Position numbers and translations under genes: made by a program
The notes under the pieces: generated by a model
Databases searched by the model: none
What the model was told of the DNA's origin: nothing
The model's input: only the letters and a program-made list of their open reading frames with translations
Part shown: one piece after another, positions 1-64,000 of the stretch
How the letters are laid out: each line of letters starts with the position of its first letter
Numbering within the stretch: position 1 is the stretch's first letter
Origin: a virus
DNA: 64,000 nt
Virus record (IMG/VR): IMGVR_UViG_3300045988_039373
Location: 22,795 to 86,794 of that record
Direction: 5' to 3' (one strand)

Positions 1-568
1 AGTCCGAACTTCTTTGGTGATAGCAAATGTGTAATACCTTTTCTCCTTTACCATTCTGACGGATAAGGAAGTCATAATACATAGAGCAGGGTATACGTCT
101 ACTACCATCATACCAATCGGTATCTAATCCGTCCATATCACCATTGAATATTGGTAATACTGCTTTACGAGTGTCATTATCGTCCTTCAGTAATCTTATC
201 AATGGTTTAATAACATGGATGATTCTCTCATTATAGGTATAATCAAATTTACCATTTACCAAGAACTGTTCCCATAAATCTTTTCTTAATTCCCAAGCTT
301 TACCTGGATTAATTATATCAGAGGTATCAATCCTTTCTTGGAACTCAGCATCTGCCCATTCCTTTGAATGTGAGAATACAAATAACCATACTGGGTCTCC
401 CAATGAAGTTAAGCAATATTGTTGGCAAATGAGTTCTTTAGTAATAAAATCCTCATTACCTTCAATCACTTTATTCTGATAGGTCTTTGGTTTTACAGTT
501 TGACCATAACTGTTGAGTTCTCTGCCCATTTCGGACATTAACTCAAAACTGTTAGAATATATCCTCAT
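1..568 (-). CDS. Thymidylate synthase (ThyA) family enzyme, C-terminus cut by the window edge. Could be a thymidylate synthase or a dNMP hydroxymethylase/methylase.
   Basis: Not in the ORF track because it is truncated. I translated it by hand from the ATG at 568-566: MRIYSNSFELMSEMG...DTRKAVLPIFN...RRIPCSMYYDFLIRQNGKGEKVLHICYHQRSSD. This matches the ThyA-family pattern (R-rich loop, catalytic P-C, YQRS-D block). Confidence 0.75.
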   Translation of the reverse strand, partial: MRIYSNSFELMSEMGRELNSYGQTVKPKTYQNKVIEGNEDFITKELICQQYCLTSLGDPVWLFVFSHSKEWADAEFQERIDTSDIINPGKAWELRKDLWEQFLVNGKFDYTYNERIIHVIKPLIRLLKDDNDTRKAVLPIFNGDMDGLDTDWYDGSRRIPCSMYYDFLIRQNGKGEKVLHICYHQRSSD

Positions 569-581
569 ATAATATAAATAT

Positions 582-776
582 TTAATTGTATGACATTGTA
601 GAACTAACCCAGGTCATATGCCAGTAGCGATATACAAAATCATCAAAATCCTCTACCTCTTTTAATAACAAGGGTATATCTGGTTCTCCCCCGTTCTTTT
701 TAATCTCAAAAACTTGGTAATAGAATTTGTTTACTAATCCTATACGCTTCTGATTTAAAAATTCCTTAGCTTCCAT
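582..776 (-). CDS. Hypothetical 64-aa protein between the two TS-fold genes
   Basis: ATG start verified at 776. Tightly packed in the operon, and its start overlaps the stop of the upstream gene. Confidence 0.5.
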   Translation of the reverse strand: MEAKEFLNQKRIGLVNKFYYQVFEIKKNGGEPDIPLLLKEVEDFDDFVYRYWHMTWVSSTMSYN

Positions 777-1686
777 TGTTCTTTTGTTTTAAAAGTTTCT
801 TTTTATAGGCTTTACGTTGAGAGTAAGAGATTACATTCTCCGGGTATTCTATATCCTCGTATTCAAGAAGTAATTCTTTTGCTTTCATTGATTTATATGT
901 TTCCTCATATAAATCTGGTCGAAGCACTTTAAAACTTCTAAAGAATACCTTGAATGAAGAAAATTCCTTCTCGGTACCATTTTGGAATTTTTTCCATATC
1001 TCTTTTATCCTCTTATTCCATGAATTCTCTTCTGCTCCCTTAAGTACCTTCTTCAAAGGTTTATGGGTATGATACATTAGAAGTGTCTCCACATTTCCGT
1101 ACATTTGAGTCGCAAATAGGTTGATTTGTACTGACTGGTCCGGCCCATATACGTACTCTGACATTCGTTGAATTAATAGGAAATCGAATATTAACCTCTT
1201 GGTAATCTCCGAAGCCCGAACTACCATTGTAATAACTGGGATGTCTTCCCCGAATCGTTTTGAAAAAGTCGCAGCTATTAGACATTGTTTACCGTTATCA
1301 TGGTGATTGTTAAACATATAAGTTATATTGTAATTCTGATTATACTTATTTCTCAGTACTCTCAGTTTACTACGCAACAAGTCAAGCTTATTAAAGTCTA
1401 TGTAGTTATTCAATAAGCTAGTCCACTTAGTTTCTTTATAATTGAAACATCTCCCATAATCAAATTCTGGGTCTACCCAGGCATTGCGTATCTTTATGAA
1501 TACGTTATACACTACTGCTACCCCACTATTGGCAATAGCCCCCTTTGCAAATAAAGCAGGCTCTAATCTTAGGAATCCCTCATTGAGTTTTTCCCATGCC
1601 TCTTGTGAAGTAGCAAATTCTAACGAATGGAGGGACTCCTCCGGATTAAGTTGAAGTCCCTCTAATTTATGGTTCCATCCTGACAT
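766..1686 (-). CDS. Highly divergent thymidylate-synthase-fold paralogue (possible dCMP-specific hydroxymethylase or methylase)
   Basis: Start re-set to the ATG at 1686 (MSGWNHKLEG...), directly after the TAG stop of the upstream gene at 1690-1688. Has a Cys block GKQCLIAATFSKR, then MVVRASEITKRLIFDFLLIQRMSEYV (aligns by eye to YQRSxDxxLGxPFNIASY), then INLFATQMYGN (aligns to GDxHxYxNH). Confidence 0.5.
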   Translation of the reverse strand: MSGWNHKLEGLQLNPEESLHSLEFATSQEAWEKLNEGFLRLEPALFAKGAIANSGVAVVYNVFIKIRNAWVDPEFDYGRCFNYKETKWTSLLNNYIDFNKLDLLRSKLRVLRNKYNQNYNITYMFNNHHDNGKQCLIAATFSKRFGEDIPVITMVVRASEITKRLIFDFLLIQRMSEYVYGPDQSVQINLFATQMYGNVETLLMYHTHKPLKKVLKGAEENSWNKRIKEIWKKFQNGTEKEFSSFKVFFRSFKVLRPDLYEETYKSMKAKELLLEYEDIEYPENVISYSQRKAYKKKLLKQKNNGS

Positions 1687-1687
1687 G

Positions 1688-2533
1688 CTAGTAATTAGTA
1701 TTTTGTCTCCATAAATTGAGACGTTGTTTTTTAAAGAATAAACTAAATAATCCACAAGGAGTAAACCCATTCATGGCTAAAAATCCCATATAGAGATAGA
1801 ATGACTTTACCAAAGATTCCTGAAAATCTATTTCTTTGGTCATCACTTGAGTTTGTTTCCAGGGTCTACATTTAAGGAAGTTCCTTGCTTTATTAAGTTC
1901 ATATATTACTTCCCATAAATATAGCTTCTCATTTTCATGAGATATCTCGCTCATTTCATGAAAACCTGGGGTATAAGAAACTATCTTATCATATTCTGCT
2001 CTATCTTCTCTTGCCCAATCAGTTGGACTTAGTATAGGGTATTTCCTTACACTTCGATGGTCTGGGTACTTGATGAGTAAGTCTTTGACTCCAATTGCCA
2101 TTACCTCAAATAAACTCTTTGCATCTTGGTATTTTAATATATCTTCTGGCAATATATTAGAATACAAAAGCAAAGTAAAGAAGAATCCCAAGGCATCTGC
2201 TTGTTCCTCATTTGCATTTGCTAGATGATTTAATACCTGAGTATATTCCTCTGAGGTTAAACAATCATTATTCCATCCATAATCACGATATATAGATACT
2301 ACTTCATCGGTAGATTCGAATCCTTCAGTTAACTCTTCAATAACTCTACCAATAAAATCCTTTAGAATAACTTGGCTCTTTGGATTATTTATATCTAATG
2401 GGTAATCTGGTAGCTTTTCTATGGATTTATACCCAGAGAATTGCTCTATCCCAAGAACATACATTTCTTGTAATATCCGTGCCTCAGTTTCTTCTACCTG
2501 AGGCACTTGTTCATTTATATTCCTGATGTCCAT
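1688..2533 (-). CDS. All-alpha NTP pyrophosphohydrolase (dimeric dUTPase / MazG-like family)
   Basis: Acidic metal-binding helices IEELTEGFES and NANEEQADALGF, plus a CRPWKQ motif typical of dimeric dUTPase-like enzymes. ATG verified at 2533. Confidence 0.5.
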   Translation of the reverse strand: MDIRNINEQVPQVEETEARILQEMYVLGIEQFSGYKSIEKLPDYPLDINNPKSQVILKDFIGRVIEELTEGFESTDEVVSIYRDYGWNNDCLTSEEYTQVLNHLANANEEQADALGFFFTLLLYSNILPEDILKYQDAKSLFEVMAIGVKDLLIKYPDHRSVRKYPILSPTDWAREDRAEYDKIVSYTPGFHEMSEISHENEKLYLWEVIYELNKARNFLKCRPWKQTQVMTKEIDFQESLVKSFYLYMGFLAMNGFTPCGLFSLFFKKQRLNLWRQNTNY

Positions 2534-2535
2534 GA

Positions 2536-3075
2536 TTATTTACTTCCTGATGAACCAAAACCATTCCCTCCTCTACTTCCCCACATCTGGGATTCAGTAT
2601 AAAATTCCTCTTGTTGAATCTCTTCTGGTTCAGTAATATAGATAGGTACATGAATAAATTGTACCAGCTTCTGGCCAGCCTCAATAACCTGGGCTTCTTG
2701 AGAAGTGTTGTATACTCCAATGTGTATCTCTCCAACATAGGGAGAATCTACTATCTCGGCAGTAAAGATTAACCCTTTCTTAGTAGCTATACCAGATTTG
2801 TTTGCTGCCATTAACATAGATGCAGGAGGTTCTAGCAAACCTTTGATACCTGATGGGATAAGTATACGATGACCTGGTTTTAAAGCTATATGCCTTACGA
2901 ATGATTCACTAAAGGGTATATCCAAATCATATCCTCCTGAATCAAATTCATTCTTAGAGTGGATATCCTCTGAAGTCAAGTTGGTTGGTACATAAAAATC
3001 TAACCCAGCATCATTTGGGTTTGCTCTGTTGGGAGATACTACCTCCCTTACTTTGATAAATCTAAATCTGTTCAT
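2536..3075 (-). CDS. dut: Trimeric dUTP pyrophosphatase
   Basis: Classical dUTPase motifs: AGLDFYVP, NKSGIATKKGLI, IVDSPYVGEIHIGVYN, GQKLVQF, and C-terminal RGGNGFGSSG. Confidence 0.9.
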   Translation of the reverse strand: MNRFRFIKVREVVSPNRANPNDAGLDFYVPTNLTSEDIHSKNEFDSGGYDLDIPFSESFVRHIALKPGHRILIPSGIKGLLEPPASMLMAANKSGIATKKGLIFTAEIVDSPYVGEIHIGVYNTSQEAQVIEAGQKLVQFIHVPIYITEPEEIQQEEFYTESQMWGSRGGNGFGSSGSK

Positions 3076-3278
3076 AATATATTACATTTACGTAAAAGTT
3101 GTCCAAAGGTTAATTTCTCGGGTCTAGAAACATGTACTCCCAATGAATTACACATTCTAATTACATCGGTAGAACCTTCCATACACAAATTAGCAAGTAC
3201 ATCACTTTGCTTTACAAAATAGTTTGGGTTGTTAAGGTATACCTTGAACATAGCCCATATCATCTCTATTGGTTTCAT
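3072..3278 (-). CDS. Hypothetical protein (68 aa)
   Basis: ATG verified. Start and stop overlap the neighbouring genes. Confidence 0.5.
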   Translation of the reverse strand: MKPIEMIWAMFKVYLNNPNYFVKQSDVLANLCMEGSTDVIRMCNSLGVHVSRPEKLTFGQLLRKCNIL

Positions 3279-3661
3279 TATTTAATACACTCTTTATAAA
3301 GTTCTCTAATACGTTTTCTAGGTACTTCAAATTTCTCAACGGTTTTGGTAATAACCTCTTTTCTGTCTTTCCCTTTCCGAATCAAGCCTCGGATGTATTT
3401 CTTGATACCAACCGTATCTTCTAATACATCCAAATCCTTGTATTGATTCTTCTGTTCTAGCTCTTTCCTTGTGATATTCAAGTTCTGAGACATCTTGAAT
3501 GCACATAATTCTGAGTCTCCGCATAGCTTACACTCTTTAGTTGATAGGTCATACCCAATACCGAAGCAAGGGTCTCCATTAGTTCCCAGAGTACTAACAT
3601 CTATGGGAGTAAGGATATCTTGCTTCGATAAGTCAGGAAGTTGTTTCTTTTTCTTAGCCAT
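3278..3661 (-). CDS. Hypothetical basic protein with a Cys cluster (127 aa)
   Basis: ORF with a verified ATG. Contains CFGIGY...CKLCGDSELC and a Lys/Arg-rich C-terminus. Confidence 0.55.
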   Translation of the reverse strand: MAKKKKQLPDLSKQDILTPIDVSTLGTNGDPCFGIGYDLSTKECKLCGDSELCAFKMSQNLNITRKELEQKNQYKDLDVLEDTVGIKKYIRGLIRKGKDRKEVITKTVEKFEVPRKRIRELYKECIK

Positions 3662-3679
3662 TATAGGTCTTTTTTATGT

Positions 3680-3985
3680 TTATAAATAAATGTATATTTC
3701 ACTGTTATCTTCTATGGGAACATAGGAATAACCGATGTTATTAATAAATAGTTCCCTGAGTTTATATAATTCTTGGTATGAATTTCTATCATGGCTCTCT
3801 TGACATACTTTGACTACCATACCATTACTCCAGTACAAACAAAAGAAATGAGTAAAGCATTCGGGAGTATTTTGAGAAGTTTCCAAGCTTGATATCCATA
3901 TCAAATCTCTACAGTTGAATACATGTTTAGGATTATGTACCTCCCCAACAACAAGAGATTTAAACCATTCCCTAATCTTCTTCAT
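3680..3985 (-). CDS. Hypothetical protein
   Basis: The track ORF 3680-4102 overlaps the next gene heavily. The internal ATGs at 3988 and 3985 (MMKKIREWF...) give a compact arrangement. Confidence 0.4.
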   Translation of the reverse strand: MKKIREWFKSLVVGEVHNPKHVFNCRDLIWISSLETSQNTPECFTHFFCLYWSNGMVVKVCQESHDRNSYQELYKLRELFINNIGYSYVPIEDNSEIYIYL

Positions 3986-4178
3986 CATAAGTGTAATTAA
4001 TGTGTTTACAATTGGGACAGACCCATTCTTTGAAAGGCCATCCCTTAATTTCCAAATCCTTTTTATGAAAACGTTTCTTACATGAATGACATTGATAGCC
4101 ATCCTTAGAAAGTATGAAGTCTAAAGCGAGTATTATTATCATAATAACAACCGCTGTAATTAAAATATATTTCTCCAT
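3972..4178 (-). CDS. Membrane-anchored zinc-ribbon protein
   Basis: The track start at 4181 is GTG, and an ATG lies at 4178. N-terminal TM helix ILITAVVIMIIILALDFIL, then CHSCKK...CPNCKH. Confidence 0.5.
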   Translation of the reverse strand: MEKYILITAVVIMIIILALDFILSKDGYQCHSCKKRFHKKDLEIKGWPFKEWVCPNCKHINYTYDEED

Positions 4179-4345
4179 CACTGAAAGCCTTTGATTTTCT
4201 TTTTAGTGTTATTGGGTTTCCTTAAAAGTACCCAGCAATAAATACCGGATGCAGAGATTTGGATTATCTTCCAACCATCTGATAATAGAGTAGTTAGTTT
4301 AGTATCATCCTCATCTCTGATACATATTAGTTTATCATTATTCAT
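4178..4345 (-). CDS. Small hypothetical ORF (55 aa, below the ORF-track cutoff)
   Basis: Hand translation from the ATG at 4345: MNNDKLICIRDEDDTKLTTLLSDGWKIIQISASGIYCWVLLRKPNNTKKKIKGFQ. Its TGA overlaps the next ATG (TGATG). Confidence 0.3.
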   Translation of the reverse strand: MNNDKLICIRDEDDTKLTTLLSDGWKIIQISASGIYCWVLLRKPNNTKKKIKGFQ

Positions 4346-4420
4346 AATGCCTATATGCTTATTAATTGTAATCTTCTTTTCCTCCTACGGAGAAAAAGTA
4401 AATACTCATAGTACTTCTAG

Positions 4421-5908
4421 TTAACTCTTAATAAGGCTATGGTTAGGATGTTTCTTCCATAGCTTATCTAACAATATTACTTTCAATTCTTGTCTCTGAT
4501 AATATTGCTTCCTATGCTTACCATGCCTATCTAAATAAGGGCCAGGATAATGAAGGTCATCCAGGTATACTTTCTTTTTCGATTTATCGGTTCTTACCAA
4601 ACGACCAAGAAACTGAATAGATTTTTCCTGACTATCCATGCTTGCTGCATTAAGTAAATACCTAAGCTTAGGAAAGTTTTTACCTCGAGCAATGATTGTA
4701 GTTGATACCAAGATATCTATTTTGCCTTCCCTAAAATCCATCATTATTTGTTGTCTTAACTTAGAGGGAGTATTAACATGCACATAGGCAATATTATAGG
4801 CATCGCCCAGTTTCTTTTTAAAGAACTTATATAGATTTTCACAATGTGCAATATGCTTGCATACTACAAGAGCAGGATATCTACCTTGATTAATATTCCA
4901 TCGTAATCGATTATAAGCCATGGTCCACGCGGTATTATTTTCGGTAATAGAATCATCATATATCTCCTTATAGGATATACAATCAGATTCCCAATTACCA
5001 TACCAAGGTTTACCGGGTACCATCTTTACGATAGTTTTAGTTGAGTAACCCTTCTTGATGGAATCCTTAAGTTTAAACTCAGCAATCACTTTACCAAAGA
5101 AACATTCTAGGTTCATATTCTTAACCCTATCCTTAGCAAGCTTACTCATATAAATCGTACCAGATAATCCTATACGAATTCTGGTATTAAATAACCGAGT
5201 GATTACATTCTGATATTGCTTACTACCTCCTTGGTCAGCCTCATCTATAAGTACCATATCTATTTGAGATAATTCCTTTTGATAGAATCTCATATTTCTC
5301 GAAATAGATTGAACCATACCTATAGTAAAGTTACTCCAGTTTAAAACCTTGCCTTGAACAAAAGTGATATCTTCTCCGGGAAGATATTGCTTAAATTCTT
5401 CTCTAGCTTGATTTAACCAATCCGAATCATTAGTTATTAGCAAAGTCTTTAACTGCTTCTTATAGGATAAATATAAAGACGACATGATAAGTGTTTTACC
5501 TGCATTAACAGTGTAATCTAATACGCCAATATGAAAAGGTGTATTCCCTATCTTATTATTGATAACTGCCTTAACAGCTTTCTCTTGCTCTGGTCTTAAT
5601 TTATATTTGCCTATATTCGTAACTACTTTACTGACTTTAGGTAAAGGTTGTCTCATATCTACAACTTTAGGTTTAATCCCCATCTCAATACACATATCGT
5701 ATACTTTGGGAAGTAAACCTATTTTAAATTGCCCAGTCTTGGTGATGTAATGAATCTTACCGTCCCAATTCTGCATACCTCTTTGCCTTGTACGTAAGTA
5801 GAAAGCATTTGGATGTCGAATAGCGAACTCATTATAAAGTTTTTGTGCGAACTTAAGAGGTAAGTCGAGTTCGCACATATTCCCATTCTGTATGATTATC
5901 CTACTCAT
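4421..5908 (-). CDS. Superfamily-2 DNA helicase (DEAD/ResIII, UvsW-like)
   Basis: Walker A VNAGKTLIM, DEAD box LIDEAD, motif III LSGT, motif VI TTIIARGKNFP. Confidence 0.8.
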   Translation of the reverse strand: MSRIIIQNGNMCELDLPLKFAQKLYNEFAIRHPNAFYLRTRQRGMQNWDGKIHYITKTGQFKIGLLPKVYDMCIEMGIKPKVVDMRQPLPKVSKVVTNIGKYKLRPEQEKAVKAVINNKIGNTPFHIGVLDYTVNAGKTLIMSSLYLSYKKQLKTLLITNDSDWLNQAREEFKQYLPGEDITFVQGKVLNWSNFTIGMVQSISRNMRFYQKELSQIDMVLIDEADQGGSKQYQNVITRLFNTRIRIGLSGTIYMSKLAKDRVKNMNLECFFGKVIAEFKLKDSIKKGYSTKTIVKMVPGKPWYGNWESDCISYKEIYDDSITENNTAWTMAYNRLRWNINQGRYPALVVCKHIAHCENLYKFFKKKLGDAYNIAYVHVNTPSKLRQQIMMDFREGKIDILVSTTIIARGKNFPKLRYLLNAASMDSQEKSIQFLGRLVRTDKSKKKVYLDDLHYPGPYLDRHGKHRKQYYQRQELKVILLDKLWKKHPNHSLIKS

Positions 5909-6492
5909 TTGATAATTACCGTTACACCCTTAGTAGATTTATCCATACCCATTGCTTCCTTGAGAAGTTTAATATGATGCTCCTCATCCGCAATCAATTT
6001 CTCAAGGAAATAATTCACGTCATCGTAATCTGGGCGTTCTTCGTATTGAGCAATTGCTCTTTGAATTTTCTTGTAGTGACCAATAGTTTCTATCTCGGAA
6101 TTCAAAGCAATCTTTAAAGCTTGTTCCCAAGTAGAACCAATCTCAATCGTAGGATTAATATTCATGGTAGAGTAATCCTCATAGGGATCTGCCTTTTGTA
6201 AAAAGTCCGATATCTTATCAAGGTGTCTCATCTCTACCAAACCAATACCCAACATCAATTCTGATATTTCTTCAAATCTAGAAGACTGTTGGGTATACAT
6301 AATGATGGCACTTAGTTCTGAGAACTTGGCATTCTTCCAAATCACATAGAACATATTAATTATCTCATCAGGCCATGGTTCGATATCCTTAAAATCTGGA
6401 TAATCCACGGATTGGTCTGAATACTTGAGGACATCTATAAAAGCATTAGCTGCATCCTCTACTCTGTTTCCGAAAAATTGTAAACCTTTCAT
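5905..6492 (-). CDS. Ferritin-like di-iron four-helix-bundle protein
   Basis: Two ExxH motifs (VEMRHL and DEEHHIKLL), each preceded by a spaced Glu (FSELSA, NSEIETIGHY). Confidence 0.5.
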   Translation of the reverse strand: MKGLQFFGNRVEDAANAFIDVLKYSDQSVDYPDFKDIEPWPDEIINMFYVIWKNAKFSELSAIIMYTQQSSRFEEISELMLGIGLVEMRHLDKISDFLQKADPYEDYSTMNINPTIEIGSTWEQALKIALNSEIETIGHYKKIQRAIAQYEERPDYDDVNYFLEKLIADEEHHIKLLKEAMGMDKSTKGVTVIIK

Positions 6493-6493
6493 A

Positions 6494-7315
6494 TCATTTT
6501 CTTATTTTATCCCAAAGGGAACCTTCAACTTCTGGTTCACCTTCAAGTAGTTGTTTATTCTTATATTTATATAAATACTTATTGTATCTTTCAATTGCTT
6601 TATCCGTATACATTTGTGCAATATCCGGTAACCCATTGCACCATGCAAGAGATTCAAACTGAGCATCGATGAAGGTCTTATAATTCCAGCCCTCCTCTTT
6701 TAGGAATTCACCTACCTTTGCAAAGTGTACATACTTCTCGGGTTGATTTTCATAAGACTCATATATACCAGTTGCCTTAGCAATCTTACCTATGAAATAA
6801 TCATGTATCTCTTTAGTAAGTTCTAAATCTGAATGTTGTAATTCTATCTCAGCATCTATCTGATTAGTAATGTTCTCCTGCATGGATAATAACCTTTGCA
6901 TAACATTACGATAATCAGTCATCCTCTTTAACCCAGTCTCAATGTATTTAATAAAACCTTCCCGGGTATCAAATTTGAAATCTTCACAGAAGTTATTACA
7001 TACTTCTGCAAGCTTTTTACAATTTGCCCATTCCCGAGAATTACTTTCATTTATTTTACGAACCCCTCTATGCTTTAACTTTATACGAGTTGCATATAAA
7101 ATATCAGCAACAAGGGCAGCATCCCCCTTAGATGCTAGTAAAATGTTATTAACTCGCTTAGTATTCTTATTGTTAGAAACTAAGACTGCTCTATGATTTA
7201 TTGCCTCCTTTCGAGCAATAACAAAAAAAGCCTCAACTGGGAAATTATCTACCTCTAGGGTATTTAATATTTCCTCAAATTGAGACTTAGTTATATGGAT
7301 AGATGGTTCACGCAT
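6494..7315 (-). CDS. Hypothetical replication-module protein (273 aa)
   Basis: Long ORF with a verified ATG, between the ferritin-like gene and the primase. No motif recognised. Confidence 0.6.
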   Translation of the reverse strand: MREPSIHITKSQFEEILNTLEVDNFPVEAFFVIARKEAINHRAVLVSNNKNTKRVNNILLASKGDAALVADILYATRIKLKHRGVRKINESNSREWANCKKLAEVCNNFCEDFKFDTREGFIKYIETGLKRMTDYRNVMQRLLSMQENITNQIDAEIELQHSDLELTKEIHDYFIGKIAKATGIYESYENQPEKYVHFAKVGEFLKEEGWNYKTFIDAQFESLAWCNGLPDIAQMYTDKAIERYNKYLYKYKNKQLLEGEPEVEGSLWDKIRK

Positions 7316-7348
7316 AAATATATTATTTTATAATATAATAGGAACTCC

Positions 7349-8302
7349 CTATTTCAATGAGTTTCTGATTGATATCAATTCTTGATAACTTTGGTACCTG
7401 GTAGCATATACTAGCTTAAGTGTCTGACTTCTCCCTAAATCATTTACGTCTTTTCCGTCTGGTAAAAACACCACCTTGACTTTTTTATATGCAACAAGCT
7501 TGAGAGCCAAGTTGATGGCATATTCTTTTGCGTCTGGGTCCAACAATATAATAAATCTTTCGCATTGGGATTTAAGTAACTCATTGACTTGGAATGCAGA
7601 TATAGCTTTGCCCATTGTGGCAATTGCTCTATCCCCAATTGTGAGAGCATTAAGTGCCCCTTCGCAAATGAATACCGACCGATACATCTCCAACGCATCA
7701 TGATTAAAGATGATAAATTGTTTTCCCAAACCGGTGATGTCTTTGTCTGGGTTATTATATCTGGGTCCTTTGCCAATAACATTTCGAGCATTGTAATACC
7801 TAAGTTGTCCTCGATAATAAAACGGGATGATAAGGTACCCATATGTCGTACCCATTGTTCCATATCCGATACCACATCTTGAAAACTTCTCGAGGTTAAA
7901 GCCGCGTTTCTTGATATATCCACGAATGCTTTTTGCAAGTTGGCTGTCTCCGAGCGAAATATTTCTAAATCCATCTGGGAGATATACGGGCTTACTTTCG
8001 GCAAGTTCGATTTTCTCTTCCTTAAACTGTAGTTCATCAAATTGGCCATTGTTCAAAAAATTAATTAGTTCATGGTACTCAGTAAATCCTTCTATATCCA
8101 TTATTAGTTGAGCAGGAGAAGGATGGGCATTACATCTAAAACAATTGGTTCTATACATAGAAAGGTTAACTCCCAACTTATGTTCTCTCCCACAATAGGG
8201 GCAAGTTGGTATACGCATCCAGCCATGCCGGTAATCGTAACCTCCCAATCGTTTAATAAAGTATGTCCTTAGTCTAGATTTAAACTGATTGGTTATTTTC
8301 AT
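7349..8302 (-). CDS. DNA primase (zinc finger + TOPRIM)
   Basis: Zinc finger CPYCGREHKL...CFRCNAH. TOPRIM Glu in VFICEGALNALT and DxD in ILLDPDAKEY. Confidence 0.8.
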   Translation of the reverse strand: MKITNQFKSRLRTYFIKRLGGYDYRHGWMRIPTCPYCGREHKLGVNLSMYRTNCFRCNAHPSPAQLIMDIEGFTEYHELINFLNNGQFDELQFKEEKIELAESKPVYLPDGFRNISLGDSQLAKSIRGYIKKRGFNLEKFSRCGIGYGTMGTTYGYLIIPFYYRGQLRYYNARNVIGKGPRYNNPDKDITGLGKQFIIFNHDALEMYRSVFICEGALNALTIGDRAIATMGKAISAFQVNELLKSQCERFIILLDPDAKEYAINLALKLVAYKKVKVVFLPDGKDVNDLGRSQTLKLVYATRYQSYQELISIRNSLK

Positions 8303-8424
8303 ACTCTCTTATAGCTTTCCTAATTACTTTTCGAAGTTTCTTTAAATCCTCTAAATCTAAATCATTGATACAAGTTGTTTGCCAACCATTATGAGATATT
8401 TCTAAAGCTACCCCATCAGACCAT

Positions 8425-9006
8425 CTATCTTTTACTACCTCTACTTTCTTTGTTTTCATAACTGTTATTTAATATATTACGAATTACCCTATCACCAACT
8501 CCAAATCTCTTTCCTAGAACCCTTAATAAAGTTTTGTTTACTTTCCATTTAGTAAACCCTAATTGGATTAGTTCAGATAGTAATGTATTATAATAAGCTT
8601 TTACTTTAGGTATATCATTTAAGTTTAATTTACGATGTATATTATCCTTACCCATTACTGAAATCAGATTATTACCATCCCTGATAGATTGGTATACATT
8701 TTCTTTCTGGGTACCCCATTTTAGATTCTTATAATAATTATTATAAATATCGTTATCTAAGTGCATTACTACAGGTAAATTATTGGGGTTAGGTACATAA
8801 ACAGTAGCTACTAATCTGTGAACAAAAATCTTTGTAGACTTACCATCCCTATAAAGGGATACACTATAGTATTTGGGACGTTTCTTTGGTATTAGTGGGG
8901 TAAACTCATTACTTAATTTACCCCTACTTCCTCGGACATATCTTGAATATACGCTCCCAGTTTTAGAAACGTAGTATCCCATAAATCCTGGTATATTATC
9001 TTTCAT
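8425..9006 (-). CDS. HNH homing endonuclease (NUMOD4-like N-terminus + HNH_3-like core)
   Basis: IPGFMGYYVSKTGSVYS at the N-terminus and VMHLDNDIYNNYYKNLKWGTQKEN. Free-standing between the primase and helicase genes. Confidence 0.8.
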   Translation of the reverse strand: MKDNIPGFMGYYVSKTGSVYSRYVRGSRGKLSNEFTPLIPKKRPKYYSVSLYRDGKSTKIFVHRLVATVYVPNPNNLPVVMHLDNDIYNNYYKNLKWGTQKENVYQSIRDGNNLISVMGKDNIHRKLNLNDIPKVKAYYNTLLSELIQLGFTKWKVNKTLLRVLGKRFGVGDRVIRNILNNSYENKESRGSKR

Positions 9007-10442
9007 TATATATCTCCTTGCTTTTTGTTATATTTCTCTATATTAGCATCTGGGTTACTAGAACTTTTTAGAGAATTATCTAGTTGTTCTCCATATACCC
9101 TGTCATATTCTTTTCGTTGTTCTCTAGTAAATTCGGTACACCGTTGAGTTTCTGTAGAGCATTTAAAAAGAGCTCTACCTGATGGTAGACCATCCCTTTG
9201 AACCACTATCTCGGCCCTTAATATATCATCCCTTTCTTCTTGTTCTGTAGCATTTAACCCCATAATTACTTGAGCATTTCTTACTATGGCTATAGAACCA
9301 GATATATCATTTTCATCATATCTGGTTTTTCTATGTTTTTTACCCTCTCTAGTAATATGATGTGCAGTCCAGATTATATCAAGTTTCATTTCTTCGGCTA
9401 AGTTACTCAAGTCTATATATACATTAGATATTCTTTCGAAATCTTCCCTATCCCCCGCTATTGATGCAAGTTTACCAGCGTAGTCAACCATAAGAACTTT
9501 AATATCGATTCCTTGATTACGAAGTTGAATTATCTTTTCCCTTATATAAGTGGTATTAGTAATCATTGCTGGTACACGCTCAACCACTAATTCAACTCCA
9601 AACCTTGCAAGTTTCCTTAAATGCTTTGCCTCGAGTTTATCATATTCACCTGAATATAATTCCTTCTTGGTTTTATTAATACTTGATTGAATGAAACGGT
9701 CCATGATTTGGTCCTGACCATTTTCTGTATCTATATATAATACTGACTTCTTCATTCTGAGATAACCTCTTGCAAGGTTTACCATAAAGAATGTCTTCTT
9801 TGCTTTGGGTTTATCCAATATCACATTTACAGAATGCTCTGGATAACCTCCTGCATTGGTAAGGTCATTCAATTGCCTATATGGGCAAGGTATTACTGAT
9901 GGTTCAGATTGTCTTTTAAACTGTCTTTCTGTAACATCTCGTATCATATATAGGGGTTCATCCTCTTTCTTAGGTTTACTTTTCTGTAGTACCTTTTCAA
10001 TCTTCCTTGAATACTCTTCATATTGTTCGAAGTTATCCAAGTCGAAGGAATCATTTAGGTTCTTCATTTCAACGTAAGTAGAGAACTGATATATCCTTTC
10101 CTTGATATATTCTGAATCAGATAAAGGAATATGATACAGATTACTTATCAGTTTTTGAATACTGGGCAAGTCATCCTTAGTTACTAAATCGACGTATGCC
10201 TTTGATTCTAGCAATTCTTTTATCACCTGCTTCAGGATATTTTCTGAAGGCATCTTGCCTTGCTTTTTAAAATACTTTGATATGCCCTCGAATATAAGAG
10301 CATGTTCTATGAGAACCAGATAACTTGATTTAACCCGACGTAGGACTAAACCACCTTCTTTATCCCTTAAAATGAACCGGAGTATCTCTAACTGGAAGTC
10401 CGGAGTGAAACTAAATTTAACTAAATCTTTAAACTTTTTCAT
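9006..10442 (-). CDS. DnaB-like / RecA-fold replicative helicase
   Basis: The track start at 10511 is TTG, and the first in-frame ATG is at 10442 (MKKFKDLVKF). Degenerate P-loop LDKPKAKKTFFMVNLA, Walker B KVLMVDYAG, and IIWTAHHITREG. Confidence 0.65.
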   Translation of the reverse strand: MKKFKDLVKFSFTPDFQLEILRFILRDKEGGLVLRRVKSSYLVLIEHALIFEGISKYFKKQGKMPSENILKQVIKELLESKAYVDLVTKDDLPSIQKLISNLYHIPLSDSEYIKERIYQFSTYVEMKNLNDSFDLDNFEQYEEYSRKIEKVLQKSKPKKEDEPLYMIRDVTERQFKRQSEPSVIPCPYRQLNDLTNAGGYPEHSVNVILDKPKAKKTFFMVNLARGYLRMKKSVLYIDTENGQDQIMDRFIQSSINKTKKELYSGEYDKLEAKHLRKLARFGVELVVERVPAMITNTTYIREKIIQLRNQGIDIKVLMVDYAGKLASIAGDREDFERISNVYIDLSNLAEEMKLDIIWTAHHITREGKKHRKTRYDENDISGSIAIVRNAQVIMGLNATEQEERDDILRAEIVVQRDGLPSGRALFKCSTETQRCTEFTREQRKEYDRVYGEQLDNSLKSSSNPDANIEKYNKKQGDI

Positions 10443-10588
10443 ATCTATATTGCAATATTTATAAACTAATAGATTTTGATAGTACCGAGATAGTTCTGAG
10501 CATGTTGACAACTATCTAGAAACATACTAATCCACTACCTTAAGCTCAAGTATATTTAATATTATTATTTTATATAAGAAAAAATACT

Positions 10589-10596
10589 TATATTTG
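10589..10596 (+). promoter_or_regulatory. Bacteroidota-type -7 box TATATTTG for the plus-strand gene at 10619
   Basis: Exact TAnnTTTG match 23 nt upstream of the ATG, within CTTATATTTGCATAACG. This is the same TATATTTGCAT core as the other promoters in the window. Confidence 0.6.
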
Positions 10597-10618
10597 CATA
10601 ACGAATATTTAAAAGAAC

Positions 10619-11272
10619 ATGGGAAAAAGTAAAGGAAATAATGGCTCAGAGCTTCATAGATTAAAACCTATGCAGGAATATGATGAAGCTACATTCAACA
10701 GACTTTATAAAGTTTGTAAGCCAGTAATCAGAAATCTTACCCGACAGATTGATTATAAAAGGTTTAATCTTACACCTGATATCATTCAGTCTTATTTCTG
10801 GGATAAGATGTTATTTGTTTTCAACAAATACTATGGTGAATGTACTGAAGAACATCTTAAAGCAAGAATCCTTGCATCACTTAGTACATTCAAGAATAAA
10901 CTACTTCGTTCGGCATACGGAGAACAAGCAGAGTATAATCAAAATCTCTTTAAGCTTGATGATTTGTTTGATAATGACAAAGAATTAGAGGATGATAGTG
11001 AACAAGAGAAAGCTAAATCCGAAATGCTTGATATGATGTATAAGTATATGAAGGATAAACTTTCTCCCGATGCCCATCTCCTATTCGAGGTATTATTAAC
11101 TCCCCCTCCTTTTATTAAAGAGAGGCTTGGAGATAGTACTCGAATTACCAACATAATGCTTATAGAGTTTTTCGAAATGCCTAAGACTAATGATTCTATG
11201 AGATATATCTCAGAACTTAGACAAGATATCCAATACTGGGAAGATAGAGCTAAGGAAGAACTTAAGTATTAA
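10619..11272 (+). CDS. Hypothetical regulator, possibly a sigma-factor-like protein
   Basis: The only plus-strand gene in 0-51 kb. The N-terminal part (FNRLYKVCKPVIRNLTRQI...DIIQSYFWDKMLFVF) resembles sigma region 2. The product call is weak. Confidence 0.4.
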   Translation: MGKSKGNNGSELHRLKPMQEYDEATFNRLYKVCKPVIRNLTRQIDYKRFNLTPDIIQSYFWDKMLFVFNKYYGECTEEHLKARILASLSTFKNKLLRSAYGEQAEYNQNLFKLDDLFDNDKELEDDSEQEKAKSEMLDMMYKYMKDKLSPDAHLLFEVLLTPPPFIKERLGDSTRITNIMLIEFFEMPKTNDSMRYISELRQDIQYWEDRAKEELKY

Positions 11273-11282
11273 CACAAAAGAA

Positions 11283-11306
11283 AAGGGACGTTTCCCAACG
11301 TCCCTT
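11283..11306. terminator. Bidirectional hairpin between convergent genes
   Basis: Perfect 10-bp stem AAGGGACGTT / AACGTCCCTT with a 4-nt loop (TCCC), between the 10619-11272 (+) and 11405-12760 (-) genes. Confidence 0.7.
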
Positions 11307-11404
11307 CCCAACAGATTTTCAAAATCAACTATGCAAACACGATTTGTAAAGTGTCAAATACTAATAACTAATTCAATCTATATTATGAAGTGGAATGAAG
11401 TTAC

Positions 11405-12760
11405 TTAGGATGATATCTTTTGGATATATCGTAATGTAATAGTCGGTGGCAATTTTTCGATATTCAGAGTCTCTACCGAAGTCTCTTGTAAGAAACTTTC
11501 ACCAAGCAAATTCCAGCTCACTACAATAGCACCATCCTGGATTCCTTTAGTTGGAGTTCCTCTACCAAAGTCACCATTTAAACCTGTCTCTCTATTAAAG
11601 AAAGATTGAGGACGAACGTTCTCCCAGTTGTTAGCATTATCCTGCTTACCTTTAGATACACCAAGAGCATGTCTATGCTTAGGCAAATCATCACCCTTAA
11701 TCTGGATAAGGAAGTTACCCTGAGTAGGAATATAATAATCTCCCACATTCTGCAACATAGTTTCATCACCAATTTGAATACCTCCTGCTTGATAACCCAT
11801 AACTATTCTACCAGATGCCTTTGTATATTCTGCCCAACCCTCAGGTATTACATCAGTTTCCCAGAGGATAATAGAACCGATTGGGAGATTAGCAGTACTC
11901 AGGGATTCGGCAAACTCTTTTCTGATTGCCTCGAGTTGAGCATCAATGTATTGTTTGATGTTCAATGTATTACCTGCTTCATCTACTACTGGGAACCCAG
12001 TATTCATTTCTTCGGTTCTCTTTATGGATTCTTTGAATGAACTGTGAGTTGCAGTAGTAAAGGGTATCTCCTGGAATTTACCCTGGTAAGGTACGATGGC
12101 AAAGTTCTCATTTCGTTTTGTCATTGCATCGGTTCCTTTACCATAGATACCAATAAGAACAACCGAATTTTTATTATTAGAGTAATAAGGGCAAGCACTC
12201 TCTACCATCTCTAGAAGATTGCTATAGGTCATATTATAATCGGAATATACATCACTATTAAGTATACTCGGAGTACGATTTGCCTCGGCAATCGGATAGT
12301 AGATATCATTAGCCTTTTTGAATAAATCATAGAAGCTTTCTGAGGATTCATTCCAATAGGCTACGAAGTCTACTGGATTATCTACGGGTTCTGAGATAGT
12401 AGTATGTACTGCAAAAAGTAATACCTCTTCAGTTGAGCCCTGAGTACCTTGGATGTTTTCAATGGTAAGGGTTTGCTCATCAGAGATAAATACATATCCA
12501 TCTCTTGAGATACAACCAAAGTTTACATCAGGTAATTCCCCATCTTCTGAAGCTTTTGCCATGTACCTTGCCATGATACGGTCTTTGATTACATTAGCAT
12601 ACTTACTTCCTGATACTCCCTGAGGAGATACTGTTAACCTATTACCATTTATGGTGGCTGAGCCAAAACCACAGAATGGTCCTAAACCAGAGGGAGCAGC
12701 AATTGCCTCTGCTGCTTCCTTTGATTTAATGATACCTTCATACTTAAAGTACGTCTTCAT
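11405..12760 (-). CDS. Tail fibre / receptor-binding protein with a C-terminal tail-collar-like domain
   Basis: Last gene of the tail module. LPIGSIILWETDVIPEGWAEYTKASGRIVMGY resembles the phage tail-collar motif. Confidence 0.65.
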   Translation of the reverse strand: MKTYFKYEGIIKSKEAAEAIAAPSGLGPFCGFGSATINGNRLTVSPQGVSGSKYANVIKDRIMARYMAKASEDGELPDVNFGCISRDGYVFISDEQTLTIENIQGTQGSTEEVLLFAVHTTISEPVDNPVDFVAYWNESSESFYDLFKKANDIYYPIAEANRTPSILNSDVYSDYNMTYSNLLEMVESACPYYSNNKNSVVLIGIYGKGTDAMTKRNENFAIVPYQGKFQEIPFTTATHSSFKESIKRTEEMNTGFPVVDEAGNTLNIKQYIDAQLEAIRKEFAESLSTANLPIGSIILWETDVIPEGWAEYTKASGRIVMGYQAGGIQIGDETMLQNVGDYYIPTQGNFLIQIKGDDLPKHRHALGVSKGKQDNANNWENVRPQSFFNRETGLNGDFGRGTPTKGIQDGAIVVSWNLLGESFLQETSVETLNIEKLPPTITLRYIQKISS

Positions 12761-12777
12761 TATTGTTATTTTTAAAG

Positions 12778-13293
12778 TTATTTATTGTTATTTTTAAAGT
12801 TATTCTTTTGTTCTGCCATATCTTTAAATGCTTCACCCAAATCCTTAAACTTGAAGGTTAACAATTTAAAGAGAATCTTCCATATACTGTACTTCTTTTT
12901 GATACCATGTATTTCGCAGATATGACCATAGATACTATCTACTTCAAAGCAATAGCATAATACCATTACTGTAATAGATACTACGATTGGGTCCATTCCG
13001 TATGGTTCGCCTATGGCCTTACCAAGTACAGCTCCCAATAAAACATAGCAGATATAATCTACTATCTTATTTAGAGTTCTTCTTCCAGCTCTAGACTTTC
13101 GAATTTCTATACCTTGGATTCTACTGGCAGATACTCCAAACCATAAATCTGATAGGATTAAGATTATTGCCAGTACTATCATCCATCTCAAATCATAAAG
13201 AATTTGAGTACACTCTCCCAATATGCCCACAGTAAATGTCTTGAATAAAGACTGAGTTGTGGTCTCAGTGATTCTATCGATTGTATTTATCAT
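12778..13293 (-). CDS. Multi-pass membrane protein, holin-like
   Basis: The track start at 13311 is TTG. The ATG at 13293 forms an ATGA overlap with the upstream stop. Three or four TM helices, and SDLWFGVSASRIQG...SRAGRRTLNKI resembles the holin 4_1-type pattern. Confidence 0.45.
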   Translation of the reverse strand: MINTIDRITETTTQSLFKTFTVGILGECTQILYDLRWMIVLAIILILSDLWFGVSASRIQGIEIRKSRAGRRTLNKIVDYICYVLLGAVLGKAIGEPYGMDPIVVSITVMVLCYCFEVDSIYGHICEIHGIKKKYSIWKILFKLLTFKFKDLGEAFKDMAEQKNNFKNNNK

Positions 13294-15752
13294 TGTTCTA
13301 CTATTTGCCAAGATTGATTACTGTAGGTTGTAATGGTGAAGGTCTTTTCCGATAGGTCATCGAATTCCCATTCCAACTTTTGAGGATTAACACTTAATAG
13401 GTCTGCATCTACTACTGTGAACTTAGTTCTCTTAGAAGTATCTGCAACGGATTCAAAGATATATTCTCCTGCTTGAGCAGTAATGAATTCATAACCTTGT
13501 CCACCAGCATCATAGGTATTAACCTTGCCCACTTCCCTAATTCTACTATCGAAATCTGGTTTATTCGAAGTACACTTAATTAAGGTAGATACTTGTTTAA
13601 CAGTACCCTTTAGTTCGGCATACTCTGGAGTACAAGATATCTCAATGATAGTTGGATAATCTTCCAGGATTACTTGGCATCTTAGAGAAGAACCATCATC
13701 AGCTACGAAAGTATAGGTACCTGCTTTGGTAAGAGTAATCTCTTCACCCAGATTATAGGTTTCTCCAGTCTCATCACAAGTAGCAGTACCATTTACATTT
13801 ACTCCGTTCTTCATTTCTTCCAGTGAGAACTTACAAGCAGACTTCTCATCCACCAAAGCATATACTGCATAGGTATCATCGATTTGGTCTTCTGGTAAAG
13901 TCCAATCTGGTTCTTGCCAATGTTCATCGGTAGTATCTGAAGGAACTATCTTTAACTTATTCTGATATACTGTTGGAGAATTGCTTACGGTCCAGATAGT
14001 CCTTGCAGATGGGTAAGCTACAGATTGGAAAGTATAAGTACCTGACCTATTAGTATTATATACATAACCATTCTTAGCATCGAATACTTCCCCGGTTTCT
14101 ACTACTCTTACTCTGTAGTCATCACCATTACCTGAGATACGTTGAATACTTACTGTGGTCTTGGCTGAACCATTAAACAAAGTAGAAGATGGTGGGTTAA
14201 TACTAACTCTATAGATTGCGGTCTTACCAGAAGTTACTTTGAAGATACCTACACCTTCTTCGGTTTCCCTTTTATCAAGAGTACACCTAAACTTATAGGT
14301 ACCATAACTGCTGGCAGTAAACTTATCTCCATTCTTAAATAACTTAGTGTCACCTACCAACCTGCAGTATAAGTCTCCAGTAAAGGATTCCGGGTAATTA
14401 GATTCGATGGTTAGAGTAGTAGTTGCATCCCTTATACTTTGTTTATCACCAACTCGAAACTCTGATGGAGTACATCTTACTTTATAAGTAATCTCTTGTC
14501 TGGTTACTACAAAGGAAGTTTGTTTTACTGGGAACTCTACAATCTCAAAGTAATAAGTACCGGGTTCTTTAAATTCCCAAGTTGCTCCTGATACTTTTAC
14601 TTGGTCAGTTCCTGACAATCGAACATTATAAGTTTTGATTTGTCCCTTATAGGATACGTTAGCCCTTACTACCGTATACACACTTAGCTTTGATGGTGTT
14701 ATCTCTGCAGTAACTGGGTCACAGGTAATTGAGTATACCCTGTTATAAGATTCTTGACCTACGGTGATTTGGGTTATCTTGGAATTATCCCCAACGCTTC
14801 GGAAATAATAAGTACCCGCTCTTGGTATATTAAATACAAAACCACTGGGATGTTTTGTATATCCCCAATTTACCTTATCACTTGATATCTGAAACCTTAA
14901 ATCAGCATTAGGCCAATCAGCAGTTACGGTTACCATAACAGGTACTTCATATACTTCTGAAGTTATCAGATTTGGTTGGTCAGGATTTACTAATTCTGCC
15001 TTGATTGCATACCCATCATTTACCGTAAACCCATATTGGATATTGAATGATACATGGTAAGGTATGAATCTTCGGAAGAAACTTTCTACAGCTTCCCTAA
15101 ATCTTTTGAATGCCTCAGAGTTCGAAGTATACCCATGACCTGTAAGGCTAAATGTTACCGGTATACATTGAGAACAATCGAAAGTATTATCATAAGAATA
15201 CTTGTCATCATACAAGAAGTATTGGTCAAAGTAAGGGTGACCTTTTATCCAACCGTCGTAAGAATCTGCCTTAGCTGGGTCTGAGACTGTACAGGTTAAC
15301 CCATATAGCCTCATCATTATTTCGAAGAATTCAGCTGTACCTCGTATCTTGAATAGAGATACCGAATATCTTAGAATATTTCTTACTTGAGTACTGGTTA
15401 AAGTGAAAGGCCCCTCCTTTGGTATTATCCAAAGCTTTGATAATTCCTGGAGTTTACTGTCTGAGTAGAAACCATTAAAGTACTCTGACCACTTCTGGGC
15501 ATCTATTGTGTTCCCATAAGCGAAGGGCATTTCTCCGAGGAATTGCCAAAGAAAGTTGAGATACATGTCTGGAGTTTTATCTATATCGATAATATCCAGA
15601 ATGTTATCAATGTCTTTAGTAATATAATCTTCAAAATGCTCTCCACAAATTTCTAGAAACCTCTCCAGAATGCCCTTACCATTTACCTTATAAGTATCTT
15701 GGTCCTTATATTCGAATGGTAAAAAATCAATTAGGTTTTTGAGGTTTATCAT
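13290..15752 (-). CDS. Baseplate-peripheral / fibre-associated protein with about six tandem Ig-like modules
   Basis: Lies directly downstream of the baseplate J-like gene. Recurrent module signature G-T/E-Y-x-F: AGTYYFRSVGD, PGTYYFEIVE, YGTYKFRCTL, SGTYTFQSVAY, AGTYTFVADDG, AGEYIFESVAD. Confidence 0.6.
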   Translation of the reverse strand: MINLKNLIDFLPFEYKDQDTYKVNGKGILERFLEICGEHFEDYITKDIDNILDIIDIDKTPDMYLNFLWQFLGEMPFAYGNTIDAQKWSEYFNGFYSDSKLQELSKLWIIPKEGPFTLTSTQVRNILRYSVSLFKIRGTAEFFEIMMRLYGLTCTVSDPAKADSYDGWIKGHPYFDQYFLYDDKYSYDNTFDCSQCIPVTFSLTGHGYTSNSEAFKRFREAVESFFRRFIPYHVSFNIQYGFTVNDGYAIKAELVNPDQPNLITSEVYEVPVMVTVTADWPNADLRFQISSDKVNWGYTKHPSGFVFNIPRAGTYYFRSVGDNSKITQITVGQESYNRVYSITCDPVTAEITPSKLSVYTVVRANVSYKGQIKTYNVRLSGTDQVKVSGATWEFKEPGTYYFEIVEFPVKQTSFVVTRQEITYKVRCTPSEFRVGDKQSIRDATTTLTIESNYPESFTGDLYCRLVGDTKLFKNGDKFTASSYGTYKFRCTLDKRETEEGVGIFKVTSGKTAIYRVSINPPSSTLFNGSAKTTVSIQRISGNGDDYRVRVVETGEVFDAKNGYVYNTNRSGTYTFQSVAYPSARTIWTVSNSPTVYQNKLKIVPSDTTDEHWQEPDWTLPEDQIDDTYAVYALVDEKSACKFSLEEMKNGVNVNGTATCDETGETYNLGEEITLTKAGTYTFVADDGSSLRCQVILEDYPTIIEISCTPEYAELKGTVKQVSTLIKCTSNKPDFDSRIREVGKVNTYDAGGQGYEFITAQAGEYIFESVADTSKRTKFTVVDADLLSVNPQKLEWEFDDLSEKTFTITTYSNQSWQIVEQ

Positions 15753-17470
15753 ACTATCTCATTTACGGTTAGTGTTAACTGTGAAGCATTTTCGAATACC
15801 GGTAAATTAAAACCGGGGTCTTCGTAATCATGATTAGGTTCTGATACGGTAATTGAATAACGGTACCCGGATTGGTAACTGTTGTTCTGTATATCCAGAG
15901 AGAAGTCAAACCCATTTGCCTTATCTACTACCTGGAGTGAACTACCAACAGAACCTGTAGCTACATAACCATTCGATACTGAACGTACTGTAAAAGTTGT
16001 AGAAGAATTGAAGGTTATGAAGTAGGTCATAGACCCAGTAGCCTTATTCAATTTGAACTGTCCCAATGCAAGTTCCTTGTTACCATAAATGGTAGTAGGC
16101 CAAGGCTTGATATAAAACTTGGTAAGGTGTAGGTAATCTATGGTAGACAGATTATCAATCAGAGCATAGATATCAGATACCCTTACGCTTCCTCCAATCT
16201 CTGCTTGTTCTGGAGAGTAGGCATTATATAATGCTGTAAGGATTTGTGTCTGTATCTCTGCAGTCTTATAAGACTTCTTTCCAGTGACATCCATCTCCAG
16301 GATGATTTGAACTTTTCCTGCAGATTTAACCTTGAGCCAGGTAGTCATAGGAGCCCTCTGAGATAGTAAGTTGTATACTCTACTAATTAACTCAGAAGAA
16401 GCTACTGCTCCACCATCTGGGCTAATATATACCGTAAGCTTTCTACCACATTCGTAATCTGCTTTTGCCTTGTTAACCCCATCAACTAACATTGCCAAGC
16501 TTTCGAAATCCTCTTTGGTAATTGCTACTCCCAGAGTCTTAACACTCAAAGGTATATGTTCCTTGAGCATAGTGAAGTTCTCATAATTAGAACCACCTCC
16601 TGCATCATAAGCATTACTTACTGTAGCATCAGTGATTGATGAGGATATAACTGAGGGTACTGATGTAATGGTATTACTCTTTACATTACCTTGAGAACCA
16701 TTGGTTAAGTAGAATACCACATTGGTTATCTTTGCACCTGCTGCAGGTTTCTTACCAAAGGTACCATCTCCAAACATTATATATGGGTTTAGAGATTCAT
16801 CTACCGATACCATAAAGTGTTTATCCGTAGGTTTAGACTTTGCAAAGGTTTCTACCAATACCCAAGATTCCCCACCTATCTGTAAAGACATAGAGCCATG
16901 TTCATAATACTTACCGTTGGGTAATGTACCCAAGTTAAGTTGTACTCTATCTCCTGTAGGTATTACCATGTTATTGAGAGCACTTGTAGTATACTTCTCA
17001 TGTTGAATAATTGGTACCTTGCAGGTAGTTACATTTGAATACCAGGTAACATCTCGGGCAGATAACCAGCTATTACCACTTTGGTCTGTAAATAGAGTTC
17101 CTTGTGGTATGGTTAACTTTGCACCAATAGAGTTACCAGTAATGCTTCTAGATAAGATTACATCTACGGTAGCGGCAATCGCTGCTCGAGCATGGTAATC
17201 TACCAAGGCACCATGTTTAACTACCGAATCATATCTACGAGCTGTAGATAAGAAAGTTTCCCTTGCCATATTGTCTACATAGTAATGTAGTACTTCAGCA
17301 ATCGCTGCAAACAAGGAGAGAATGATAATAAGGATGTTTCCCTCCGAATAGTCCGTTATGAGTTTCTGACCATCCTTGTCCTTGAGACCCATAAGGGATT
17401 CTACCAGCTTGGCCTTAATCTGTTGGTAAGACCTCTGGTATGGGTTAAGCCATTTATTTGTGATTCCCAT
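15749..17470 (-). CDS. Baseplate wedge protein (gpJ / T4 gp6-like)
   Basis: Size (573 aa) and position immediately after the gp25-like gene. Confidence 0.6.
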   Translation of the reverse strand: MGITNKWLNPYQRSYQQIKAKLVESLMGLKDKDGQKLITDYSEGNILIIILSLFAAIAEVLHYYVDNMARETFLSTARRYDSVVKHGALVDYHARAAIAATVDVILSRSITGNSIGAKLTIPQGTLFTDQSGNSWLSARDVTWYSNVTTCKVPIIQHEKYTTSALNNMVIPTGDRVQLNLGTLPNGKYYEHGSMSLQIGGESWVLVETFAKSKPTDKHFMVSVDESLNPYIMFGDGTFGKKPAAGAKITNVVFYLTNGSQGNVKSNTITSVPSVISSSITDATVSNAYDAGGGSNYENFTMLKEHIPLSVKTLGVAITKEDFESLAMLVDGVNKAKADYECGRKLTVYISPDGGAVASSELISRVYNLLSQRAPMTTWLKVKSAGKVQIILEMDVTGKKSYKTAEIQTQILTALYNAYSPEQAEIGGSVRVSDIYALIDNLSTIDYLHLTKFYIKPWPTTIYGNKELALGQFKLNKATGSMTYFITFNSSTTFTVRSVSNGYVATGSVGSSLQVVDKANGFDFSLDIQNNSYQSGYRYSITVSEPNHDYEDPGFNLPVFENASQLTLTVNEIV

Positions 17471-17471
17471 A

Positions 17472-17897
17472 TTATTGTGTATTTAATGAATTATCCGAGT
17501 GATCATAGGTGATGTCGAGGTACTGACTAGAATTTGTTCCATTTACTACATAAGCTACTTCTATATGTATTTTTGCATCAACTCTAGTAACTGTGATGCT
17601 TTGGAAGGTTATTCGCTGTTCCCATGCACCTATGGCTTGTTTTAAAAACTCTTTAATTATAAAACTTAGGGCTTGTGAGTTTGGTTCCTCAATACATTGC
17701 CAAAGTTTACTACCAAAGTTTTCCTGTCGAAATCTCTGGCCAATCATGTAATATAGGATAGCACTTATATTATCCCGGATAAGTTTGAAATCCCCATTTA
17801 CTGGGTACCAACCGGTTTCTCCCTTTTCGTTTCGAGTAAGTTGAATAGGAAACGTTACTCCTATACCAACTATATCTGTGAAGTAATTCTTTTCCAT
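17472..17897 (-). CDS. Baseplate wedge protein, gpW / T4 gp25-like
   Basis: The track start at 17909 is TTG, and an ATG lies at 17897 (TAATG overlap). GVTFPIQLT...LIRDNISAILYYMIGQRFRQENFGSKLWQCIEEP matches the gp25-family pattern. Confidence 0.75.
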   Translation of the reverse strand: MEKNYFTDIVGIGVTFPIQLTRNEKGETGWYPVNGDFKLIRDNISAILYYMIGQRFRQENFGSKLWQCIEEPNSQALSFIIKEFLKQAIGAWEQRITFQSITVTRVDAKIHIEVAYVVNGTNSSQYLDITYDHSDNSLNTQ

Positions 17898-18619
17898 TAG
17901 TGTATACAAGATTTATCCTCATAATCATCAATCTGAAATTGTGAGAATGGTTTAGTTACTTGAGTTACAGTAGGACCTGAAGAACCTGGTCCAGTAGTTA
18001 CACCTGAGTGTACATGAGAGTTGAACATACTTCTTAATTGTTCGAGTTCCTTAACCGTTTGGTTTAGTTTCTCGGTTAGCTGTTCGATGTTGATGATACC
18101 TCTATTTTCTCCCTCATTTATTACTACGGTATCACCTGAGTTAATACCAATGCTTTTCTTAGAAGCCACCACTACATCTGATTCAGAGTATACTGACACA
18201 GTACCATTGAAGTATAAGTTCAGAGTTCCTTCATCGTCATTAATAACAATCAGATTACCTTCTGGAGTAACTAAGCCCATCTTATTGGGCCCATTCAAGG
18301 GTTCAGGGATTTGTTGTAATCCCCATCCATGATATTCCCAAAGAGGTTTAGTTGGGTCTCCGAATTCGAAAGTAACAAAAACTATATCGCCTATCTTAGG
18401 AGCCAAGAACTTGAAGCCTGTACTAATTGAACCATGTTGTCCTTTTGGTAAGGCCCATGCAAAAGTACCTCCCATTACTTCTGGGATACATACTTTCACC
18501 CTATTCATATTCTTCTCAGTATCTTCATTGTCTATGACTATACCTCGATAAACTGAGTAGTACCTACCAAGGCCTTCTAGGCCTTCTTCGGTTATTATCT
18601 TTGCAGTTTCGTATCCCAT
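17897..18619 (-). CDS. Baseplate central spike (gpV / gp5 OB-fold type)
   Basis: RVKVCIPEVMGGTFAWALPKG...PKIGDIVFVTFEFGDPTKPLW is the typical gpV/VgrG OB-fold signature. Confidence 0.75.
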   Translation of the reverse strand: MGYETAKIITEEGLEGLGRYYSVYRGIVIDNEDTEKNMNRVKVCIPEVMGGTFAWALPKGQHGSISTGFKFLAPKIGDIVFVTFEFGDPTKPLWEYHGWGLQQIPEPLNGPNKMGLVTPEGNLIVINDDEGTLNLYFNGTVSVYSESDVVVASKKSIGINSGDTVVINEGENRGIINIEQLTEKLNQTVKELEQLRSMFNSHVHSGVTTGPGSSGPTVTQVTKPFSQFQIDDYEDKSCIH

Positions 18620-20537
18620 AATTACTTACATAATTACTTAATCTTATTTTTTTCTTTAGGTATTCCTTGAAGTTCTTCATGGCCACTGCCTGATAATCAA
18701 ATTTAACCCAATAATCATCTGGCACCTGAACTTCCTTGATTGTAATCTTGCCAGGTATGTACTTACCGGTAGATGTAGTAAGATTACCTTCACTGATAAT
18801 CATACCTTCGGCTTTTTCAAGTGGGTCTTTTGCAACTACTTCGGTATAGTAAGCTTTCTTCCGTATAAACTCATCTGCAGCTCTCCAGTCTTTTAATTGA
18901 CCATTCTTGTCCATGAAGTTCTCTACGAAGTATACTACCTCGTTATAGGTGAAGTCAAGTACCAATTCATTAGTATTACTCAAAGCCTTTTTATCTTTAC
19001 CCTTATCCGTCTTACTGTTTGCCTTAGCTTCATTGGCTACAATAGTTTGAGTAGATAAACCGGACTTAGCTGTAACTGAACCTGATTTACCAGCATTCTT
19101 AACTAATTCTAAATTAGTTACATAACCTTGACCTGCATCCATAGAGTGAGTACACTGTTTAATATACCAAGGTCCTGACCAACGTTTACCTACATTCTCA
19201 ATTATGATAATCTGAGATGATGCTAGAGAAGGTCTGCCCACTACTTGCATTTTACATACAATACGTTTCTCTGTATGCTTTAAACCGCCATTAGCATTAG
19301 CATTAGCTGCCCAAGCATATTTATCGGCTCCCCCATATCTACCAAATAGGTTATGATAAAGCTTATAGATGGGCACATCCATATTAGCCTTTTTCCAATG
19401 TTGTACTTTCACACTGATACTGTAAATTCCCAAGCTTTGATTAAGAGGGTTCTTATACTTGATAACTGGAGTGTCATCTATTACGATTGCATACGGGTCA
19501 TCTTTTAAAGCTTGTATACCTCGATTTACACTTGCCATGTCTTCAGATCCCCAAGCAGTAGCACCTCCCTTATTAGCATGTTGAGGGTCATAATCTCTTG
19601 GGTCTACATCTTCTACAGTCATGTAAGTCATTTGGTCTTCACCTTCAAATAGATACCTCTCATTCTTCAATATCTTATAAAGATTAGCCTCTAACTCTTT
19701 ACCTGTTTTTGAATTACGTAATGCTTGTTGTACGGCAGATTTACGGTCACTTGGTAAATTAGAAACTGCTTGATTGATGGATTCTTTTAGTTCAGTAAGG
19801 CTCATCTCATCTAGATGTTTCTGTTTACCATTCCTATAAGCTTCTGCAGGGTTAGCAGCATTGTATTCAGCTACGTCACTATTCCAATCGTAATTCAATT
19901 CTTTCTCTGCTGCAACCGCTGCTTTGAAATTCATATCATTAGCTAGAGCATGTTCTATCTGAATACTTCGTACTTTCCAAATATCTTCGGGATTATTCTC
20001 TGCCCCATATTTACCTACTGAAGTATGCCAATTTTTGTAGTATACACCATTTGCCTCATTGGGCATTACTTGAGGTAAGTTGTTATCTTCTGGTTCTTTT
20101 ATACCTGTAGTGACTACATTTAAGTCTTTAGTCTCTGGACTTACCAAAGGAGATAGAGTTGCCTTAACTCTTTTGGTAATGTTCTCCATGGCAAAAGATA
20201 CACTAAGTACCTCACCATTCTCACCTTGATAGGTATAAGTATGAACTGGTTCCTCATTGAACTTACGATTATGTATATAGATAACTCCATCCCTGGAATC
20301 TACATACCAAGGCCCATTAGTATAACCTTTCATCTTCTGTTCTAATTGAACCAAGATATTCTTACCCACCAAACCAAAGTCGCTATCAATTAAAGCCTTT
20401 AAATCCTCAGGCATAGCTACTTGAGCTACTCCACTAAACCGGTTAGCATAAAGCACCTTTCCAGTAGTAGTTCGAGTATTTTCTGTAGGCACTTGTAGTG
20501 ACTCATATACTTTATTACTTATTATCTGTTGTTCCAT
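18564..20537 (-). CDS. Baseplate hub / tail protein (gpD / Mu gp44 position)
   Basis: 657-aa ORF upstream of the spike gene. Call is by position only. Its basic C-terminal tail overlaps the spike gene start by 56 nt. Confidence 0.45.
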   Translation of the reverse strand: MEQQIISNKVYESLQVPTENTRTTTGKVLYANRFSGVAQVAMPEDLKALIDSDFGLVGKNILVQLEQKMKGYTNGPWYVDSRDGVIYIHNRKFNEEPVHTYTYQGENGEVLSVSFAMENITKRVKATLSPLVSPETKDLNVVTTGIKEPEDNNLPQVMPNEANGVYYKNWHTSVGKYGAENNPEDIWKVRSIQIEHALANDMNFKAAVAAEKELNYDWNSDVAEYNAANPAEAYRNGKQKHLDEMSLTELKESINQAVSNLPSDRKSAVQQALRNSKTGKELEANLYKILKNERYLFEGEDQMTYMTVEDVDPRDYDPQHANKGGATAWGSEDMASVNRGIQALKDDPYAIVIDDTPVIKYKNPLNQSLGIYSISVKVQHWKKANMDVPIYKLYHNLFGRYGGADKYAWAANANANGGLKHTEKRIVCKMQVVGRPSLASSQIIIIENVGKRWSGPWYIKQCTHSMDAGQGYVTNLELVKNAGKSGSVTAKSGLSTQTIVANEAKANSKTDKGKDKKALSNTNELVLDFTYNEVVYFVENFMDKNGQLKDWRAADEFIRKKAYYTEVVAKDPLEKAEGMIISEGNLTTSTGKYIPGKITIKEVQVPDDYWVKFDYQAVAMKNFKEYLKKKIRLSNYVSNYGIRNCKDNNRRRPRRPW

Positions 20538-21028
20538 TACTGAAAGATTTCTATGATTACACCAGTAGAATTATCACAACCATTGTCCAAGAAGGTAGAT
20601 AACTTATAACCTTCCATATCCGAAAAGTTATAAGCAGGCTGATACCTTAAATCACCTGTGGAATCAATGCACTTAATAGTTACATGAGTACCTGTAGAAT
20701 CAAAAGTAGCTTCGAAGTCCCTTACCTTGATTACCTTTATGGGACCAGATACGAATTGACCATCGGGATAAATATAACCCCACTGAAGGCAGATTACCTG
20801 ACCCTCTTGTAAAGCCTCGATATCTACGGTATCTGGATTGCCAGTATCAAAAGTGATGGTAGCCAAATTCTCTTTCTCTTCATCGTATTTATAATTCCAG
20901 GTACTTATATACGCTCCAAGAGGAATGCCCGTAAGAGGATTCTTAATAGGCATTCCTTTAAAATCGAAAAGGGCCAAATAAGGTTGGCCCATTCCATTAT
21001 ACAATATAGGTTTCTGTTTAGCCGGCAT
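20537..21028 (-). CDS. Tail/baseplate assembly protein (163 aa)
   Basis: ATG verified. Start and stop overlap the neighbouring genes. Call is by position. Confidence 0.45.
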   Translation of the reverse strand: MPAKQKPILYNGMGQPYLALFDFKGMPIKNPLTGIPLGAYISTWNYKYDEEKENLATITFDTGNPDTVDIEALQEGQVICLQWGYIYPDGQFVSGPIKVIKVRDFEATFDSTGTHVTIKCIDSTGDLRYQPAYNFSDMEGYKLSTFLDNGCDNSTGVIIEIFQ

Positions 21029-21308
21029 ACACTGGGATTTTTATAATGGTTCCACTTTCTAATTCCTTAAATGGATTGAGGATAGTATTTGCTTCAGCAA
21101 TTAGAAACCATTTACCAGAATCCCCATAATACCGATAAGCAATATTCTGCAAAGTCTCACCATCCTTAACGGTATGTTGAAGATCATCATTAGAAGAAGG
21201 TACTGATGTCTGTACTGCCTCTAAAGAATAATCTCCATCGCCATAGTTTAAAACATAGGCCTGGTTATAGGGACTTGCACCTTTTAAATATTGAGATGTA
21301 TCAATCAT
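21018..21308 (-). CDS. LysM-domain tail protein (gpX-like)
   Basis: Start re-set to the ATG at 21308. LysM motif HTVKDGETLQNIAYRYYGDSGKWFLIAEANTILNP. Confidence 0.75.
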   Translation of the reverse strand: MIDTSQYLKGASPYNQAYVLNYGDGDYSLEAVQTSVPSSNDDLQHTVKDGETLQNIAYRYYGDSGKWFLIAEANTILNPFKELESGTIIKIPVYAG

Positions 21309-22218
21309 ATTTAATGCCCTCCGTCTTCTTAAGTGAATCAGTATTAATAAAATCTCCATAGGATAAATTATAAGCACTTACTCTCTTGAAGATTAATTCC
21401 TGAGTTGCTGCTGCAGGCAATAACTTACCATTGCCAAATGTAGCAGGTTTACCTGGTACCCTTACTCTATAACCATTCTGAAAGTTCTTCAGAGTATAGG
21501 TTGCAGAGGTAAGGATATAATAATGATTTTCGAATATACCAGAATCTCCCCACTCGATTTGGATTATTGGAGGTGCTGCTTGATAACCGTTTGCCTTCGT
21601 CCAGGCTTCAAGTAATCTACATTTATTTATCACTTCCTCTGGGTTATCCAAAGTAGTTGAGAACCAAGATACATTAAATTGAATGATATCTTCAGCTCCC
21701 GTGAAATGATACATAGGTGTATTACGACCCATAGACTTAATAGTTGCCCAAGTAGTTTCTCCTCGAAAATCTAATTCGGGAGGTCGATTCTGTAAAGTAA
21801 TATATTGGGTTGGGTTAGCAGACATGTTATAAATCCGTACTTCGTTTTGATATCGGATGTCTGCCTTTACTTCGAAGTTTCTGTAGTTAGTGGTATTCTT
21901 ATTACCCTTTGCTGGGTCTACTCCTTCCCCTTCCTCCATCCTTGGAAATTGTAATTCCATTCTCCATTTTGCCTGGAGTTGTTTGTTCAGAGTTGGGTTC
22001 TTAGAAGATATCTGAGCTTCTCCGGGTACCCCATTAGGGTCATAGATTTTACCCTTGAGAGCACTATCTTTTGGAAGAGTAGAAGTAGCTCGGTTAAGTA
22101 ATATCCGAGCTCTCCAAAGTTTATTCAAAGGGCCAGTAAGAACACCTGCTGTATCTCGAGTAAGGTCATTGTATTTTTCAACAACTTTACCAGCTGCCTG
22201 TCCTAATATTCTAGCCAT
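21301..22218 (-). CDS. Tail protein downstream of the TMP (DNA-circulation / tube-initiator position)
   Basis: Position only, as in Mu-like gene order. Confidence 0.4.
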   Translation of the reverse strand: MARILGQAAGKVVEKYNDLTRDTAGVLTGPLNKLWRARILLNRATSTLPKDSALKGKIYDPNGVPGEAQISSKNPTLNKQLQAKWRMELQFPRMEEGEGVDPAKGNKNTTNYRNFEVKADIRYQNEVRIYNMSANPTQYITLQNRPPELDFRGETTWATIKSMGRNTPMYHFTGAEDIIQFNVSWFSTTLDNPEEVINKCRLLEAWTKANGYQAAPPIIQIEWGDSGIFENHYYILTSATYTLKNFQNGYRVRVPGKPATFGNGKLLPAAATQELIFKRVSAYNLSYGDFINTDSLKKTEGIKYD

Positions 22219-22229
22219 AATATTTTAGT

Positions 22230-24173
22230 TTATAATCCTAATACTACTCCAGTATAATCCTGTTGACTACCAAGGGAATAGTCACCCATAGATTGCCCAT
22301 CAATTGTAATACCAATCTTGCCCTCTTTTAAACCATCCCTGATGGCAGACTTCATGGCATTGATAAACCTTTCTTCATTCTGAGCTCTGATAGCTAAGGG
22401 GTCATCCTCCTTGTTATTCTGAGCATCGGTATTTTTATCTATCGAACTGATAAGTCTACCACCTACCTCGATTAATAGAGGTAAACCTATGCTAATGGCT
22501 AAACCCCAGGGTCCTCCTAAGAACCCCATAAATCTACCCATCATACCAGTTAAACCTTTAGCAGCAACCTGACCTGCTGCTCTACTACCAGCATTAGCAA
22601 CAGCTCCACCGACTGCCCCTCCCATAAGATTACCTGCCATAGTAGTTGCCATTGGTACACCTGGGTTAGGTGTTTTAACATATCTACCATTTGACATATT
22701 GTAGAACCTACCCTTGCTATTCATACCAATACCACTTGACATCATCTGGAGTTGAACCATAGTTCTCATAAGGTTAACCATGCTTACCATGTGAGCTTCC
22801 ATGATGGCAAATTGGGTATTGGTCTTTATAGCCGCAGCTGACATACCTTCGGTAGAAGCAGTAGCTATAGTTTGTAGGTAACCTATTGACCTTATGACGC
22901 CTCGTACAGTCCTAAAGCCTGCAACTATTGTACCTACTACTACACCTGTAGCAGCTACTCTTAAAGCAAAACTACCTCCCCAAGTTTCTGAAATAGAATT
23001 AACTATGCCCAGGAACTTAACTCCGAATTGGAGAACTGGAGTAAATACTCTACCCATTGCAGCACCTGCAGTTACCGTTAAGTTCTCAAGTGAGGATTCC
23101 CATCGGTCAATTACACCTGCATCGGTTTTAAGTCTTTCCTCATTCATCTGGTTAACTGCACCCATGTTCTTATTATAGGTAGCAAGTATCTGTCCCATTT
23201 TATCTCTACCAGAGGCAATGTCTCTAAGTACTGGGAGCATACCACGATTACCACGAACACCAAAGATATTGAAGAATGTTGGGGTTTCGACACGAGAAGG
23301 CATATCTGCTGCTGCCTTAGCAAACTTCTGATATACAGAGTACAGGTCAATAAGATTACCTTGAGCATCGAAGAAGTCATCTGGACTTAAGCCCATGTCT
23401 GCTAAAGCGTTATAGCCTTTCTTCTTTTGGTTAACAAGAGATAGTTGTAAGTAACGTATCATATTTGCCAGAGAGGTACCAGCCATAGAACCTTGTATAC
23501 CCATGTCTCCCAATACACCAATAGCCGCAGCAGTTTGCCTAAGGTCTACACCAGCAGTTGCCATATCTGCTCCCGCATAAGATATGGACTGAGCTAAGTC
23601 CTGTAAAGATATATTTGCATTAGTAACTGCAGTATATAAATCATCGGTTACTCTAGCGGCTTCAGTCATTGGGATTTGGTACATTGACATGATATTAGTC
23701 ATCAAGTCAGCTACACCACCTTTACCTCCCACTGGCATTGTAAAGATTGAAGCCAGCTTAGAAGCCGGCCCAATCATTTCCTTAATAGCATCGAATTTAT
23801 TACCTGCCATAGCCAGGTATCTTTGTCCTGATGCAACATCCGAAGCAGTAAGAGGTGTCATAGCATTGACATCTTTTGCCAATTGTAACATCTCCTTCTG
23901 TTCTGCAATGGTAGCACCAGCAATCTTCGAAGCAGTCCAAACTTCATTTTGAACACCTGCAGAGTATTTATAGGCCCTGGCCATTCCCCCTACGAGCTGC
24001 ATTCCGAAGTCTAGTGAATTAGAAGCTGACATCTGAATACCTCGGTTCCAGGTATTCATATCGTTCATCATAGTTCTAAATGAACCAGATATCTTACCAG
24101 CTTCCTGAGAGAATCGGTCTCTTAAAACCATGGCAACACCGACCTCTATTACACTCCTACTGGCATTTATCAT
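22230..24173 (-). CDS. Tape measure protein
   Basis: 647 aa, rich in Gly/Ala/Met with hydrophobic segments. Lies between the chaperone and the baseplate genes. Confidence 0.85.
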   Translation of the reverse strand: MINASRSVIEVGVAMVLRDRFSQEAGKISGSFRTMMNDMNTWNRGIQMSASNSLDFGMQLVGGMARAYKYSAGVQNEVWTASKIAGATIAEQKEMLQLAKDVNAMTPLTASDVASGQRYLAMAGNKFDAIKEMIGPASKLASIFTMPVGGKGGVADLMTNIMSMYQIPMTEAARVTDDLYTAVTNANISLQDLAQSISYAGADMATAGVDLRQTAAAIGVLGDMGIQGSMAGTSLANMIRYLQLSLVNQKKKGYNALADMGLSPDDFFDAQGNLIDLYSVYQKFAKAAADMPSRVETPTFFNIFGVRGNRGMLPVLRDIASGRDKMGQILATYNKNMGAVNQMNEERLKTDAGVIDRWESSLENLTVTAGAAMGRVFTPVLQFGVKFLGIVNSISETWGGSFALRVAATGVVVGTIVAGFRTVRGVIRSIGYLQTIATASTEGMSAAAIKTNTQFAIMEAHMVSMVNLMRTMVQLQMMSSGIGMNSKGRFYNMSNGRYVKTPNPGVPMATTMAGNLMGGAVGGAVANAGSRAAGQVAAKGLTGMMGRFMGFLGGPWGLAISIGLPLLIEVGGRLISSIDKNTDAQNNKEDDPLAIRAQNEERFINAMKSAIRDGLKEGKIGITIDGQSMGDYSLGSQQDYTGVVLGL

Positions 24174-25074
24174 TTCGTTTTCTTTTTAATCTGTTTATAA
24201 TATTGCTCGGCCATATCCTTAAATATTTTTCTTATCCTATACGGAAGACGTAAAAAGCCGAAATAATCTAAGGTTATCTCGGCTCTAGTGATATAAACAA
24301 AATCACTTTCTAAACTTACTCTTCCGTCAGGTAGAAAAAATTAGGTGCCCAAGCTATAGGATAGTTTCTTTCTTCCCCAGTCTCAGGATGGGTGATATGA
24401 GAATCCCCTTTGAATACTGGGTCTATAGATAGGATATACTTTCTCATCTCAGCCATATCCTTTGCACTGAATGGTGTAAAGTTTGATACCTTCTCCCAGT
24501 TGCCATCTACATTCAAGTAAAGATTACGACAAAGGAGAGGAGCATTCTTTGTTTGTTTTTCCATAGGCAAAGCCATGAACATCTGTTCTCCTTTACCAGT
24601 CATACAGTCGAATTTGATAAGCTTACCTGAAGAGAGAGTGTACTCATGGTCCGTAAGTTTTTTACCTTCCGGGTAGAAAGGAATGGCATCCGGTTTTTCC
24701 TTGAGCTCTTCTTCAGAAGGTACCTGACCGTAATCAAAAAGATATTCGTGAAGATCTTGGCCATACATAACCTTCCCTCCTTCTTTTCCCCAATCATATT
24801 CAAATTCTACTTCGTCTCCCAAAGAGAAGATTCGAGAATTGAAGATAATACAGTACCGGTCATTAACTGGTAAGTTAAGTGCATCCTCAATGGTTAACTT
24901 CCCACTGGGTGTTGCATCTGTATCTACTACGATTGCTGCAATGAACTTGGTAAGGTTCATCAAAGTTTTCATGTCTGAAAGGTTACTGAGAATATCTTCA
25001 TCAGCACCATTCTGTTCTCTAATCTGGTATTTATAACCAGACGGTCCGATAAATCCAAATGTTCTAAATTCCAT
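24170..25074 (-). CDS. Tail assembly chaperone, predicted -1 frameshift fusion product (lambda G-T analogue)
   Basis: After T_TTT_TTC the -1 frame is open for 54 codons (LPDGRVSLESDFVYITRAEITLDYFGFLRLPYRIRKIFKDMAEQYYKQIKKKTK). It stops at a TGA (24172-24170) that overlaps the TMP ATG (24173-24171). I checked this nucleotide by nucleotide. Confidence 0.65.
24316..25074 (-). CDS. Tail assembly chaperone (0-frame product)
   Basis: Lies between the tube gene and the TMP. Ends ...PNFFYLTEE, with a slippery heptamer 5 codons before its stop. Confidence 0.65.
   Translation of the reverse strand: MEFRTFGFIGPSGYKYQIREQNGADEDILSNLSDMKTLMNLTKFIAAIVVDTDATPSGKLTIEDALNLPVNDRYCIIFNSRIFSLGDEVEFEYDWGKEGGKVMYGQDLHEYLFDYGQVPSEEELKEKPDAIPFYPEGKKLTDHEYTLSSGKLIKFDCMTGKGEQMFMALPMEKQTKNAPLLCRNLYLNVDGNWEKVSNFTPFSAKDMAEMRKYILSIDPVFKGDSHITHPETGEERNYPIAWAPNFFYLTEE
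24334..24340 (-). promoter_or_regulatory. Slippery heptanucleotide T_TTT_TTC (programmed -1 ribosomal frameshift site)
   Basis: The minus strand reads AAT TTT TTC TAC CTG ACG GAA GAG TAA. It fits the X_XXY_YYZ pattern in the 0 frame. Confidence 0.65.
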
Positions 25075-25129
25075 GTTAATTACTTTTTATGTTTACAAAT
25101 GTTCATAGTATTCCCTATAACAACAAGAA

Positions 25130-25165
25130 AGGGGTGAGACATCCTATCTCAGGAATCCCACCCCT
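25130..25165 (-). terminator. Hairpin with a T-rich tail after the tail tube gene
   Basis: The minus strand reads AGGGGTGGGA...TCTCACCCCT followed by TTCTTGTTG. The stem has one mismatch. Confidence 0.55.
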
Positions 25166-25197
25166 CCACCGAATCTTAGTGAAAATAGACTAAGGAA

Positions 25198-25662
25198 TTA
25201 GTATTTATCTGCAGTACCAACTGAGAACTCAATGGACTCAATGGTATTCTCTGAAGCCATTCTGTCCAAGTCTAAGCCAGTAACTTTACAGGGCCAAACC
25301 TCTTCGAAGATATGGGTGTTAAGAACTGAGACTCCGTCTTCAGCAAGTTCATTTACGATTGCAGTTTCCCATATCTGAGCAGGAGGTAATCCCCCACCGG
25401 CAATCATATCTTGGCAAGCATAGAGCCAATCATGAAGCCAGGTATCTGAACCTGCAGTAGTCATAAGTTTCTCTACGATAAGATTACCAACTGAAACCCT
25501 ACCTGGAGTTTTAACGTCTCTATTGACATCCCCATGAGCAACCTGGTCAATCTCTACATCTGGCAAAGTACAAGTTTGGAACAGATAAGTATTGATAGGG
25601 TGCTTGGGGAACATGATACTCCACAAGAACTTCTTCCGTGGATTTTTTACTTTTGCTCCCAT
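25198..25662 (-). CDS. Tail tube protein (T4 gp19-like)
   Basis: 154 aa, immediately downstream of the sheath gene. KFLWSIMFPKHPINTYLFQTCTLPDVEIDQV resembles the gp19-family N-terminus. Confidence 0.7.
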   Translation of the reverse strand: MGAKVKNPRKKFLWSIMFPKHPINTYLFQTCTLPDVEIDQVAHGDVNRDVKTPGRVSVGNLIVEKLMTTAGSDTWLHDWLYACQDMIAGGGLPPAQIWETAIVNELAEDGVSVLNTHIFEEVWPCKVTGLDLDRMASENTIESIEFSVGTADKY

Positions 25663-25674
25663 CGTTATAATTGT

Positions 25675-27447
25675 TTAAGCGTTATTACTTGATTCCACAA
25701 TTGATACAGACTTGGAAGCTGCATCAATTACAATCTCCATAGTTACCTCTTGCATAGGAACTACATCCTTATATTTAAGGATAGCACGGTACTTACCTTG
25801 ACGAGCATCTGCCTCGTTGTTAACTGAGAGATCATCCCAAGAGGTTGCATCTTGGTCACCCATCCAGGTATATTCTGTCATGGCATCTTCATCTACCAGA
25901 GAGTCTAGTGTAGGTTTAACCTCCAACCAAATTCTCTTCCAAGTACTCCAAACATTAGGCTCTTCAATGTACTTGTTAAGTACAGGGCGAAGAAACTTCT
26001 TCAGATACAAGTTCAGTCTTACGATTGAAAGGAATCGTTCTGAATCTTGTTTTACCTGAGAAGAGAAGCAATGCCAAAGCATGGTTTGTTTGCCTGCATC
26101 TGGAGTATCCTTGATTACCATTTCATTGATGCAATTCTGGGCCAGAGTATTCAATTCTGAATACCGAGAAGGAGAACCATAGTTCGGGCATACTGGTCCA
26201 ACGGCATCCCCAATAACTCCTCGGTTCATACCTGCAAAGGATTTCCAGGGTCCGTATTGAGTAGCAGAAGCATCTCCCAAACCTGCAATGGTACCTACTA
26301 CATCGGAATCCTGAAGATTACCTTTTTCATTGTAGTACTTAAGTCCACCACCGAAGTAGGCAATGTACTTAGAGTTACCTACAGTGCCCAAGCAAGTCTG
26401 TACCCAAGTTACCTGAGCTTTGTAGTCTCTGGCCTGAGTACCCTGAGTATAATGGGTAAGATGTTTCGGAACTTCGATATAGAGTACCCATTCCATCAAT
26501 TCCTTTGCCATATCTGCAGCAGCCTTGTATACCTTGAGTACATCTGCATCAGCAGTAAGGTGTTGAGAAATATGGGAAATGAATAACTGATAGAAATCAG
26601 TGTAATCCTTTACGAAGTCCAGAGAAGCAACCCATTCTTCGGCAGTAGGTGTAGAACCTGCAGAACCGATAGTACCGGTGAACTTCTTTTCATCTTCGGT
26701 AGGAGCAGCACCACCTACGGTTAATGTGATGGCATTCTTAGTACCATCTACATTATCAGTAAGCCATTTGATAAGGTTCTCGAAAGAAGAACCAGCAACT
26801 ACTACCGGCTTAATATATTCTGAATTCTTAGCAAATGCACTAAGAGCCAGGTAATCTACCGAAGTATCATTGTTTTCATCTGCAGTTTTGTAAGTGATTA
26901 CTGGACCTTGTTCAAGTACCTGCCCATTGCCAGAATAGATTTTGTAATACAGGGTGTTAGCCTGTTTGTAGAAACCTACCTGGAAACTATCGGTACTACC
27001 GATTGGGTCTCCATAGCCTTTGGTTACTAAGCCTAAGCTATAGGTAGTCCCACTTGAGGTAATTGTGATGAGTGCTGCAGGTGTAGCCGGGTCTGGAGTA
27101 GCAGAAGCCGGTACTATACCTTCCTCTTCAGATTTAGCAGCAGCCTTTGTTTTACTTGCTGCAGTTGCAGCCACTGTACCCTGGGTAGCTCCCTTACCAA
27201 GTACTCGAATAACACGAAGCTTAGAACCACCTGTCAAGGCTTTTTCGATATTTGATACAGAACCATCGGGAACAATCTCAGAACCATAAATCCTTTGGAA
27301 CTGAGAGAAAGTAGAGATGATTTCTGAGGGGTCATCGTATGGGCCCTTAGTAGTTCTAGCCAATACACAAGAAACTCCTAACATAGGAGTAGTTTGAAGA
27401 ACATTGTTGTTCTTAAACTTAAAATCTACATGAGGTGAAGTTGGCAT
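25675..27447 (-). CDS. Contractile tail sheath protein
   Basis: 590 aa, upstream of the tube gene. An Ala/Thr-rich insertion sits in an otherwise sheath-like arrangement. Confidence 0.75.
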   Translation of the reverse strand: MPTSPHVDFKFKNNNVLQTTPMLGVSCVLARTTKGPYDDPSEIISTFSQFQRIYGSEIVPDGSVSNIEKALTGGSKLRVIRVLGKGATQGTVAATAASKTKAAAKSEEEGIVPASATPDPATPAALITITSSGTTYSLGLVTKGYGDPIGSTDSFQVGFYKQANTLYYKIYSGNGQVLEQGPVITYKTADENNDTSVDYLALSAFAKNSEYIKPVVVAGSSFENLIKWLTDNVDGTKNAITLTVGGAAPTEDEKKFTGTIGSAGSTPTAEEWVASLDFVKDYTDFYQLFISHISQHLTADADVLKVYKAAADMAKELMEWVLYIEVPKHLTHYTQGTQARDYKAQVTWVQTCLGTVGNSKYIAYFGGGLKYYNEKGNLQDSDVVGTIAGLGDASATQYGPWKSFAGMNRGVIGDAVGPVCPNYGSPSRYSELNTLAQNCINEMVIKDTPDAGKQTMLWHCFSSQVKQDSERFLSIVRLNLYLKKFLRPVLNKYIEEPNVWSTWKRIWLEVKPTLDSLVDEDAMTEYTWMGDQDATSWDDLSVNNEADARQGKYRAILKYKDVVPMQEVTMEIVIDAASKSVSIVESSNNA

Positions 27448-27504
27448 AATTCTATTGTGATTAAAGTTAATTACTCGTTTAATTTATACCCTAGAGTATT
27501 GTAC

Positions 27505-28209
27505 CTATTCCTTAGGTATCTTCAACTCTAGCATTTCATTTTCGTTTTGTTCGAACAATCCAATGAGAGCAGTAATATCTTTGATAGGTGTAAGTGTACC
27601 TTCTTCCAAAAGCTTTTCTGGGAGAATACCATCTTTACATACGTAGGTATATACCTTCTCAAGTATACCATGTTCTACATCGGGATGATCATAATAATTA
27701 CCAATTTCAATGAATAGGTTTCCGGTTGGGTCAAGCCTGCCCTTGCTCCATTCCTCTAAGTCATTAAAGTATGGTCTTACATATCCTCTAGCAGGTAAGC
27801 CAGTATATAAGATTGTATGCAATAATCTCATATCTGCTTGTGTTTGAGAAACGAGGTGTATATCAACTGTGATATCTTTAGTTTCATAGGGAAACTCTGA
27901 AGCTTGGTAATTACCATCTTCTAACTTATCACCGATGATATATTTGTTCACTCCAATATCACCAGCATAATAACCTTGCAGTTCGATTGTTATTCTGGGA
28001 AGAGTCTTAGGTCCTTTTACTTGATTATTCCCTATACCAAACAAAGGTATAAACTTAGGCATACCCTTGATAGCCTCTGCGAAACGTTTTTCGTTTTCTT
28101 GAGACAAAGGTAAGAAGTCTTCGGGATTTAAGGTAAGACCCATTTCTAGCATTGTGCTGAGGAGACATATATAGAATGTTCTCTCAACTACTTCTTCTGA
28201 ATTTACCAT
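27505..28209 (-). CDS. Neck/tail-terminator region protein (234 aa)
   Basis: Position only. Confidence 0.45.
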   Translation of the reverse strand: MVNSEEVVERTFYICLLSTMLEMGLTLNPEDFLPLSQENEKRFAEAIKGMPKFIPLFGIGNNQVKGPKTLPRITIELQGYYAGDIGVNKYIIGDKLEDGNYQASEFPYETKDITVDIHLVSQTQADMRLLHTILYTGLPARGYVRPYFNDLEEWSKGRLDPTGNLFIEIGNYYDHPDVEHGILEKVYTYVCKDGILPEKLLEEGTLTPIKDITALIGLFEQNENEMLELKIPKE

Positions 28210-28211
28210 AA

Positions 28212-29159
28212 TTAAGCTTGGTCAGGGATAACTCTAAGTCCTTCATCTGCATTTGCCCAATTTACTTGGCCATCCCCTACTTGTATTTGAGCATCGACTA
28301 CTAGAGTGTATAAAATTCCAAAAAACCTACAGTCATAATGAACAGTACAGGTTAATTCATCAACACTGGTAGTTGCTGCTGCAGGATAATTCGTAAACCA
28401 TAGTTTCCAAGGAATGGGTTCTCCACTTGGATTTGGGATATTACCATTAACTGTTTCCCCAATCTTGGGTACTCTGAAGGGCCTAATAAACGTAGCTACC
28501 TCTTCCCCATTTATAGTGTACACTATGTAACCTCTAAAGGTAGCAGTCTTCACAGCAGGATTATTTGCTGCAGAGTGACCCAATCCTGCCACTGGCCTAA
28601 TTTCATAAGTAACTACTTTAACACTTGGAGATTGGGTTATATTAAGGGCTTTCTCAAATTTTTCGCTTTGAATTAGCTTAACTACTCCGGTTCTTTCGAT
28701 AGGGTCATAAGTACCTGACTGATACTCACTATTTCTTGATAGAGTTTTGATAATAGCTTTTCCTGGGTTATTACCTTCCCCTACTTCTTGAGTTACCTCT
28801 AACCAATCTACCGTAGTTTCGATTTTCCAATCTACTGCCCGATATTCATCCTGGGGTACATTGTTGAGGAACTTTTGTTGATAGCTATATACTTCTATCT
28901 CTAAAGTCTCACCTTTTTTAGTACCATCAAAGGTATGAGTAGTTACGTCTGGAGAAATACTCCAATAAGTATTCCAGGATTCTGCAGGAGTAGTATTGGC
29001 TTTCTGAACCAAGGTTACTTCTCTTTCTACGCCCTGTACTACTACCTTGAGAATCTGTTCTTTGATATTATCTCGGTCTTCATTTATTGCCTTCGGTTTT
29101 ACACGAATAGTGGCAGTACCTGTTCCGGATAATGCGGATATTTCAAAATCTGCTGCCAT
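28212..29159 (-). CDS. Virion protein with BACON/Ig-like modules
   Basis: Module ends REVTLVQKAN and ERTGVVKLIQSEKFEKALNITQSPS, and a W-containing start TVDWLEVTQ. This is BACON-like. Confidence 0.5.
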   Translation of the reverse strand: MAADFEISALSGTGTATIRVKPKAINEDRDNIKEQILKVVVQGVEREVTLVQKANTTPAESWNTYWSISPDVTTHTFDGTKKGETLEIEVYSYQQKFLNNVPQDEYRAVDWKIETTVDWLEVTQEVGEGNNPGKAIIKTLSRNSEYQSGTYDPIERTGVVKLIQSEKFEKALNITQSPSVKVVTYEIRPVAGLGHSAANNPAVKTATFRGYIVYTINGEEVATFIRPFRVPKIGETVNGNIPNPSGEPIPWKLWFTNYPAAATTSVDELTCTVHYDCRFFGILYTLVVDAQIQVGDGQVNWANADEGLRVIPDQA

Positions 29160-29716
29160 TATTTTACCCTCCTTATTTCTTTTCTGATTTCATTTCGTAT
29201 TTCCTTTTGTAAGGCCGCCTTTCCACCTGCAGCCTTAAATGCAGGACCCCAGAGAGGACGAGGTGGTAAGTTACCATCTCTACTACCATACTCGAGCATG
29301 ATAGCAATCTGATTCAAAGTTTTTCTAGAAGTCTTACCTGTGTAGGTAATCTTCCTGATTCCAATTGGTAATCCTACAAAAGTCCTCTTCTTACCTTTTA
29401 CTATGGTAACGGACTTTGCATATTGACCAGTAAGGTTTAGCATGGTATGTTCTCCATACTTCTTAATGGTACCCGGAGAATGGGGTGGCCAAGATACTCC
29501 AGAACCCTTTGGAGGCATACCCGTATTTAAACTACGCCTTACTATACGAAGAAGTTGATTGCCAAACTTCTCTGTACCTTTCGCATAGCCTTTTGTTAAG
29601 ATACTTGGGGTTTGAGCAATCAACCTTTCTGCACGAGCTTGTTCTCGTTTATCTACGTATATTTCTAGTGAACCAATTGGGGTCGATAGATTAATATTAA
29701 CCGACTTACTTGGCAT
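29159..29716 (-). CDS. HK97 gp10-like head-tail joining / tail completion protein
   Basis: The track start at 29752 is TTG, and an ATG lies at 29716. MLEYGSRDGNLPPRPLWGPAF matches the gp10-family signature. Confidence 0.6.
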   Translation of the reverse strand: MPSKSVNINLSTPIGSLEIYVDKREQARAERLIAQTPSILTKGYAKGTEKFGNQLLRIVRRSLNTGMPPKGSGVSWPPHSPGTIKKYGEHTMLNLTGQYAKSVTIVKGKKRTFVGLPIGIRKITYTGKTSRKTLNQIAIMLEYGSRDGNLPPRPLWGPAFKAAGGKAALQKEIRNEIRKEIRRVK

Positions 29717-29717
29717 G

Positions 29718-30239
29718 TTACTTGTCTTTAAATAATCCCAGCTCTTCAGCAATTTTCTCCAGGAGTGCTTCTGACCTATTCAATCTGACATCCACATTAC
29801 CCATATAGGCTTTAAATTCTTCGAACTCAGGAGCTGGTTTACCGGGTTCTTTGTAATTGATAGAGCCTAAGATTTTATCACATTCTGATACAATTGCCTC
29901 ATACCTTTCTCGGTTATTGAGGATATTCACGGCATTCTGTCTCTGATTAGAAACTTCACTGACAATGTTATCCAGGTTAGTGGTATAATAAATACCATTG
30001 TAAATACCTTCCTCTGCCTGAGATGGCAAATAGATTGTGATTTGTGATACTGAATCTTGTATCACAAGTTCAAGGCTATTTACAAACCCATCCTTAACCA
30101 TGGATGCCATGGGTTTACTTTCACCTACCTTCAAAATCCTTGCCTGGTCGAAGATAGGATAGAGAGCACGTCGGTCTCTTTCTAAGGAGAAGATTATATC
30201 CCCTTTCTGCAACTTTTGAAAAATCATTTTATCGTCCAT
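29718..30239 (-). CDS. Hypothetical head-tail connector-region protein (173 aa)
   Basis: ATG verified. Position only. Confidence 0.45.
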   Translation of the reverse strand: MDDKMIFQKLQKGDIIFSLERDRRALYPIFDQARILKVGESKPMASMVKDGFVNSLELVIQDSVSQITIYLPSQAEEGIYNGIYYTTNLDNIVSEVSNQRQNAVNILNNRERYEAIVSECDKILGSINYKEPGKPAPEFEEFKAYMGNVDVRLNRSEALLEKIAEELGLFKDK

Positions 30240-30240
30240 G

Positions 30241-30441
30241 TTACCTCTTATTTATTAAATTTAAACCAAATGAAACTGCACCTGGGTTCTTCTGCATGAA
30301 GTCTACCAGGTTTAAGAATTGATAGTATCCAAATTGATCTATGAGTACCTGAGCTTTGTTTGCTACTTCTTGTGCAATCTCTATGTTAGGAGCGGGTAAT
30401 GCCAATTGTATCTTAAATTCGGTGAGTTGTTCTTGTTCCAT
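30241..30441 (-). CDS. Hypothetical protein (66 aa)
   Basis: ATG verified. Packed in the operon. Confidence 0.45.
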   Translation of the reverse strand: MEQEQLTEFKIQLALPAPNIEIAQEVANKAQVLIDQFGYYQFLNLVDFMQKNPGAVSFGLNLINKR

Positions 30442-30470
30442 AATTCCTTAGTTATTGGGTTAAAACGAAA

Positions 30471-30501
30471 AAAGGAGTACACCGGTTAGATGCACTCCTT
30501 T
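30471..30501 (-). terminator. Intrinsic terminator inside the virion operon
   Basis: The minus strand reads AAAGGAGTGCA-tctaaccgg-TGTACTCCTTT followed by TTTCGTTTT. Confidence 0.7.
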
Positions 30502-30526
30502 TCAATCATCTTAGTTTTTGGCAAAT

Positions 30527-31144
30527 TTAAGCCGGTGTAGTAGTGGTACCTTTCAAGGCGGCAACTACCTGGCTAATGATGTTCTGGTCTCTTTGAGCAT
30601 CAACTACCCGGTTAAGGCGAGCAATCTCCTGGTCTTTGGCAGTGTTCTCGATGAGGCACTTGATTTCCTGTTGGCCATTCTTGAGGTCACAGCAGCAACG
30701 TTCCAACTGAAGAGCCAAGTCAGATTTTACTTCTTTAATCAAGCCTTTGGTTTCACAGCAGCAATCCGACTGTTGGTGTTCCATGTGGCAGAGACGATCC
30801 ATAACACGGTTGAAGCCTGCGCCCATTTGGTCACGAGAATCTCGGATATCCGAATTAGTTTTGTAACCCAAATCGCAAAGACCTCTTTCCGTAGTGAAAC
30901 GGTTGTTAAGGATTTCTCTACCAACACCGGCAACATCTTTTGCTACCCCACTGATTTCTTGAGTAACTCCACGAGCAGCATCAGAGATATCTTTGTAGAT
31001 ACCTGCCTTTGCTTCTTGAACCGTAGCTTCTACTTTCTGAATATCAGCTTTTGTGTCATTGATTTTGTCCCATACGGAAACTGCAGCAGCACCAAAGCCA
31101 CCACCTACCAATGCACCACCAACGGCTCCCCATCCAGAGCCCAA
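30527..31144 (-). CDS. Glycine-zipper membrane segment + coiled coil + paired CCC-motif protein, unknown function
   Basis: N-terminus GSGWGAVGGALVGGGFGAAAVSVW. Contains SDCCCETKG and ERCCCDLKNG. The only start in this frame is a TTG at 31144. An ATG at 31233 opens a 43-codon ORF that would need a -1 shift to join this frame. Confidence 0.5.
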   Translation of the reverse strand: MGSGWGAVGGALVGGGFGAAAVSVWDKINDTKADIQKVEATVQEAKAGIYKDISDAARGVTQEISGVAKDVAGVGREILNNRFTTERGLCDLGYKTNSDIRDSRDQMGAGFNRVMDRLCHMEHQQSDCCCETKGLIKEVKSDLALQLERCCCDLKNGQQEIKCLIENTAKDQEIARLNRVVDAQRDQNIISQVVAALKGTTTTPA

Positions 31145-31303
31145 CCGGAATGATCTCTATATCCGCAACCATCGTTACAGCCTCTGTCCGCGATTACAAC
31201 GCCATCGCCGGCACCTTTTACTTCTACTCCCATAATTGTAAGATTTTAAAGATTAATACTTAGGTTAATTATACATTAAATACAGAATGGTGTTGTATTT
31301 TTA

Positions 31304-33154
31304 TTACCCCAAATTAAATACGTATTCATAAGTAATTGTTGCAGCATTCTGAGTTATGTTGACTGTAAGCTCCCAACCCTCATCATCGTTTTCTGCTTGC
31401 CTTAATTTAATGGTACCTGACCTTGTTGATTCTACGGTGTTCTCCGTTAAGGTTAAGGTTAACCCATAGTTTCCATTATCACTGGATAGTGTTGTAATGG
31501 CTACATTTGTAACCCAACTTGGTTTTGAAGTTACGGTTAAAGCCAAGGGATATCTTGTACTTACCTCAGAACCATTTATTACCTTAGTCTTAAAAGAATA
31601 AGCTACATCAACTGTAAAGTTATTACCTCCCAAAGCTGACAATCCGGTTCTAGTGGTAGTTCTTGAACCAGTAGGGGAAGTGAATGCCAAGTAATACTTA
31701 TAAGATACTGAAGCAGCACTCTGTGTAACTGTGATTGTCTTAGTAGTTGCCCCACTATAGGATGCAGTTACTACACAGCTTCTACTTGAAGTACCCGAGT
31801 TCTCCGTAGCAGTAAGTACCGTCTTAGCAGCATTCAAACTAAAACCAGTACCACTTGCACTAACCGTAGGTGTAGCACTCTTCGAAGAACCTGCACTTGT
31901 TGACCCTGAACTCCAATGGTTGGTAGTAGGTATACTTACACTGGCATAAATATTAACACTACCTCCTGAATTAGAGATAGAGTATGAACTTGCAAATAAG
32001 CTTATTACTGGTGTACCATCAGTAGTACTGGTAATTTTATTCTCTGCCTGGTATACATCGAGAGTTATAGATTTCGATTTACCATTCAGAGATACAGTAC
32101 AAGTAAGGGAGCCTACCCTTGTTCTAGCCTTTGCAGTAGTTCCCAAAGAACCTGCACTAACTGCAGTACCATAACTAATGCTAGCACCGCTTGTAATTGT
32201 GCCTCCTCCAGTTGTAGAACCATTCCATCCCCAAGTCTGAGAATATGAGGGCATAGTTGAGAATGAACTTCTACTTCCTCCACTTGCAGGTATATCGGAT
32301 ACACTTCCTCCACTTACAGTGATTTCACTATAGGTTCTATAACCTGCAGATTGAGAACAACTGATAGTTAGTTTCTTATTGGTTTCTGCCTGAGTTAATA
32401 CTACACTACCCGACTTTGCCGAAGTAGAAGTATTATTTGCCATAGTTACTGAAGTACCAGTACCGGTAACTCCGGTATTAGCCCTGGTATAACTTAAGGG
32501 AATTTGATTACCATAGGTATGTCCATTTCGGTATTCCTGTTTATAAGAGGTTACAGTAAATGTTTTTGTTCCTCCAGTTGCCCCAAAAGACAGAGAAGTG
32601 GGATTCACTGAGAATGTTTGAGACCAACTTTGAGATGCTGCTGCCTGGGTAAATGTGAATTCCACGGTTTTACCAGATTCAGATTGAGTAGCCAACCCCT
32701 TACCAGACCTTGAGGTTAGGTCTAGATTCCCTGAAGCTTTCCAAGGCTTTCCATCTGCCGGCTTACTATAGTTAGTAATCCAACTTGGTTTACTGTTTAT
32801 TACGTAATTAACACTAACAGCAGACCCATTAGCTACATTATCCCAATATTTCTGCTTCGTACTGGTAAACTCAAAATCAAAATTAGAACTACTGGGGTTA
32901 CCTAAAGCATCAAAACTTATACTGGAGTATCTCAAAGTGAATGTATACTTATAAGTTACCTTATGAATATCTTCGAGTTTAACAGCTTCGTTATTACCAT
33001 AGGAACTAGCATTGGAGATTTCCAAGCCAACGTAACTTTCCCCCGTTCCTGTAGAGGCGAGTGCTAACAATTCAGCCTTGGTAGGGCAGTCATTACCTGT
33101 CTTACCAAGGCCTACTTTAGTTTTGACAGCACTCCATGTTGCTATCTCTCCCAT
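31304..33154 (-). CDS. Ser/Thr-rich multi-BACON/Ig-like domain virion protein (616 aa)
   Basis: Repeated module ends VEFTFTQAAAS, KLTISCSQSAG, KSITLDVYQAEN, KTITVTQSAAS, LTVNITQNAAT. Also KPSWITNY / KPSWVTNV and ...STRSGTIKLRQ. Confidence 0.6.
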   Translation of the reverse strand: MGEIATWSAVKTKVGLGKTGNDCPTKAELLALASTGTGESYVGLEISNASSYGNNEAVKLEDIHKVTYKYTFTLRYSSISFDALGNPSSSNFDFEFTSTKQKYWDNVANGSAVSVNYVINSKPSWITNYSKPADGKPWKASGNLDLTSRSGKGLATQSESGKTVEFTFTQAAASQSWSQTFSVNPTSLSFGATGGTKTFTVTSYKQEYRNGHTYGNQIPLSYTRANTGVTGTGTSVTMANNTSTSAKSGSVVLTQAETNKKLTISCSQSAGYRTYSEITVSGGSVSDIPASGGSRSSFSTMPSYSQTWGWNGSTTGGGTITSGASISYGTAVSAGSLGTTAKARTRVGSLTCTVSLNGKSKSITLDVYQAENKITSTTDGTPVISLFASSYSISNSGGSVNIYASVSIPTTNHWSSGSTSAGSSKSATPTVSASGTGFSLNAAKTVLTATENSGTSSRSCVVTASYSGATTKTITVTQSAASVSYKYYLAFTSPTGSRTTTRTGLSALGGNNFTVDVAYSFKTKVINGSEVSTRYPLALTVTSKPSWVTNVAITTLSSDNGNYGLTLTLTENTVESTRSGTIKLRQAENDDEGWELTVNITQNAATITYEYVFNLG

Positions 33155-33155
33155 A

Positions 33156-36100
33156 TTAATCTACATCTTTAAGATTTCTGAGTTCTGAGATTTCAGCCTT
33201 CAAAGCCTTAATCTCTTCGTAAAGAAGTTTAATACCTTCGATTGCCAGAGTAGACATCTTATGGTACTTAACTTGTTTTACCAATACATATTCTTCACCG
33301 TCGATAACAACCGTTTCGAATTCCTCAGGATTAGGAACTGAATCCTTAGTTCTTGGGTCTTCTTCCACATAATGGTTAAACCCTGCTGCTTCCAAACCTT
33401 GTGCAATGGTACCTTCATCTTCCTTACCATCCATGATAAAGGATTCTGTAGGTATACTGCAAATCTGTTCCAAAGTATGGGTTAATGGTTTGATGTTAGA
33501 TTTCAATCTTTCATCGGAAGACTCTTTCCAGAAACCGGAAGGAGCAGTAGTCTTAGCAAATACTACCTGGTCAGTAGTTGCCAATCCCAATTGAGCTCTA
33601 GTTACTGTATGAGGATTATCCTTTCTACCTGCATGACTATTGATAGAAGTCTGAGCAGTAGTACCTGCAGCCTTAGCATCAGCAATAGCAGTAGCTTGAG
33701 CAGTAGATACTGGCTTATCAGCATCAGAAGTATTATTAACATTACCCAATCCAACCTGAGTTTTAGTAACTGTATGAGGATTAGATTTATTGGCAATGTG
33801 ATTATTTACCTTAGTTTCTAAGGCAGTTACATCTGAACCAGTATCGGCAATCAAATCGTCAACGTAAGTTTTCAATTCTGTACGAAGAGCATTGATGGCA
33901 TTAGTTCTATTGGTAATCTCATTTGCCAACCCCTGTACGGTATTATCCAAGTTAGTCTTATCTGCTGCAGTCATTACACCTGCAGTAGTCTTAGTTGCTG
34001 CAAGTATATCTCTAATTAAATCTGTAGCACCTTCATAAGTCTTACCCTCTGCACTCTTAGTTTTATTATTAAGAGTAGCTCTTACATTAGTTGAATTATG
34101 GGTAAGAGTGAATCCAGTAAGAATAATTCCTGGAAGAGAACTATTAAAGGTATCATGAGCATTATCTTTTGCAATACGGGCCTCTTGTTCAGCTTCAATA
34201 GCATCTGGTAAGGTTTGATTAAGCTTTATTACACTATCGGCATCCATCAGACCAGCTTCTTGAGTAGTGGCTGGGGTTAGAGGGATTACCATCCCATCGG
34301 GTTTATCAATGTAATGCCCTTGACCATCCGTAGCAGAATAGTTACATAAGATAATAACATTACGCTTATTTTTGTTAGCTATTGAAACCTTACTAATTAA
34401 ATTTTTAGGCATGCTAGATACCACATCCTCAAGATGCTTACCTCTACTACCTTCGAAAGCAGTACCTGCGATTTCCCCAATGATAAGAGACGAAGTATTA
34501 CTGTCTACGAATTTAGTACCTGACCAACGGAATTGGTATGGAGGTTCACCATCGGCAACATTTATATAAATCTTACCAGATTCTCCAACTACGGGAGTTT
34601 GGTGACCTGCATCCGTATACAATTGAACATTAGTAAGACCTCCAGTGGGGCTTACATCATAGGTAGCATATACTTCAAGTACATCATCTACATATGAAGG
34701 CAAATGGTTAGCAGGTACTAACCCCTTCCCATCCAATGGAGCAAAGCCATCAGCCTTACCCTTAGTTGCTACAAAGGCATCATGTTTAGCTTCTAGAGTA
34801 TTAATATTATTCTGTAACTTAGTTTCAAGGGTAGTATCTGCCGCAGTTCTATCGGCAATCTCCTTATCAATCCTTGCACCCAATGCAGTATCAGCAGAAG
34901 TACGAGCAGTTGCTTCATCGTTTACAGCTTTAGTAAACTTGGTATCTAAAGCAGTATCTGCAGCTTTTCTATCAGCTACTTCTTGAGCAAGAGCGGCTTC
35001 TGATTTACCGTCCAAAGCTTCGATAGCATCTTTACGGTCCTGAACCTCTTGAGCAATAGCATTGGGTAATGTCTCATCCAGATTAACTTTATCTTGGGCG
35101 GTCATTACACCAGCTTTCTCTGTAGTAGCTGCTGGGATATAAGTAGTCTTATAATCTTCAGGCTCATGAGTATAAATACCCTCTTCTTTTTTAGAAGAGA
35201 AATTATGAGTTAAAGTAACATGACTGCTTTGTTGACCTACCTCAACTGGTTTATCACCAGATAAGATAATAATATTATCTGGTATAGAATCAAACAGCTT
35301 CTTATCTGCTGCAGTTTGTACACCAGCTTTCTCTGTAGTAGAGGCAGGCAATGTAATAGGATTCTGTTCTACTGTACCATCTTCAACTACGGTCTTAGTA
35401 GCAGCTATGCCAACAGTAGTTTCATTGGGAGTTACTGCACCAAGGGCAAAGTTAGCAGTAGAGATTCTATCCAATTCTACCTTATCTTTCGCAGTCATCG
35501 TACCAGCCTTAGTAGCCGATACCTGAGGCAAATCGAAAGTTTCGGTAGTATCAGCATTCAAACCGTTATCCTTAGTTACGGTTACTGTTACCTTATTAGC
35601 ATCAGAAGCTGCAGAGAGATCAGTTAAAGAATTTGGGTCTAACCCATCTAACTTAACCTTGTCTGCTGCAGACATAACTCCAGCAAGAGTTTGAGTTACC
35701 GGAAGTAAATTCTTGGTAGCTTCTACTTCTTCACCATATTGGTTATTTGCCTTATCCTTGGTTGAAGTCTTTACTTTGAAAGAAAGCTGAGTATCTGTTC
35801 GGGTTACAGTACTAACATCGGTAACCATGGTGTCTGGCAAAGCATCGGAAGTACCTTCTTCAGCTTCCAATCTTTCTTCATGGTCATCGGTAATGTTAGT
35901 GAATTTATTATCTAAGGCAGTATCAGCATCGGTTCTGTCCTGAATTTCTTTATCGATACGTTTACCCAAAGCTGTATCGGCAGCAATACGGGCAGCTTCT
36001 TCTGCATCGATGTTATCCTGGAGAACTTTATCTGCGGCCTTTCTTTCCTCTCTCTCTGTATTAAGGTCAGAAGTATTCTGATCAATCTTTGCTTCCAACC

Positions 36101-39100
36101 GAATATCTTCAGCTTTACGAGCAGCAATTTCGTTATTTAACAGATCCGTAATGGCCGTATAATTACCATTGATATTATCCTGAATACCCTGGATTAATTC
36201 CAGGTTACGTTGGATATTAGCAGTATTCTGAGTTACCAGAGCATTAGTAGCATTCAGGGAAGTTAACAACTCTGTACGAGTTTCACTTACAAAAGTTCTC
36301 AGCTCATTTACCGTAGTAGTAAGAGTATTACTCAGGTTAGTGAATGATTGTTGTAAAGTATTATCTCCCTGTTCTCGTAAGTTCTTTTCGGCTTCAAGCT
36401 TATTCTCCAACTCTGTAAGCTTAGCAGTCATAGTTGCTGCAAAGTTGGGGTCATCACCGAGAGCCTTAGCAATCTCTGCCAAAGTGTCCAATACTTCAGG
36501 GGCTGAACCAATAATCTTTTGGATTGCAGCCTCTACTTGTTCTGCATTCTGAAAGTCAGAATCGTTTAATAACTGAGAAACCTTAGTGATATAGTTTGCA
36601 TGTTCTTCGATGCCATCCAACTTGGCATACAGCAAGTCAGTGAAATCATTTGAAGAAAGTACCTTGCCATCTACCTTATCTACCTTCTTATCGTCCATTG
36701 CCTGGTCTGCAGCAATTCTATCTGCTTTCTCCTGAGCAACAGCATTACTGATAAGAGTATCTTGATTAGCTCTTTCAGTTGATTCTTTATCGATATTGGT
36801 TTGAAGTAAAGTATCTCCAGCTAAGCGGTCATTCTTTTCGGTAAGGATATCCTTATTAATACCAGCCATATCATCCTTGTGATTCTGAAGGTTGGTATCA
36901 ATCTTGGCCTCAAGAGAAGTCTCTTTGGCAATTGCTCGGTCTTTCTCTGCATTAATAGCAGTAGTGTTGGCATTTACCTTTGCTTTTAGTTCATTCATAG
37001 CATCGGTATTACCTGCCTCTAGAGAATCAATACGAACTCCCAAAGCATTATCACCAGCAATACGATTTTCCTTTTCTTGTTCAAGCTTAGTGTTAATATT
37101 ACCTACTTCGGATTCCAAAGCTTGTTTGGTATTATCCAACTTAGCAGTAAACTCAGTACTCAAAGCTTTATCAGCTGCAGTACGGTCTGCTACTTCTTTA
37201 TCTAAGTTAACCTGGAGAACTTGGTCGGCAGCCTTTCTTTCTACACTCTCAGTATTAAGGTCGATATTGAGAGTATCGATACGAGAACTCAAGGCACTAT
37301 CAGCATTAGTACGATCAATGATTTCTTCGTTAATCATATCCTTAACTTCCTTGTAGTTATCACCTACAGTCTTAGTTAAGTTTGTGATTGCCTCTGAATT
37401 TCTTTCAATACTATGTTGGTTAGTGGCAATAGCAGTAGTATTTGCATTTACCTGCTCAGTAAGCTCATTACGCAATGTATTGATAGACTCTTGCATACTC
37501 AATGCCAAGTCTGAAATACGTTGGTTAACGTTAGCCAGACTTTGAGTATAGGCTTCATCTGCAGTCTTTCTTTCGGCAATCTCTTTATCCAAGCTAGATT
37601 GAATTGCGGCATCTGCATCTTTACGGTCTTGGATTTCCTTGTTAAGATTGTCTTTTACAACTCCAAGAGCAGCATCACCAATAGCAGACTTATTGTCTAC
37701 ATATTCTTTCAGTTTAGTTTCAAGAGCTGTATCAGCATCCTTACGAGCTTGAACTTCAGCAGCTACCTCAGCACTGTTTGCCTCATCACCCGCAATTCGG
37801 TCTTCGATTTCTTGGTTAACCTGTTCTGTGATTGCAGCCAATTTCTTGGTAATGGTAGCAGCAAAGTTGGGGTCATTTCCAAGGGCATCAGCAATTTCCT
37901 TAAGAGTATCAAGTACTTCTGGAGCAGAACCAATAATCTTTTGGATAGCTGCATTTACCTCTTCCTCAGTTTGGAAACCAGAATCGTTGATAAGCTGAGA
38001 AAGATGCGTAATATAATTTGCCTTTTCCTCAATTCCATCAAGTTTAGCTTTGAGTATATCGGTAAAGTCATTCTTAGTCAAAGAATAGCCTTCACGTTTA
38101 TCTACTTTCTTAGTATCAAGATCTTTATCACCTTTTTCTCTAGCAGCAGCCTCGGCAGCAATAGCATTAAGCAATTGCTCCTTGTCTTCTACACCCTGCT
38201 CTTTTACATCTTCGATTTTGTGTTCAAGAACTAAATCCTGAGCAGCACGAGTAGTAGCCTCTGAATCGATATTGTTCTGTAATACTTGGTCTGCAACAGT
38301 ACGGGCCTGAACTTCTTTATCAATATTACCTTGAAGAGCATTATCTGCATTGGTACGGTCTGTTACCTCTTTAGAGATTTCATTGTGAAGAACTTGGTCC
38401 TCAGAATGACGGTCTACCTTCTCTTGGTCAATTTTACCTTGAAGAGCTAAAGTATCTGCCTGGCGATTAGTGATTTCTTCGTTAATCTTAGAATCCAGTA
38501 CAGTATCTGCGTTAGTACGATTTGCAGTTTCTTCTGCAATCTTTGACTCAAGGGATGCCTTATCATTGATATGGAGAGTTTTAAGGTCATTTACACTTTC
38601 CTTAATCTCATTATCGGCAGCAATACGTTCATCTTTTTCCTTTTGGATAAGATCCTTGAGTTCCTTCTCAAGTTCACCATTACCTTGATTTACCTTATCT
38701 TCAAGGTCTTTGATATCTTCAGCATTCTTATCTACCTTCTTCTCAACTCGGTCGATTTCAGCTTTTAAGTCTGCCTTAACGGTATCAATCTTCTTATTGA
38801 TTTGGTCTAACCCATATTCTAGGTTATCCTGAACTGCAGCTACTGCAGCACCCAGAGCAGCTTCGGCTTCCTTAGCACGATTAACCTCTTCGGTTAAAGC
38901 AGTACGAAGGTCGGTTAATTTATTAGTGATAGTAGTTGCAAAGTTGGGGTCATTGCCCAATGCTTCTGCCAACTCTTTAAGAGTATCAAGGGCATCATCA
39001 GCACCATCAACCAAATCACTAATCATCTGTTTAACTTCTTCCTCAGTTTGATATTTCAAATCATTCTCAAGCTGAGAAACTTTAGTGATATAATTTGCAT

Positions 39101-39320
39101 GTTCTTCGATGCCATCAAGTTTAGCCTTCAACTCATCGGTAAAATCATTTTTCGATAAGTCGTATCCTTCTTTCTTATCTACCTTATTCTTGATAGAAAG
39201 TACGAAGGCCCAGAACTCATTTATAGTTCCCCCAAAGCCAGCACGAACAAAGTCATCATAGTAACCCTGTAACAACCGCTGGTCAATCTCTTCGCAGGTG
39301 TAATATTTACTTACATACAT
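33156..39320 (-). CDS. Giant (2054 aa) coiled-coil fibre protein with a C-terminal S74-type intramolecular chaperone domain
   Basis: Three copies of a ~91-aa module containing LDTLKELAEALGNDPNFA (phage fibre repeat). Six copies of T-x-x-AGVMTAxDKxKLD. Contains NPHTVTKTQVGLGNVNNTSDADKPVS, and SSDERLKSNIKPL opens the S74 chaperone domain. Confidence 0.85.
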   Translation of the reverse strand: MYVSKYYTCEEIDQRLLQGYYDDFVRAGFGGTINEFWAFVLSIKNKVDKKEGYDLSKNDFTDELKAKLDGIEEHANYITKVSQLENDLKYQTEEEVKQMISDLVDGADDALDTLKELAEALGNDPNFATTITNKLTDLRTALTEEVNRAKEAEAALGAAVAAVQDNLEYGLDQINKKIDTVKADLKAEIDRVEKKVDKNAEDIKDLEDKVNQGNGELEKELKDLIQKEKDERIAADNEIKESVNDLKTLHINDKASLESKIAEETANRTNADTVLDSKINEEITNRQADTLALQGKIDQEKVDRHSEDQVLHNEISKEVTDRTNADNALQGNIDKEVQARTVADQVLQNNIDSEATTRAAQDLVLEHKIEDVKEQGVEDKEQLLNAIAAEAAAREKGDKDLDTKKVDKREGYSLTKNDFTDILKAKLDGIEEKANYITHLSQLINDSGFQTEEEVNAAIQKIIGSAPEVLDTLKEIADALGNDPNFAATITKKLAAITEQVNQEIEDRIAGDEANSAEVAAEVQARKDADTALETKLKEYVDNKSAIGDAALGVVKDNLNKEIQDRKDADAAIQSSLDKEIAERKTADEAYTQSLANVNQRISDLALSMQESINTLRNELTEQVNANTTAIATNQHSIERNSEAITNLTKTVGDNYKEVKDMINEEIIDRTNADSALSSRIDTLNIDLNTESVERKAADQVLQVNLDKEVADRTAADKALSTEFTAKLDNTKQALESEVGNINTKLEQEKENRIAGDNALGVRIDSLEAGNTDAMNELKAKVNANTTAINAEKDRAIAKETSLEAKIDTNLQNHKDDMAGINKDILTEKNDRLAGDTLLQTNIDKESTERANQDTLISNAVAQEKADRIAADQAMDDKKVDKVDGKVLSSNDFTDLLYAKLDGIEEHANYITKVSQLLNDSDFQNAEQVEAAIQKIIGSAPEVLDTLAEIAKALGDDPNFAATMTAKLTELENKLEAEKNLREQGDNTLQQSFTNLSNTLTTTVNELRTFVSETRTELLTSLNATNALVTQNTANIQRNLELIQGIQDNINGNYTAITDLLNNEIAARKAEDIRLEAKIDQNTSDLNTEREERKAADKVLQDNIDAEEAARIAADTALGKRIDKEIQDRTDADTALDNKFTNITDDHEERLEAEEGTSDALPDTMVTDVSTVTRTDTQLSFKVKTSTKDKANNQYGEEVEATKNLLPVTQTLAGVMSAADKVKLDGLDPNSLTDLSAASDANKVTVTVTKDNGLNADTTETFDLPQVSATKAGTMTAKDKVELDRISTANFALGAVTPNETTVGIAATKTVVEDGTVEQNPITLPASTTEKAGVQTAADKKLFDSIPDNIIILSGDKPVEVGQQSSHVTLTHNFSSKKEEGIYTHEPEDYKTTYIPAATTEKAGVMTAQDKVNLDETLPNAIAQEVQDRKDAIEALDGKSEAALAQEVADRKAADTALDTKFTKAVNDEATARTSADTALGARIDKEIADRTAADTTLETKLQNNINTLEAKHDAFVATKGKADGFAPLDGKGLVPANHLPSYVDDVLEVYATYDVSPTGGLTNVQLYTDAGHQTPVVGESGKIYINVADGEPPYQFRWSGTKFVDSNTSSLIIGEIAGTAFEGSRGKHLEDVVSSMPKNLISKVSIANKNKRNVIILCNYSATDGQGHYIDKPDGMVIPLTPATTQEAGLMDADSVIKLNQTLPDAIEAEQEARIAKDNAHDTFNSSLPGIILTGFTLTHNSTNVRATLNNKTKSAEGKTYEGATDLIRDILAATKTTAGVMTAADKTNLDNTVQGLANEITNRTNAINALRTELKTYVDDLIADTGSDVTALETKVNNHIANKSNPHTVTKTQVGLGNVNNTSDADKPVSTAQATAIADAKAAGTTAQTSINSHAGRKDNPHTVTRAQLGLATTDQVVFAKTTAPSGFWKESSDERLKSNIKPLTHTLEQICSIPTESFIMDGKEDEGTIAQGLEAAGFNHYVEEDPRTKDSVPNPEEFETVVIDGEEYVLVKQVKYHKMSTLAIEGIKLLYEEIKALKAEISELRNLKDVD
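33159..33534 (-). other. Peptidase_S74-like auto-cleaving chaperone domain of the fibre
   Basis: ESSDERLKSNIKPLTHTLEQICSIPTESF... The Ser-Asp-Glu-Arg-Leu-Lys start is encoded at 33511-33534. Confidence 0.7.
36414..36686 (-). repeat. Fibre internal repeat, copy 3 (offset 2499 nt from copy 1)
   Basis: KVDKVDGKVLSSNDFTDLLYAKLDGIEEHANYITKVSQL...LDTLAEIAKALGDDPNFAATMT. Confidence 0.8.
37836..38108 (-). repeat. Fibre internal repeat, copy 2 (offset 1077 nt from copy 1)
   Basis: KVDKREGYSLTKNDFTDILKAKLDGIEEKANYITHLSQL...LDTLKEIADALGNDPNFAATIT. Confidence 0.8.
38913..39185 (-). repeat. Fibre internal repeat, copy 1 (aa 46-136)
   Basis: KVDKKEGYDLSKNDFTDELKAKLDGIEEHANYITKVSQL...LDTLKELAEALGNDPNFATTIT. 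Confidence 0.8.
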
Positions 39321-39331
39321 ATTTATAAAAT

Positions 39332-39757
39332 TTAAGGATTAATTACTGAACGTTGACGACCCAGTAAGAATTCCGAATCTATATCCCTGAATGGTTCTCC
39401 CTCTGAACCACAGAAGGCATTCATTGGTATATTCGGATTTTCTGGATCTACATCTCCACCGTCTTCTATATCCCCCCGAATACAAGCATAATCAGGAAGC
39501 TTATTTACACGGAATTTCATTACCTGGCCTATACCAGGATGAGGTATTATTTTATCCCAGATATCACCGAAGTAATCTTGAAAGCAGGTGACAAATTTGT
39601 TTCCGGTCATTGATTGAAATGCCGTTACATCATTGCCATTACCTTTCATTTCAATATGAACTCCAGATGTACCATTAAGGATAACCAGATTACTATCAAA
39701 CCAGATTCCACTGGAAGTAGTAATTGGGGTCCACCTCAGTACTAACATCTTTGCCAT
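39332..39757 (-). CDS. Hypothetical virion-module protein (141 aa)
   Basis: ATG verified. Position only. Confidence 0.5.
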   Translation of the reverse strand: MAKMLVLRWTPITTSSGIWFDSNLVILNGTSGVHIEMKGNGNDVTAFQSMTGNKFVTCFQDYFGDIWDKIIPHPGIGQVMKFRVNKLPDYACIRGDIEDGGDVDPENPNIPMNAFCGSEGEPFRDIDSEFLLGRQRSVINP

Positions 39758-39769
39758 ACACTTAATGTT

Positions 39770-40246
39770 TTATTCTACAAATTCAATTTTGGTATCTCGG
39801 TCTCTCTTTAGGATAACCATGAAAACTAGGGCCTCATCCTTTGCCTGAGCAGTCTGAGTATCTCCAGAAGGCTTATACGTTATACCATTAATTACAAACC
39901 TATCTTGTTCCCAATTAAAATCCCAATAACCCTCCGGTGTAAGATAACCGATTTGTTCTATATAAGATTTAGAAATTAGTATTGATAAGTTTTCGTCATC
40001 CAATTCTCCTGAGACGGTTGCCTTGTTGATAGGCCAGTTTCTGAAAGCATTGTAGTAACACAATGCTTCGATTTGGATGTTATAATATTTAGGTATACTG
40101 TCTTCGGCATGACTGAGAAGCTGATTAACATGTTTGGCCCAAGTTATGGTTTGTCTACCAGCATCCCAATCTAAGAAGTCAGTGATAATTTTCTTGTATC
40201 TATCCCAAGAGCGGTTCTTTACCATTCTCCAGGGTTCTTTTGTCAT
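39770..40246 (-). CDS. Hypothetical virion-module protein (158 aa)
   Basis: ATG verified. Position only. Confidence 0.5.
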   Translation of the reverse strand: MTKEPWRMVKNRSWDRYKKIITDFLDWDAGRQTITWAKHVNQLLSHAEDSIPKYYNIQIEALCYYNAFRNWPINKATVSGELDDENLSILISKSYIEQIGYLTPEGYWDFNWEQDRFVINGITYKPSGDTQTAQAKDEALVFMVILKRDRDTKIEFVE

Positions 40247-41139
40247 AACTTAGTTAAGATTGATTTCTTACCACCTTTTACTGGAGCACTTGGGTTGGGT
40301 CCATCTAATACTCCAGGTTGCCTTCTGTTAACTACTTTAGGAACTACGGTTCTGAATACTTCATCACAGAATGGTAAGTAGATTTCCAATCGTGAAGCTA
40401 ACATACAAAGGTTCTTTCTTAATTCATCTATTAATCCACCTGGTTGCATTGCTTGAGAAAGTGTTTTCCATAGGGAACTTGTAGCATCTGCCAAGGTATC
40501 ATAATATTGCACTTCAGTAGGCCCAGTAGTGATTTGTTTAATCCTATCACCTCGGGCAAGTTCGGGTTTAGAAGTACCATCACCAGTTTGTTCTTTGGTA
40601 GAAGTTAATTGACTTAAGTATTCGGAAGTACTCGTTAATAGATTAAGTATCTTCACATTGAGAAAATCCCAGGCAGCCAATTCCATTATTAATTGGTTTT
40701 CTAGTGCTTCATACCATAATTCATCCGTATACTTATCTGGTGCAATTGTATGGTTTACTAGAGGTCCAATGTAATATTGCCACTTAGTGATGTAAATAGA
40801 TTTCTCTTCCCTGGTCATCCCATCGGATATTTCTGAAGGGATATAATGGTCGATTAAGTTATATATTGTATCGGCTAATGCCGTATGCCCATAATCACAA
40901 ACTACCAGAGTCTTATCTACGGTGATATCTAAACCGCTAGAGTTAGTTACATGTAATGTTACGGTATAGAAACCGGGAGTTTCATAAGAATAGGAAACAT
41001 GTCTTCCACCATTGAAAACCTCTCCCTTATCATCGCCAAAGTCCCAGTCAAAAATAGATTTGGCCGGGACTTTGGATATGACTCTGAATGAAACTTCCAG
41101 ACCTGACGTAACGTACAAAAAGTCCAGATTGTTATTCAT
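40243..41139 (-). CDS. PKD-domain protein (298 aa)
   Basis: FDWDFGDDKGEVFNGGRHVSYSYETPGFYTVTLHVTNSSG is a canonical PKD signature. Confidence 0.65.
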   Translation of the reverse strand: MNNNLDFLYVTSGLEVSFRVISKVPAKSIFDWDFGDDKGEVFNGGRHVSYSYETPGFYTVTLHVTNSSGLDITVDKTLVVCDYGHTALADTIYNLIDHYIPSEISDGMTREEKSIYITKWQYYIGPLVNHTIAPDKYTDELWYEALENQLIMELAAWDFLNVKILNLLTSTSEYLSQLTSTKEQTGDGTSKPELARGDRIKQITTGPTEVQYYDTLADATSSLWKTLSQAMQPGGLIDELRKNLCMLASRLEIYLPFCDEVFRTVVPKVVNRRQPGVLDGPNPSAPVKGGKKSILTKL

Positions 41140-41168
41140 ATTAGTCTGTCTTATGTAATTTTCATAGA

Positions 41169-41570
41169 TTACCCTTTAGAAGAGGATTCGAATTCTTCCA
41201 GCAAAGCCTGAAGAATTGTTTCTACTGTATCATCTTTCTCGGCAACGATTTCATGAAGACCTGCTACCAGTTTCAGTTCTTCCAGGGAATAGCCCTTTGC
41301 AAGTTTTTCAAGAGTCATGCCTTTCTTGAACTGAGCATTCAGTCTCTTATCCAACTTTTCGATGTCGGCCTCTGAATACTTTTCGATTTCTGATTTATCA
41401 GCAATGATAATCAGATGGCCAGAGGCAATTGCCTTCTGAATCTTTGGTGCACGGAATTGACGACGAGAGAGTTCCTTGTCTTCTCCTCTACAAACGGTAA
41501 TACCAGTTGATTGGTCATGAAAACTGTAAGCTCTTGGTCCCACAGTTACTGTATATTTATCTTTAGCCAT
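41169..41570 (-). CDS. Hypothetical protein downstream of the MCP (133 aa)
   Basis: ATG verified. Lies after the MCP terminator hairpin. Confidence 0.5.
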   Translation of the reverse strand: MAKDKYTVTVGPRAYSFHDQSTGITVCRGEDKELSRRQFRAPKIQKAIASGHLIIIADKSEIEKYSEADIEKLDKRLNAQFKKGMTLEKLAKGYSLEELKLVAGLHEIVAEKDDTVETILQALLEEFESSSKG

Positions 41571-41597
41571 ATTTCCTAAGATTTAAAAATGATTAAA

Positions 41598-41635
41598 GAG
41601 AGGATAGGTCTTTTTTTTTAGTTACCTACCCTCTC
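41598..41635 (-). terminator. Hairpin after the major capsid gene
   Basis: 12-bp stem GAGAGGATAGGT / ACCTACCCTCTC with one mismatch and a T-rich loop. Confidence 0.55.
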
Positions 41636-41670
41636 AGGGAATTTATATAGATGAAACCGTACGTCCCTTA

Positions 41671-42792
41671 TTATTCTAGGTTAACCATCAAATATGGGTC
41701 TACGTTCATGAACTCGGGGAAGCCGAATTCTGAGAACTTCTTGTCAGCAGCCAGCAACAGAGTTGCATCCTGGTACATCTTAGAGAAGCCAGTAGTCAAG
41801 CTTGCATAGATTGCCTGAGTCTGGTTAGAAACGATTCTTTCAGATTCAAGCATCAACTGACGAGCAGTAAGCTTAATCAAGGCAGCAGATGTATCAATCA
41901 ACAGCAACTGTTGGTCGGGTGTACCCGGGTGAATGTAGAAGTCAGCATTCTTGGGAACAGGAGACTTAACATTCAGGGTAGCTTCTGTAGTACCAGAGTG
42001 ACGATCCTTGAATTCCGGCAAGTTCAGCATTTCGATTGCCTGGTCTTCACCACCAATCATAGTTTGGAAGTTACGTCCCATACGAGCAGCACGTACCCAA
42101 ATATGCAGAAGGTCTTTGTAAGTGATACCATTAGTTGTTTCGTATACACCGATTACCGGGGCAGACTCAGAGCCATCAGGGTTGTTACCATTGATAGCAA
42201 CGTCCATAGCCAGAGTATCCAGAGCATAACCCAACTGAACGCCAAAATCACGAAGGTAGATTCCCAAGACATCGAGCGAAACATAGTTACGAACTTCATC
42301 AGTAAGTTTGAAACCTTTTCCGATTTTGAAGAGGCTAACTGATTTCTGTCCGAAGCTAACATCACCCAATGGGATAGTTTCTGCCTCATTAACCTTTGCA
42401 GGGGCAGCATCCGACATGTTAACCATCGGCATGATTGCTTGTAAACCATTGATTGGTTGGTCAGATGCAATGATATTTGGATAGAACGGAGCCTGGCGCA
42501 TACCCAATGTGATAGCAGCACGGATGATTTCCGGAACAATCCAACGAATATTCTGTTGGGGCATTGTAAAGATGTTCTGCATCGTGTCCACTTTTGGATT
42601 GATGCCCATCTTTTCAAAAAGTTCATCTTCTGAAATACCCCATTTACCGGTAACCAATTCTCCAAAAGTTACCTCTACAGGCTTCTTGTCCTGTGAACCG
42701 GAACGAACAGCTTCCAAGCTTCTTACCATTTCCGGCAGCTCATTCATAAAATCCTGAGCCTTCAACTTTGTAATATCTATTTTATTTTCCAT
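41671..42792 (-). CDS. Major capsid protein (HK97-fold expected)
   Basis: 373 aa, downstream of the protease/scaffold gene and a small decoration-like gene, and followed by a hairpin. Call is from position and size. Confidence 0.7.
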   Translation of the reverse strand: MENKIDITKLKAQDFMNELPEMVRSLEAVRSGSQDKKPVEVTFGELVTGKWGISEDELFEKMGINPKVDTMQNIFTMPQQNIRWIVPEIIRAAITLGMRQAPFYPNIIASDQPINGLQAIMPMVNMSDAAPAKVNEAETIPLGDVSFGQKSVSLFKIGKGFKLTDEVRNYVSLDVLGIYLRDFGVQLGYALDTLAMDVAINGNNPDGSESAPVIGVYETTNGITYKDLLHIWVRAARMGRNFQTMIGGEDQAIEMLNLPEFKDRHSGTTEATLNVKSPVPKNADFYIHPGTPDQQLLLIDTSAALIKLTARQLMLESERIVSNQTQAIYASLTTGFSKMYQDATLLLAADKKFSEFGFPEFMNVDPYLMVNLE

Positions 42793-42805
42793 AACTTCTT
42801 TTCTC

Positions 42806-43276
42806 TTATTTGATGAGTACTTGAATTACCTCATTTGCCTCTTCTGCTGGATTAAGGGCAATGAACTGGGTTGAAGTTGCTTGGTTAGCTTTTACGAATC
42901 TATCGTTAAGCAATTCTCCATCGGGAGTTACATAGCCAGCTTCGATATTTTCGTTTGATACCCAGTTACAAATCATGTAACCTTCCATAGCTACTGTTAC
43001 CTCTACCGGGAAATTTCTTTGAGGTTGATAAGCAGGGTTAACGTTATCCGTTACTGCTACACCCAAATAAACTTGAGTAGCTACATCAGTGCAAGGGTAA
43101 ATCAAACCTTCTTCATTCAAAGCTACTGGCATACCCTGTACGATTTTCTCTCCAGCTTTAACATTGAAAGCCTGGTGCAATTTGTGTGACTCACTTTTGT
43201 AAATCACCGCTCTCGGGGTTCTTTCCCCAAAGAGAGTAAGTTGCTGAGGGTCGTTTACGATTTTAGTTTTTTCCAT
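42806..43276 (-). CDS. Small capsid-associated protein (decoration / DUF2190-like position)
   Basis: 156 aa, between the protease/scaffold gene and the MCP. Confidence 0.4.
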   Translation of the reverse strand: MEKTKIVNDPQQLTLFGERTPRAVIYKSESHKLHQAFNVKAGEKIVQGMPVALNEEGLIYPCTDVATQVYLGVAVTDNVNPAYQPQRNFPVEVTVAMEGYMICNWVSNENIEAGYVTPDGELLNDRFVKANQATSTQFIALNPAEEANEVIQVLIK

Positions 43277-43297
43277 AACGCGGATTATTTATATTAG

Positions 43298-44812
43298 TTA
43301 TTTGATTTTGTTTCGATACAAGTTATCGATTACATTCTTAGTACTCGGAGATTCTGAATTCCGTTGGGTATCAGTACCCTGGGTTCCAGTTTTACCCTCG
43401 GTATCATCCTCAGCAATTGAGGAAGCACGGTTGACGTCCTTAGAACCACATTTTGAGCAAGTGAGAGGGAACTTCTCTTCCAAGCGAGCTTGGTAATCCT
43501 TTGTCAAGGAAACAAGAGTAGTAATACCAGTAGTCTCGGCATTGAGCATCGTAACGATTGTCTCATCTACCTTATCACCCATCAACTTCTTGTAAGTTTC
43601 TACGGCATTTTCACGGAGAGAAGCAATGTGATTCTTTCCTACAGTTGCCATTTCCTTCAAGTTAGCTACTTCAGCATTCAAGTTGGTAATCTGTTCCGTA
43701 AGAGAAGTTTTCTCTGTAGTAAGATTATCTACCGAAGTTTGCAATTCGTTTCTGGATGATACCAAAGTCTGAATGCAGGCAATTACATTTTCCTGATTCA
43801 TCTCTTTACCTTCTTCCAGGGTAAGCATGTTATCCCCAAAAAGGCTTTCAAGAAATTTTTGTAATTCGTTCATGTTATCTTTATTTGAATGATTATCATT
43901 GGCATCATTATCATTAAAAGAACCCTGAGTATCGTTCTTTTCTTGATATGATGTTAAATCTGATTTATAATCAGTAAAGAAGTATTGCTTCGATTTATCA
44001 TCTCTATACTCTTCATAGGATGCCCAAGTTCTTTTGGCAAAGGTTGGGTTAATGATTTTACCATCCGAGCCAATTTTCTGGGCAAATGAATCAGCACCAT
44101 GTGAAACTAGTGAGGTCTCAAGGTAACGAACAATTTCAGTAACCATTCTACGTACCATAACTCCCTTAGAGTCATAAGTACCCAGTTTCTGATAAAATTC
44201 GTTATCTTCCATTTGGGGATGGGATTTATCCCACTTAAATTGTACAGTAACTGAATTACTATGAATTGAAGGTGGCTCCATAAGGATGCCTCTAGCAATT
44301 CTTGGGTTTGCCTTACCATCGATTTTCAGAATACCGTTGATACCAGCGGGTATAGTAAAGCTACCGTCTTTATAGGATTCCTGCCACATTACTTGTGATA
44401 CAGCACCAATAGCATTACCAATGTTGGTTTCATGGTCACAGTTTACTGTTTGACCAAGCAACATCTTCATAGAAGCCTTTAGTACTCCGTTCTGTCCAAA
44501 GTCTGTCGGGTTCCAATTCTTAGATACAATCGTTTCTGAAAGTAATCTGAACATTGGTTCGATAAACTCTTCGTCCTTAGGAGTTAGTTCCGATTTGTCT
44601 AGGTTGGGATAGTAAGTATTATAATCTATATCCCCTCCCCAAAACCCAAATTGAGCAATGGAATCCGGTGTAGGATTTTTCCATTTGTAATAATTCTCTG
44701 AGAAAGCCTTGGCTCCCACTGCTTCTGGGATATACCCAGCCATAATGGTATGGCCTTGACCTATCACCATAGAATCAAGATGCTCTTTGTTTTTCTTTGT
44801 AAATTTACTCAT
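43298..44812 (-). CDS. Prohead protease fused to a coiled-coil scaffold-like C-terminal half
   Basis: Lies after the portal gene. The N-terminal half has VNCDHETNIGNAIG and SIHSNSVTV. The C-terminal half is a heptad-rich coiled coil plus CSKCGSKD. Confidence 0.55.
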   Translation of the reverse strand: MSKFTKKNKEHLDSMVIGQGHTIMAGYIPEAVGAKAFSENYYKWKNPTPDSIAQFGFWGGDIDYNTYYPNLDKSELTPKDEEFIEPMFRLLSETIVSKNWNPTDFGQNGVLKASMKMLLGQTVNCDHETNIGNAIGAVSQVMWQESYKDGSFTIPAGINGILKIDGKANPRIARGILMEPPSIHSNSVTVQFKWDKSHPQMEDNEFYQKLGTYDSKGVMVRRMVTEIVRYLETSLVSHGADSFAQKIGSDGKIINPTFAKRTWASYEEYRDDKSKQYFFTDYKSDLTSYQEKNDTQGSFNDNDANDNHSNKDNMNELQKFLESLFGDNMLTLEEGKEMNQENVIACIQTLVSSRNELQTSVDNLTTEKTSLTEQITNLNAEVANLKEMATVGKNHIASLRENAVETYKKLMGDKVDETIVTMLNAETTGITTLVSLTKDYQARLEEKFPLTCSKCGSKDVNRASSIAEDDTEGKTGTQGTDTQRNSESPSTKNVIDNLYRNKIK

Positions 44813-46299
44813 CTTGCTTTAGTATTTTGGTCTCCTCGAGAAGGAGCCGGGTTATTCTTATCTCTTGACCTACGAGCAGATTGGTTTTTATCATCTTGCC
44901 TTTGTTTCTTCTTAGTTCCTTCTTGTGGGTCTATATTACCTCCCTTAGCAAATTGGTCCTCAAGTGAAACTCTTGGTTCTTTCTCATCAGGAGAATCATA
45001 ACCCATTGCCCAAGCATATTGCTCTTGACTAATGATACCAGCCTTATACAATAAGTCAAGGTTCTGTATCTTATACTGAAGACCTTGTTGGATTTTAACT
45101 TCATCAGAAACTGTAGAAGTTCCCCAATCAATCTTCATCCCCTTATTATTAAAGCCTGCCAGACGCAGTTCTAGAGAATAAAGTCGGTCTAATACATAAG
45201 CTACAAGCATTTGGATATTTTTTAACTGGCTAATCATCTTAGACAGCATTATACCAGTTGCACCTTCACCAGTAGTAGATGATACCCCAATGATAGAGCC
45301 ATTAACTCCCAACCCATTTGCTACAGATTGTTGGTTCATATTCCAAGGCTTCTCGATATTACCGAGCTCCTTAGTAGTAGAATTTAGTTTGAATTCATGG
45401 TCATCTATGTAACCAGCAACTACCCCATCCTTCATACCCTCTTTAACATTACGTTTAAGGATATTGAGTTCATGGTATAATCTGGATTCATAAGATTTGA
45501 TACTCTCATTTGGCCTTTGTGGAGATTTCTGCATCTTAGCTTCTAAGAAACCAACCATACCACAAATCTCCATGATATGTTTGAAGTTAATCTTCATATC
45601 ATTTTGTCCTTTGAGAGAATCCAATGCAGGCATAAATGGAGGAACTCCATAAGGTTCATCGGTATCATTGAACATACCAACATAGAAGTAGGTTTCTGGG
45701 TTAAGCTTAATGTAATCTTGTTGCTTAACAAAGAAATTTATATTCTTTTGGTAAGGAGCATACACCCCATTTAATTCACGTTTAAACTTGATATGCTCTG
45801 GCTTAAGGAATAATACAGTAGCCAAACCATCAAGCTTGTCATTTGGTACGCCTTCTACAGATATTGCCCCACTTACAAGAAGTTGAACAATCATTTTGTT
45901 AACTAAACCATCTATACCAGCAGTATATCTGGTCCATCCCTTGGTGGCTTTCTTAAGATGTTCTCTCATCTTTGAAGCCTCTTCATCGGTATTATTAGGG
46001 AAAGTTACTGTATGACTGGTGTTAGCTAACTTAAACATATCTTGCAATGCGATGCCCATATCAGGATTTACTTTATATAAATCCCGAATTAAAGGTATCA
46101 CATCAACACGAAAAGAGGGTTCAACTAATTTAGTCAACCCTTGTAATGATGTAATTAAGTTATCGCTATCATCGTCAACTGAAACCCTACCAGGCGAAAT
46201 CGATGTGGCAGGCTTCTCCTCTTTATTAGAGGATGTACCATTCTTGGGAGGGTCCTTCTTACGTCCCCAACCCCAACTAAAATTGAAGTACTTTTTCAT
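44809..46299 (-). CDS. Portal protein
   Basis: 496 aa, immediately downstream of TerL. Basic C-terminal tail. Confidence 0.75.
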   Translation of the reverse strand: MKKYFNFSWGWGRKKDPPKNGTSSNKEEKPATSISPGRVSVDDDSDNLITSLQGLTKLVEPSFRVDVIPLIRDLYKVNPDMGIALQDMFKLANTSHTVTFPNNTDEEASKMREHLKKATKGWTRYTAGIDGLVNKMIVQLLVSGAISVEGVPNDKLDGLATVLFLKPEHIKFKRELNGVYAPYQKNINFFVKQQDYIKLNPETYFYVGMFNDTDEPYGVPPFMPALDSLKGQNDMKINFKHIMEICGMVGFLEAKMQKSPQRPNESIKSYESRLYHELNILKRNVKEGMKDGVVAGYIDDHEFKLNSTTKELGNIEKPWNMNQQSVANGLGVNGSIIGVSSTTGEGATGIMLSKMISQLKNIQMLVAYVLDRLYSLELRLAGFNNKGMKIDWGTSTVSDEVKIQQGLQYKIQNLDLLYKAGIISQEQYAWAMGYDSPDEKEPRVSLEDQFAKGGNIDPQEGTKKKQRQDDKNQSARRSRDKNNPAPSRGDQNTKAR

Positions 46300-47798
46300 C
46301 TTGGTTGTACGATTACGTTAGTTTTTCCTTTCCTTATGTGATTACATATTGCTTTTCCAAAGATATCATCATCGGCATATACATCTCCTTCAAGGTCTAC
46401 ATCTACAGCTGAATTGTTAGCCCTATGTTTACCCATTGCAACAGGTCTACCTAAACCATCATAAATGAAGGTATAAGCTTCTTGTACAAAGAATGGGTCC
46501 TTAATGATTACGTGATCTAATCGAATATCTTCTTCCAAGTTTTCTATTATCACTGAACGATTCTTTTGGGTGGTTAACCAACCAGGGGATTTATCCATTT
46601 CAGGTCTACTTTTACCTTTTTTCTTCAGCATCTTCTGGTAGTAGTAAAGGTTAGGGTAGCCTTCATCTTGAAGCTTAGAAGTTACTGATAAACCAACGTC
46701 ATTGGATTCTGGAGCTATTACTGCCCAGTTAAACAACTTCCCAGTATCACCAAGTAACTTAGCATAAGCTCCCACTGCCATTCTTCCCTTATATACTACT
46801 TGTTCTTCTCCTAGCTTATCCATACAAGTAAATGAAGAGTAGTCAGAAGCTCTACCAGTTGAAACGTCTGCACCAATGAAATATTCTTTATCTGATTCGG
46901 GTTCACAGAATTGTCGGTATTGACCATTAAATCTCTTCTTAATAACTGGGTAATCACTAAGGCAGTCTTCGATAGCTTTAATATCGGCTAAGTCGAAGAC
47001 TGTATTACCAGATGATAAGAAGTCACCATCAATTTCTTGTGCAGTTCGTTTTGCTCCCAAAGCAGAAGACATTTGGTTATACCAATTGATATCTCGTTCT
47101 GGGTGCATTTGCCAGTATAATCGAATTGGGTTAAAAGGATTACCTCCTGCAATGGCATCTACCCAAGTTGAGTGATAGAAATTACCAACTCCATAGGGAG
47201 TGGAATTGACGATGGCAGCTCCACCAGTGGAAAGAGTAGGGAATGCAGCAGCCCAAATTTGAGCAGCCCATCTTACTACTGCTGCCTCGTCAATTACCAG
47301 AAGAGAAAGGGATTCCGAACGACCGGCTTCGGATGATGTCGGAATTGATTCAATAAATGACCCATTATCAAATTCTATCATGGAAGCAGAACCGTATTCT
47401 CCAGCTCTACCATTGATTATGGGAGTTTGAAGGTACCATGGAAGATTCTTGTACATGAACTTAATCTTCTTAAGCACCTTCTTAGCAGTTGTGTCTTTGA
47501 TAGAGATAATGTTTATCTTTTTGTTGGGATGGTACATCGCCAACCAAAGACAGTACATTGAAATAAGTTCTGTAATTCCTGCCTGACGGAACTTGAGAAT
47601 GATATTGAATCGTTGGGCAATGAAATTGTAGAGAACTGATTTCTGAAATGGGTATAAATCAAATCTTACCTTTCCTCTTACTGGATGTATCACATAGCAA
47701 AAAAGGCTAAAAAAGAAAACATCACTAGAAACTCGGGATAGGTTTGATAGCTCCTCCCGAGTTAATGTAGTTCTAGTTTCTGAGATAGTCTTTGCCAT
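46296..47798 (-). CDS. terL: Terminase large subunit
   Basis: Walker A-like FRQAGITELIS, Walker B LLVIDEAAV, and a C-terminal nuclease Asp block IGADVSTGRASDYS. Confidence 0.85.
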   Translation of the reverse strand: MAKTISETRTTLTREELSNLSRVSSDVFFFSLFCYVIHPVRGKVRFDLYPFQKSVLYNFIAQRFNIILKFRQAGITELISMYCLWLAMYHPNKKINIISIKDTTAKKVLKKIKFMYKNLPWYLQTPIINGRAGEYGSASMIEFDNGSFIESIPTSSEAGRSESLSLLVIDEAAVVRWAAQIWAAAFPTLSTGGAAIVNSTPYGVGNFYHSTWVDAIAGGNPFNPIRLYWQMHPERDINWYNQMSSALGAKRTAQEIDGDFLSSGNTVFDLADIKAIEDCLSDYPVIKKRFNGQYRQFCEPESDKEYFIGADVSTGRASDYSSFTCMDKLGEEQVVYKGRMAVGAYAKLLGDTGKLFNWAVIAPESNDVGLSVTSKLQDEGYPNLYYYQKMLKKKGKSRPEMDKSPGWLTTQKNRSVIIENLEEDIRLDHVIIKDPFFVQEAYTFIYDGLGRPVAMGKHRANNSAVDVDLEGDVYADDDIFGKAICNHIRKGKTNVIVQPR

Positions 47799-47801
47799 TA
47801 C

Positions 47802-48413
47802 TTAAAAGTTATACGTTATTTGAAATTCGATGTCAGTACCTATACCAGATTTTATCTTTGGGTAGTAAAAGGTATTGACTCCGAATTTGTAATTAAATCT
47901 CTTAGTCTTGATTGAAAGACCAGCTCCCATATCGAAGAGATTATTGAAAGGTCTGTATTTGCCATAAACGTATGGACTAAGTGATAACCTTGCAACTTTC
48001 TTTCGAGTTAATTGACCTTCATACCAGTTGTAGTTGTACTTATCTAAATCGATTGGGAATAATCTAGTTGAATAAGTGTTAGTCTCCTTATTGAACAGAC
48101 TTAAGTTCAACTTATCTTTCTTCAAAACAATTTGAACCAGGGAATCTTGGTCACTGATAACTGGCTGCCTTAGCATGGAATCAGGAAAGAGAGTTGGCTG
48201 CTTATTACCATGAACTAAGATTTTACCTGGTTCAACTTTTTCTGAGTACTTCTTCTCTGGTTTGAAGGGTTTCTTTGTGTATACTGTATCTGGGATTCCA
48301 TTGACCGCTTGTTCCAGGGAATCAACCTCTCGAGAAAGTTTGTAATTCCTGAAGCAAAGGTAAATAGTAAATCCTAGAAGTACAATAAACAAGGCCCTCT
48401 TAAATGTCTTCAT
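47802..48413 (-). CDS. Signal-anchored protein with an OMP-like beta-rich C-terminus ending in Phe
   Basis: N-terminal helix ALFIVLLGFTIYLCF. The C-terminus has alternating beta pattern ...FGVNTFYYPKIKSGIGTDIEFQITYNF. Confidence 0.45.
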   Translation of the reverse strand: MKTFKRALFIVLLGFTIYLCFRNYKLSREVDSLEQAVNGIPDTVYTKKPFKPEKKYSEKVEPGKILVHGNKQPTLFPDSMLRQPVISDQDSLVQIVLKKDKLNLSLFNKETNTYSTRLFPIDLDKYNYNWYEGQLTRKKVARLSLSPYVYGKYRPFNNLFDMGAGLSIKTKRFNYKFGVNTFYYPKIKSGIGTDIEFQITYNF

Positions 48414-48627
48414 ACTTGATGAATTTCTTAATCTTACTCTTCAACCAATAGCGTTCTACTGAACTTAAGTTTGACTTAATAATGTGGAACTTGAATTGAA
48501 AAGTACGATTGGTTTCAATAATCTCAAAACGTATTGAAGGTAAATTCCGATAGATAACCCGAAAGAACTTAATGATGTTATTAATGTTCAATTCGGTAAT
48601 TGGGTACTTTGCATTAATCATTCTCAT
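48400..48627 (-). CDS. Hypothetical 75-aa protein, first gene of the packaging/virion operon
   Basis: ATG verified. Too small and featureless to call a small terminase. Confidence 0.4.
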   Translation of the reverse strand: MRMINAKYPITELNINNIIKFFRVIYRNLPSIRFEIIETNRTFQFKFHIIKSNLSSVERYWLKSKIKKFIKYEDI

Positions 48628-48689
48628 AATTCGGTGTATTAAAGTTTTTCAAATCGAAATAGTCGTACGCTTTAATGATACTATCTATC

Positions 48690-48710
48690 GGTAATCGCTA
48701 AGCGATTACC
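48690..48710. repeat. Perfect 10-bp inverted repeat GGTAATCGCT-a-AGCGATTACC
   Basis: Read directly in the intergenic region upstream of the packaging operon. Confidence 0.9.
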
Positions 48711-48736
48711 TTTATCGAACGAAGTGAGATAATATC

Positions 48737-48744
48737 CAAATATA
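48737..48744 (-). promoter_or_regulatory. Candidate -7 box (TATATTTG on the minus strand) upstream of the packaging/virion operon
   Basis: Exact TAnnTTTG match 110 nt upstream of the ATG at 48627. No good -33 TTTG. Confidence 0.35.
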
Positions 48745-48880
48745 CTACTTACGATATGATATATGAATAGCTATATATACGCAGATAAATATATAGATAT
48801 ATATACGTAGTATATTATATATCTATATATTTCAAGGTACCCCAGAAACTTATATATAAGACTTTATATATAAAGCTGAA
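48745..48880. repeat. AT-rich (TATATA)n-type low-complexity tract with repeated ATATATACG(C/T)AG
   Basis: CTATATATACGCAG at 48771-48784 and GATATATATACGTAG at 48796-48810. Also TATATAAGACTTTATATATAAAG. Confidence 0.7.
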
Positions 48881-48882
48881 AC

Positions 48883-49938
48883 TCATGGTTTCTTGGTATT
48901 TGCCTTTTTGAGGCATTCCTTAAACCAATAACCTATTTCACCTACTGCCCCTTTGGCAATTGTATATCTTGCCTTGTTAAGCCAGTAATGGTAATCCTTA
49001 AAATCACCCTCGAAGGTATCACCATTTTTGTGAAGGTAGATTTCGAATTTATCGGGGAATCCCATAATTGCCTTGAAGTCTTCGATTCCCAAAGGGTAGC
49101 CATCGGGTCTAAATTGCCTATCTGCAGGTCTGAGAGTTAAGGGAGGTTTATCATACTCCAATCGATACACTCCTGGAAGAGTACTCATCTTTGCAGTTTT
49201 GATAGGCCATTTCTTTTCATCCTTGAAATCTCTAACCCAGAGTCTATGTATCTTTGCTACCGTGAGATTCTTCTTCTCAGGAAGCTTTCGATAGTCATAC
49301 ATTGCCAGAGTTTTACTCATGAACGGAATCTGGTTAGTATTATTTTCCTGAGAAAATGTGAGTGGTTTTAGTAAATTTCTAGTAGTTGTTGGGGTTTTTA
49401 CTTTAAATACTTCATCAAAAGCCTTCAAGTATTTCTTACCGGTCTTTTTATGTACTCCAATGATGAGTAATCGCTTCCTTGATTCCTGAGAGTTTCCGTA
49501 GTCTAAAACTGACCTTTCGTGAAAAATTAATTTATAGTCTTTGAATGTTTCCTCAAAGAAATCCTTGGGAAGCAATGTTAGCAGTCTTGGTAGATTTTCT
49601 ATAAGAAATATCTTGGGTTTATACTCGAGTATTGATGCAATTACTAGATTAAGACTACGGTTATCTTTAGGATTACCCAATTCCTTTACTTTGGATAACC
49701 TCATTACTGAGGCTGCTCCGCAATCAGGGCTTGATATAATTATGTCTACTTTCTCATTGAATTCTTGTAAACAAAAGCCCTTATAGAACGGTATATCCCC
49801 AAAATTTAATTTCCATTGTTCTTCGCCTGGAGTGTGGAATACTCCCCTTATCTCTATGTTCCCTAACAAATTCTTCTTAAAAGGGAACAGGAGTGCACCC
49901 TGTCCAGCGCACACTCCCAATACCCTTAACTTTTTCAT
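48883..49938 (-). CDS. DNA (cytosine-5) methyltransferase with a variant catalytic motif
   Basis: Motif I LGVCAGQGALLFPF, motif IV-like SSPDCGAAS (P-D-C instead of P-C-Q), motif VI FLIENLPRL, motif VIII QESRKRLLIIGV, and a motix X-like TIAKGAVGEI. Confidence 0.7.
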   Translation of the reverse strand: MKKLRVLGVCAGQGALLFPFKKNLLGNIEIRGVFHTPGEEQWKLNFGDIPFYKGFCLQEFNEKVDIIISSPDCGAASVMRLSKVKELGNPKDNRSLNLVIASILEYKPKIFLIENLPRLLTLLPKDFFEETFKDYKLIFHERSVLDYGNSQESRKRLLIIGVHKKTGKKYLKAFDEVFKVKTPTTTRNLLKPLTFSQENNTNQIPFMSKTLAMYDYRKLPEKKNLTVAKIHRLWVRDFKDEKKWPIKTAKMSTLPGVYRLEYDKPPLTLRPADRQFRPDGYPLGIEDFKAIMGFPDKFEIYLHKNGDTFEGDFKDYHYWLNKARYTIAKGAVGEIGYWFKECLKKANTKKP

Positions 49939-50378
49939 TTCTTGTAACTTCTCAATTTGATATATTTAATCCAAGCAAATGGTTTACGGTCTTCCAAATA
50001 ACTCAGATTTTTATCATTATTGTGAGCTTCTTCTTCAAAACTTACATCATGATACCTTTCATTCTGTTTATCCCATTTGGCAAAACACAGAATGAGAAGA
50101 TATTCGATAATATACCAAAGGTAGAAGAGACCAAAACAGAGAACTACTACCCACCAGAAGGATATATCGAATAATACCCAGAGTATGATACCAAGTATCA
50201 AACCGACTATACTACACTCAATCTGTTGTATCTGATGAATACACTCATGATTGATATCATCAGGTTTACACTCTTCTACTTTGTGTTTGAAGAATGAGTT
50301 ATACACCAGAGTAATTGCTTTGTAACTGGGGAAAAGAAATACTTTTGCTACCCAGCTGTTAAAATGACATCTTTTCAT
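49935..50378 (-). CDS. Two-TM membrane protein with an HExxH motif (lysis-cassette membrane component or small metalloprotease)
   Basis: HECIH, followed by two hydrophobic helices and FEEEAHNND. Overlaps the endolysin gene stop. Confidence 0.4.
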   Translation of the reverse strand: MKRCHFNSWVAKVFLFPSYKAITLVYNSFFKHKVEECKPDDINHECIHQIQQIECSIVGLILGIILWVLFDISFWWVVVLCFGLFYLWYIIEYLLILCFAKWDKQNERYHDVSFEEEAHNNDKNLSYLEDRKPFAWIKYIKLRSYKK

Positions 50379-50971
50379 AATTTACCTTTAAAGTTTTCGT
50401 AAGCATTTCTTAGTTTTTGGTCGTAGGCATTCTGGGCATACCCGGGACCATTATACTTCTTGGCAAAGCCAGCCCAGTCTTTTGCTTTGAGTTCTTTCAA
50501 ACAACCAGAATTATACATGAAGTGATACATTAATTCCAGTTGATTTGCATGAGATTCTGACACCTTGTGAACAAATTCGAAGACATCTTTACACCCACAA
50601 AGGTTGTGATTGAAGCCCATAATCTGGAACATACCCCAACTTGCAGACTTCAATGCACATTCTTCGTCAATTTCTTTGGCTAATTCGAGTCTTTTGTACT
50701 CGTGTACACCTCCCAAGTACTTCGATTTATCCCATTTAGGGAAGAAAATCGTAGAATATCTCTTACAAAGGTAAGCTAAATCTCTGTCAGGGAATTTCTT
50801 ATGTACTTCTTTGTACATAATGTGACCCTCAAAAAGAATTTGAGGCCTACCGTCAGCTAAAAACCCGTCTCTACCGGCAGCTTCCACCAATTGGACAGCT
50901 TTCAATAGGGCAGGTTCTAAACCTAAGCGAATAGCAAGGTCTTTAATCATTTCATTTGTTAGTTTATCCAT
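50375..50971 (-). CDS. Endolysin, N-acetylmuramidase family (PF11860-like)
   Basis: LKAVQLVEAAGRDGFLADGRPQILFEGHIMYK and ASWGMFQIMGFNH are typical of this muramidase family. Confidence 0.75.
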   Translation of the reverse strand: MDKLTNEMIKDLAIRLGLEPALLKAVQLVEAAGRDGFLADGRPQILFEGHIMYKEVHKKFPDRDLAYLCKRYSTIFFPKWDKSKYLGGVHEYKRLELAKEIDEECALKSASWGMFQIMGFNHNLCGCKDVFEFVHKVSESHANQLELMYHFMYNSGCLKELKAKDWAGFAKKYNGPGYAQNAYDQKLRNAYENFKGKL

Positions 50972-51004
50972 AACTTATCAGTTTTAATGGTTCAATTTTA
51001 GTAA

Positions 51005-51034
51005 CAAAAGTATTGCTTATAACCCATTTTCAAT
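51005..51034 (-). promoter_or_regulatory. Bacteroidota-type promoter for the lysis operon
   Basis: -7 box TACTTTTG (rc of 51005-51012), and ATTG 18 nt upstream (rc of 51031-51034). The ATG lies 34 nt downstream. Confidence 0.5.
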
Positions 51035-51081
51035 ATGTTTCGAGGTTCTATTATCATATATAACTTATAAAATAATGCAAT

Positions 51082-51579
51082 ATGGACAAGAAAAATGAGT
51101 GCCAGATATGTGGCAAGCCCATTAATTTAGAGGAATTTGATGAAACTCGGGAAATCCCTCAACTTATGGCAAGAAAACAAATTTGTTTTCAATGTGCTTT
51201 TTGGTCTAATCGATTAGCTTATGATAAAGAGCTTGAGAAAGAGGGTAAAATTGCGGTAATTACTCCAGATTATTCTCACTGGGTAACTAAAATTCCCGGA
51301 AATATTTTAATGGTGCCCTCGGCTTTTGGTGGTATTTACCAAACTAAACTCCAACCAGTAAACACTCTGGGAGTTATTGATGAAGACCGAAAGAAGCTTT
51401 TCATTATCCGTTATAATAACATCACTCACCAAGGCACTATACCAGAACATCTAAGAAAGCTTTTTAAAGTAAACGGAGTAATTCTATCTCCACAGGAATA
51501 CAAAATGCTAGAAGATTACCGAGGCAATGCCTATGAATTTATTAAAAATATGATTGATAATGCAATAAATAAGAAATAA
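51082..51579 (+). CDS. Zinc-ribbon protein (165 aa)
   Basis: CQICGK...CFQCAFW. ATG verified. Confidence 0.55.
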   Translation: MDKKNECQICGKPINLEEFDETREIPQLMARKQICFQCAFWSNRLAYDKELEKEGKIAVITPDYSHWVTKIPGNILMVPSAFGGIYQTKLQPVNTLGVIDEDRKKLFIIRYNNITHQGTIPEHLRKLFKVNGVILSPQEYKMLEDYRGNAYEFIKNMIDNAINKK

Positions 51580-51584
51580 TTTCG

Positions 51585-51592
51585 TATATTTG
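51585..51592 (+). promoter_or_regulatory. -7 box TATATTTG (plus strand)
   Basis: Within ATGCAATAAATAAGAAATAATTTCGTATATTTGCATAAAG, the same architecture as the minus-strand early promoters. Confidence 0.55.
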
Positions 51593-51622
51593 CATAAAGA
51601 AAAATTCTTAATAAATAAAGAT

Positions 51623-52018
51623 ATGAAAAAAGAAAAGAAAGAAATCAAAAAGCTTAAAGAGGGGGATGAGGTTCTCTTCACCTTATCTGGAAGACCCATC
51701 ATTGAGAAAGTTACAGTGGAATCTATTGATAAAAAAGGTGGATTCGCAATGCTCAGTAACCGAGTAAAAGTTGCAAGAACCTTGGGTCCTGATGATACAT
51801 ATCCAAGATTGGATGGGCAAAAGGGAGAAGTTCGTCCGCTTACCGAAGAAAATGAAAGAGTATTCCTTGCATATAAGGCCTATTTCTCAATTAAGAGAAA
51901 CATAGAATTACTTGATAAAGGGATGAGAAGTATGAAAGATTCGAAAGCTTTCGATATGATGATTGAATTTGATAAGAAGCTTACCAAGATTATTAACAAA
52001 TACCTCAAAGAACAATGA
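51623..52018 (+). CDS. Hypothetical basic protein (131 aa)
   Basis: The track start at 51590 is a TTG inside the -7 box. The first ATG is at 51623 (MKKEKKEIKK...). Confidence 0.55.
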   Translation: MKKEKKEIKKLKEGDEVLFTLSGRPIIEKVTVESIDKKGGFAMLSNRVKVARTLGPDDTYPRLDGQKGEVRPLTEENERVFLAYKAYFSIKRNIELLDKGMRSMKDSKAFDMMIEFDKKLTKIINKYLKEQ

Positions 52019-52206
52019 CTACAGTATTAGCGATAATTTACTTGGTATGTTTGCCATTCACGGTATTTTTTGTAAGGGCTTGCTTGGATTATTTACCCTA
52101 TACTCACAAAATACCCTCTCTCGTTTTATTCATCTCGGTATGGATAGTATTACCTCTATTTCCAATTTATCTATTAATCAGATACATAAAATACAAATTA
52201 CTATGA
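52015..52206 (+). CDS. Small two-TM membrane protein (63 aa)
   Basis: ATGA overlap with the upstream stop. Hydrophobic helices VLAIIYLVCLPFTVFFV and VWIVLPLFPIYLLI. Confidence 0.5.
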   Translation: MTTVLAIIYLVCLPFTVFFVRACLDYLPYTHKIPSLVLFISVWIVLPLFPIYLLIRYIKYKLL

Positions 52207-52502
52207 GATACTTTTTTGACAGAGATGGTAATTATGCTGGGTCATCAATGCAAGGGTGGGAGATTCTTCTCCTACTCTTGTTCCCAGTTGCTCTAATAAT
52301 CTTCCTCGTATTCTTACCTTTCTATGTATTTCATAAATACAGTTCTAGAGAAGAGGATAAAAAATACGAGGAAGAACATCCAGAAATACTAAAAGTAGAT
52401 TCTTATATTACCTGCTGGTATCCATGGCATAGATATTCTGTTGCATATACACTGGCTCTTATATTCTGGGTAATTGCTTTTATAATTGGGATATTATCTT
52501 AA
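52203..52502 (+). CDS. Small membrane protein (99 aa)
   Basis: The ATG at 52203 overlaps the previous TGA. Helices ILLLLLFPVALIIFLVFLPFYVF and LALIFWVIAFIIGIL. Confidence 0.5.
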   Translation: MRYFFDRDGNYAGSSMQGWEILLLLLFPVALIIFLVFLPFYVFHKYSSREEDKKYEEEHPEILKVDSYITCWYPWHRYSVAYTLALIFWVIAFIIGILS

Positions 52503-52510
52503 TACAGGTA

Positions 52511-53248
52511 TTAAGTTGGAGCTACCCAATAAAAATTCAAATCTAATGGATATTTTTTAGTGGGGTTAAACCTACTGGAGAGTATAGGAGTATCACTGCT
52601 AGCAGAGGGAGTTGAAACTTTTGTAAGAGTATAGGAACCCAATCCAGTTGTTTTTGTTGTAAAGTATGAATTACTTGGTAAATTGTAGTTAGGCATAAAA
52701 GCATTACCATTCTTATCGAGGCAGGACCAAGACAACATGTTGAAATTTCCCGGGTACAGGTTAGCAATATAGACATTAATAGCATATCTATTTTGATTTA
52801 CTATCCAATTCTTATTTCTGTTACCATCAGCCATAGATCCACCTTCGCCACTAATATTGGTAGTAACCTTAAAAAAAGCACTCGTGTCTACTCCATTGAT
52901 GGTTATAGGATTAAAATGTATTTCCCAATATTCTTTTTCTTCGGGAGTAGTAAGGTGTAGATTTATTTTATTACCAGATTCATTTTGTGTAAGTATACAA
53001 AGCCCAGAAGTACCGTCATTTCGTGCAGTAATCTGAATACTATTGTTACTCTTGTCTTCCTCCAGAACATAGTCCGGGGTATTGATGCTAGCAGAATAAC
53101 CAACTCCAATAACCCCGGACAATTTGCCATTTACATACTTACTCTTTTGAGATTGTATTGTCCATCTCTCAGAGTTTCCCTGTCTTATTTCTGCATATAC
53201 ATCTTTGGTGGATCCCCCCCCCCCTAATTTAAGAACTTTATTTTCCAT
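52511..53248 (-). CDS. Beta-rich secreted/virion-type protein carrying a G11 tract in codons 9-12
   Basis: MENKVLKLGGGGSTKDVY... ATG verified. Lies downstream of a BACON-like gene. Confidence 0.6.
   Translation of the reverse strand: MENKVLKLGGGGSTKDVYAEIRQGNSERWTIQSQKSKYVNGKLSGVIGVGYSASINTPDYVLEEDKSNNSIQITARNDGTSGLCILTQNESGNKINLHLTTPEEKEYWEIHFNPITINGVDTSAFFKVTTNISGEGGSMADGNRNKNWIVNQNRYAINVYIANLYPGNFNMLSWSCLDKNGNAFMPNYNLPSNSYFTTKTTGLGSYTLTKVSTPSASSDTPILSSRFNPTKKYPLDLNFYWVAPT
53214..53224 (-). repeat. Homopolymer G11 (C11 on the plus strand) inside the 5' end of the coding sequence
   Basis: The plus strand reads gat-ccccccccccc-taat. The coding strand reads TTA GGG GGG GGG GGA TCC. Confidence 0.95.
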
Positions 53249-53262
53249 AATGTATAATGTTT

Positions 53263-54204
53263 TTAGATTGATACTGTTCCTCCTGCACTTGGTACTATAA
53301 ATGACCCCTCTGATATCCAGGTAGCACCCGATTTAGTATATACAGCTACTTTATCTCCAGTAGTACATTCTATTCGAGAACCAGGTTCTGAGTCATTGGC
53401 ATAGAATGGAATCTTCATAGTAGTAGTACTAGTTGCTGAGAGACCCTGTATATACATCTGATCTGAAGATGATGTATTCTGTGGCCTAGCTCCCCTGCCA
53501 AAGAGATAGTAGCCTGTACCTGTGGGCAATCCAGAGAGAGTGAATGTTGAAGCCTGTTGTGGCTTCTGAGTTACTGGTATACTAAGGTTAGCATCCCCAC
53601 AGGTTAAGAAGATATGCCCTGAACGGTTAGCTCCAGTTTGATTACTCGATAAAGCGGTCAGGGATAACATGTAATGGTTCTCAAGAGTATCCACTGGGGC
53701 AACGGATACTGAGCACCAATCGGGAGCATTACCCACATGGGGAGTTTCTGGCTTTTTAGACCCATCACTACCCTTTAAATAGGCCATCACAAGGATTTGA
53801 GCAGTATTATATTTATCACTACCTAAAGGCAATGTGTTTGAAACCATTTTTATGTATCCACTATAGGTTACACCAGCCTTCTGAGTTACTGTGAGATTGA
53901 TTTTGTTATTAGACCCATTTTGGGTAAATGTCAGAGTAGTAGACCTTGAGGACCCAGTATTTTTTGAATAGTTAATTTTTACATCTAAGTAACCATCTCC
54001 AACGGTAACTCCTCCCCAAATAGCCCAACTTACGGAGGCTGAGCCCAAAGTACAAGAGGGTGTAGAGGTTGAAACTACTTTGCCATTTACCAGTTTCCTT
54101 TTGAGGGAAGTGATACGGTAGGTTATAGTACCACCCTCTGAAGATACAGTATCTGTACCTGTATCTGTAATTGCACGTGCTAGTTTGAATAATGTTTCTT
54201 CCAT
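53263..54204 (-). CDS. BACON/Ig-like multi-domain protein (313 aa)
   Basis: SVSWAIWGG...NTGSSRSTTLTFTQNGSNNKINLTVTQKAG and APDWCSVSVAP...GANRSGHIFLTCGDANLSIPVTQKPQ. Confidence 0.6.
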   Translation of the reverse strand: MEETLFKLARAITDTGTDTVSSEGGTITYRITSLKRKLVNGKVVSTSTPSCTLGSASVSWAIWGGVTVGDGYLDVKINYSKNTGSSRSTTLTFTQNGSNNKINLTVTQKAGVTYSGYIKMVSNTLPLGSDKYNTAQILVMAYLKGSDGSKKPETPHVGNAPDWCSVSVAPVDTLENHYMLSLTALSSNQTGANRSGHIFLTCGDANLSIPVTQKPQQASTFTLSGLPTGTGYYLFGRGARPQNTSSSDQMYIQGLSATSTTTMKIPFYANDSEPGSRIECTTGDKVAVYTKSGATWISEGSFIVPSAGGTVSI

Positions 54205-54304
54205 ATCTTTATAAGTTTTTGGTTTATAGAAAGAACTTTGATATTGTAATCTACCAGAGGGATAATCCGAAGTCTATGATATTATATAATCAATATAAAG
54301 AATT

Positions 54305-54580
54305 ATGAGAAAGTATCAGTATCAGATTTACTACCATACAAGCAGAGGAAGGTACTTCATTAAGATTAGGTATTCCTTCCTGGGATTGGTGTTTTGGCTT
54401 ACACTTAGAGATAAGTATTCGAGTAATATAGAAACCTTCCTTGATAAGGATAAGGCAATTGAAAGGGCAGAAGATTATTTAAGATATTTATACCTAAAGA
54501 GAAAAAATAGTAGGGTGTTAAAGGTTACTGGGAGAATAGATATTACCAGTAGGTTAAAATCAGTGAGGGAGGATTATTAA
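54305..54580 (+). CDS. Hypothetical protein (91 aa)
   Basis: ATG verified. Confidence 0.5.
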   Translation: MRKYQYQIYYHTSRGRYFIKIRYSFLGLVFWLTLRDKYSSNIETFLDKDKAIERAEDYLRYLYLKRKNSRVLKVTGRIDITSRLKSVREDY

Positions 54581-54581
54581 G

Positions 54582-54848
54582 ATGGTGAAGGTTGAAACAA
54601 TTAGGGATGATAATGAAAAGAGGATTCTTAAATGCCAAGAAGATAATCGGATTTGGTATCAGATATGGATTACCCAATTGGATATGAATTGTATAGAAAG
54701 GTACTTTGATGGGTATGGTGAAGTTAAGAGGTGGTGGTTAAGGAATCTTCAACAGTATTATGTTTTCTTTTATGAGAAGAAAGGTGGTAAGGTTCGAGGA
54801 GTTCTTGGGAAAGATAGGACTAAGGATTTAATTCGTGCTATACTTTAA
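54582..54848 (+). CDS. Hypothetical protein (88 aa)
   Basis: ATG verified. Starts 1 nt after the upstream stop. Confidence 0.5.
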   Translation: MVKVETIRDDNEKRILKCQEDNRIWYQIWITQLDMNCIERYFDGYGEVKRWWLRNLQQYYVFFYEKKGGKVRGVLGKDRTKDLIRAIL

Positions 54849-54920
54849 TTAGTTGCCAGAGACCTAACATCCCTGGCTTCTTTGTGTGTTATGTGAGCAT
54901 GTGTGGTTGTGGGATATCTA

Positions 54921-54965
54921 GGTATGCCCTTAATACGAGGTGTCAAAATTTCCTGGTACTAAAAA
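54921..54965 (+). repeat. Direct repeat unit 1 (about 45 bp)
   Basis: GGTATGCCCTTAATACGAGGTGTCAAAATTTCCTGGTACTAAAAA. Confidence 0.75.
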
Positions 54966-54982
54966 TGTGTATTTGTCCTCAA

Positions 54983-55026
54983 GGTACCCCTTAATGTGAG
55001 GGTTTCGAAAGTTGTGGTACTAAAAG
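54983..55026 (+). repeat. Direct repeat unit 2 (about 44 bp, roughly 70% identical to unit 1)
   Basis: GGTACCCCTTAATGTGAGGGTTTCGAAAGTTGTGGTACTAAAAG. Confidence 0.75.
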
Positions 55027-55069
55027 GGGAGTACGGTTCCGTTAAATTTAACATTTAAAAATAAAAAGT

Positions 55070-55097
55070 AAGGGATAAACATTTTTATTTATCCCTT
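55070..55097 (-). terminator. Intrinsic terminator of the AT-rich cassette
   Basis: Perfect 10-bp stem AAGGGATAAA / TTTATCCCTT. On the minus strand it is followed by ACTTTTTATTTTT. Confidence 0.7.
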
Positions 55098-55104
55098 TGC
55101 TTTC

Positions 55105-55401
55105 TTAATTATCTACTAAATGATTATTTAAATTTTCTTTAAATTGTTCATTTAAACAATAACATAAGTATAGTAAAAAAGTTTTAAAAGAAAATTTTTT
55201 ATAAATTGTATATTCAACTTCATTTAAATAGTTCATGCTTATTTGTTCAATCAATAGAAATTGCTCTACATTAATTAATTGAAAAGTTTGCACGTCAATA
55301 ATAGTAGATATTATTCTATGATTTGACTTTAAAAGAATATAAACTACAAATAAAGCACTAACAAAAACAGCTAATAAGATAAAAAACAAAATTAATAACA
55401 T
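55105..55401 (-). CDS. Small membrane protein (98 aa) of the AT-rich island
   Basis: N-terminal TM helix LLILFFILLAVFVSALFVVYILL. ATG verified. Confidence 0.55.
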   Translation of the reverse strand: MLLILFFILLAVFVSALFVVYILLKSNHRIISTIIDVQTFQLINVEQFLLIEQISMNYLNEVEYTIYKKFSFKTFLLYLCYCLNEQFKENLNNHLVDN

Positions 55402-55418
55402 AATAATTTTATTTTTAT

Positions 55419-55446
55419 GATAGGGAGTAAAATTTTACTCCCTATC
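55419..55446. repeat. Perfect 28-bp palindrome GATAGGGAGTAAAATTTTACTCCCTATC between the two island genes
   Basis: Read directly. Could act as an attenuator/terminator hairpin or as an operator. Confidence 0.9.
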
Positions 55447-55455
55447 TGATTTTCT

Positions 55456-55866
55456 TTACTTCATTGATTTTTTCACGATTTCGAGACCTTTTATTAATAT
55501 CTCTTTCTTTTCTTCTTTAGTGTTTTCGCTTGCAATCGAAGAAAAGGAAAAATCATTTAAAACATAGACTTGTTTATAAAAGTCTATAAAACCCTCAATT
55601 AGTTTTTTATCTGCATTGTTTGCAATGGTTGAAAGAAAATTGAAAGTTACGTTTCTAAACTTTTTACGTAACGATTTGATTTGCTTTTCGTTTGCACCCT
55701 CAAAAAGTTCTTTTTTATAAATTTCTGTTTTTGTACCTAAAGAAGTTTTGAAAAGTCCTTGATTTTTTTCTTTTACAGACTTTAAAACGTCTAAAGCAAT
55801 TAAACTATTTGCTTTGCTGTTTGCACTTGCTTTTTCTACACTCACTTTATTAATTTGATTTTTCAT
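55456..55866 (-). CDS. Lys-rich hypothetical protein (136 aa) of the AT-rich island
   Basis: The track start at 55926 is TTG, and the first ATG is at 55866 (MKNQINKVSVEK...). No motif recognised. Confidence 0.55.
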   Translation of the reverse strand: MKNQINKVSVEKASANSKANSLIALDVLKSVKEKNQGLFKTSLGTKTEIYKKELFEGANEKQIKSLRKKFRNVTFNFLSTIANNADKKLIEGFIDFYKQVYVLNDFSFSSIASENTKEEKKEILIKGLEIVKKSMK

Positions 55867-55970
55867 AATAAAAACGCTTGAATATTTTATTATTATTATT
55901 TTATAACCTTTTTGATAGATATTCAAGACTTATTAAACTATCTAATAAGGTTTGTTTCATTTCTATATTG

Positions 55971-56001
55971 CAAATATAAGAACTATTTTTTAATCTACAA
56001 A
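55971..56001 (-). promoter_or_regulatory. Canonical Bacteroidota promoter P1 (TTTG-N19-TATATTTG)
   Basis: The rc reads TTTGtagattaaaaaatagttctTATATTTG. Confidence 0.7.
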
Positions 56002-56076
56002 ATTTTTAGAAAAATATTTTCTTAAAAAGTTTTAATTAAAAATTTATTCAAATATCGCTTTGTTTTTCTCACATTG

Positions 56077-56107
56077 CAAAGATACGAACTTTATTTTAAT
56101 CTACAAA
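56077..56107 (-). promoter_or_regulatory. Duplicated promoter P2 (TTTG-N19-TATCTTTG), 106 bp upstream of P1
   Basis: The rc reads TTTGtagattaaaataaagttcgTATCTTTG. The surrounding ~55 bp is an imperfect direct repeat of the P1 region. Confidence 0.6.
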
Positions 56108-56351
56108 CATTTTCAAGAAAAATTTTTGAGAAAATGAATAATTTTATTTTCAAAATTATTTTTGTGAAAAATTCATAAAATAGAAAATATTGTGCACCCT
56201 AAAAGGACTTAATATTTGCACTTAATTTTGGAGGTTCACAAGGGTAATCTTCGCACGCCTTGTAGTGGGCATATATGATATGTATAAGGATATTCCTATA
56301 TGGCCTATGCCTGTCCTCTAGGAAGTGTGTTATATACCTGTATATTGATAA

Positions 56352-56365
56352 GGCTATTAATGGAC
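56352..56365. promoter_or_regulatory. Dyad-symmetric site GGCTATTAATGGAC (family GGCCAT-WW-ATGG)
   Basis: Embedded in ATAAGGCTATTAATGGACTAAGGT. Confidence 0.5.
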
Positions 56366-56435
56366 TAAGGTGATAAAGAATTAAGGCCCTTAAGATATAT
56401 CCCTCTATAAAAACCCCTTAGTCCTAATTCTATAA

Positions 56436-56449
56436 GGCCATATATGGAC
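56436..56449. promoter_or_regulatory. Dyad-symmetric site GGCCATATATGGAC
   Basis: Embedded in ATAAGGCCATATATGGACTATGGT. The core CCATATATGG is a perfect palindrome. Confidence 0.5.
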
Positions 56450-56519
56450 TATGGTAAGCCTATGGGGAAATGGGTTTCATAGATTAGCCTATAAGGGCTT
56501 ACTAAGTTAGCGTAAGTAA

Positions 56520-56549
56520 AACCCAGATACCTTAGTTAGGCTCTGGGTT
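56520..56549 (-). terminator. Intrinsic terminator after gene 56556-56831
   Basis: The minus strand reads AACCCAGA-gcctaactaaggta-TCTGGGTT followed by TTAC. Confidence 0.65.
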
Positions 56550-56555
56550 AATATA

Positions 56556-56831
56556 TTAATCGAAGTATACCTGAAAGGTTATATACTTGATGTTGAAGGT
56601 AAAATCGGGTTCAATTTCCTCTGGGTCAGGGATTTCGGATGAGAATTCCATAAGGCAATCATCTGTGTTAAGGTAGATAGATATTTCCTTAGCTTTCGAT
56701 TGCATTAGTTCTGGCAATATCGAATCGAATTGTGAAAGTGAATTGGCAATGTAAGATGCCCATGGATAATCCCTAGCGTAATTTACTAAGGTAAGAATGA
56801 TGAGATTTGAAATTTGATTAAGAGCTTTCAT
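56556..56831 (-). CDS. Small acidic protein (91 aa)
   Basis: ATG verified. Lies between two hairpins. Confidence 0.55.
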   Translation of the reverse strand: MKALNQISNLIILTLVNYARDYPWASYIANSLSQFDSILPELMQSKAKEISIYLNTDDCLMEFSSEIPDPEEIEPDFTFNIKYITFQVYFD

Positions 56832-56855
56832 ATGTTTATATTTAATGTATTAATA

Positions 56856-56881
56856 AGGGGTACCCTGTTATGAGTACCCCT
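56856..56881 (-). terminator. Hairpin AGGGGTAC / GTACCCCT after gene 56894-57286
   Basis: 8-bp stem and 10-nt loop. Contains two GGTACC-type half-sites. Confidence 0.5.
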
Positions 56882-56893
56882 GGGATTAATGAT

Positions 56894-57286
56894 TTAGCAA
56901 GTGAAAGGAACTGTTACTGTGTAAAGGTTTTCGAATTCGTTTACCTTAGGTGCCTGACCAAAGCATGCCTCTGGGTCATAGGCAAAGGTATCCCGTAAGC
57001 ATTCAAGGCAAGTGATGCCAGCAGTATCATCGTCATCGAAATGTTCTGGGTCATTGATGGTAAAGGTTAATATGTGTACCCCAGCATCTTGGTTATCGAT
57101 AGTTTGGATTGATACTAGAGTTAAGTAATCAGGAATGATTGTGTTCTCCTGTAGTTCCTGTAAGTAAGGCTTAATGAAGTCTAGCATGCCTGATGGATAA
57201 GAAGGATAGGCATCAGGTGCAGCAATTAATGAAAGATTAATACTCTTTGCAAAATTAAAATCAGTTGTTAAAATACTTGTTTTCAT
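56894..57286 (-). CDS. Strongly acidic small protein (130 aa)
   Basis: About 21 Asp/Glu against about 5 Lys/Arg, including HFDDDDTAG. ATG verified. Confidence 0.6.
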   Translation of the reverse strand: MKTSILTTDFNFAKSINLSLIAAPDAYPSYPSGMLDFIKPYLQELQENTIIPDYLTLVSIQTIDNQDAGVHILTFTINDPEHFDDDDTAGITCLECLRDTFAYDPEACFGQAPKVNEFENLYTVTVPFTC

Positions 57287-57318
57287 ACGTCTATATTTAA
57301 TTAGTTATTATTACAATG

Positions 57319-57350
57319 CAAATATAAATATAATATATTATATATGCAAT
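57319..57350 (-). promoter_or_regulatory. Early-type promoter (ATTGCATAT...N...TATATTTGCAT)
   Basis: -7 box TATATTTG (rc of 57319-57326), and ATTG at rc 57347-57350. The ATG lies 33 nt downstream. Confidence 0.6.
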
Positions 57351-58057
57351 AACCTCAATTGCCTTCGTAGGTTATTAAGGGCCTTGAATTATATTTACCT
57401 TAGTCCTTGAGGCCATGAATGGAGATTGCCATTTACCTTCCCTACCTATAACCTATATTATATAATACCTAATGGTTCTTGGTAATCAAGGTACCCCTAA
57501 ATCACAAAATTGTCCTAGAATACAAAAGTTAATGCTAATATAAATACTAAGCAAATAAATTACAGAGTTACTAGGAATATTACCTAAATATGCCCCTTGA
57601 AGGCCTTAAATCCTATAAACCATTTAGCCCTAAAACCTAATATTTTAATTGCCCAATCACAAATCCGATTACCTTTCCCCAACCAATCTATTATATAATA
57701 GCTATATAAAATGGCTGCTCAGGCAATCGGATTTAGGGGCCATTAATGGTCGGATTTATTTGCCTTTTTAGGCCTTTTTGAGTTTGCCTTTAAAGTGTGT
57801 AGTAGAGCTATATGGTATAGTGGCTATATAGTGAGTTGAGTGGCTTTGTATAGTAGAGGGGTTATCACTTGCCTTGTTTGCCTAAATCCCCAAAACCCCC
57901 GGCGAGGTACCTTGATATATGTATTAGGTATTATTATATTAATAGATGGTATATTAGTTATAGAGGGGATAGGTAGATATTATATTATGTACCTTAGTTA
58001 GCGTTAGTATGATTTTGTTTTATTTTTGTGTTGGGTGGTGTGGGAGGTACCCGGTAT
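57351..58057. other. About 700-bp non-coding tract dense in dyad-symmetric and iterated motifs (candidate origin or regulatory hub)
   Basis: No ORF of 60 aa or more in any frame, and hand-checked ATG-initiated minus-strand ORFs are at most 13 aa. Contains GGCCATGAATGGAG (57411-57424), GGCCATTAATGGTC (57738-57751), the inverted repeat AAATCCGATT (57661-57670) / AATCGGATTT (57725-57734), the palindrome CTATTATATAATAG (57688-57701), and 7 copies of TTGCC. Confidence 0.5.
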
Positions 58058-58261
58058 TTATTCCAGGTACCTTGATATGTGGGATAATGTTATCAGGGCT
58101 ATGGTGTATATTATTAGGGTTAGTAGCTGTGAGATGATATATCTTATTTTGTTTGTTGGGTGGGTATGCTTGTGGGCTTGGTAGATATCCTCATTTCGTA
58201 TTAGGATGAGGATAGTTCCTACGGATAGTATTATTCGGATTATGTGATAGAGGATGTTCAT
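58058..58261 (-). CDS. Small two-TM membrane protein (67 aa), last gene of the early operon
   Basis: ATG verified. ILSVGTILILI and LLTLIIYTIALITL. Confidence 0.5.
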   Translation of the reverse strand: MNILYHIIRIILSVGTILILIRNEDIYQAHKHTHPTNKIRYIISQLLTLIIYTIALITLSHISRYLE

Positions 58262-58506
58262 GGTAGTGATATTATATCGATTATGGTTATATCTGTTAGG
58301 TTTACTTTAAGGATCTCTCTTAGCTTTAGCCTTATGTAGGTACTATGTTTATGCCATGGGTTTATTTCTTGTTTGGGGTAGCGGAGGTAGGTATTAAGTT
58401 CCTCGGTTCTGTACACTACGTTCATTTCTTCGCAGAAGCCTTCGGTAGTCCCAGGTAATGGTCCCGGGACTTCGAATGATACTAAGAATTTACCTAATGT
58501 TAGCAT
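58258..58506 (-). CDS. Hypothetical early protein (82 aa)
   Basis: ATG verified. Overlapping stop/start. Confidence 0.5.
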   Translation of the reverse strand: MLTLGKFLVSFEVPGPLPGTTEGFCEEMNVVYRTEELNTYLRYPKQEINPWHKHSTYIRLKLREILKVNLTDITIIDIISLP

Positions 58507-58509
58507 AGT

Positions 58510-58857
58510 TTATAGTTCGTTGGTTAGTATTCTTATATCGGTAAATTGATTCATATATTCCTCTTCTGAGGATATGTCAAGGCATTTGCATGCTATGTAG
58601 TGGCCGTACATTGATATACCTGTTTGATAGCCTTGGTCTTCGTTTAGGAAGTTAGCTAATGGTATCTTGTCTACTGAGCATATCTTCTGATGACCTGGTA
58701 AGGTTTCTGAATCCGTATATCCTACAAAGTTATAAGTATCAGTGTTATCGGTCAGGATAGCAAATATCTCGATTAGCCAGTTAAAGTCCTCTAGAGGTAC
58801 TCTGTCTAACCATTCCCATCCGATTGGGTATTCGTTTATTGTTATTGTTGGTTTCAT
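58510..58857 (-). CDS. Hypothetical acidic early protein (115 aa)
   Basis: ATG verified. Confidence 0.55.
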   Translation of the reverse strand: MKPTITINEYPIGWEWLDRVPLEDFNWLIEIFAILTDNTDTYNFVGYTDSETLPGHQKICSVDKIPLANFLNEDQGYQTGISMYGHYIACKCLDISSEEEYMNQFTDIRILTNEL

Positions 58858-58861
58858 GATG

Positions 58862-59188
58862 TTAATTGAGTTGAGGGTTAAACATTTGTTTTGGTTGGCC
58901 TAATAGGCAGCAATGAGGATAACCTGCTTCATCGAGGATTCCCAGTATAAGATATCGATTGGTATCTCTGGGAATTTCGAAATAGAAAGCTGGTTTCATG
59001 TCGCCATCTATGAATGTAAAAACTATCTGAGTGTTTTCTAGTAACCCATTTAGTTGTACATGAGAAAGGTAGTTATAAATAGCTTCCCTTTGATTTCTTG
59101 GGTTTTTACCCCATGAGATGAGCATATCGTCATACCAATTTGGATTATCGCATAGCTTTTTAAGTTGTTGTTGAATATACGGTGTCAT
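58862..59188 (-). CDS. Hypothetical early protein (108 aa)
   Basis: ATG verified. Confidence 0.55.
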   Translation of the reverse strand: MTPYIQQQLKKLCDNPNWYDDMLISWGKNPRNQREAIYNYLSHVQLNGLLENTQIVFTFIDGDMKPAFYFEIPRDTNRYLILGILDEAGYPHCCLLGQPKQMFNPQLN

Positions 59189-59478
59189 GATTTGAAGTAA
59201 TAATATAAGTCCTCGATTAGTTTATCCTGTTCTTCCCATATAGTATCTGATACTACGTATTCTGATACGAAATAGTTATAGAAAGGCCCAAATAGTATTT
59301 TTAATACTATGTCCTTGAGTTCGATATTGAGTTGTTCCTCTTCTTCGGTAGAACTGGGTTTGATTGCCTGAAGTTCTGCCTTATAGGATGCCGTTACGGC
59401 ATCCTTTAGGGTTTGAATATATTCTGGGTTAGTTTCCTTGAGAATACTTAATTGTGATTTGAGTTCTTTACTTATCAT
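59185..59478 (-). CDS. Hypothetical acidic early protein (97 aa)
   Basis: ATG verified. Confidence 0.55.
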   Translation of the reverse strand: MISKELKSQLSILKETNPEYIQTLKDAVTASYKAELQAIKPSSTEEEEQLNIELKDIVLKILFGPFYNYFVSEYVVSDTIWEEQDKLIEDLYYYFKS

Positions 59479-59830
59479 GGGGCTTAGCGATTATGGATAT
59501 GAATCCCTGTGGATATTGAGTATAGAATAATTGGTAGTTCCCTGTGGGCAAGAAGACTTGCATTATATTTGCAAGTAAGGGATAGATTTTCCATTGGTTT
59601 TCCTCTAGAAACTTGTTCCAGTCTTCAGATTCTTCTGGATAATTCCCAGATAGTTGGATATGGTACTGTTCCTGGTCAGCAATAAATAGGTTAGTTACTA
59701 CCTGTATTTCATCTGATTCCTTTTTGTATTGGGTGATTGGATACCAGATGCCTTCGGTTTTCCATTTATTAAGTTGGAACAGAGACATGCCCTGTTCCAG
59801 TACGTTGAGTAATTTATATAAGTTTACCAT
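59468..59830 (-). CDS. Hypothetical early protein (120 aa)
   Basis: ATG verified. Confidence 0.55.
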   Translation of the reverse strand: MVNLYKLLNVLEQGMSLFQLNKWKTEGIWYPITQYKKESDEIQVVTNLFIADQEQYHIQLSGNYPEESEDWNKFLEENQWKIYPLLANIMQVFLPTGNYQLFYTQYPQGFISIIAKPHDK

Positions 59831-59835
59831 AGTGA

Positions 59836-60357
59836 TTATTTATTTAGTTGGTTAAATAATTCTGATACTGCAAGTTGTTGGAAGATTTCTGTTTCCCTGT
59901 GGTCTGATTCCCATTTTTCGATAGCATTGTAGATATTGGTATATTGGGATATCATGTCCTCATCTTGTTCATCGTCTTGGATAAATTCCCGGAGATGTTT
60001 TTTGAGTCCGGTTATGATATAATCCTGATGTTCAGGGATTAATTGAAGAACTCCGAATAGGATAGCCTCTACCTGTGAGGGTGAATAATCGTAATATTGG
60101 TCGTCGGCACCCTTTGTTAAGTCCATGTGAGAAATAATGTTTTCCCTGAGATTTTCGAAGAGAACTTCCTCTGAAGCATATGTGATGATATATCCTGAGA
60201 TATAAGCAGCAAAAAGTTCATCCTCTAAGTCGATTGAGTAAACTTGGATATTGGTAGCTTCCTTGTTAATGAGAAGACCATCGGAGTAATCATAAGTATA
60301 AATGGGGTGGGAAGCAAGCAGTTCCCGGATGGCCTCTAAATTTTTTAATTCTTTCAT
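59836..60357 (-). CDS. Strongly acidic early protein (173 aa)
   Basis: ATG verified. Asp/Glu-rich, e.g. FIQDDEQDEDMISQ. Confidence 0.6.
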   Translation of the reverse strand: MKELKNLEAIRELLASHPIYTYDYSDGLLINKEATNIQVYSIDLEDELFAAYISGYIITYASEEVLFENLRENIISHMDLTKGADDQYYDYSPSQVEAILFGVLQLIPEHQDYIITGLKKHLREFIQDDEQDEDMISQYTNIYNAIEKWESDHRETEIFQQLAVSELFNQLNK

Positions 60358-60399
60358 AACGTGTCTATATTAAAATTATTTGAGAAATATTTCTCATTG

Positions 60400-60407
60400 C
60401 AAATATA
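60400..60407 (-). promoter_or_regulatory. -7 box TATATTTG (minus strand) for the 60357-58058 operon
   Basis: CATTGCAAATATAC on the plus strand. The ATG lies 43 nt downstream. Confidence 0.55.
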
Positions 60408-60465
60408 CAAAATTATTTCTAAACTTGTTTTTATAACTACTTTTATTTTTATAAATAGGGAGGTT

Positions 60466-60492
60466 CTGGGAGGTGTTTTGAGTGCCTCCCAG
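60466..60492 (-). terminator. Hairpin CTGGGAGG / CCTCCCAG after gene 60502-60873
   Basis: 8-bp perfect stem and 11-nt loop. Confidence 0.55.
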
Positions 60493-60501
60493 AGGGTTTT
60501 G

Positions 60502-60873
60502 TTAATATTGCCCTGTCATAGTAATGATAATGAAAAGGGATTCATCATTGAAATGTACCTGGATAGTATCTCCATATGAGTTTGACATGTAATGATGATT
60601 AGGGTTAAGTTCTTTTAATGGGTGATGTTCATCCCAATGAGAATTAATGAATTCTATCACGTATTGTTCAAAAGCATCGGATTCTCTGCAGTAGGTTTCT
60701 ACCTTTTCGTCATCGTCTATGGGATACTCCCGGAATTGGAGATTGAGAGTTCCCATATATGATTCATCCGGATTTGAGATTTCGTTAACTGATTGAGCAG
60801 TGTAACCAAAAGCATCAAGAGTTCCATCAAAGTAACCCATAATGTGATTTGAGATTTCGTTAATAGTTGTCAT
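60502..60873 (-). CDS. Acidic small early protein (123 aa)
   Basis: ATG verified. YPIDDDEKVETY. Confidence 0.55.
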   Translation of the reverse strand: MTTINEISNHIMGYFDGTLDAFGYTAQSVNEISNPDESYMGTLNLQFREYPIDDDEKVETYCRESDAFEQYVIEFINSHWDEHHPLKELNPNHHYMSNSYGDTIQVHFNDESLFIIITMTGQY

Positions 60874-60936
60874 AAGAAATAAGTTTTGTGACCCCGTTCA
60901 AGGTCGGTTAATAATTATATTTATTTTTCTCTTATG

Positions 60937-60968
60937 CAAATATAGAAATAATATTTTAAATATGCAAT
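60937..60968 (-). promoter_or_regulatory. Early-type promoter (ATTGCATAT-N-TATATTTGCAT)
   Basis: -7 box at rc 60937-60944, and ATTG at rc 60965-60968. Confidence 0.6.
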
Positions 60969-60973
60969 AATTA

Positions 60974-61007
60974 AGGGAGCCCAGATGTTAGTGTTTCTGA
61001 ACTCCCT
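60974..61007 (-). terminator. Hairpin AGGGAG...CTCCCT after gene 61033-61416
   Basis: 6-bp outer stem plus a partial inner stem. Confidence 0.4.
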
Positions 61008-61032
61008 GAGGTATATTAACTGATTGGGGGGA

Positions 61033-61416
61033 TTAGTATAATTCATCGGCCAGCATTGGTTCCTTGGGCTTATTTAATTTCTCTTTAGAACGTCTTGTAG
61101 CCCAATTCTCGTAGGGTTTGTAACTGAAGCTACGTGTTGTTTCATCGTATGCAGCATATACCATTTGTTTACGGGATATTCTCCTCCCGTAAGTTTTCTT
61201 AAGATTAGCAAACCAATCTAGATACTCCTGTAAAGAGTTAAAGATTTCTTTGTTCCCGTCTAAATCATTTTTAGGACGGGTTTTCCATGTTGCTTCTATA
61301 TAGCATTGATGTAGGGTGATTGAAATAAAGTATCGGCACCAACTACCACCAAAGATAGTGCCCGTGGAGAATTCTATCTCCCGGGCAACTAATGGACTAA
61401 CGTTATACTTTGTCAT
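61033..61416 (-). CDS. Hypothetical basic protein (127 aa)
   Basis: ATG verified. Confidence 0.55.
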   Translation of the reverse strand: MTKYNVSPLVAREIEFSTGTIFGGSWCRYFISITLHQCYIEATWKTRPKNDLDGNKEIFNSLQEYLDWFANLKKTYGRRISRKQMVYAAYDETTRSFSYKPYENWATRRSKEKLNKPKEPMLADELY

Positions 61417-61799
61417 GCGATTGAGAAATTAAGTTGGAAAATCCAGTTGTTTCTATCGAGTTGATTGAATGATATGAACCTCCCATCGTTATCTGTGAAT
61501 TCGTTCATGAATTGAACTGCAGCAGATGCTAATTGTCCCTTATAGGGATTAGTATCGGCAGTTATCACGGATTCGAAAATGAAAGAATAATAGGTAGTAT
61601 CATAAATTTGTACCTGGTTTATATCCAAGCAATTGAGTTTGTAATCATCCTCTAGTTTGATTAAGAGTCCCATTAGAAGATTAAGAAGATTACCCTGTTC
61701 ATCAGAGTCAAGTTCAAATGTAGATTTCTTTTCTAAGAAATTGCGAACTACCTTAGTTAGTTCGTCTGCCTGATTGTAAGTTACTGAGTTCGTTTTCAT
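61413..61799 (-). CDS. Hypothetical acidic early protein (128 aa)
   Basis: The track start at 61829 is a TTG inside the -7 box. The real ATG is at 61799 (MKTNSVTYNQ...). Confidence 0.55.
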   Translation of the reverse strand: MKTNSVTYNQADELTKVVRNFLEKKSTFELDSDEQGNLLNLLMGLLIKLEDDYKLNCLDINQVQIYDTTYYSFIFESVITADTNPYKGQLASAAVQFMNEFTDNDGRFISFNQLDRNNWIFQLNFSIA

Positions 61800-61835
61800 A
61801 TTTTTGTCTATTTTAAAATTGATATGCAAATATAA
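61797..61835 (-). repeat. 39-bp exact repeat, copy A (promoter -7 box + 5'UTR + ATG)
   Basis: CATATTTTTGTCTATTTTAAAATTGATATGCAAATATAA, identical to 63919-63957. Confidence 0.95.
61827..61834 (-). promoter_or_regulatory. -7 box TATATTTG (minus strand)
   Basis: Part of the 39-bp exact repeat shared with 63919-63957. Confidence 0.6.
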
Positions 61836-61904
61836 GCATTTTTATTTTTATAGAAAAATATATCTAATTTATTTTTAGGGAGGCTGAGGATGTGTACACG
61901 CTAT

Positions 61905-61931
61905 GAAAGGCAGTCTAATCCACTGCCTTTC
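61905..61931 (-). terminator. Hairpin GAAAGGCAGT / ACTGCCTTTC after gene 61937-62458
   Basis: Perfect 10-bp stem and 7-nt loop. Confidence 0.6.
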
Positions 61932-61936
61932 AATTA

Positions 61937-62458
61937 TTAAGGTAATTGGGGAGTTAGCAAATATAGAGCCTCTCTTATAATTGAACTCTCCATAGGTTCT
62001 AAAGAGGGTTCCTTGTTCATTAGTCCACCTTTCTTCTTTTCGTTTTCAAATACTTCATGTATGGCTTGCTTTAGTTTAGTAGCTAATACCTCTGATAACT
62101 CCTGAGATTTAAGAGAGATAAGTAACCCTTTTCGTATTTTCTCAATATCTTGGTCATTCTTAGTAATGGGTTTTGCTTCTACTAATTCTTGTATACCCGA
62201 GGAATATTCATCTAACCGTTCATATCCCAAATGTTGTAGGTCATTAATGAAGATACTGAATTCATCGTAAGTAAGTCTAGTATCAAAACCTACCCCATGG
62301 TATAGTTGTACTAAAGGTGTAAGGATTCTCCTCAATGTATTGAAATCCTTTAGGTGGTCTAATTCTATTTCGGACCTAATAGGTACTTTATATACCTTTT
62401 CACCCTTCAGTACTACTAACAGAATCATTAGTCTTGGTGGTAGTCTTTTCTCGTTCAT
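61937..62458 (-). CDS. Hypothetical early protein (about 173 aa; start uncertain)
   Basis: The track start at 62464 is TTG. In-frame ATGs lie at 62458 and 62428, and both overlap the upstream gene end at 62400. Confidence 0.5.
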   Translation of the reverse strand: MNEKRLPPRLMILLVVLKGEKVYKVPIRSEIELDHLKDFNTLRRILTPLVQLYHGVGFDTRLTYDEFSIFINDLQHLGYERLDEYSSGIQELVEAKPITKNDQDIEKIRKGLLISLKSQELSEVLATKLKQAIHEVFENEKKKGGLMNKEPSLEPMESSIIREALYLLTPQLP

Positions 62459-62771
62459 AAGCAAGTTTTTGTATTACAAGTTGTACATAGGTATTTCTTT
62501 CCTTATATATGAACATTACCGAGAGAAGTATCTCATGTTTCGGTAATATCATCTGTATGAAATTGCCTGGGGCAATTACTGTAGCTACTACTGGAGAACC
62601 CTCCTGAGAGAAATTGTCCAGTATCATTTCTGCCCTCTTAATGGGTTCTGGTTTTGTTGGGTCCAAAGTTAGGACTGGAGCAGTTATACATTCCTTGATA
62701 CCTTGTGTTAAGGCATTATATAACCATTCATCTTTTATATCCTCTACTTGGAGGTTTTTCATTGTAATCAT
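62400..62771 (-). CDS. Hypothetical early protein (123 aa)
   Basis: ATG verified. Confidence 0.5.
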   Translation of the reverse strand: MITMKNLQVEDIKDEWLYNALTQGIKECITAPVLTLDPTKPEPIKRAEMILDNFSQEGSPVVATVIAPGNFIQMILPKHEILLSVMFIYKERNTYVQLVIQKLAYEREKTTTKTNDSVSSTEG

Positions 62772-63079
62772 ATCCTAAACCTATTTAGAGTCCATACACC
62801 CAGGATATTAGAGAATACCCATAGTTCCCAGTTTTTGTAAAAGTTATAGGGTTTACTGAATTGAGATGTTTGAAATATTATCTGATTTGGTGTTCTAGAT
62901 AACATTTCTGCATGGCAAGTTAATACTCCAGAAGATAATTGAGCTTTAAAAGCTTTAATAATATCTTCATCACTTTTAGTCTCTAATGAGGTAAGCAATT
63001 TAATAAATTCTACCTCTACACCTTGAGACATGTTTACATTTCTGAAGGCAAACTTTTCTTTATTTTCCATATTCGTCAT
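62768..63079 (-). CDS. Hypothetical early protein (103 aa)
   Basis: ATG at 63079, with an alternative at 63070. Confidence 0.5.
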   Translation of the reverse strand: MTNMENKEKFAFRNVNMSQGVEVEFIKLLTSLETKSDEDIIKAFKAQLSSGVLTCHAEMLSRTPNQIIFQTSQFSKPYNFYKNWELWVFSNILGVWTLNRFRI

Positions 63080-63701
63080 TTTTAGATAAGAACTCTTGAG
63101 CTAGTTCATCTTGAGTTCTTTCGATTATGTTCTTTACGATTGTTTTATTTTCTACTCTAGCCCACATACATAGCATGCCCAATTGAGCATCCATATAGCA
63201 ATCTATAAGAGAGGGGTCCTTTCTAAATACGTCCCATTGTTTTACGAAATTGGTTCGAACCAAATCCCTATAACCCTGGTCTGATATACCTTCTTGGTCT
63301 ATATAAGCAGATACCCTTTTTCTTACTTCTAAAAGGATTTTCTCTAAGCTTTCCGGTAATCTGAAATTTTCTGGTAAGCTATGATATACCAGAGCATTTG
63401 GTATCAATTCCTCAAAAGTGAACTGATTATCGAATAGTTTCTTTGGGTATCTACCTGAAAATATCAAGGGTATCTTATACCTTAGCAATGATGGTACTAT
63501 GTCGTATATAGCATAATGTTTCCGATATTCCTGATAGACATCGAAATATAGATTCTCATCGAATATACCAGATTTCCTCATTATTGCCTGTAAAGTATTA
63601 TAAGCAGCATTGATATGAGTATTACTCAATTTGAATACTAAGTTGCCATTTTTAATGGAAATGAGTTCACTACAGCATCTCTTTCGTCTAAATAAGTTCA
63701 T
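63060..63701 (-). CDS. Hypothetical early protein (213 aa)
   Basis: Start re-set to the ATG at 63701 (MNLFRRKRCC...), 5 nt after the upstream TAA. Confidence 0.55.
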   Translation of the reverse strand: MNLFRRKRCCSELISIKNGNLVFKLSNTHINAAYNTLQAIMRKSGIFDENLYFDVYQEYRKHYAIYDIVPSLLRYKIPLIFSGRYPKKLFDNQFTFEELIPNALVYHSLPENFRLPESLEKILLEVRKRVSAYIDQEGISDQGYRDLVRTNFVKQWDVFRKDPSLIDCYMDAQLGMLCMWARVENKTIVKNIIERTQDELAQEFLSKNDEYGK

Positions 63702-63705
63702 GTGA

Positions 63706-63921
63706 TTAAAATGTAAAGTCAATGTATATTTTCCTTTTTCCCTTGAGAAATTTTTCGTGATTTGAGTCATCATACTTATGGCAAGCATAAGTCTTAGATG
63801 ATTTATCATAATGGTCTCTTACCCATACTGGAGCAGTATCAGTTGGTTTTAATTTAAAGTATGTACCCTGATTAACCTTGTTAACCCGAGTCTCTTTGTA
63901 AGATGTCTTTGGTAGTTCCAT
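63706..63921 (-). CDS. Hypothetical basic early protein (71 aa)
   Basis: The track start at 63951 is a TTG in the -7 box. The real ATG is at 63921 (MELPKTSYK...). Confidence 0.55.
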   Translation of the reverse strand: MELPKTSYKETRVNKVNQGTYFKLKPTDTAPVWVRDHYDKSSKTYACHKYDDSNHEKFLKGKRKIYIDFTF

Positions 63922-63957
63922 ATTTTTGTCTATTTTAAAATTGATATGCAAATATAA
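63919..63957 (-). repeat. 39-bp exact repeat, copy B
   Basis: Identical to 61797-61835. Confidence 0.95.
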
Positions 63958-63980
63958 TTCTTTCTTTTTAAATATGCAAT
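63949..63980 (-). promoter_or_regulatory. Early-type promoter (ATTGCATAT-N-TATATTTGCAT)
   Basis: The plus strand reads ATGCAAATATAATTCTTTCTTTTTAAATATGCAAT. Confidence 0.6.
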
Positions 63981-64000
63981 ATCCGGATATAACTATGGGA

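Follow-up and report, generated by a model that had tools for sequence, protein, structure and literature searches.

The 245-amino-acid (aa) open reading frame (ORF) described here occupies positions 52511..53248 on the minus strand of the window, by which we mean the whole 64,000-nucleotide stretch of viral DNA that was analyzed, itself part of an 86,794-bp contig. Close to its 5' end the ORF contains a hypermutable G11 homopolymer (53214..53224, minus strand; C11 on the plus strand). Read on the minus strand, the ORF begins ATG GAA AAT AAA GTT CTT AAA TTA GGG GGG GGG GGA TCC (MENKVLKLGGGGS), and the window sequence and the ORF (53248..52511) together place the tract in codons 9-12, 24 nt past the ATG, exactly where the first-pass annotation had put it. 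The tract is preceded by the ATG and eight conserved N-terminal codons (MENKVLKL; 53225..53248, minus strand), which are common to 152 relatives and were used as an anchor. Immediately 3' of the tract, GATCC (53209..53213, minus strand) marks the boundary of the variable stretch. A 6-bp palindrome with GATC always lies directly after the tract, GGATCC here (window 53209-53214) and AGATCT in most relatives, and the same phage has a DNA methyltransferase gene (window 48883-49938).

The gene directly upstream of the tract gene encodes a 313-aa BACON-domain protein (53263..54204, minus strand; Pfam PF13004, E 1.3e-13). A 14-nt spacer (53249..53262, minus strand) separates its stop codon from the ATG of the tract gene, which does, as had been proposed, follow the gene for a BACON-like protein, and no terminator-like site was found between the two genes. 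Judged from the sequence, the BACON gene and the tract gene are probably co-transcribed. Among the relatives, the BACON gene is confined to the tract-bearing lineage and is absent from tract-less relatives such as L046. The upstream BACON ORF was shortened in approximately 22 of some 125 relatives (fewer than 290 codons from stop to stop versus the usual 310-390), indicating that the two-gene module is plastic as a whole; the BACON gene, shortened in about one genome in six, therefore failed as an always-intact control. Downstream of the tract gene lie three plus-strand genes, followed by the endolysin gene, the methyltransferase gene and packaging genes, and the tract gene is located outside the tail module, near the lysis and packaging genes.

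The last 55 bases of the contig repeat the first 55, and the assembly is therefore circular. Matches to PHROGs identified a large terminase, portal, maturation protease, major head protein, tail sheath, tape measure protein and endolysin, and Pfam matches identified a family-A DNA polymerase with a 3'-5' exonuclease domain and a DnaB-type helicase. A 2054-aa protein (33156-39320, minus strand), which ends in a Peptidase_S74 (endosialidase chaperone) domain according to Pfam, is probably the main tail fiber; the 616-aa gene next to it (31304-33154, minus strand) gave a sub-threshold BACON match at its C terminus. The proposed family "Flandersviridae" was described as having genomes of approximately 85 kb, often recovered as circular assemblies from human gut metagenomes, with a contractile-tail module, PolA, a DnaB-type helicase and BACON-domain genes (Benler et al. 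2021, PMC8008677). Set against this published description, the phage fits the family in its sequence features: the contig is 86,794 bp long and circular, and it encodes the sheath, tape measure, major head, portal and large terminase (TerL) proteins, PolA with exonuclease, DnaB and BACON proteins. Relatives of the window phage originate from human gut metagenomes. In the phage collection that we searched, the best TerL matches were metagenomic records with 74-90% identity, and the collection contained neither a DNA or protein match to the tract locus nor a cultured relative.

The 245-aa protein is a predicted Ig-like protein related to its BACON neighbor

No Pfam or PHROG family matched the 245-aa protein above threshold. 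There was no BACON (PF13004) match at E <= 0.1, and identity as a CCL2 lectin, at which a weak Pfam match hinted (E 0.045), was unsupported and was dropped. An exhaustive HMMER search of 1.84 billion representatives recovered only 54 clusters, all belonging to one narrow family and mostly fragments, and a PDB profile search with the protein gave no match. In a database clustered at 90% identity we detected 6005 close homologues of the 245-aa protein, from which it follows that the phage group is very common. AlphaFold returned an all-beta model with two beta-sandwich (Ig-like) domains at a mean pLDDT of 71.5, obtained from a shallow alignment of 41 sequences, in keeping with the earlier description of the protein as beta-rich. 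Residues 9-14, the product of the tract, were modeled as a low-confidence loop with a pLDDT of <50. The matches that Foldseek returned from the PDB and BFVD were all to generic tandem Ig-like folds (TM of approximately 0.2-0.35), and they included cadherins, Fabs and phage Ig-like or BACON proteins.

Alignment with hhalign matched residues 1-216 of the 245-aa protein to residues 1-243 of the upstream BACON protein (probability 81%, E 1.2e-5), and comparison of the same two proteins by BLASTP gave an E value of 0.004. These matches indicate that the adjacent genes are diverged paralogues. BACON/Ig-like proteins of Flandersviridae-related myophages have been reported to confer epithelial binding when displayed on another phage (PMC13370021); peptide strings from the 245-aa and BACON proteins were not found in those supplementary files of that study that were searched. 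These comparisons suggest that the 245-aa protein may serve this Flandersviridae-like myophage of Bacteroidota as an accessory protein of the virion, of glycan-binding or adhesin type.

The G11 tract is the only long G/C run in the genome and sets the reading frame

The 86,794-bp genome as a whole, and hence the window, has no G/C run of more than 6 nt other than the G11 tract. Across the genome, G/C runs of lengths 1 to 6 occur 18288, 4574, 1129, 182, 16 and 3 times, respectively, and an independent and identically distributed (i.i.d.) model predicts 0.002 runs of 11 per genome. Long G/C tracts are thus as rare as the first-pass annotation had claimed, in a genome of 36.5% G+C with no other run above 6. 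In long ORFs, GGG makes up 13.8% of the Gly codons, and GGG-GGG codon pairs are found inside the G11 tract only, so that the tract is also unusual in its choice of codons. The tract is genuine and no mere product of chance, and it has the long uninterrupted coding homopolymer, beyond compositional expectation, that is characteristic of contingency loci. In 16 related complete genomes of approximately 87 kb, nearly all runs of G7 or longer were located at the homologous tract site. The longest A/T homopolymers of the genome are two T9 runs (window 41611-41619 and genome C1:10011-10019), the former of which sits in the intergenic gap that separates the major head gene (41671-42792) from the adjacent gene.

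We refer to alleles that keep the ATG in frame with the 245-aa ORF as ON and to all others as OFF; the window allele, G11-ATCC, is an ON allele. One additional G leads to a peptide of approximately 26 aa from the ATG and one G fewer to a peptide of approximately 20 aa, confirming that gain or loss of a single G truncates the protein. Any length change that is not a multiple of 3 switches the 245-aa protein off, because both other frames close within about 20 to 27 codons of the ATG. Both alternative frames are also closed by a stop codon immediately ahead of the tract, and past the tract no in-frame ATG, GTG or TTG occurs before a TTG at codon 43, the first ATG being at codon 139. Given these stops and the appearance of restart candidates only from codon 43, internal restart offers no obvious rescue, and an alternative start codon was disfavored as a candidate on the same grounds.

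Tract length and frame vary among close relatives

Two sets of homologous loci were collected. Set 1 consisted of 80 IMG/VR loci that were retrieved with a protein query and, having been chosen by protein similarity, was biased towards intact ORFs. Set 2 consisted of 90 metagenome loci retrieved with a DNA pattern placed on the conserved flanks only, and was blind to the state of the ORF. The comparison covered 152 genomes, including the window, all of which have the MENKVLKL start. Among these genomes the stretch between the flanks had 60 alleles of 11-21 nt, in which the longest G run ranged from G4 to G11. The copy number of the GA and GGA units beside the tract also varied (for example, G9-AGATCT, G8-AGAGATCT and G9-AGGAGATCT), and in-frame length change was tolerated in the protein, from GGRS to GGGGGRS.

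Sixty-eight genomes were in frame, 53 were at +1 and 31 were at +2, such that 84 of the 152 (55%) were out of frame. The in-frame share of 45% is a modest excess over one third (binomial p = 0.003, with the genomes not being independent samples). The commonest allele was G9-AGATCT, which is in frame, and a longest run of G9 was the usual ON form, being in frame in 37 of 44 genomes. With a longest run of G10 the gene was in frame in 4 of 30 genomes and at +1 in 23, with G8 it was in frame in 3 of 22, and with G7 in 13 of 35. Slips of one unit to either side of an ON allele would be expected to give such a distribution around the in-frame G9. A run of G8 or longer was retained in 100 of the 152 genomes. 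The G11 of the window looks like the common G9-A-G form in which the A has been replaced by G; it is among the longest alleles seen and hence probably among the most mutable.

In a maximum-likelihood tree built from 1 kb of upstream sequence and the ORF, 20 ON tips required 19 state changes, a number not below that obtained with shuffled labels, and the ON/OFF state therefore carries no phylogenetic signal. We then considered pairs of genomes with no more than 1% divergence in the flanks (450 nt). The tract differed in 19 of 26 such pairs when both members had G8 or longer, compared with 1 of 14 when both had G7 or shorter, and this rise of mutability with run length is what slipped-strand mispairing predicts. 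OFF alleles were present in assemblies with 122x and 339x coverage. Frame-shifting length differences between close relatives, another hallmark of a contingency locus, are therefore evident at this site in its 60 alleles and 84 of 152 out-of-frame genomes.

These comparative data from 152 relatives support the original proposal of a slipped-strand phase-variation switch. Two outcomes had been named in advance as speaking against it, namely an invariant tract and a Gly run made up of mixed codons in relatives. Between genomes the tract is not invariant, with 60 alleles and 55% of genomes out of frame, and the tract lineage always has a G-rich run. Mixed codons (GCA GTG GAG AGA) occurred only in a separate sister lineage that lacks the upstream BACON gene (L021, L037, L038, L043, L046, L057, L060, L061, L070, L072-L077 and L079). 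In this tract-less lineage the gene was in frame in 16 of 16 genomes (Fisher p = 1.4e-5). As the sister lineage has neither the BACON gene nor the tract, the tract lies exactly at a mosaic boundary. The sister-lineage homologue of the 245-aa protein starts MEIINFRAVERS (or MEKINFRGGERS, or MEEKTEFRISSSRGGERS), and its gene directly follows two small divergent genes.

Long tracts go together with intact genes

In set 1, an intact ORF of 230-246 codons was found behind the tract in 38 of 39 OFF alleles, and at least 591 substitutions in the ORF included 1 nonsense mutation where approximately 26 would be expected, both figures coming from a set biased towards intact ORFs. In set 2, 20 of the 81 ORFs whose stop lies inside the locus were damaged by deletions, nonsense mutations or other frameshifts, and damage also affected 9 of 40 ON alleles. 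Pairwise dN/dS was approximately 0.6-0.7 and was equal for ON pairs and OFF pairs (approximately 0.65). The proportion of damaged ORFs (about 25%), together with these dN/dS values, indicates that the gene is dispensable and fast-evolving.

The set 2 loci were also divided by frame and tract length. OFF alleles with G8 or longer had 21 intact and 2 broken ORFs, and OFF alleles with G7 or shorter had 9 intact and 9 broken. ON alleles had 21 intact and 5 broken ORFs with G8 or longer and 10 intact and 4 broken with G7 or shorter. The difference in ORF integrity between long and short OFF classes gave a Fisher p of 0.005 on small counts, and the independent events are fewer than those counted because three broken short-tract genomes (L110, L128 and L167) are near-identical. 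These observations suggest that OFF states with a long tract may be short-lived and reversible, and that OFF states with a short tract may be lasting, the gene then decaying. Alternatively, the gene may have died first and the tract decayed afterwards. Whichever order holds, a long tract and a working gene go together.

The damaged loci included recurrent internal deletions in L089, L090, L109 and L143, which join '...GYSAS(I)' to '(S)DTPILSSRFNP...' in the region homologous to window 52511-53248; a pair of short, similar motifs (SASINTP and SASSDTP) flanks the junction. Three of these four loci retain 69 codons of open frame behind the tract, and a nonsense mutation cuts L143 further. With the N-terminal codons, the deleted form would be approximately 80 aa where the tract is in frame, which is the case in L089 only. 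Different deletions were seen in L132, L141, L149, L126 and L110. The start codon was lost from L051 and L028 through deletions between short repeats (homologous to window 53150-53270). In L051 the tract and the first 31 or so codons are also gone, and the end of the BACON gene is fused out of frame to the body of the 245-aa gene; in L028 the start codon was deleted and the tract retained. ATG was replaced by ATA in L006 and in one locus of the metagenome set.

Probable replication slippage and the alternatives to it

We consider that replication slippage at the G run gives rise to heritable variants in which a dispensable Ig-like accessory protein is reversibly ON or OFF, a reading to which we assign a probability of roughly 0.7. 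The run would gain or lose G's by slipped-strand mispairing during replication of the phage DNA, a slip out of frame would turn the 245-aa protein off and a further slip would turn it on again, while an in-frame change would merely lengthen or shorten the disordered Gly loop. Phage populations would accordingly be mixed, some particles or lineages having the 245-aa protein and others lacking it. Within populations the switch may be reversible, and selection may maintain the tract.

Length differences could in principle be homopolymer sequencing or assembly errors, as Illumina reads are error-prone at long G runs and many of the assemblies have low coverage. However, run lengths range from G4 to G11, substitutions and changes of GA/GGA units are found among the alleles, OFF alleles are seen at 122-339x coverage, the same short-tract allele recurs in identical genomes from different samples, and variability tracks tract length in the expected way. 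The allele range, the high coverage and the stability of short alleles across samples exclude sequencing error as the main cause, and we regard this explanation as scarcely credible. It is also improbable, if somewhat less so, that slippage of RNA polymerase or ribosomal frameshifting restores the frame during expression, such that the frame of the DNA hardly matters. All three frames are common in natural genomes, as this would allow, and long homopolymers promote transcriptional slippage, although this is best documented for A/T runs. Such rescue is conceivable for long runs. Nevertheless, 37 of 44 G9 genomes are in frame, which implies that selection acts on the frame of the DNA, and G5-G7 alleles, whose runs are too short for efficient slippage, are out of frame in 29 of 48 cases and go with broken ORFs. 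A programmed frameshift or programmed transcriptional slippage should conserve both tract length and an out-of-frame arrangement, whereas here length and frame vary freely.

A more serious competitor, which we still consider unlikely, is that a dispensable accessory gene is decaying, with loss in many lineages, and that the tract is no more than its mutational hotspot, where slippage is real, switching is unselected and the poly-G is simply the weakest point. The further disruptions in about 25% of set 2 genomes, with recurrent internal deletions among them, would fit such decay, as would a dN/dS of approximately 0.65 that is the same for ON and OFF pairs, the 55% of genomes that are out of frame and the shortening of the upstream BACON ORF in about one genome in six. 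However, a neutral tract should shrink or become interrupted, and yet 100 of 152 genomes have G8 or longer in phages where G7 runs are otherwise nearly absent. Furthermore, long-tract OFF alleles were intact in 21 of 23 cases, G9 was in frame in 37 of 44, and the at least 591 substitutions of set 1, a set biased towards intact ORFs, contained 1 nonsense mutation against approximately 26 expected. We favor replication slippage that produces reversible variants over decay at a hotspot.

We propose only tentatively, as a possibility that we hold to be rather doubtful, that selection keeps the poly-G as a bet-hedging switch of an Ig-like (BACON-type) virion adhesin or decoration protein in a phage group that ranks among the most prevalent of the human gut. 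Under bet-hedging, particles with and without the glycan-binding module would be kept in each population, and binding to host capsule or mucus would be traded against a cost such as recognition by a host defense or immune system. If this were true, second-order selection for mutability in a virus would have left its signature in the link between a long tract and an intact ORF.

Relation to known contingency loci

Hypermutable polyG tracts are known from receptor-binding-protein genes of Fletchervirus phages of Campylobacter jejuni (Sorensen et al. 2021, Cell Rep 35:109214; PMC12823448, PMC11959909). The two systems share an uninterrupted poly-G in the coding sequence of a lytic myophage gene, the length of which sets the frame. 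Fletchervirus tracts are reported to give phenotypically mixed phage populations, and the window locus may do likewise. The window locus differs in phage family and host phylum, since its phage is Flandersviridae-like and infects Bacteroidota instead of Campylobacter, in having one tract per genome and in affecting a small Ig-like BACON paralogue outside the tail module instead of a demonstrated receptor-binding protein.

Phages T2 and T4 have homopolymer contingency loci, such as the A-run in T2 agt, at which reversion is approximately 1000-fold faster than point mutation (Gomez, Barrick & Waters, bioRxiv 10.1101/2025.10.21.683753). There, reversible +/-1 frameshifts in the homopolymer of a dispensable gene create ON and OFF subpopulations, and the window locus appears alike in this respect. 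In contrast, the T2/T4 loci are A-runs of about 6-9 bases, of which there are dozens per genome, and here there is one G11 and no other long G/C run; the phenotype of the T2/T4 loci is escape from defined defense systems (bioRxiv 10.1101/2025.10.21.683753). Bacterial homopolymeric contingency loci are found in surface-structure genes of Campylobacter, Neisseria and Haemophilus (review PMC11868660). The window locus resembles them in the position of the tract near the 5' end of a putative surface- or binding-type gene, in its length-dependent mutability and in the scatter of ON and OFF states on the phylogeny; it differs in being virus-borne, and a benefit, if there is one, would lie in the properties of the virion or the success of infection and not in cell-surface antigens. 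As a diverged BACON paralogue, the 245-aa protein can also be likened to the BACON/Ig-like adhesins of crAss-like and Flandersviridae-related gut phages (PMC13370021) as a candidate adhesin, although it falls below Pfam thresholds.

In our literature searches, we came across no comparable tract reported from Flandersviridae or from other phages of Bacteroidota. The locus would extend the contingency principle of phages to uncultured, highly prevalent Bacteroidota phages of the human gut, with unusually rich support from natural populations (152 genomes and 60 alleles), and it singles out a dispensable Ig-like gene; having or lacking this gene seems to matter in the gut. In practice, about half of the genomes will be annotated by gene callers as lacking the tract gene or carrying a truncated one, and the tract may be a point at which assemblies break. 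A contig end lay no more than 3 kb upstream of the gene in 22 of the 80 IMG/VR loci, and within approximately 650 nt in 10 of these. In 4 of the 80 (L049, L020, L028 and L050) the end was within approximately 170 nt of the tract, where a rough estimate gives about 0.4 expected, and others of these loci with a nearby contig end were L017, L024, L031, L044, L063 and L069. Contig ends near the gene thus far exceed those expected from random linearization of a circle of approximately 86 kb, and they may reflect assembly breaks at a heterogeneous tract or at repeated BACON sequence.

Follow-up and report, generated by a model that had tools for sequence, protein, structure and literature searches.

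A conserved AT-rich transcription unit of Flanders-like myoviruses, probably a fixed core gene with an exchangeable cargo slot

The AT-rich 1.17-kb segment between positions 55027 and 56199 of the 64,000-nucleotide stretch of viral DNA analysed here (the window) is probably not an inserted island but a fixed transcription unit, inherited vertically in Flanders-like myoviruses and composed of a core gene and an exchangeable cargo slot. The parts of the unit recur throughout the family at a syntenic site, both of its genes are under purifying selection, the hairpin between them has evolved by compensatory changes, and the cargo is reassorted. Read on the minus strand, the order would be one to three tandem promoters, a leader of about 100 nt, gene 1, the hairpin, the cargo slot and a bidirectional terminator. 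The features are the following, in positions of the window.

55020..55027, plus strand: left copy of CTAAAAGG, placed by junction alignment; part of the longer conserved motif GGTACTAAAAGGGGAGTACGG
55060..55097, both strands: predicted bidirectional intrinsic terminator, a hairpin at 55070-55097 plus a T-run, scored on both strands
55105..55401, minus strand: gene 2 (ORF), 98 aa with an N-terminal transmembrane (TM) anchor; allele A of the hypervariable slot
55419..55446, minus strand: perfect 14+14 palindrome (28 bp), an RNA hairpin, from the repeat scan (I16) and folding
55456..55866, minus strand: gene 1 (ORF), 136 aa, core gene of the unit, orphan family
55867..55964, minus strand: AT-rich 5' leader of gene 1, about 100 nt, estimated from the distance between the -7 box and the ATG
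55967..56037, minus strand: P2, proximal copy of the promoter repeat unit, from the direct repeat and a consensus match
P2 boxes, minus strand: -33 TTTG at 56001-55998 and -7 TATATTTG at 55978-55971, matching TTTG-N19-TAnnTTTG
56073..56143, minus strand: P1, distal copy of the 71-nt promoter repeat unit, from direct repeat D2 and a consensus match
P1 boxes, minus strand: -33 TTTG at 56107-56104 and -7 TATCTTTG at 56084-56077, matching TTTG-N19-TAnnTTTG
56199..56206, plus strand: right copy of CTAAAAGG, inside a polymorphic 11-12-bp indel (ACCCTAAAA(A)GG)

Composition and Content of the Segment

The GC content is 0.17-0.27 over 54950-56300 against about 0.33-0.42 elsewhere (about 36% overall), and no other 1-kb bin of the window is as low as that of the segment. 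Gene 1 has a GC3 of 0.23 and gene 2 one of 0.12, compared with 0.33 +/- 0.05 for 46 other ORFs. A preliminary description of this DNA had called the segment far more AT-rich than the rest, and both measures bear this out. Its inventory also stands: the two minus-strand ORFs encode a Lys-rich 136-aa protein and a 98-aa single-TM protein, neither of which has a Pfam or PHROG match, in line with the lack of recognisable motifs that it reported; a 28-bp perfect palindrome lies between the genes; and the predicted host-type promoters and terminator would make the segment a self-contained unit, as it had proposed.

The extreme AT-richness is left unexplained by the model of a fixed unit, especially the cargo GC3 of 0.12 and the low GC of all cargo alleles. 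In the lineages without cargo the GC of gene 1 is near average, and the composition may date from an ancient acquisition of the cargo region from a foreign source. Divergence of the segment among relatives is 8-9%, and the idea of a raised local nucleotide diversity was rejected, since this value falls inside the range of its neighbourhood (3-16%). An Rfam scan of 54.0-58.6 kb gave nothing credible.

The Phage and Its Relatives

The domains found in the window are sheath, baseplate J, tape measure, BACON, DnaB, Toprim and helicase, and the related contigs measure 84-87 kb. According to the part of the published description used here, the genomes of the candidate family 'Flandersviridae' are collinear with a median size of 85.2 kb and carry a sheath/baseplate/BACON block, a DnaB/DnaG/PolA block and a locus of about 20 kb with unknown ORFs; the hosts are Bacteroides and Parabacteroides, and Flanders-like phages are reported from human gut viromes at about the same frequency as crAss-like phages (Benler et al. 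2021, PMC8008677). That part of the description does not mention the AT-rich unit (PMC8008677). The window and its relatives are like this family, as far as it is described there, in size, collinear layout and domain content, the match being one of layout and domains. We infer that the phage of the window is Flanders-like, about 85 kb in size and Bacteroidota-infecting, the promoter type and the BACON domains being what points to the host. A search with the sheath protein against an annotated phage collection returned only three distant records.

To the extent that they are informative, all relatives carry the segment. The island, with collinear junctions, was found in 52/52 informative loci fetched via the right-flank ORF and in 63/63 fetched via a gene 2.3 kb away, an independent flank; an empty site was seen in none of these 115 relatives. 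Sister and distant lineages, in which gene 1 identity drops to 27-49%, have the unit at the syntenic site as well. In the sister lineage (49% amino acid identity in gene 1) the same AT-rich unit with tandem promoters is found at the same site, and in the distant lineages (27-43%) gene 1 is preceded by a long non-coding gap and bordered on its other side by a divergent small-gene block, which is followed by muramidase and DNA methylase genes.

Gene 1 Is the Constant Part of the Unit

Gene 1 encodes a basic, helical protein with 25 Lys and a pI of 9.7. Its family comprises 2313 clusters at 90% identity and 141 at 50%, is seen, among informative contigs, only on Flanders-like myovirus contigs of about 82-88 kb, and is always found at the same syntenic site behind one to three copies of the promoter unit. 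The dN/dS of 0.10 (dS 0.42) indicates strong purifying selection, and a motif is kept across 64 diverse members of the family. The AlphaFold model of gene 1 has a pLDDT of 81.6, and the blocks between residue 51 and the C-terminal end average at least 90, so that the core is predicted with confidence to be helical.

Gene 1 has no relative in Pfam, PHROG, NCBIfam, PADLOC or the PDB. The best hit of its profile among PDB sequences was a designed helical protein with an E-value of 0.16, which is not meaningful, and the best Foldseek hit in the PDB had an E-value of 2.2; against BFVD, Foldseek returned only two uncharacterised Myoviridae MAG proteins, themselves members of the family. Neither megablast of the region nor tblastn of gene 1 gave a match in the annotated phage collection, a broad-alignment search of viral contigs (A2) returned only the same phage, and a related-locus search with P0128 found nothing. 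An NCBIfam 'MutS' match was confined to one probably chimeric member, P0132, in which a MutS fragment is fused to a gene-1-like sequence, and was set aside as not being a property of the family.

Promoters and Leader

The P1 and P2 boxes span 56107-56077 and 56001-55971 on the minus strand and are spaced 106 bp apart. Their TTTG / TAnnTTTG consensus is that of the Bacteroidota sigma-ABfr (PMC7366714). Transcription from P2 would start near 55964, and the 5' leader that follows is not significantly stable when folded (z = -1.8). A strict promoter match lies within 400 nt upstream of gene 1 in all 74 unique close relatives, of which 7 have one copy, 49 two and 18 three, and the sister and distant lineages have one or two strict matches upstream of gene 1. 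Across the window the strict pattern is not enriched (4 matches, 2.7 expected); the significance of the promoters comes from their conservation in relatives and not from their frequency in the window. A scan for sigma-70-type promoters was uninformative for a Bacteroidota host.

The island is not the sole unit with such a promoter, an idea that we rejected: similar TAT[AC]TTTGCA -7 boxes, AT-rich upstream, head five other blocks of small genes at 57326, 60407, 60944, 61834 and 63956. No such box in an AT-rich context was found among the structural and replication modules (1-54 kb). Judging from these promoter motifs, the unit may be read early in infection by unmodified host RNA polymerase, and it may be the last of an early small-gene region whose operons share the TAT[AC]TTTGCA -7 box.

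Hairpin, Cargo Slot and Terminator

The palindrome lies directly past the stop codon of gene 1 and has no U-tract on the sense strand. The RNA fold of the hairpin is significantly stable (z = -4.9). A hairpin of differing sequence occupies this position in 7 of the 8 sister and distant loci that were folded, the exception being L165 with only a weak 6-bp stem (-5.1 kcal/mol), and nearly all close variants have one as well. The stem carries two-sided compensatory changes, for example GGG/CCC to AGG/CCT, as read from folds of each sequence and not from a formal count of pairs, a single MAFFT alignment having lost register. The hairpin might stabilise or partly terminate the message of gene 1, which would then be expressed above the cargo. 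As an alternative, the palindrome could be bound by a protein at the DNA level.

The slot lies between the conserved hairpin and the terminator. Its occupant in the window, gene 2, has uncharged, hydrophobic residues 2-24 and 1646 near-identical clusters, which on informative contigs belong to phage contigs of about 84-87 kb, and is under purifying selection (dN/dS 0.31). Its AlphaFold model is unreliable (pLDDT 55) and too poor for a structure search. Among 104 close loci, alleles A, B, C and D fill the slot in 50, 5, 21 and 27 loci, respectively. These alleles are small transmembrane proteins that are mutually non-homologous and scattered over the sequence clusters of gene 1, and comparison of the loci demonstrates their reassortment among near-identical phages by recombination. 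The other cargo found consists of a 203-aa soluble protein, a 102-aa TM protein, a 32-aa TM protein and a set of 91+88+38 aa; the sister lineages carry other cargo and the distant L165 and L167 none. All cargo alleles have 20-25% GC. The N-terminal hydrophobic segment of gene 2 is also present in alleles B, C and D and in the 102-aa and 32-aa cargo, and some alleles contain small hydrophobic peptides of 32-42 aa. Gene 1, gene 2 and five further cargo proteins all lack a match in PADLOC, Pfam, NCBIfam and PHROG.

The unit is closed by the terminator, which also faces the convergent plus-strand ORFs at 54305-54848. It is predicted from a 12-bp stem with the tail ACTTTTTATT on the minus strand and a 10-bp stem with the tail TGCTTTCTTA on the plus strand. 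As part of the island it is 86-97% identical among relatives, and a strong hairpin with a T-run is found downstream in 74/74 unique loci.

Possible Roles and Known Systems

Argued from context, gene 1 could be a core factor in host takeover or regulation, most likely one that binds nucleic acid or the transcription machinery, and the cargo proteins may act at the cell membrane in conflict between phages or between phage and host. Superinfection exclusion is our leading guess for the cargo; it would account for the maintenance of several alleles within one population of phages. A bolder version, which we regard as a long shot, is that gene 1 represents a new class of early proteins, shared across the family and acting on the Bacteroidota nucleoid or the sigma-ABfr polymerase, and that the slot is a 'mating-type'-like exclusion locus. 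If this were true, the hairpin-bounded slot would be a site of cassette exchange with a balanced polymorphism of membrane peptides that decides which co-circulating strains superinfect one cell, and the genome's strongest host-type promoter module would drive an exclusion locus in one of the commonest groups of gut phages.

Morons, described in the lambdoid phages HK97 and HK022 by Juhala, Hendrix and colleagues, are said to be extra genes of odd composition with their own promoter and terminator; they reportedly have no role in the conserved modules, and their presence varies between collinear genomes. The composition of the segment is unlike that of the flanking genes (GC 0.17-0.27 against about 0.36), and it has putative promoters of its own (74/74 unique close loci) and a predicted intrinsic terminator. 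The whole island and gene 1 are always present, and the gene 2 slot is variable. The slot fits all these features of morons, whereas the unit, with its fixed gene 1 and promoters, is not optional. Unlike lambdoid morons, the cargo uses the same promoter as a core gene and is swapped as hairpin-plus-gene cassettes instead of being simply present or absent. The evidence supports a moron-like accessory slot, and the accessory membrane gene of the preliminary description survives in this form, limited to the second gene.

In the early operon of phage T7, gene 0.3 (ocr) is the first gene behind the tandem host promoters A1-A3, the early terminator TE ends the operon, and host RNA polymerase transcribes it. 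The unit resembles it in its predicted tandem strong host-type promoters, its short operon of small, putatively host-interacting genes and its discrete putative terminator. It differs in that there is no kinship in sequence or fold, gene 1 is basic, unlike the acidic DNA mimic Ocr, and, in contrast to T7, no recognisable phage RNA polymerase is found in the window. The T4 proteins Imm, Sp and RI are small membrane proteins of superinfection exclusion or lysis timing, of about 80-100 aa with a single N-terminal anchor. Gene 2 is similar in size, in its N-terminal anchor and in its location in a predicted early-type unit; it has no detectable homology to them, and here one and the same phage population contains several unrelated alleles.

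The region of about 20 kb that holds the unit in Flanders-like phages is without functional annotation. The analysis contributes the promoter-to-terminator unit, the orphan family (141 clusters at 50%) and the slot with its alleles reshuffled among near-identical genomes. Unit and slot together give a handle on early expression and on strain-level competition in uncultured phages, the promoter module and terminator are candidates for strong, compact Bacteroidota expression parts, and the cargo allele can be used as a strain marker in metagenomes.

Alternative Explanations

The unit, or its cargo end, may have been acquired long ago from an AT-rich donor, with AT-rich cargo imported repeatedly from a shared pool. 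We consider this unlikely, although several observations fit: GC3 lies far below that of the genome, each of the non-homologous cargo alleles is AT-rich, and the cargo-less distant lineages have a gene 1 of about genome-average GC, as would follow from insertion of cargo after the family diverged. No donor was found, however, the informative homologues of gene 1 and gene 2 being on phage contigs of about 82-88 kb, and gene 1 identities down to 27% imply time enough for GC to drift unless AT-richness is selected.

The AT-rich tract with its 106-bp repeats could instead be, or double as, a replication origin, an unwinding region or a packaging/assembly-break site. Cumulative GC skew reaches its lowest point near 51-54 kb, minus-strand genes on the two sides of the island are opposite in skew sign, tandem repeats lie in the 1-kb stretch with the highest AT content of the window, and many assemblies of about 85 kb break at 55.4-58.8 kb. 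Against this, complete promoter boxes lie within the repeats at a constant spacing from a conserved ORF, purifying selection acts on both ORFs, and the breaks are spread over several positions, as would result from strain variation or low coverage. This explanation is very unlikely.

A toxin-antitoxin or abortive-infection pair, with gene 2 as a membrane toxin neutralised by gene 1 or by an antisense RNA, is harder still to credit. The genes are adjacent and presumably co-transcribed, and the 32-42-aa hydrophobic peptides of some alleles are like type I toxins in size. Yet gene 1 is kept next to at least four unrelated partners and, in L165 and L167, without any, neither PADLOC nor Pfam gave a match, and no plus-strand TAnnTTTG box that could drive an antisense RNA was found inside 55028-56150. 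The toxin-antitoxin module suggested in the preliminary description is thus improbable, as gene 1 stays in place where gene 2 is missing or replaced by non-homologous genes.

That the whole 1.17-kb segment is a recent mobile moron or transposon-like insertion with an 8-bp target duplication (CTAAAAGG) is almost certainly wrong: the exact 8-mer on both sides, the sharp shift of composition at both ends and the putative promoter and terminator of its own are outweighed by occupancy in 115/115 informative relatives, by the same location where gene 1 is only 27-49% identical, and by the state of the 8-mers in relatives. No terminal inverted repeats pair the ends of the island, its two ORFs (no Pfam/PHROG match) include no transposase or integrase, and no other copy of the island was found in the window. 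The check that the preliminary description had put forward, a search for the island in bacterial genomes or for an empty site in relatives, yielded neither, except for a stray contig of 659 bp, the sole match among 185,579 bacterial and archaeal species genomes (GTDB). The mobile island therefore does not stand, as the boundaries are the same in all informative relatives, none of these has an empty site and the left 8-mer belongs to a longer conserved motif, which is the outcome that the preliminary description itself had named as refuting it. A sharp compositional trough with a short flanking repeat is insufficient to call a mobile island, and the fixed unit with an exchangeable cargo slot is the reading that we retain.

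Both copies of the 8-bp repeat do flank the island immediately, as had been noted. CTAAAAGG occurs 3 times in the window (3.9 expected), and random placement of two boundary zones 1171 bp apart gives a shared 8-mer in 0.5-8% of cases, according to the tolerance. Of 55 relatives, about 22 lack the right 8-mer and about 20 have CTAAAAAGG in its place; it is exact only in the window and 7 loci. The likeness to a target-site duplication is lost with a right copy that is missing or altered in most relatives and a left copy that is part of a longer motif, and by this comparison the flanking repeat is coincidental. The flanks had also been said to resemble the tract at 57.35-58.06 kb, which holds for short shared motifs (D5, D10, D14, I1) and no further. 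Left of the island, GGTACTAAA recurs at 54955 inside a 40-bp tandem motif (repeat D4).

The Phage and Its AT-Rich Unit

The window is from a very abundant phage. Its gene content, together with the circular relatives of ~85 kb, matches the candidate family 'Flandersviridae' when compared with the published description (PMC8008677), which gives 85.2 kb as the median genome size, describes a structural block followed by a DnaB/DnaG/PolA block and then about 20 kb of unknown ORFs, and assigns Bacteroides and Parabacteroides as hosts by CRISPR spacers. The unit thus belongs to a family of gut phages that is abundant though uncultured, and one of its genes defines a clear-cut orphan protein family.

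Gene content of the window
1-10.5 kb: helicase, Toprim primase-like protein, DnaB helicase
11-54 kb: baseplate J, tape measure, tail sheath, capsid protein, 2054-aa fibre-like protein, BACON-domain proteins
From 56.5 kb on: small ORFs without matches

BACON proteins are found at 31304-33154, in the structural block, and at 52511-54204, just downstream of the unit, where a 313-aa protein with two BACON repeats (E = 1e-13) is adjoined by a 245-aa ORF. They are in line with the carbohydrate-binding domains described for gut Bacteroidota phages.

The AT-rich segment with host-type promoters, terminator, palindrome and two genes, reported in the preliminary description, was largely confirmed in the window sequence. 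In 300-nt windows the GC content was 0.17-0.27 across ~54950-56300 versus 0.33-0.42 around it, and 55001-56000 (0.234) was the lowest of the 64 one-kb bins. Since GC3 was 0.23 in gene 1 and 0.12 in gene 2, below the 0.33 +/- 0.05 of 46 other ORFs, the low GC is not merely an effect of amino-acid composition.

Features of the unit
55866-55456, minus strand: gene 1, ORF of 136 aa counted from ATG
55401-55105, minus strand: gene 2, ORF of 98 aa
55967-56037 and 56073-56143: two copies of a 71-nt repeat unit, 106 bp apart (direct-repeat search)
56001-55971 and 56107-56077, minus strand: TTTG-N19-TAnnTTTG, one per 71-nt copy (pattern match)
55419-55446: perfect 14+14 intergenic palindrome (inverted-repeat search)
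55070-55097, both strands: hairpin with T-run (intrinsic terminator score)
55020-55027 and 56199-56206: 8-mer CTAAAAGG flanking the unit

The Unit Is Fixed in Relatives and Lacks a Target-Site Duplication

The preliminary description had interpreted the segment as a candidate mobile moron. Relatives were fetched via two flanking genes, which made the sample independent of the unit: the 91-aa ORF 56556-56831 gave 55 loci and the 115-aa ORF 58510-58857 gave 80. The site was occupied in 52/52 and 63/63, respectively, of the loci extending far enough, all loci without the unit ending short of its position, and the junctions were collinear with both flanks. In a sister lineage whose gene 1 protein is 49% identical, the same AT-rich unit lies at the same site, with tandem promoters again in a promoter region of 75-79% DNA identity. 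In three more distant lineages (27-43% identical), gene 1 lies between a long non-coding gap and a divergent small-gene block, beyond which are muramidase and DNA methylase genes. When 185,579 bacterial and archaeal species were scanned (one genome each), the sole match was a contig of 659 bp from an assembly of Atlantibacter, apparently carry-over.

The 8-bp repeat had been likened to a target-site duplication. CTAAAAGG occurs 3 times in the window (3.9 expected). When pairs of boundary zones were placed at random in this window, 1171 bp from each other, they had some 8-mer in common in 0.5% of cases for 20-nt zones, rising to 8% for 60-nt zones. Both junctions were aligned across about 50 related contigs. 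The right copy falls within an 11-12-bp indel, which about 22 relatives lack (GTGC|ACTTAAT); about 20 have ACCCTAAAAAGG there, and only 7 show the form of the window. The left copy is embedded in the longer conserved motif GGTACTAAAAGGGGAGTACGG, the first half of which recurs 61 bp upstream, inside a 40-bp tandem motif. Because of this alignment the 8-mer is not a target-site duplication, and the repeat search found no inverted repeat pairing the two ends of the unit.

The features of the preliminary description are thus real, but a mobile island is refuted: the unit is present in every informative relative at the same syntenic site, in the sister and distant lineages too, an outcome which that description had itself named as speaking against insertion. 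The unit is fixed, syntenic and self-contained.

Gene 1 Is the Conserved Core of the Unit

Gene 1 encodes a protein of pI 9.7 with 25 Lys; an upstream TTG gives a 156-aa reading used by a few database entries. The search returned 2313 clusters at 90% identity, the best 120 being at least 93% identical to gene 1 and many of them on 84-87-kb contigs; at 50% identity the family comprises 141 clusters (exhaustive HMMER search). Most members with size-informative contigs are on 76-89 kb and a few on 102-163 kb. An alignment of 64 diverse members has in common the pattern IYK..F..EKK..R.K.R...F..FYK..Y..NDYS..S.CS. The family gave nothing beyond noise against Pfam, PHROGs, NCBIfam and PADLOC, and its profile found no PDB sequence. 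The AlphaFold model (mean pLDDT 81.6, with averages of at least 90 in the blocks of 10 residues from 51 on) is a compact helical domain with a low-confidence N-terminal helix; it had no neighbour among PDB structures, and its only neighbours in BFVD were two uncharacterised 'Myoviridae sp.' proteins.

With a dN/dS of 0.10 among close relatives (dS 0.42), the protein is, on this estimate, under strong constraint, and gene 1 is the core, constrained first gene of the unit. Its basic charge, conserved K/R helix, family-wide fixation and strong promoters suggest a nucleic-acid-binding or polymerase-binding protein that would act in host takeover or regulation.

The dS of gene 1 is roughly fourfold higher than in the adjacent ORF 56556-56831 of 91 aa (0.096) and in gene 2 allele A (0.079), but its total nucleotide divergence does not stand out in the region. 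The cause may be old alleles that recombination has kept, or a bias of the estimator in AT-rich codons. One 215-aa protein from the homologue search (P0132) is MutS-fragment-like over its N-terminal ~100 residues and has a C-terminus identical to gene 1 of the sister-lineage type; this is the product either of a chimeric assembly or of an insertion beside a bacterial mutS gene.

The Second Position Is an Exchange Site

Gene 2 gave 1646 clusters. In close relatives, the stretch from hairpin to terminator holds one of four genes that are unrelated to each other.

Cargo alleles in 104 loci
Allele A: 98 aa, the type in the window, 50 loci
Allele B: 96 aa, 5 loci
Allele C: 42 aa, 21 loci
Allele D: 35 aa, 27 loci

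All four have an N-terminal hydrophobic segment and a GC of 20-25%. The alleles are dispersed across the sequence clusters of gene 1 and have therefore been reassorted by recombination; the hairpin class tracks the cargo type, which places the exchange points upstream of the hairpin. Cargo in the sister lineages is a 203-aa soluble protein, a 32-aa peptide or an anchored protein of 102 aa, which aligns with allele A over 78 residues at 21% identity (E = 0.001). One distant lineage has three small soluble ORFs and two have no cargo. None of these cargo proteins had a match in the databases searched, PADLOC among them. The structure model of allele A was unreliable; its dN/dS of 0.31 indicates purifying selection.

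The second position is thus a site where accessory genes, most of them encoding small membrane proteins, are exchanged; this upholds the earlier proposal of an accessory small membrane protein. The allelic polymorphism within one population suggests that the cargo may act in conflict at the membrane, superinfection exclusion being the most favoured guess. All cargo is extremely AT-rich and gene 1 moderately so, and in the cargo-less lineages the GC of gene 1 is near average; an old foreign origin of the cargo end and AT selection in the unit would both fit.

Just after the stop codon of gene 1, every lineage examined has a stable stem-loop, except one (locus L165, a weak 6-bp stem). As RNA, the 55419-55446 palindrome folds at -18.8 kcal/mol (z = -4.9). 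Hairpin sequences differ between lineages (GATAGGGAGTAAAA/TTTTACTCCCTATC, GAGTAGGGAAAT/ATTTCCCTACTC, TAGAGAAACGTTTCA/TGAAACGTTTCTCTA, TAGGAAAGGGAAAA/TTTTCCCTTTCCTA), and within classes there are two-sided stem changes (GGG/CCC to AGG/CCT, GAGT/ACTC to GAAT/ATTC, GGG/CCC to GAG/CTC) and paired insertions; one variant has a G-U wobble on the sense strand. The sense strand has no U-tract after the hairpin where cargo follows, and a U-rich tail in the cargo-less locus L167. The hairpin may be the original end-of-gene structure; its present role is probably to stabilise the message of gene 1 or to attenuate read-through.

Promoters

Both promoter boxes agree with the Bacteroidota primary sigma consensus (-33 TTTG, -7 TAnnTTTG; PMC7366714). 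On the minus strand, TAT[AC]TTTGCA preceded by AT-rich sequence is found at 55978 and 56084 in the unit, and in the same context at 57326, 60407, 60944, 61834 and 63956, each heading a small-ORF block; none was found at 1-54 kb. The strict two-box pattern is not enriched across the whole window; it lies upstream of gene 1 in 74/74 unique close loci (one copy in 7, two in 49, three in 18), and a promoter match was found there in 2/3 distant lineages. From the sequence, the best and most repeated predicted promoter module is that of the unit. The boxes at the small-ORF blocks and the pattern in 74/74 loci make the unit look like the last operon of a host-polymerase region, presumably expressed early by that polymerase. 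No plus-strand -7 box was found inside the unit, which gives no support for an antisense RNA. The whole would be an early phage unit whose accessory slot is moron-like, a kind already known.

Neighbouring Sequences and Contig Ends

The non-coding tracts 54849-55027, 56199-56555 and 57287-58057 have short motifs in common, e.g. CAAGGTACCCCTTAAT. AGGTACC occurs 23 times in the window (6.8 +/- 2.8 expected), 7/23 within these tracts, and the 40-bp motif CCCTTAAT..GAGG..GGTACTAAAA is in tandem at 54927-55025. Rfam gave nothing on these tracts, and the motifs may be regulatory sites specific to the phage. At 56209-56235, on the right edge of the unit, GCACTTAAT[AT]TTT forms a micro-tandem repeat of 1 to 3 copies in relatives (one in L054, three in L024).

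The plus-strand ORFs at 54305-54848 (91 and 88 aa), convergent with the unit, are covered in only about 30-58/135 related loci and are therefore variable accessory genes themselves. Their coding strand is extremely G-rich (GC skew 0.46-0.64). The cumulative GC skew has its minimum at about 51-54 kb. On their coding strand, minus-strand genes show C>G at 56.5-64 kb and the opposite at 1-50 kb. This is more suggestive of a replication origin near 51-55 kb than of transcription-driven skew.

About a third of the near-complete ~85-kb assemblies end within the equivalent of 55.4-58.8 kb, far above random circle breaks (contigs >80 kb: L005, L015, L021, L024, L027, L033, L035, L039, L046, L053). The breaks probably stem from differences between strains in the cargo slot and in the number of promoter copies, or from poor coverage of AT-rich DNA; the ends could also mark a real genome end. 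Two ~170-kb 'viral genomes', IMGVR_UViG_3300045988_026304 (170 kb; L032/L063/L145) and IMGVR_UViG_3300007641_000009 (168 kb; L044/L161), each carry a pair of differing gene 1 alleles separated by about 86 kb; rather than single genomes, they appear to be two distinct Flanders-like genomes joined end to end.

What the first reader, a model, noticed from the sequence alone, without database searches (positions are those of the whole stretch)
57351..58057. About 700-bp gene-free tract packed with dyads and iterons: candidate replication origin, centromere-like site or regulatory RNA locus
A gap of this size is exceptional in a genome this densely packed. The tract holds two more members of the GGCCAT-WW-ATGG site family (57411-57424 and 57738-57751). 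It has seven TTGCC pentamers and five (A/G)GGCC(A/T)T sites. It also has three imperfect ~16-nt direct repeats (GCTATATGGTATAGTG / GCTATATAGTGAGTTGAGTG / GCTTTGTATAGTAGAG) at about 57817-57860. A G/T-rich run (TGTGTTGGGTGGTGTGGGAGG) lies at 58026-58047 and resembles one at 54893-54912. There is no host-type promoter box inside. The tract lies downstream of the early operon, so it may be transcribed as a long 3' UTR or ncRNA.
Basis: partly seen in the sequence, partly recalled or inferred. Interest (0 to 1): 0.65.

Follow-up and report, generated by a model that had tools for sequence, protein, structure and literature searches.

The report
Conserved non-coding control tract in gut phage
The largest gene-free stretch of this 87-kb Bacteroidota gut phage is real non-coding DNA that more than 100 related phages keep more faithfully than the genes beside it. 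It is most likely a protein-binding DNA site (a replication origin or an early-gene control platform), not a structured RNA, but its function is untested.

Summary
Window 57287-58057 is the longest non-coding gap of a complete 86.8-kb, 'Flandersviridae'-like myovirus. It has no ORF on either strand under any stop-codon reading.

The tract is under selection:
- Its core (58044-57770) is 95.7% identical in 65 of 68 relatives. Third codon positions of the upstream genes are only 78-84% identical.
- A more distant clade keeps a ~1-kb tract with the same order of modules.
- The genes on both flanks are swapped among relatives while the tract stays.

The modules, read on the - strand, are:
- a C-rich, G-poor tail;
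- an AT-rich spacer of variable length between two AAGGTAC sites;
- a ~150-bp near-invariant core that includes CGGGGGTTTT;
- oriented AAGGCA/AAGGCC and GGATTT words, GGCCAT-NN-ATGG dyads and TATTATATAATA palindromes;
- a host-type early promoter that drives a variable acidic-protein gene.

A structured RNA is not supported: no Rfam hit, consensus folding near 0 kcal/mol, and the local inverted repeat is broken in relatives. A centromere is not supported, because the genome has no ParA or ParB. No DnaA boxes or regular iterons occur.

My best guess is a DNA-level protein-binding platform, most likely a transcription-activated origin (about 0.35). Early-promoter control is the close rival.

The parts
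58045..58074 (-). Hairpin AGGTACCTGG-AATAAATA-CCGGGTACCT that overlaps the stop codon of the 67-aa ORF. It is a likely terminator in this genome only.
   Evidence: searches (I20) show the sequence and the fold. It is present in only about 8 of 29 relatives; the others have an unrelated C-rich sequence without a hairpin.
57915..58050 (-). C-rich, G-poor untranslated tail (rut-like composition) after the upstream early operon.
   Evidence: The - strand has A 61, C 35, G 4, T 36 over 136 nt. Skew is +0.59 to +0.81. The property is kept in relatives and in the distant clade.
57914..57985 (.). AT-rich spacer (72 bp, 21% GC) bracketed by two AAGGTAC(C) sites. Its sequence and length vary but its composition is conserved. 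It is a candidate DNA-unwinding element.
   Evidence: In 63 relatives it is 64-111 bp long, with 41 distinct variants and GC always 19-27%. The indels are not multiples of 3.
57770..57918 (-). Near-invariant core on the - strand.
   Evidence: Most columns are at least 95% conserved in 69 sequences. 58044-57770 is 95.7% identical in 65 of 68 relatives. CGGGGGTnTT is in 66 of 69 and TATAGCTCT in 64 of 69. Both are kept in the distant clade. The pattern is found in more than 106 IMG/VR contigs.
57718..57792 (-). Array of oriented AAGGCA/AAGGCC words and the distal dyad GGCCATTAATGG (57738-57749), flanked by two TCGGATTT sites 23 bp apart (57727, 57750).
   Evidence: (D6). AAGGCAA averages 3.8 copies per tract against 0.9 on the other strand. 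The exact distal dyad is in 47 of 69 relatives.
57688..57701 (.). AT palindrome CTATTATATAATAG. This is an indel hot spot: most relatives carry an extra 164-310 bp here, made of the same word families.
   Evidence: TATTATATAATA occurs only twice in the genome, both times in the tract. It is in 68 of 69 relatives, at a mean of 1.74 copies. The insertion is seen. 54 of 69 relatives are longer than the window's form.
57560..57680 (-). G-rich (on the - strand) array of GGATTT, TAGG and AAGGCC words in the orientation opposite to the AAATCC sites left of the palindrome. GC skew is locally inverted.
   Evidence: The same AAATCC ... AT palindrome ... GGATTT arrangement occurs in the distant clade, with six GGATTT sites and some 23- and 46-bp spacings.
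57511..57560 (-). Degenerate copy of the early-promoter cassette (AATTTATTTGCTTAG ... TTCTAGGACAATTTTGTG). It is a relic or weak second promoter 233 bp upstream of the real one.
   Evidence: Repeats D4 and D7 both have 233-bp spacing. It lacks the -33 TTG and has one mismatch in the -7 box. TTCTAGGACA is conserved in both clades.
57411..57497 (.). Promoter-proximal module: TCAAGGTACCCC (57486-57497), palindrome TATTATATAATA (57456-57467) and dyad GGCCATGAATGG (57411-57422).
   Evidence: The proximal dyad CCATT(C/A)ATGGCC is present in 69 of 69 relatives.
57319..57350 (-). Host-type (Bacteroidota) early promoter ATTGCATAT-N-TATATTTGCAT. It drives the gene slot 57286->56894.
   Evidence: It matches TTG-N18-24-TAnnTTTG. 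The same cassette occurs at 60967 and 63979. TATATTTGCA is kept in 61 of 69 relatives.
56894..57286 (-). 130-aa strongly acidic ORFan. It occupies a hypervariable gene slot behind the tract.
   Evidence: No PHROG or Pfam hit. In relatives the slot holds at least four unrelated acidic ORF families of 89, 130, 91 and 168 aa.

Best explanation
The tract is a conserved, modular, non-coding cis-acting DNA region of a virulent-looking, 'Flandersviridae'-like Bacteroidota myovirus. It acts as DNA that assembles proteins, not as a folded RNA.

My single best guess is that it is the phage's replication origin of the transcription-activated type, as in T7 and T4. The proposed steps are:
1. Early transcription from the upstream operon runs into a C-rich, G-poor tail.
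2. The AT-rich spacer, which varies in length but keeps its composition, and the TATTATATAATA palindromes provide the easily melted DNA.
3. The invariant core with the CGGGGGTTTTGGGG run, and the oriented AAGGCA/AAGGCC, AAGGTAC(C) and AAATCC/GGATTT words on either side, are binding or R-loop-stabilising sites for an unidentified phage or host factor.
4. That factor lets the DnaB/DnaG/PolA replisome load.

The promoter-proximal 250 bp also controls the host-type early promoter that expresses a variable acidic-protein gene.

Shown: the tract is non-coding, its motifs are enriched, it is under purifying selection, its architecture is conserved in a second clade, and it has no conserved RNA fold. 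Inferred: protein binding, unwinding and origin function.
For: - It is the longest non-coding gap and has the most internal repeats of any gap: 16 repeated 10-mers.
- No coding potential (distant clade).
- The core is 95.7% identical in 65 of 68 relatives, against 78-84% at third codon positions of the genes just upstream.
- Within the distant clade about 700 bp are nearly invariant, although the downstream gene differs between contigs.
- Both flanks are replaced among relatives while the tract is never lost. The minimum length is 819 bp in 69 sequences, and four gene families occupy the downstream slot.
- The AT-rich spacer keeps 19-27% GC across 41 sequence variants of 64-111 bp.
- AAATCC sites on one side and GGATTT sites on the other flank an AT palindrome in both clades. 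The wider arms differ (AAATCCGA/TCGGATTT against AAATCAC/GTGATTT), and spacings of 23 and 46 bp occur.
- The words are strongly strand-oriented, as iterons are.
- The replisome is DnaB + DnaG + PolA with no recognisable initiator, which fits transcription- or R-loop-primed initiation.
- From established knowledge: origins of lactococcal and S. thermophilus phages are likewise highly conserved, repeat-rich, non-coding stretches in the early region.
Against: - There is no functional data.
- No DnaA box occurs in 69 relatives.
- The repeats are short (5-14 nt) and irregularly spaced, not 17-22-bp iterons.
- The tract is about 47 kb from the replication genes.
- The cumulative GC-skew minimum is at about 51-54 kb, not at the tract.
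- The same word lexicon also occurs in a second tract (56200-56555), and between tandem early promoters of the more distant phage MT121964, which lacks the invariant core. That fits promoter control at least as well.
- No promoter lies inside the tract.
- The AT-rich spacer could simply reflect neutral drift in a 36% GC genome.
Confidence: 0.35

Rival explanations
1. The tract is an early-gene control platform. It is a composite intergenic region made of a terminator zone for the upstream operon (rut-like C-rich tail, plus a hairpin in some strains), followed by a long upstream regulatory region. In that region a phage or host DNA-binding protein occupies the GGCCAT-NN-ATGG dyads and the AAGGCM, GGATTT and GGTACC words. 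This binding times or shuts off the host-type promoter that expresses a swappable acidic (anti-defence-like) gene.
For: - It lies directly upstream of a canonical early promoter.
- The proximal dyad CCATT(C/A)ATGGCC, 60-75 bp upstream of the -33 element, is present in 69 of 69 relatives.
- A degenerate second promoter copy lies 233 bp upstream.
- The same lexicon occurs in the next tract, upstream of other early promoters, and between two tandem early promoters in MT121964.
- The - strand 58050-57915 is C 26% and G 3%, which is rut-like.
- The slot behind the promoter holds four unrelated acidic ORF families. This resembles conserved-promoter, variable-cargo counter-defence loci.
Against: - The most conserved part (57770-57918) lies 420-570 bp from the promoter. 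That is far for a bacterial-type promoter.
- Other promoters with the same cassette (60967, 63979) work from about 150-bp intergenic regions without such arrays.
- The distal dyad is intact in only 47 of 69 relatives.
- No DNA-binding protein is recognisable among the neighbouring ORFans.
- A regulator of one accessory gene would not be expected to be better conserved than every gene around it.
Confidence: 0.3
2. The tract works at the RNA level without a conserved fold. It is a long 3' tail or leader made by read-through from the upstream operon or from the weak second promoter. Its many oriented AAGG/UAGG words would act as a sponge or binding platform for an RNA-binding protein. Alternatively, + strand transcripts starting near the two GGTACCTTGATAT sites could act as antisense RNA against the early operon.
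For: - All word families are strongly strand-biased: AAGGCAA 3.8 against 0.9, ACTATAC 2.0 against 0, TTCAAGG 2.2 against 0 copies per tract.
- Most relatives lack a terminator hairpin after the upstream gene, so read-through is likely.
- The single-sequence fold of the - strand is slightly more stable than shuffles, z = -2.3 with only 20 shuffles.
Against: - No Rfam match at E <= 1.
- Consensus folding energy is about 0 and covariation about 0 on both strands across 69 relatives.
- The 14-bp inverted repeat around the palindrome is broken in recombinant haplotypes.
- The + strand z is -1.0.
- No promoter lies inside the tract.
- No phage RNA polymerase or sigma factor was detected (the RNA polymerase control was uninformative).
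- Insertions of 164-310 bp are tolerated in the middle.
Confidence: 0.12
3. The tract is a packaging, terminus or entry-related site: a pac/cos-type site, a terminal-repeat boundary, or an injection-stop or leader region at the end of the genome that enters the cell first, followed by a first-expressed acidic anti-restriction-like gene. The model is the T7 left end with ocr, or the T5 first-step-transfer region.
For: - The junctions of 47 full-length circularly assembled relatives cluster at window 53.4-58.5 kb: 15 of 47 against about 3 expected.
- The gene behind the tract is a small, very acidic protein.
- The tract is repeat- and palindrome-rich.
Against: - When mapped exactly, the contig ends fall at scattered positions from 55411 to 58463 and share no base. 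That pattern is expected from assembly breaks in a mosaic, AT-rich zone.
- The 55-bp terminal repeat of this record is of assembly k-mer size.
- A better pac candidate lies directly upstream of the terminase genes at 48628-48882, with 12 repeated 10-mers and a palindrome.
- The tract is 9.5 kb from terL.
Confidence: 0.1
4. The tract is a plasmid-style partition (centromere-like) site that supports episomal carriage of the phage.
For: - Clustered short repeats and dyads are present.
- The literature notes that these phages assemble as closed circles and might persist as episomes (PMC8008677).
Against: - No ParB_N or ParA-type (AAA_31) domain occurs anywhere in the genome, while the controls ring.
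- PMC8008677 also reports no partition genes.
- The tract matches no plasmid in PLSDB.
- The core pattern was not found in any Bacteroidota isolate genome among 185,579 species representatives. The only hits were 3 stray contigs.
Confidence: 0.03

Closest known systems
Non-coding origins of replication of lactococcal and Streptococcus thermophilus phages (c2, sk1, Sfi21-type 'ori/per' regions). This comparison is from my own knowledge, not tested here.
   Same: These are several-hundred-bp non-coding stretches in the early region. They are dense in short direct and inverted repeats and AT-rich segments, more conserved than the surrounding mosaic genes, and often need local transcription.
   Different: There is no sequence similarity. 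The host phylum, promoter type and replisome differ. Here the repeats are shorter and less regular, and no replication or 'per' phenotype has been measured.
T7 primary origin and T4 oriF/oriG (transcription- or R-loop-primed origins)
   Same: The replisome has DnaB-like helicase, primase and PolA-type polymerase without a dedicated initiator. An AT-rich, meltable segment lies downstream of early transcription. A G-run on the non-template strand could stabilise an RNA-DNA hybrid.
   Different: No promoter lies directly in front of the AT-rich segment. Transcription would have to come from read-through of the upstream operon. T7 and T4 origins are much shorter (about 100-200 bp).
Conserved-promoter, variable-cargo early loci (the T7 left-end leader with ocr; the promoter-early stem-loop cassettes of T4-type hyperplastic regions)
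   Same: A constant non-coding and promoter module precedes small, acidic, rapidly exchanged early genes. The promoter cassette is repeated through the early region.
   Different: Those modules are 50-400 bp long and consist mainly of promoters and stem-loops. This tract is 0.8-1.3 kb, has only one canonical promoter, and has a 150-bp invariant core unrelated to promoters.
Rho-dependent terminator (rut) regions
   Same: The 136 nt after the upstream stop codon are C 26% and G 3% and unstructured. This is the classic C>G signature.
   Different: This covers only the distal fifth of the tract. The upstream coding RNA is also C>G, though less extremely. Termination was not measured.

Membership tests
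Iteron-type replication origin (plasmid / lambda-like) | Three or more direct repeats of about 17-22 bp at regular spacing of about 22 bp | tested here: not met
   Only 5-14-nt words recur. Spacing is irregular apart from one 23-bp TCGGATTT pair here and 23- and 46-bp steps in the distant clade.
Iteron-type replication origin (plasmid / lambda-like) | Adjacent AT-rich DNA-unwinding element | tested here: met
   A 72-bp spacer at 21% GC keeps its composition (19-27% GC) in 63 relatives despite 41 sequence and length variants. Two TATTATATAATA palindromes are also present.
Iteron-type replication origin (plasmid / lambda-like) | DnaA boxes (TTATCCACA, up to 1 mismatch) | tested here: not met
   None in the tract in any of 69 relatives.
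Iteron-type replication origin (plasmid / lambda-like) | Cognate initiator gene at or next to the origin | tested here: inconclusive
   The neighbouring ORFs have no PHROG or Pfam match. The replication module has helicase, primase and PolA but no recognisable initiator.
Iteron-type replication origin (plasmid / lambda-like) | Replication initiates there (marker frequency, 2D gels, autonomous or phage-dependent replication) | not testable with these tools
No cultured isolate is known to me.
Transcription-activated phage origin (T7 / T4 oriF-oriG type) | Promoter directly upstream of a meltable segment, giving a persistent RNA-DNA hybrid | tested here: inconclusive
   No host-type promoter lies inside. 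Read-through from the upstream operon is plausible because most relatives lack a terminator hairpin. A conserved G-run, CGGGGGTnTT, is in 66 of 69 relatives.
Partition centromere (parS / parC type) | Cognate ParA-type ATPase and ParB-type adaptor encoded by the replicon | tested here: not met
   PF02195 and PF13614 give no match at E <= 1 in the whole genome, while the controls ring.
Structured non-coding RNA | Match to a described RNA family | tested here: not met
   cmscan of 54000-60000 against Rfam 15 at E <= 1 found only a spurious miRNA hit outside the tract. No tRNA or tmRNA.
Structured non-coding RNA | Conserved secondary structure with compensatory changes | tested here: not met
   Sliding RNAalifold over 69 relatives gave 0 to -9 kcal/mol per 120 columns on both strands, with covariation terms near 0. 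The region around the palindrome gave -4.65 kcal/mol, and recombinant haplotypes break the 14-bp stem. The hairpin at 58045-58074 is absent from most relatives.
Operator array for a dimeric DNA-binding protein | Conserved dyad-symmetric sites near a promoter | tested here: inconclusive
   The proximal dyad CCATT(C/A)ATGGCC is in 69 of 69 relatives. The distal dyad is intact in 47 of 69. Dyads of the same type occur in the distant clade. No binding protein has been identified.
Rho-dependent terminator (rut) | About 80 nt or more of C-rich, G-poor, unstructured untranslated RNA | tested here: met
   The - strand 58050-57915 has C 35 and G 4 of 136 nt, and no consensus structure. Termination itself is not testable here.
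'Flandersviridae' (candidate gut phage family, PMC8008677) - identity of the genome | About 85-kb genome; contractile-tail structural module; DnaB, DnaG and PolA module; about 20-kb ORFan locus; Bacteroides/Parabacteroides hosts | tested here: inconclusive
   The genome is 86.8 kb. It has TerL, MCP, protease, sheath, baseplate, DnaB, primase and PolA, ORFan early genes and Bacteroidota-type promoters. All of this fits the description, but no named member was compared directly, and no host was determined.

The most novel reading that the evidence does not exclude
The tract is a new kind of dual-purpose phage element. It would be an origin or nucleoprotein hub physically fused to the promoter of a hypervariable counter-defence gene slot, so that the same protein-DNA assembly (on AAGGCM, GGATTT and GGTACC words around meltable AT palindromes) couples the start of replication to expression of whichever acidic anti-defence gene the strain carries. 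It would also serve as the constant homology arm that lets these genes be swapped between strains.
Probability: 0.1. Interest if true: 0.7.

Novelty: new member of a known kind. Interest (0 to 1): 0.5.

Why it matters
'Flandersviridae'-like phages are among the most commonly detected viruses of the human gut. They are uncultured, and about 20 kb of their genome is unannotated (PMC8008677). This tract is the most strongly constrained non-coding DNA in that dark region. It sits in front of a gene slot that different strains fill with different small acidic proteins.

If it is the origin, it gives a handle for building replicons or measuring in-situ replication of these phages. If it is a control platform, it marks the regulatory centre of their early, probably anti-defence, programme.

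In either case it is a compact, testable target of about 0.8 kb, with defined invariant blocks. It is also a useful diagnostic signature: one 24-base pattern recovered more than 106 contigs.

Tried and rejected
- Hidden gene under another genetic code: all six frames carry TAA, TAG and TGA stops. The 53-aa + strand ORF (57840-58001) crosses the spacer, whose indels break the frame.
- Known RNA family, tRNA or tmRNA: none.
- Conserved RNA fold: none.
- 'Nested dyad' cruciform (AAATCCGATT ... AATCGGATTT): specific to this haplotype. Most relatives have mismatched arms or 164-310 bp inserted between them.
- DnaA-dependent origin: no boxes.
- Tandem-unit structure: only a faint, ancient 233-bp periodicity, and no long repeats in the short or long forms.
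- Fixed physical terminus: contig ends cluster regionally but at scattered bases.
- T7/SP6-like promoter resemblance (CACTATAG words in the core): no T7-like RNA polymerase or sigma region 2 was detected. I treat it as coincidence, although the RNA polymerase control was uninformative.
- Shared late-promoter motif linking the tract to virion operons: none found.
- Similarity to plasmids or GenBank phages at the DNA level: none.
- Link between the GGCC clusters and the phage C5-methyltransferase: no solved homologue from which to infer specificity.
- Other large 'gaps' as better origin candidates: the 443-bp gap beside polA is really an HNH-like reading frame. The 176-bp AT-rich gap beside dnaB holds divergent promoters and remains an alternative.
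Full report
**What the genome is.** The window is bases 22795-86794 of a complete 86,794-bp IMG/VR virus record whose ends overlap by 55 bp.
- It encodes TerL, a prohead protease, the major head protein, tail sheath, baseplate wedge and tape measure.
- It also encodes DnaB helicase, DnaG-type primase and a second helicase and PolA.
- Almost all genes lie on the - strand.
- Early promoters are of the Bacteroidota TTG-N19-TAnnTTTG type.
- This fits the published description of the candidate family 'Flandersviridae': median 85.2 kb, a contractile tail, DnaB/DnaG/PolA, a ~20-kb ORFan locus and Bacteroides/Parabacteroides hosts (PMC8008677). I did not compare it with a named member.
- None of 20 small ORFs around the tract matches PHROGs or Pfam.

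**Check of the observation.** The gap between called genes is 57287-58057 (771 bp). It is the longest truly non-coding gap in the genome.
- All six frames are closed by TAA, TAG and TGA alike.
TTGCC is about 4x enriched (7 on +, 1 on -, against 2.0 expected, p = 0.001). RGGCCWT is about 20x enriched (5 on +, 1 on -, against 0.29, p = 6e-7). GGCCATNNATGG has 2 of its 3 genome copies here. GGCC is 5 against 0.72, and GGTACC 3 against 0.28.
- The three direct repeats are at 57807-57858 and the G/T run at 58027-58047.
- No complete host-type promoter lies inside. The promoter at 57349-57319 (- strand) sits just outside the left edge.

**Conservation.** The two flanking proteins recovered 115 related loci in IMG/VR.
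- In BLAST, the tract is often better conserved than the genes beside it. In L060, for example, the two upstream genes are 71% and 82% identical, while the two tract blocks are 96% and 92%.
- Over 68 non-identical relatives, the block 58044-57770 is 95.7% identical in 65. Third codon positions of the three upstream genes are 78-84% identical.
- A more distant clade, whose neighbouring protein is about 65% identical, keeps a ~1-kb ORF-free tract at the same place. Within that clade about 700 bp are almost invariant in eight contigs, although the gene behind the promoter differs.
- Both flanks are exchangeable. The junction with the upstream gene has two unrelated forms, and half of the relatives carry an extra small hydrophobic ORF there. 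The slot behind the promoter holds at least four unrelated, strongly acidic ORF families.
- The tract itself is never missing (819-1313 bp). The window carries a short form.

**Anatomy, read on the - strand, the direction of local transcription.**
1. 58074-58045: a GGTACC-armed hairpin over the upstream stop codon, present in only a minority of relatives.
2. 58050-57915: a tail with C 26% and G 3%.
3. 57985-57914: an AT-rich spacer between two AAGGTAC(C) sites. Its length (64-111 bp) and sequence (41 variants) vary, but its GC stays at 19-27%.
4. 57918-57770: a nearly invariant core. It contains ATATCAAGGTACCT, CGGGGGTTTTGGGG and the CTACTATAC / CACTATAGCTCT-type repeats. The G-run and TATAGCTCT are shared with the distant clade.
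5. 57792-57718: oriented AAGGCA/AAGGCC words, and the dyad GGCCATTAATGG between two TCGGATTT sites 23 bp apart.
6. 57701-57688: the palindrome CTATTATATAATAG. Most relatives carry an extra 164-310 bp of similar words here.
7. 57680-57560: GGATTT, TAGG and AAGGCC words with locally inverted GC skew.
8. 57560-57511: a degenerate copy of the early-promoter cassette, 233 bp from the real one.
9. 57497-57411: TCAAGGTACCCC, a second TATTATATAATA, and the dyad GGCCATGAATGG, which is present in 69 of 69 relatives.
10. 57350-57319: the promoter.

The word families are strongly strand-oriented. AAATCC-type sites lie on one side of the AT palindrome and GGATTT-type sites on the other in both clades.

**What it is not.**
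- Not coding.
- Not a known RNA.
- Not a conserved RNA fold. Sliding consensus folding of 69 relatives gives 0 to -9 kcal/mol per 120 columns on either strand, with negligible covariation. The single-sequence z-scores are -2.3 and -1.0. The 14-bp inverted repeat around the palindrome is a feature of this haplotype and is broken in recombinants.
- Not a centromere. ParA and ParB domains are absent from the genome although the controls ring.
- Not a DnaA-type origin.
- Not a classical iteron array.
- Not a fixed genome end. Junctions of circular assemblies cluster in the 53-58.5-kb zone (15 of 47) but at scattered bases. I attribute this to assembly breaks in a mosaic, AT-rich region.
- No plasmid or GenBank phage shares the sequence.
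- Among species-representative prokaryote genomes, only three stray contigs carry the core pattern.

**How it most likely works.** The pattern has five features: selection stronger than on neighbouring genes, independence from the flanking cargo, composition-conserved AT-rich segments, oriented short words and a few dyads, and tolerance of module gain and loss. This pattern points to DNA that assembles proteins.
- I rank a transcription-activated replication origin first (0.35). It is the only large repeat-rich non-coding element. It is never lost. It has a plausible unwinding element and a conserved G-run. The replisome lacks a recognisable initiator.
- The close rival (0.30) is an early-gene control platform: a terminator zone plus a long upstream regulatory region for the promoter of the variable acidic-protein slot. 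Three things favour it. The same lexicon occurs in the neighbouring tract. It also occurs between tandem early promoters of the more distant phage MT121964, which lacks the invariant core. The promoter-proximal dyad is universal.
- The two roles could coexist.
- An unstructured RNA role (0.12), a packaging or entry role (0.10) and a centromere (0.03) follow.

**Limits.** All functional statements are inference. Conservation estimates come from local alignments in a recombining region. The deep alignment between the two clades is reliable only in blocks.

Noticed in passing
window 56894-57286, and the homologous slot in L038, L011, L052 and L067: The gene slot directly behind the conserved tract and promoter holds at least four unrelated, strongly acidic small ORF families in different relatives: 89 aa in 23 genomes, 130 aa in 14, 91 aa in 9 and 168 aa in 2. 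This looks like a hypervariable early (possibly counter-defence or DNA-mimic) cassette.
   Followed up: partly
window about 54000-62000: The + strand GC skew is positive (+0.07 to +0.29 per kb) across this early region although the genes remain on the - strand. The rest of the genome has negative skew with the same gene orientation. Early mRNAs are therefore C>G and A>T. Inside this region, 57250-57750 is locally inverted.
   Followed up: partly
window 56200-56555: A second conserved non-coding tract, one gene pair away, uses the same word lexicon: CCATATATGGCC, TTAAGGGCCTTAA, TAGGC and ACGCTAACTTAG. The distant clade and MT121964 also have a second tract rich in AAGGCC.
   Followed up: partly
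window 53400-58500, mapped from 47 full-length IMG/VR relatives: The end-to-start junctions of circularly assembled relatives cluster here (15 of 47) but map to scattered bases. This probably reflects assembly breaks caused by strain mosaicism and AT-rich DNA.
   Followed up: yes
genome C1:19781-20300 (window -3013 to -2494), - strand: What looked like a 443-bp gap beside polA is an open HNH-endonuclease-like reading frame (...NGYVIVSIRDTNGYRYTYNIHQLVALVYVPNPNNHKYVCHKDNIRTHNHYKNLYWGT...) without an early ATG. A second HNH gene lies between the primase and dnaB genes (window 8425-9006).
   Followed up: partly
L118 and L119 (NZ_BMWE01000050.1 and NZ_BMVB01000105.1, filed as Streptomyces) and L120 (Eubacteriales MAG contig): Tiny contigs (507-4739 bp) in unrelated genome assemblies carry the phage tract's core pattern. 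They are most likely contamination or mis-binning.
   Followed up: partly
L227/L228 (MT121964.1, human faeces, 75.5 kb): This almost unannotated GenBank phage record has a TerL 74% identical at the protein level. Its early region spans the record's ends. It has two tandem early promoters about 190 bp apart, separated by ATTTAGGGTACCCTAAAT, TAAGGTAGGG and AAGGCC words. It has no CGGGGGTnTT core.
   Followed up: partly
Sigma70 region 2 (PF04542) gave no match anywhere in the genome at E <= 1, and PHROGs gave nothing for this ORF.
   Followed up: partly
window 48628-48882: This AT-rich, palindrome- and TATATA-repeat-rich gap lies directly upstream of the terminase genes. It has 12 repeated 10-mers and contains one of the five TCAAGGTACC copies. 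It is a better pac/cos candidate than the tract studied here.
   Followed up: no
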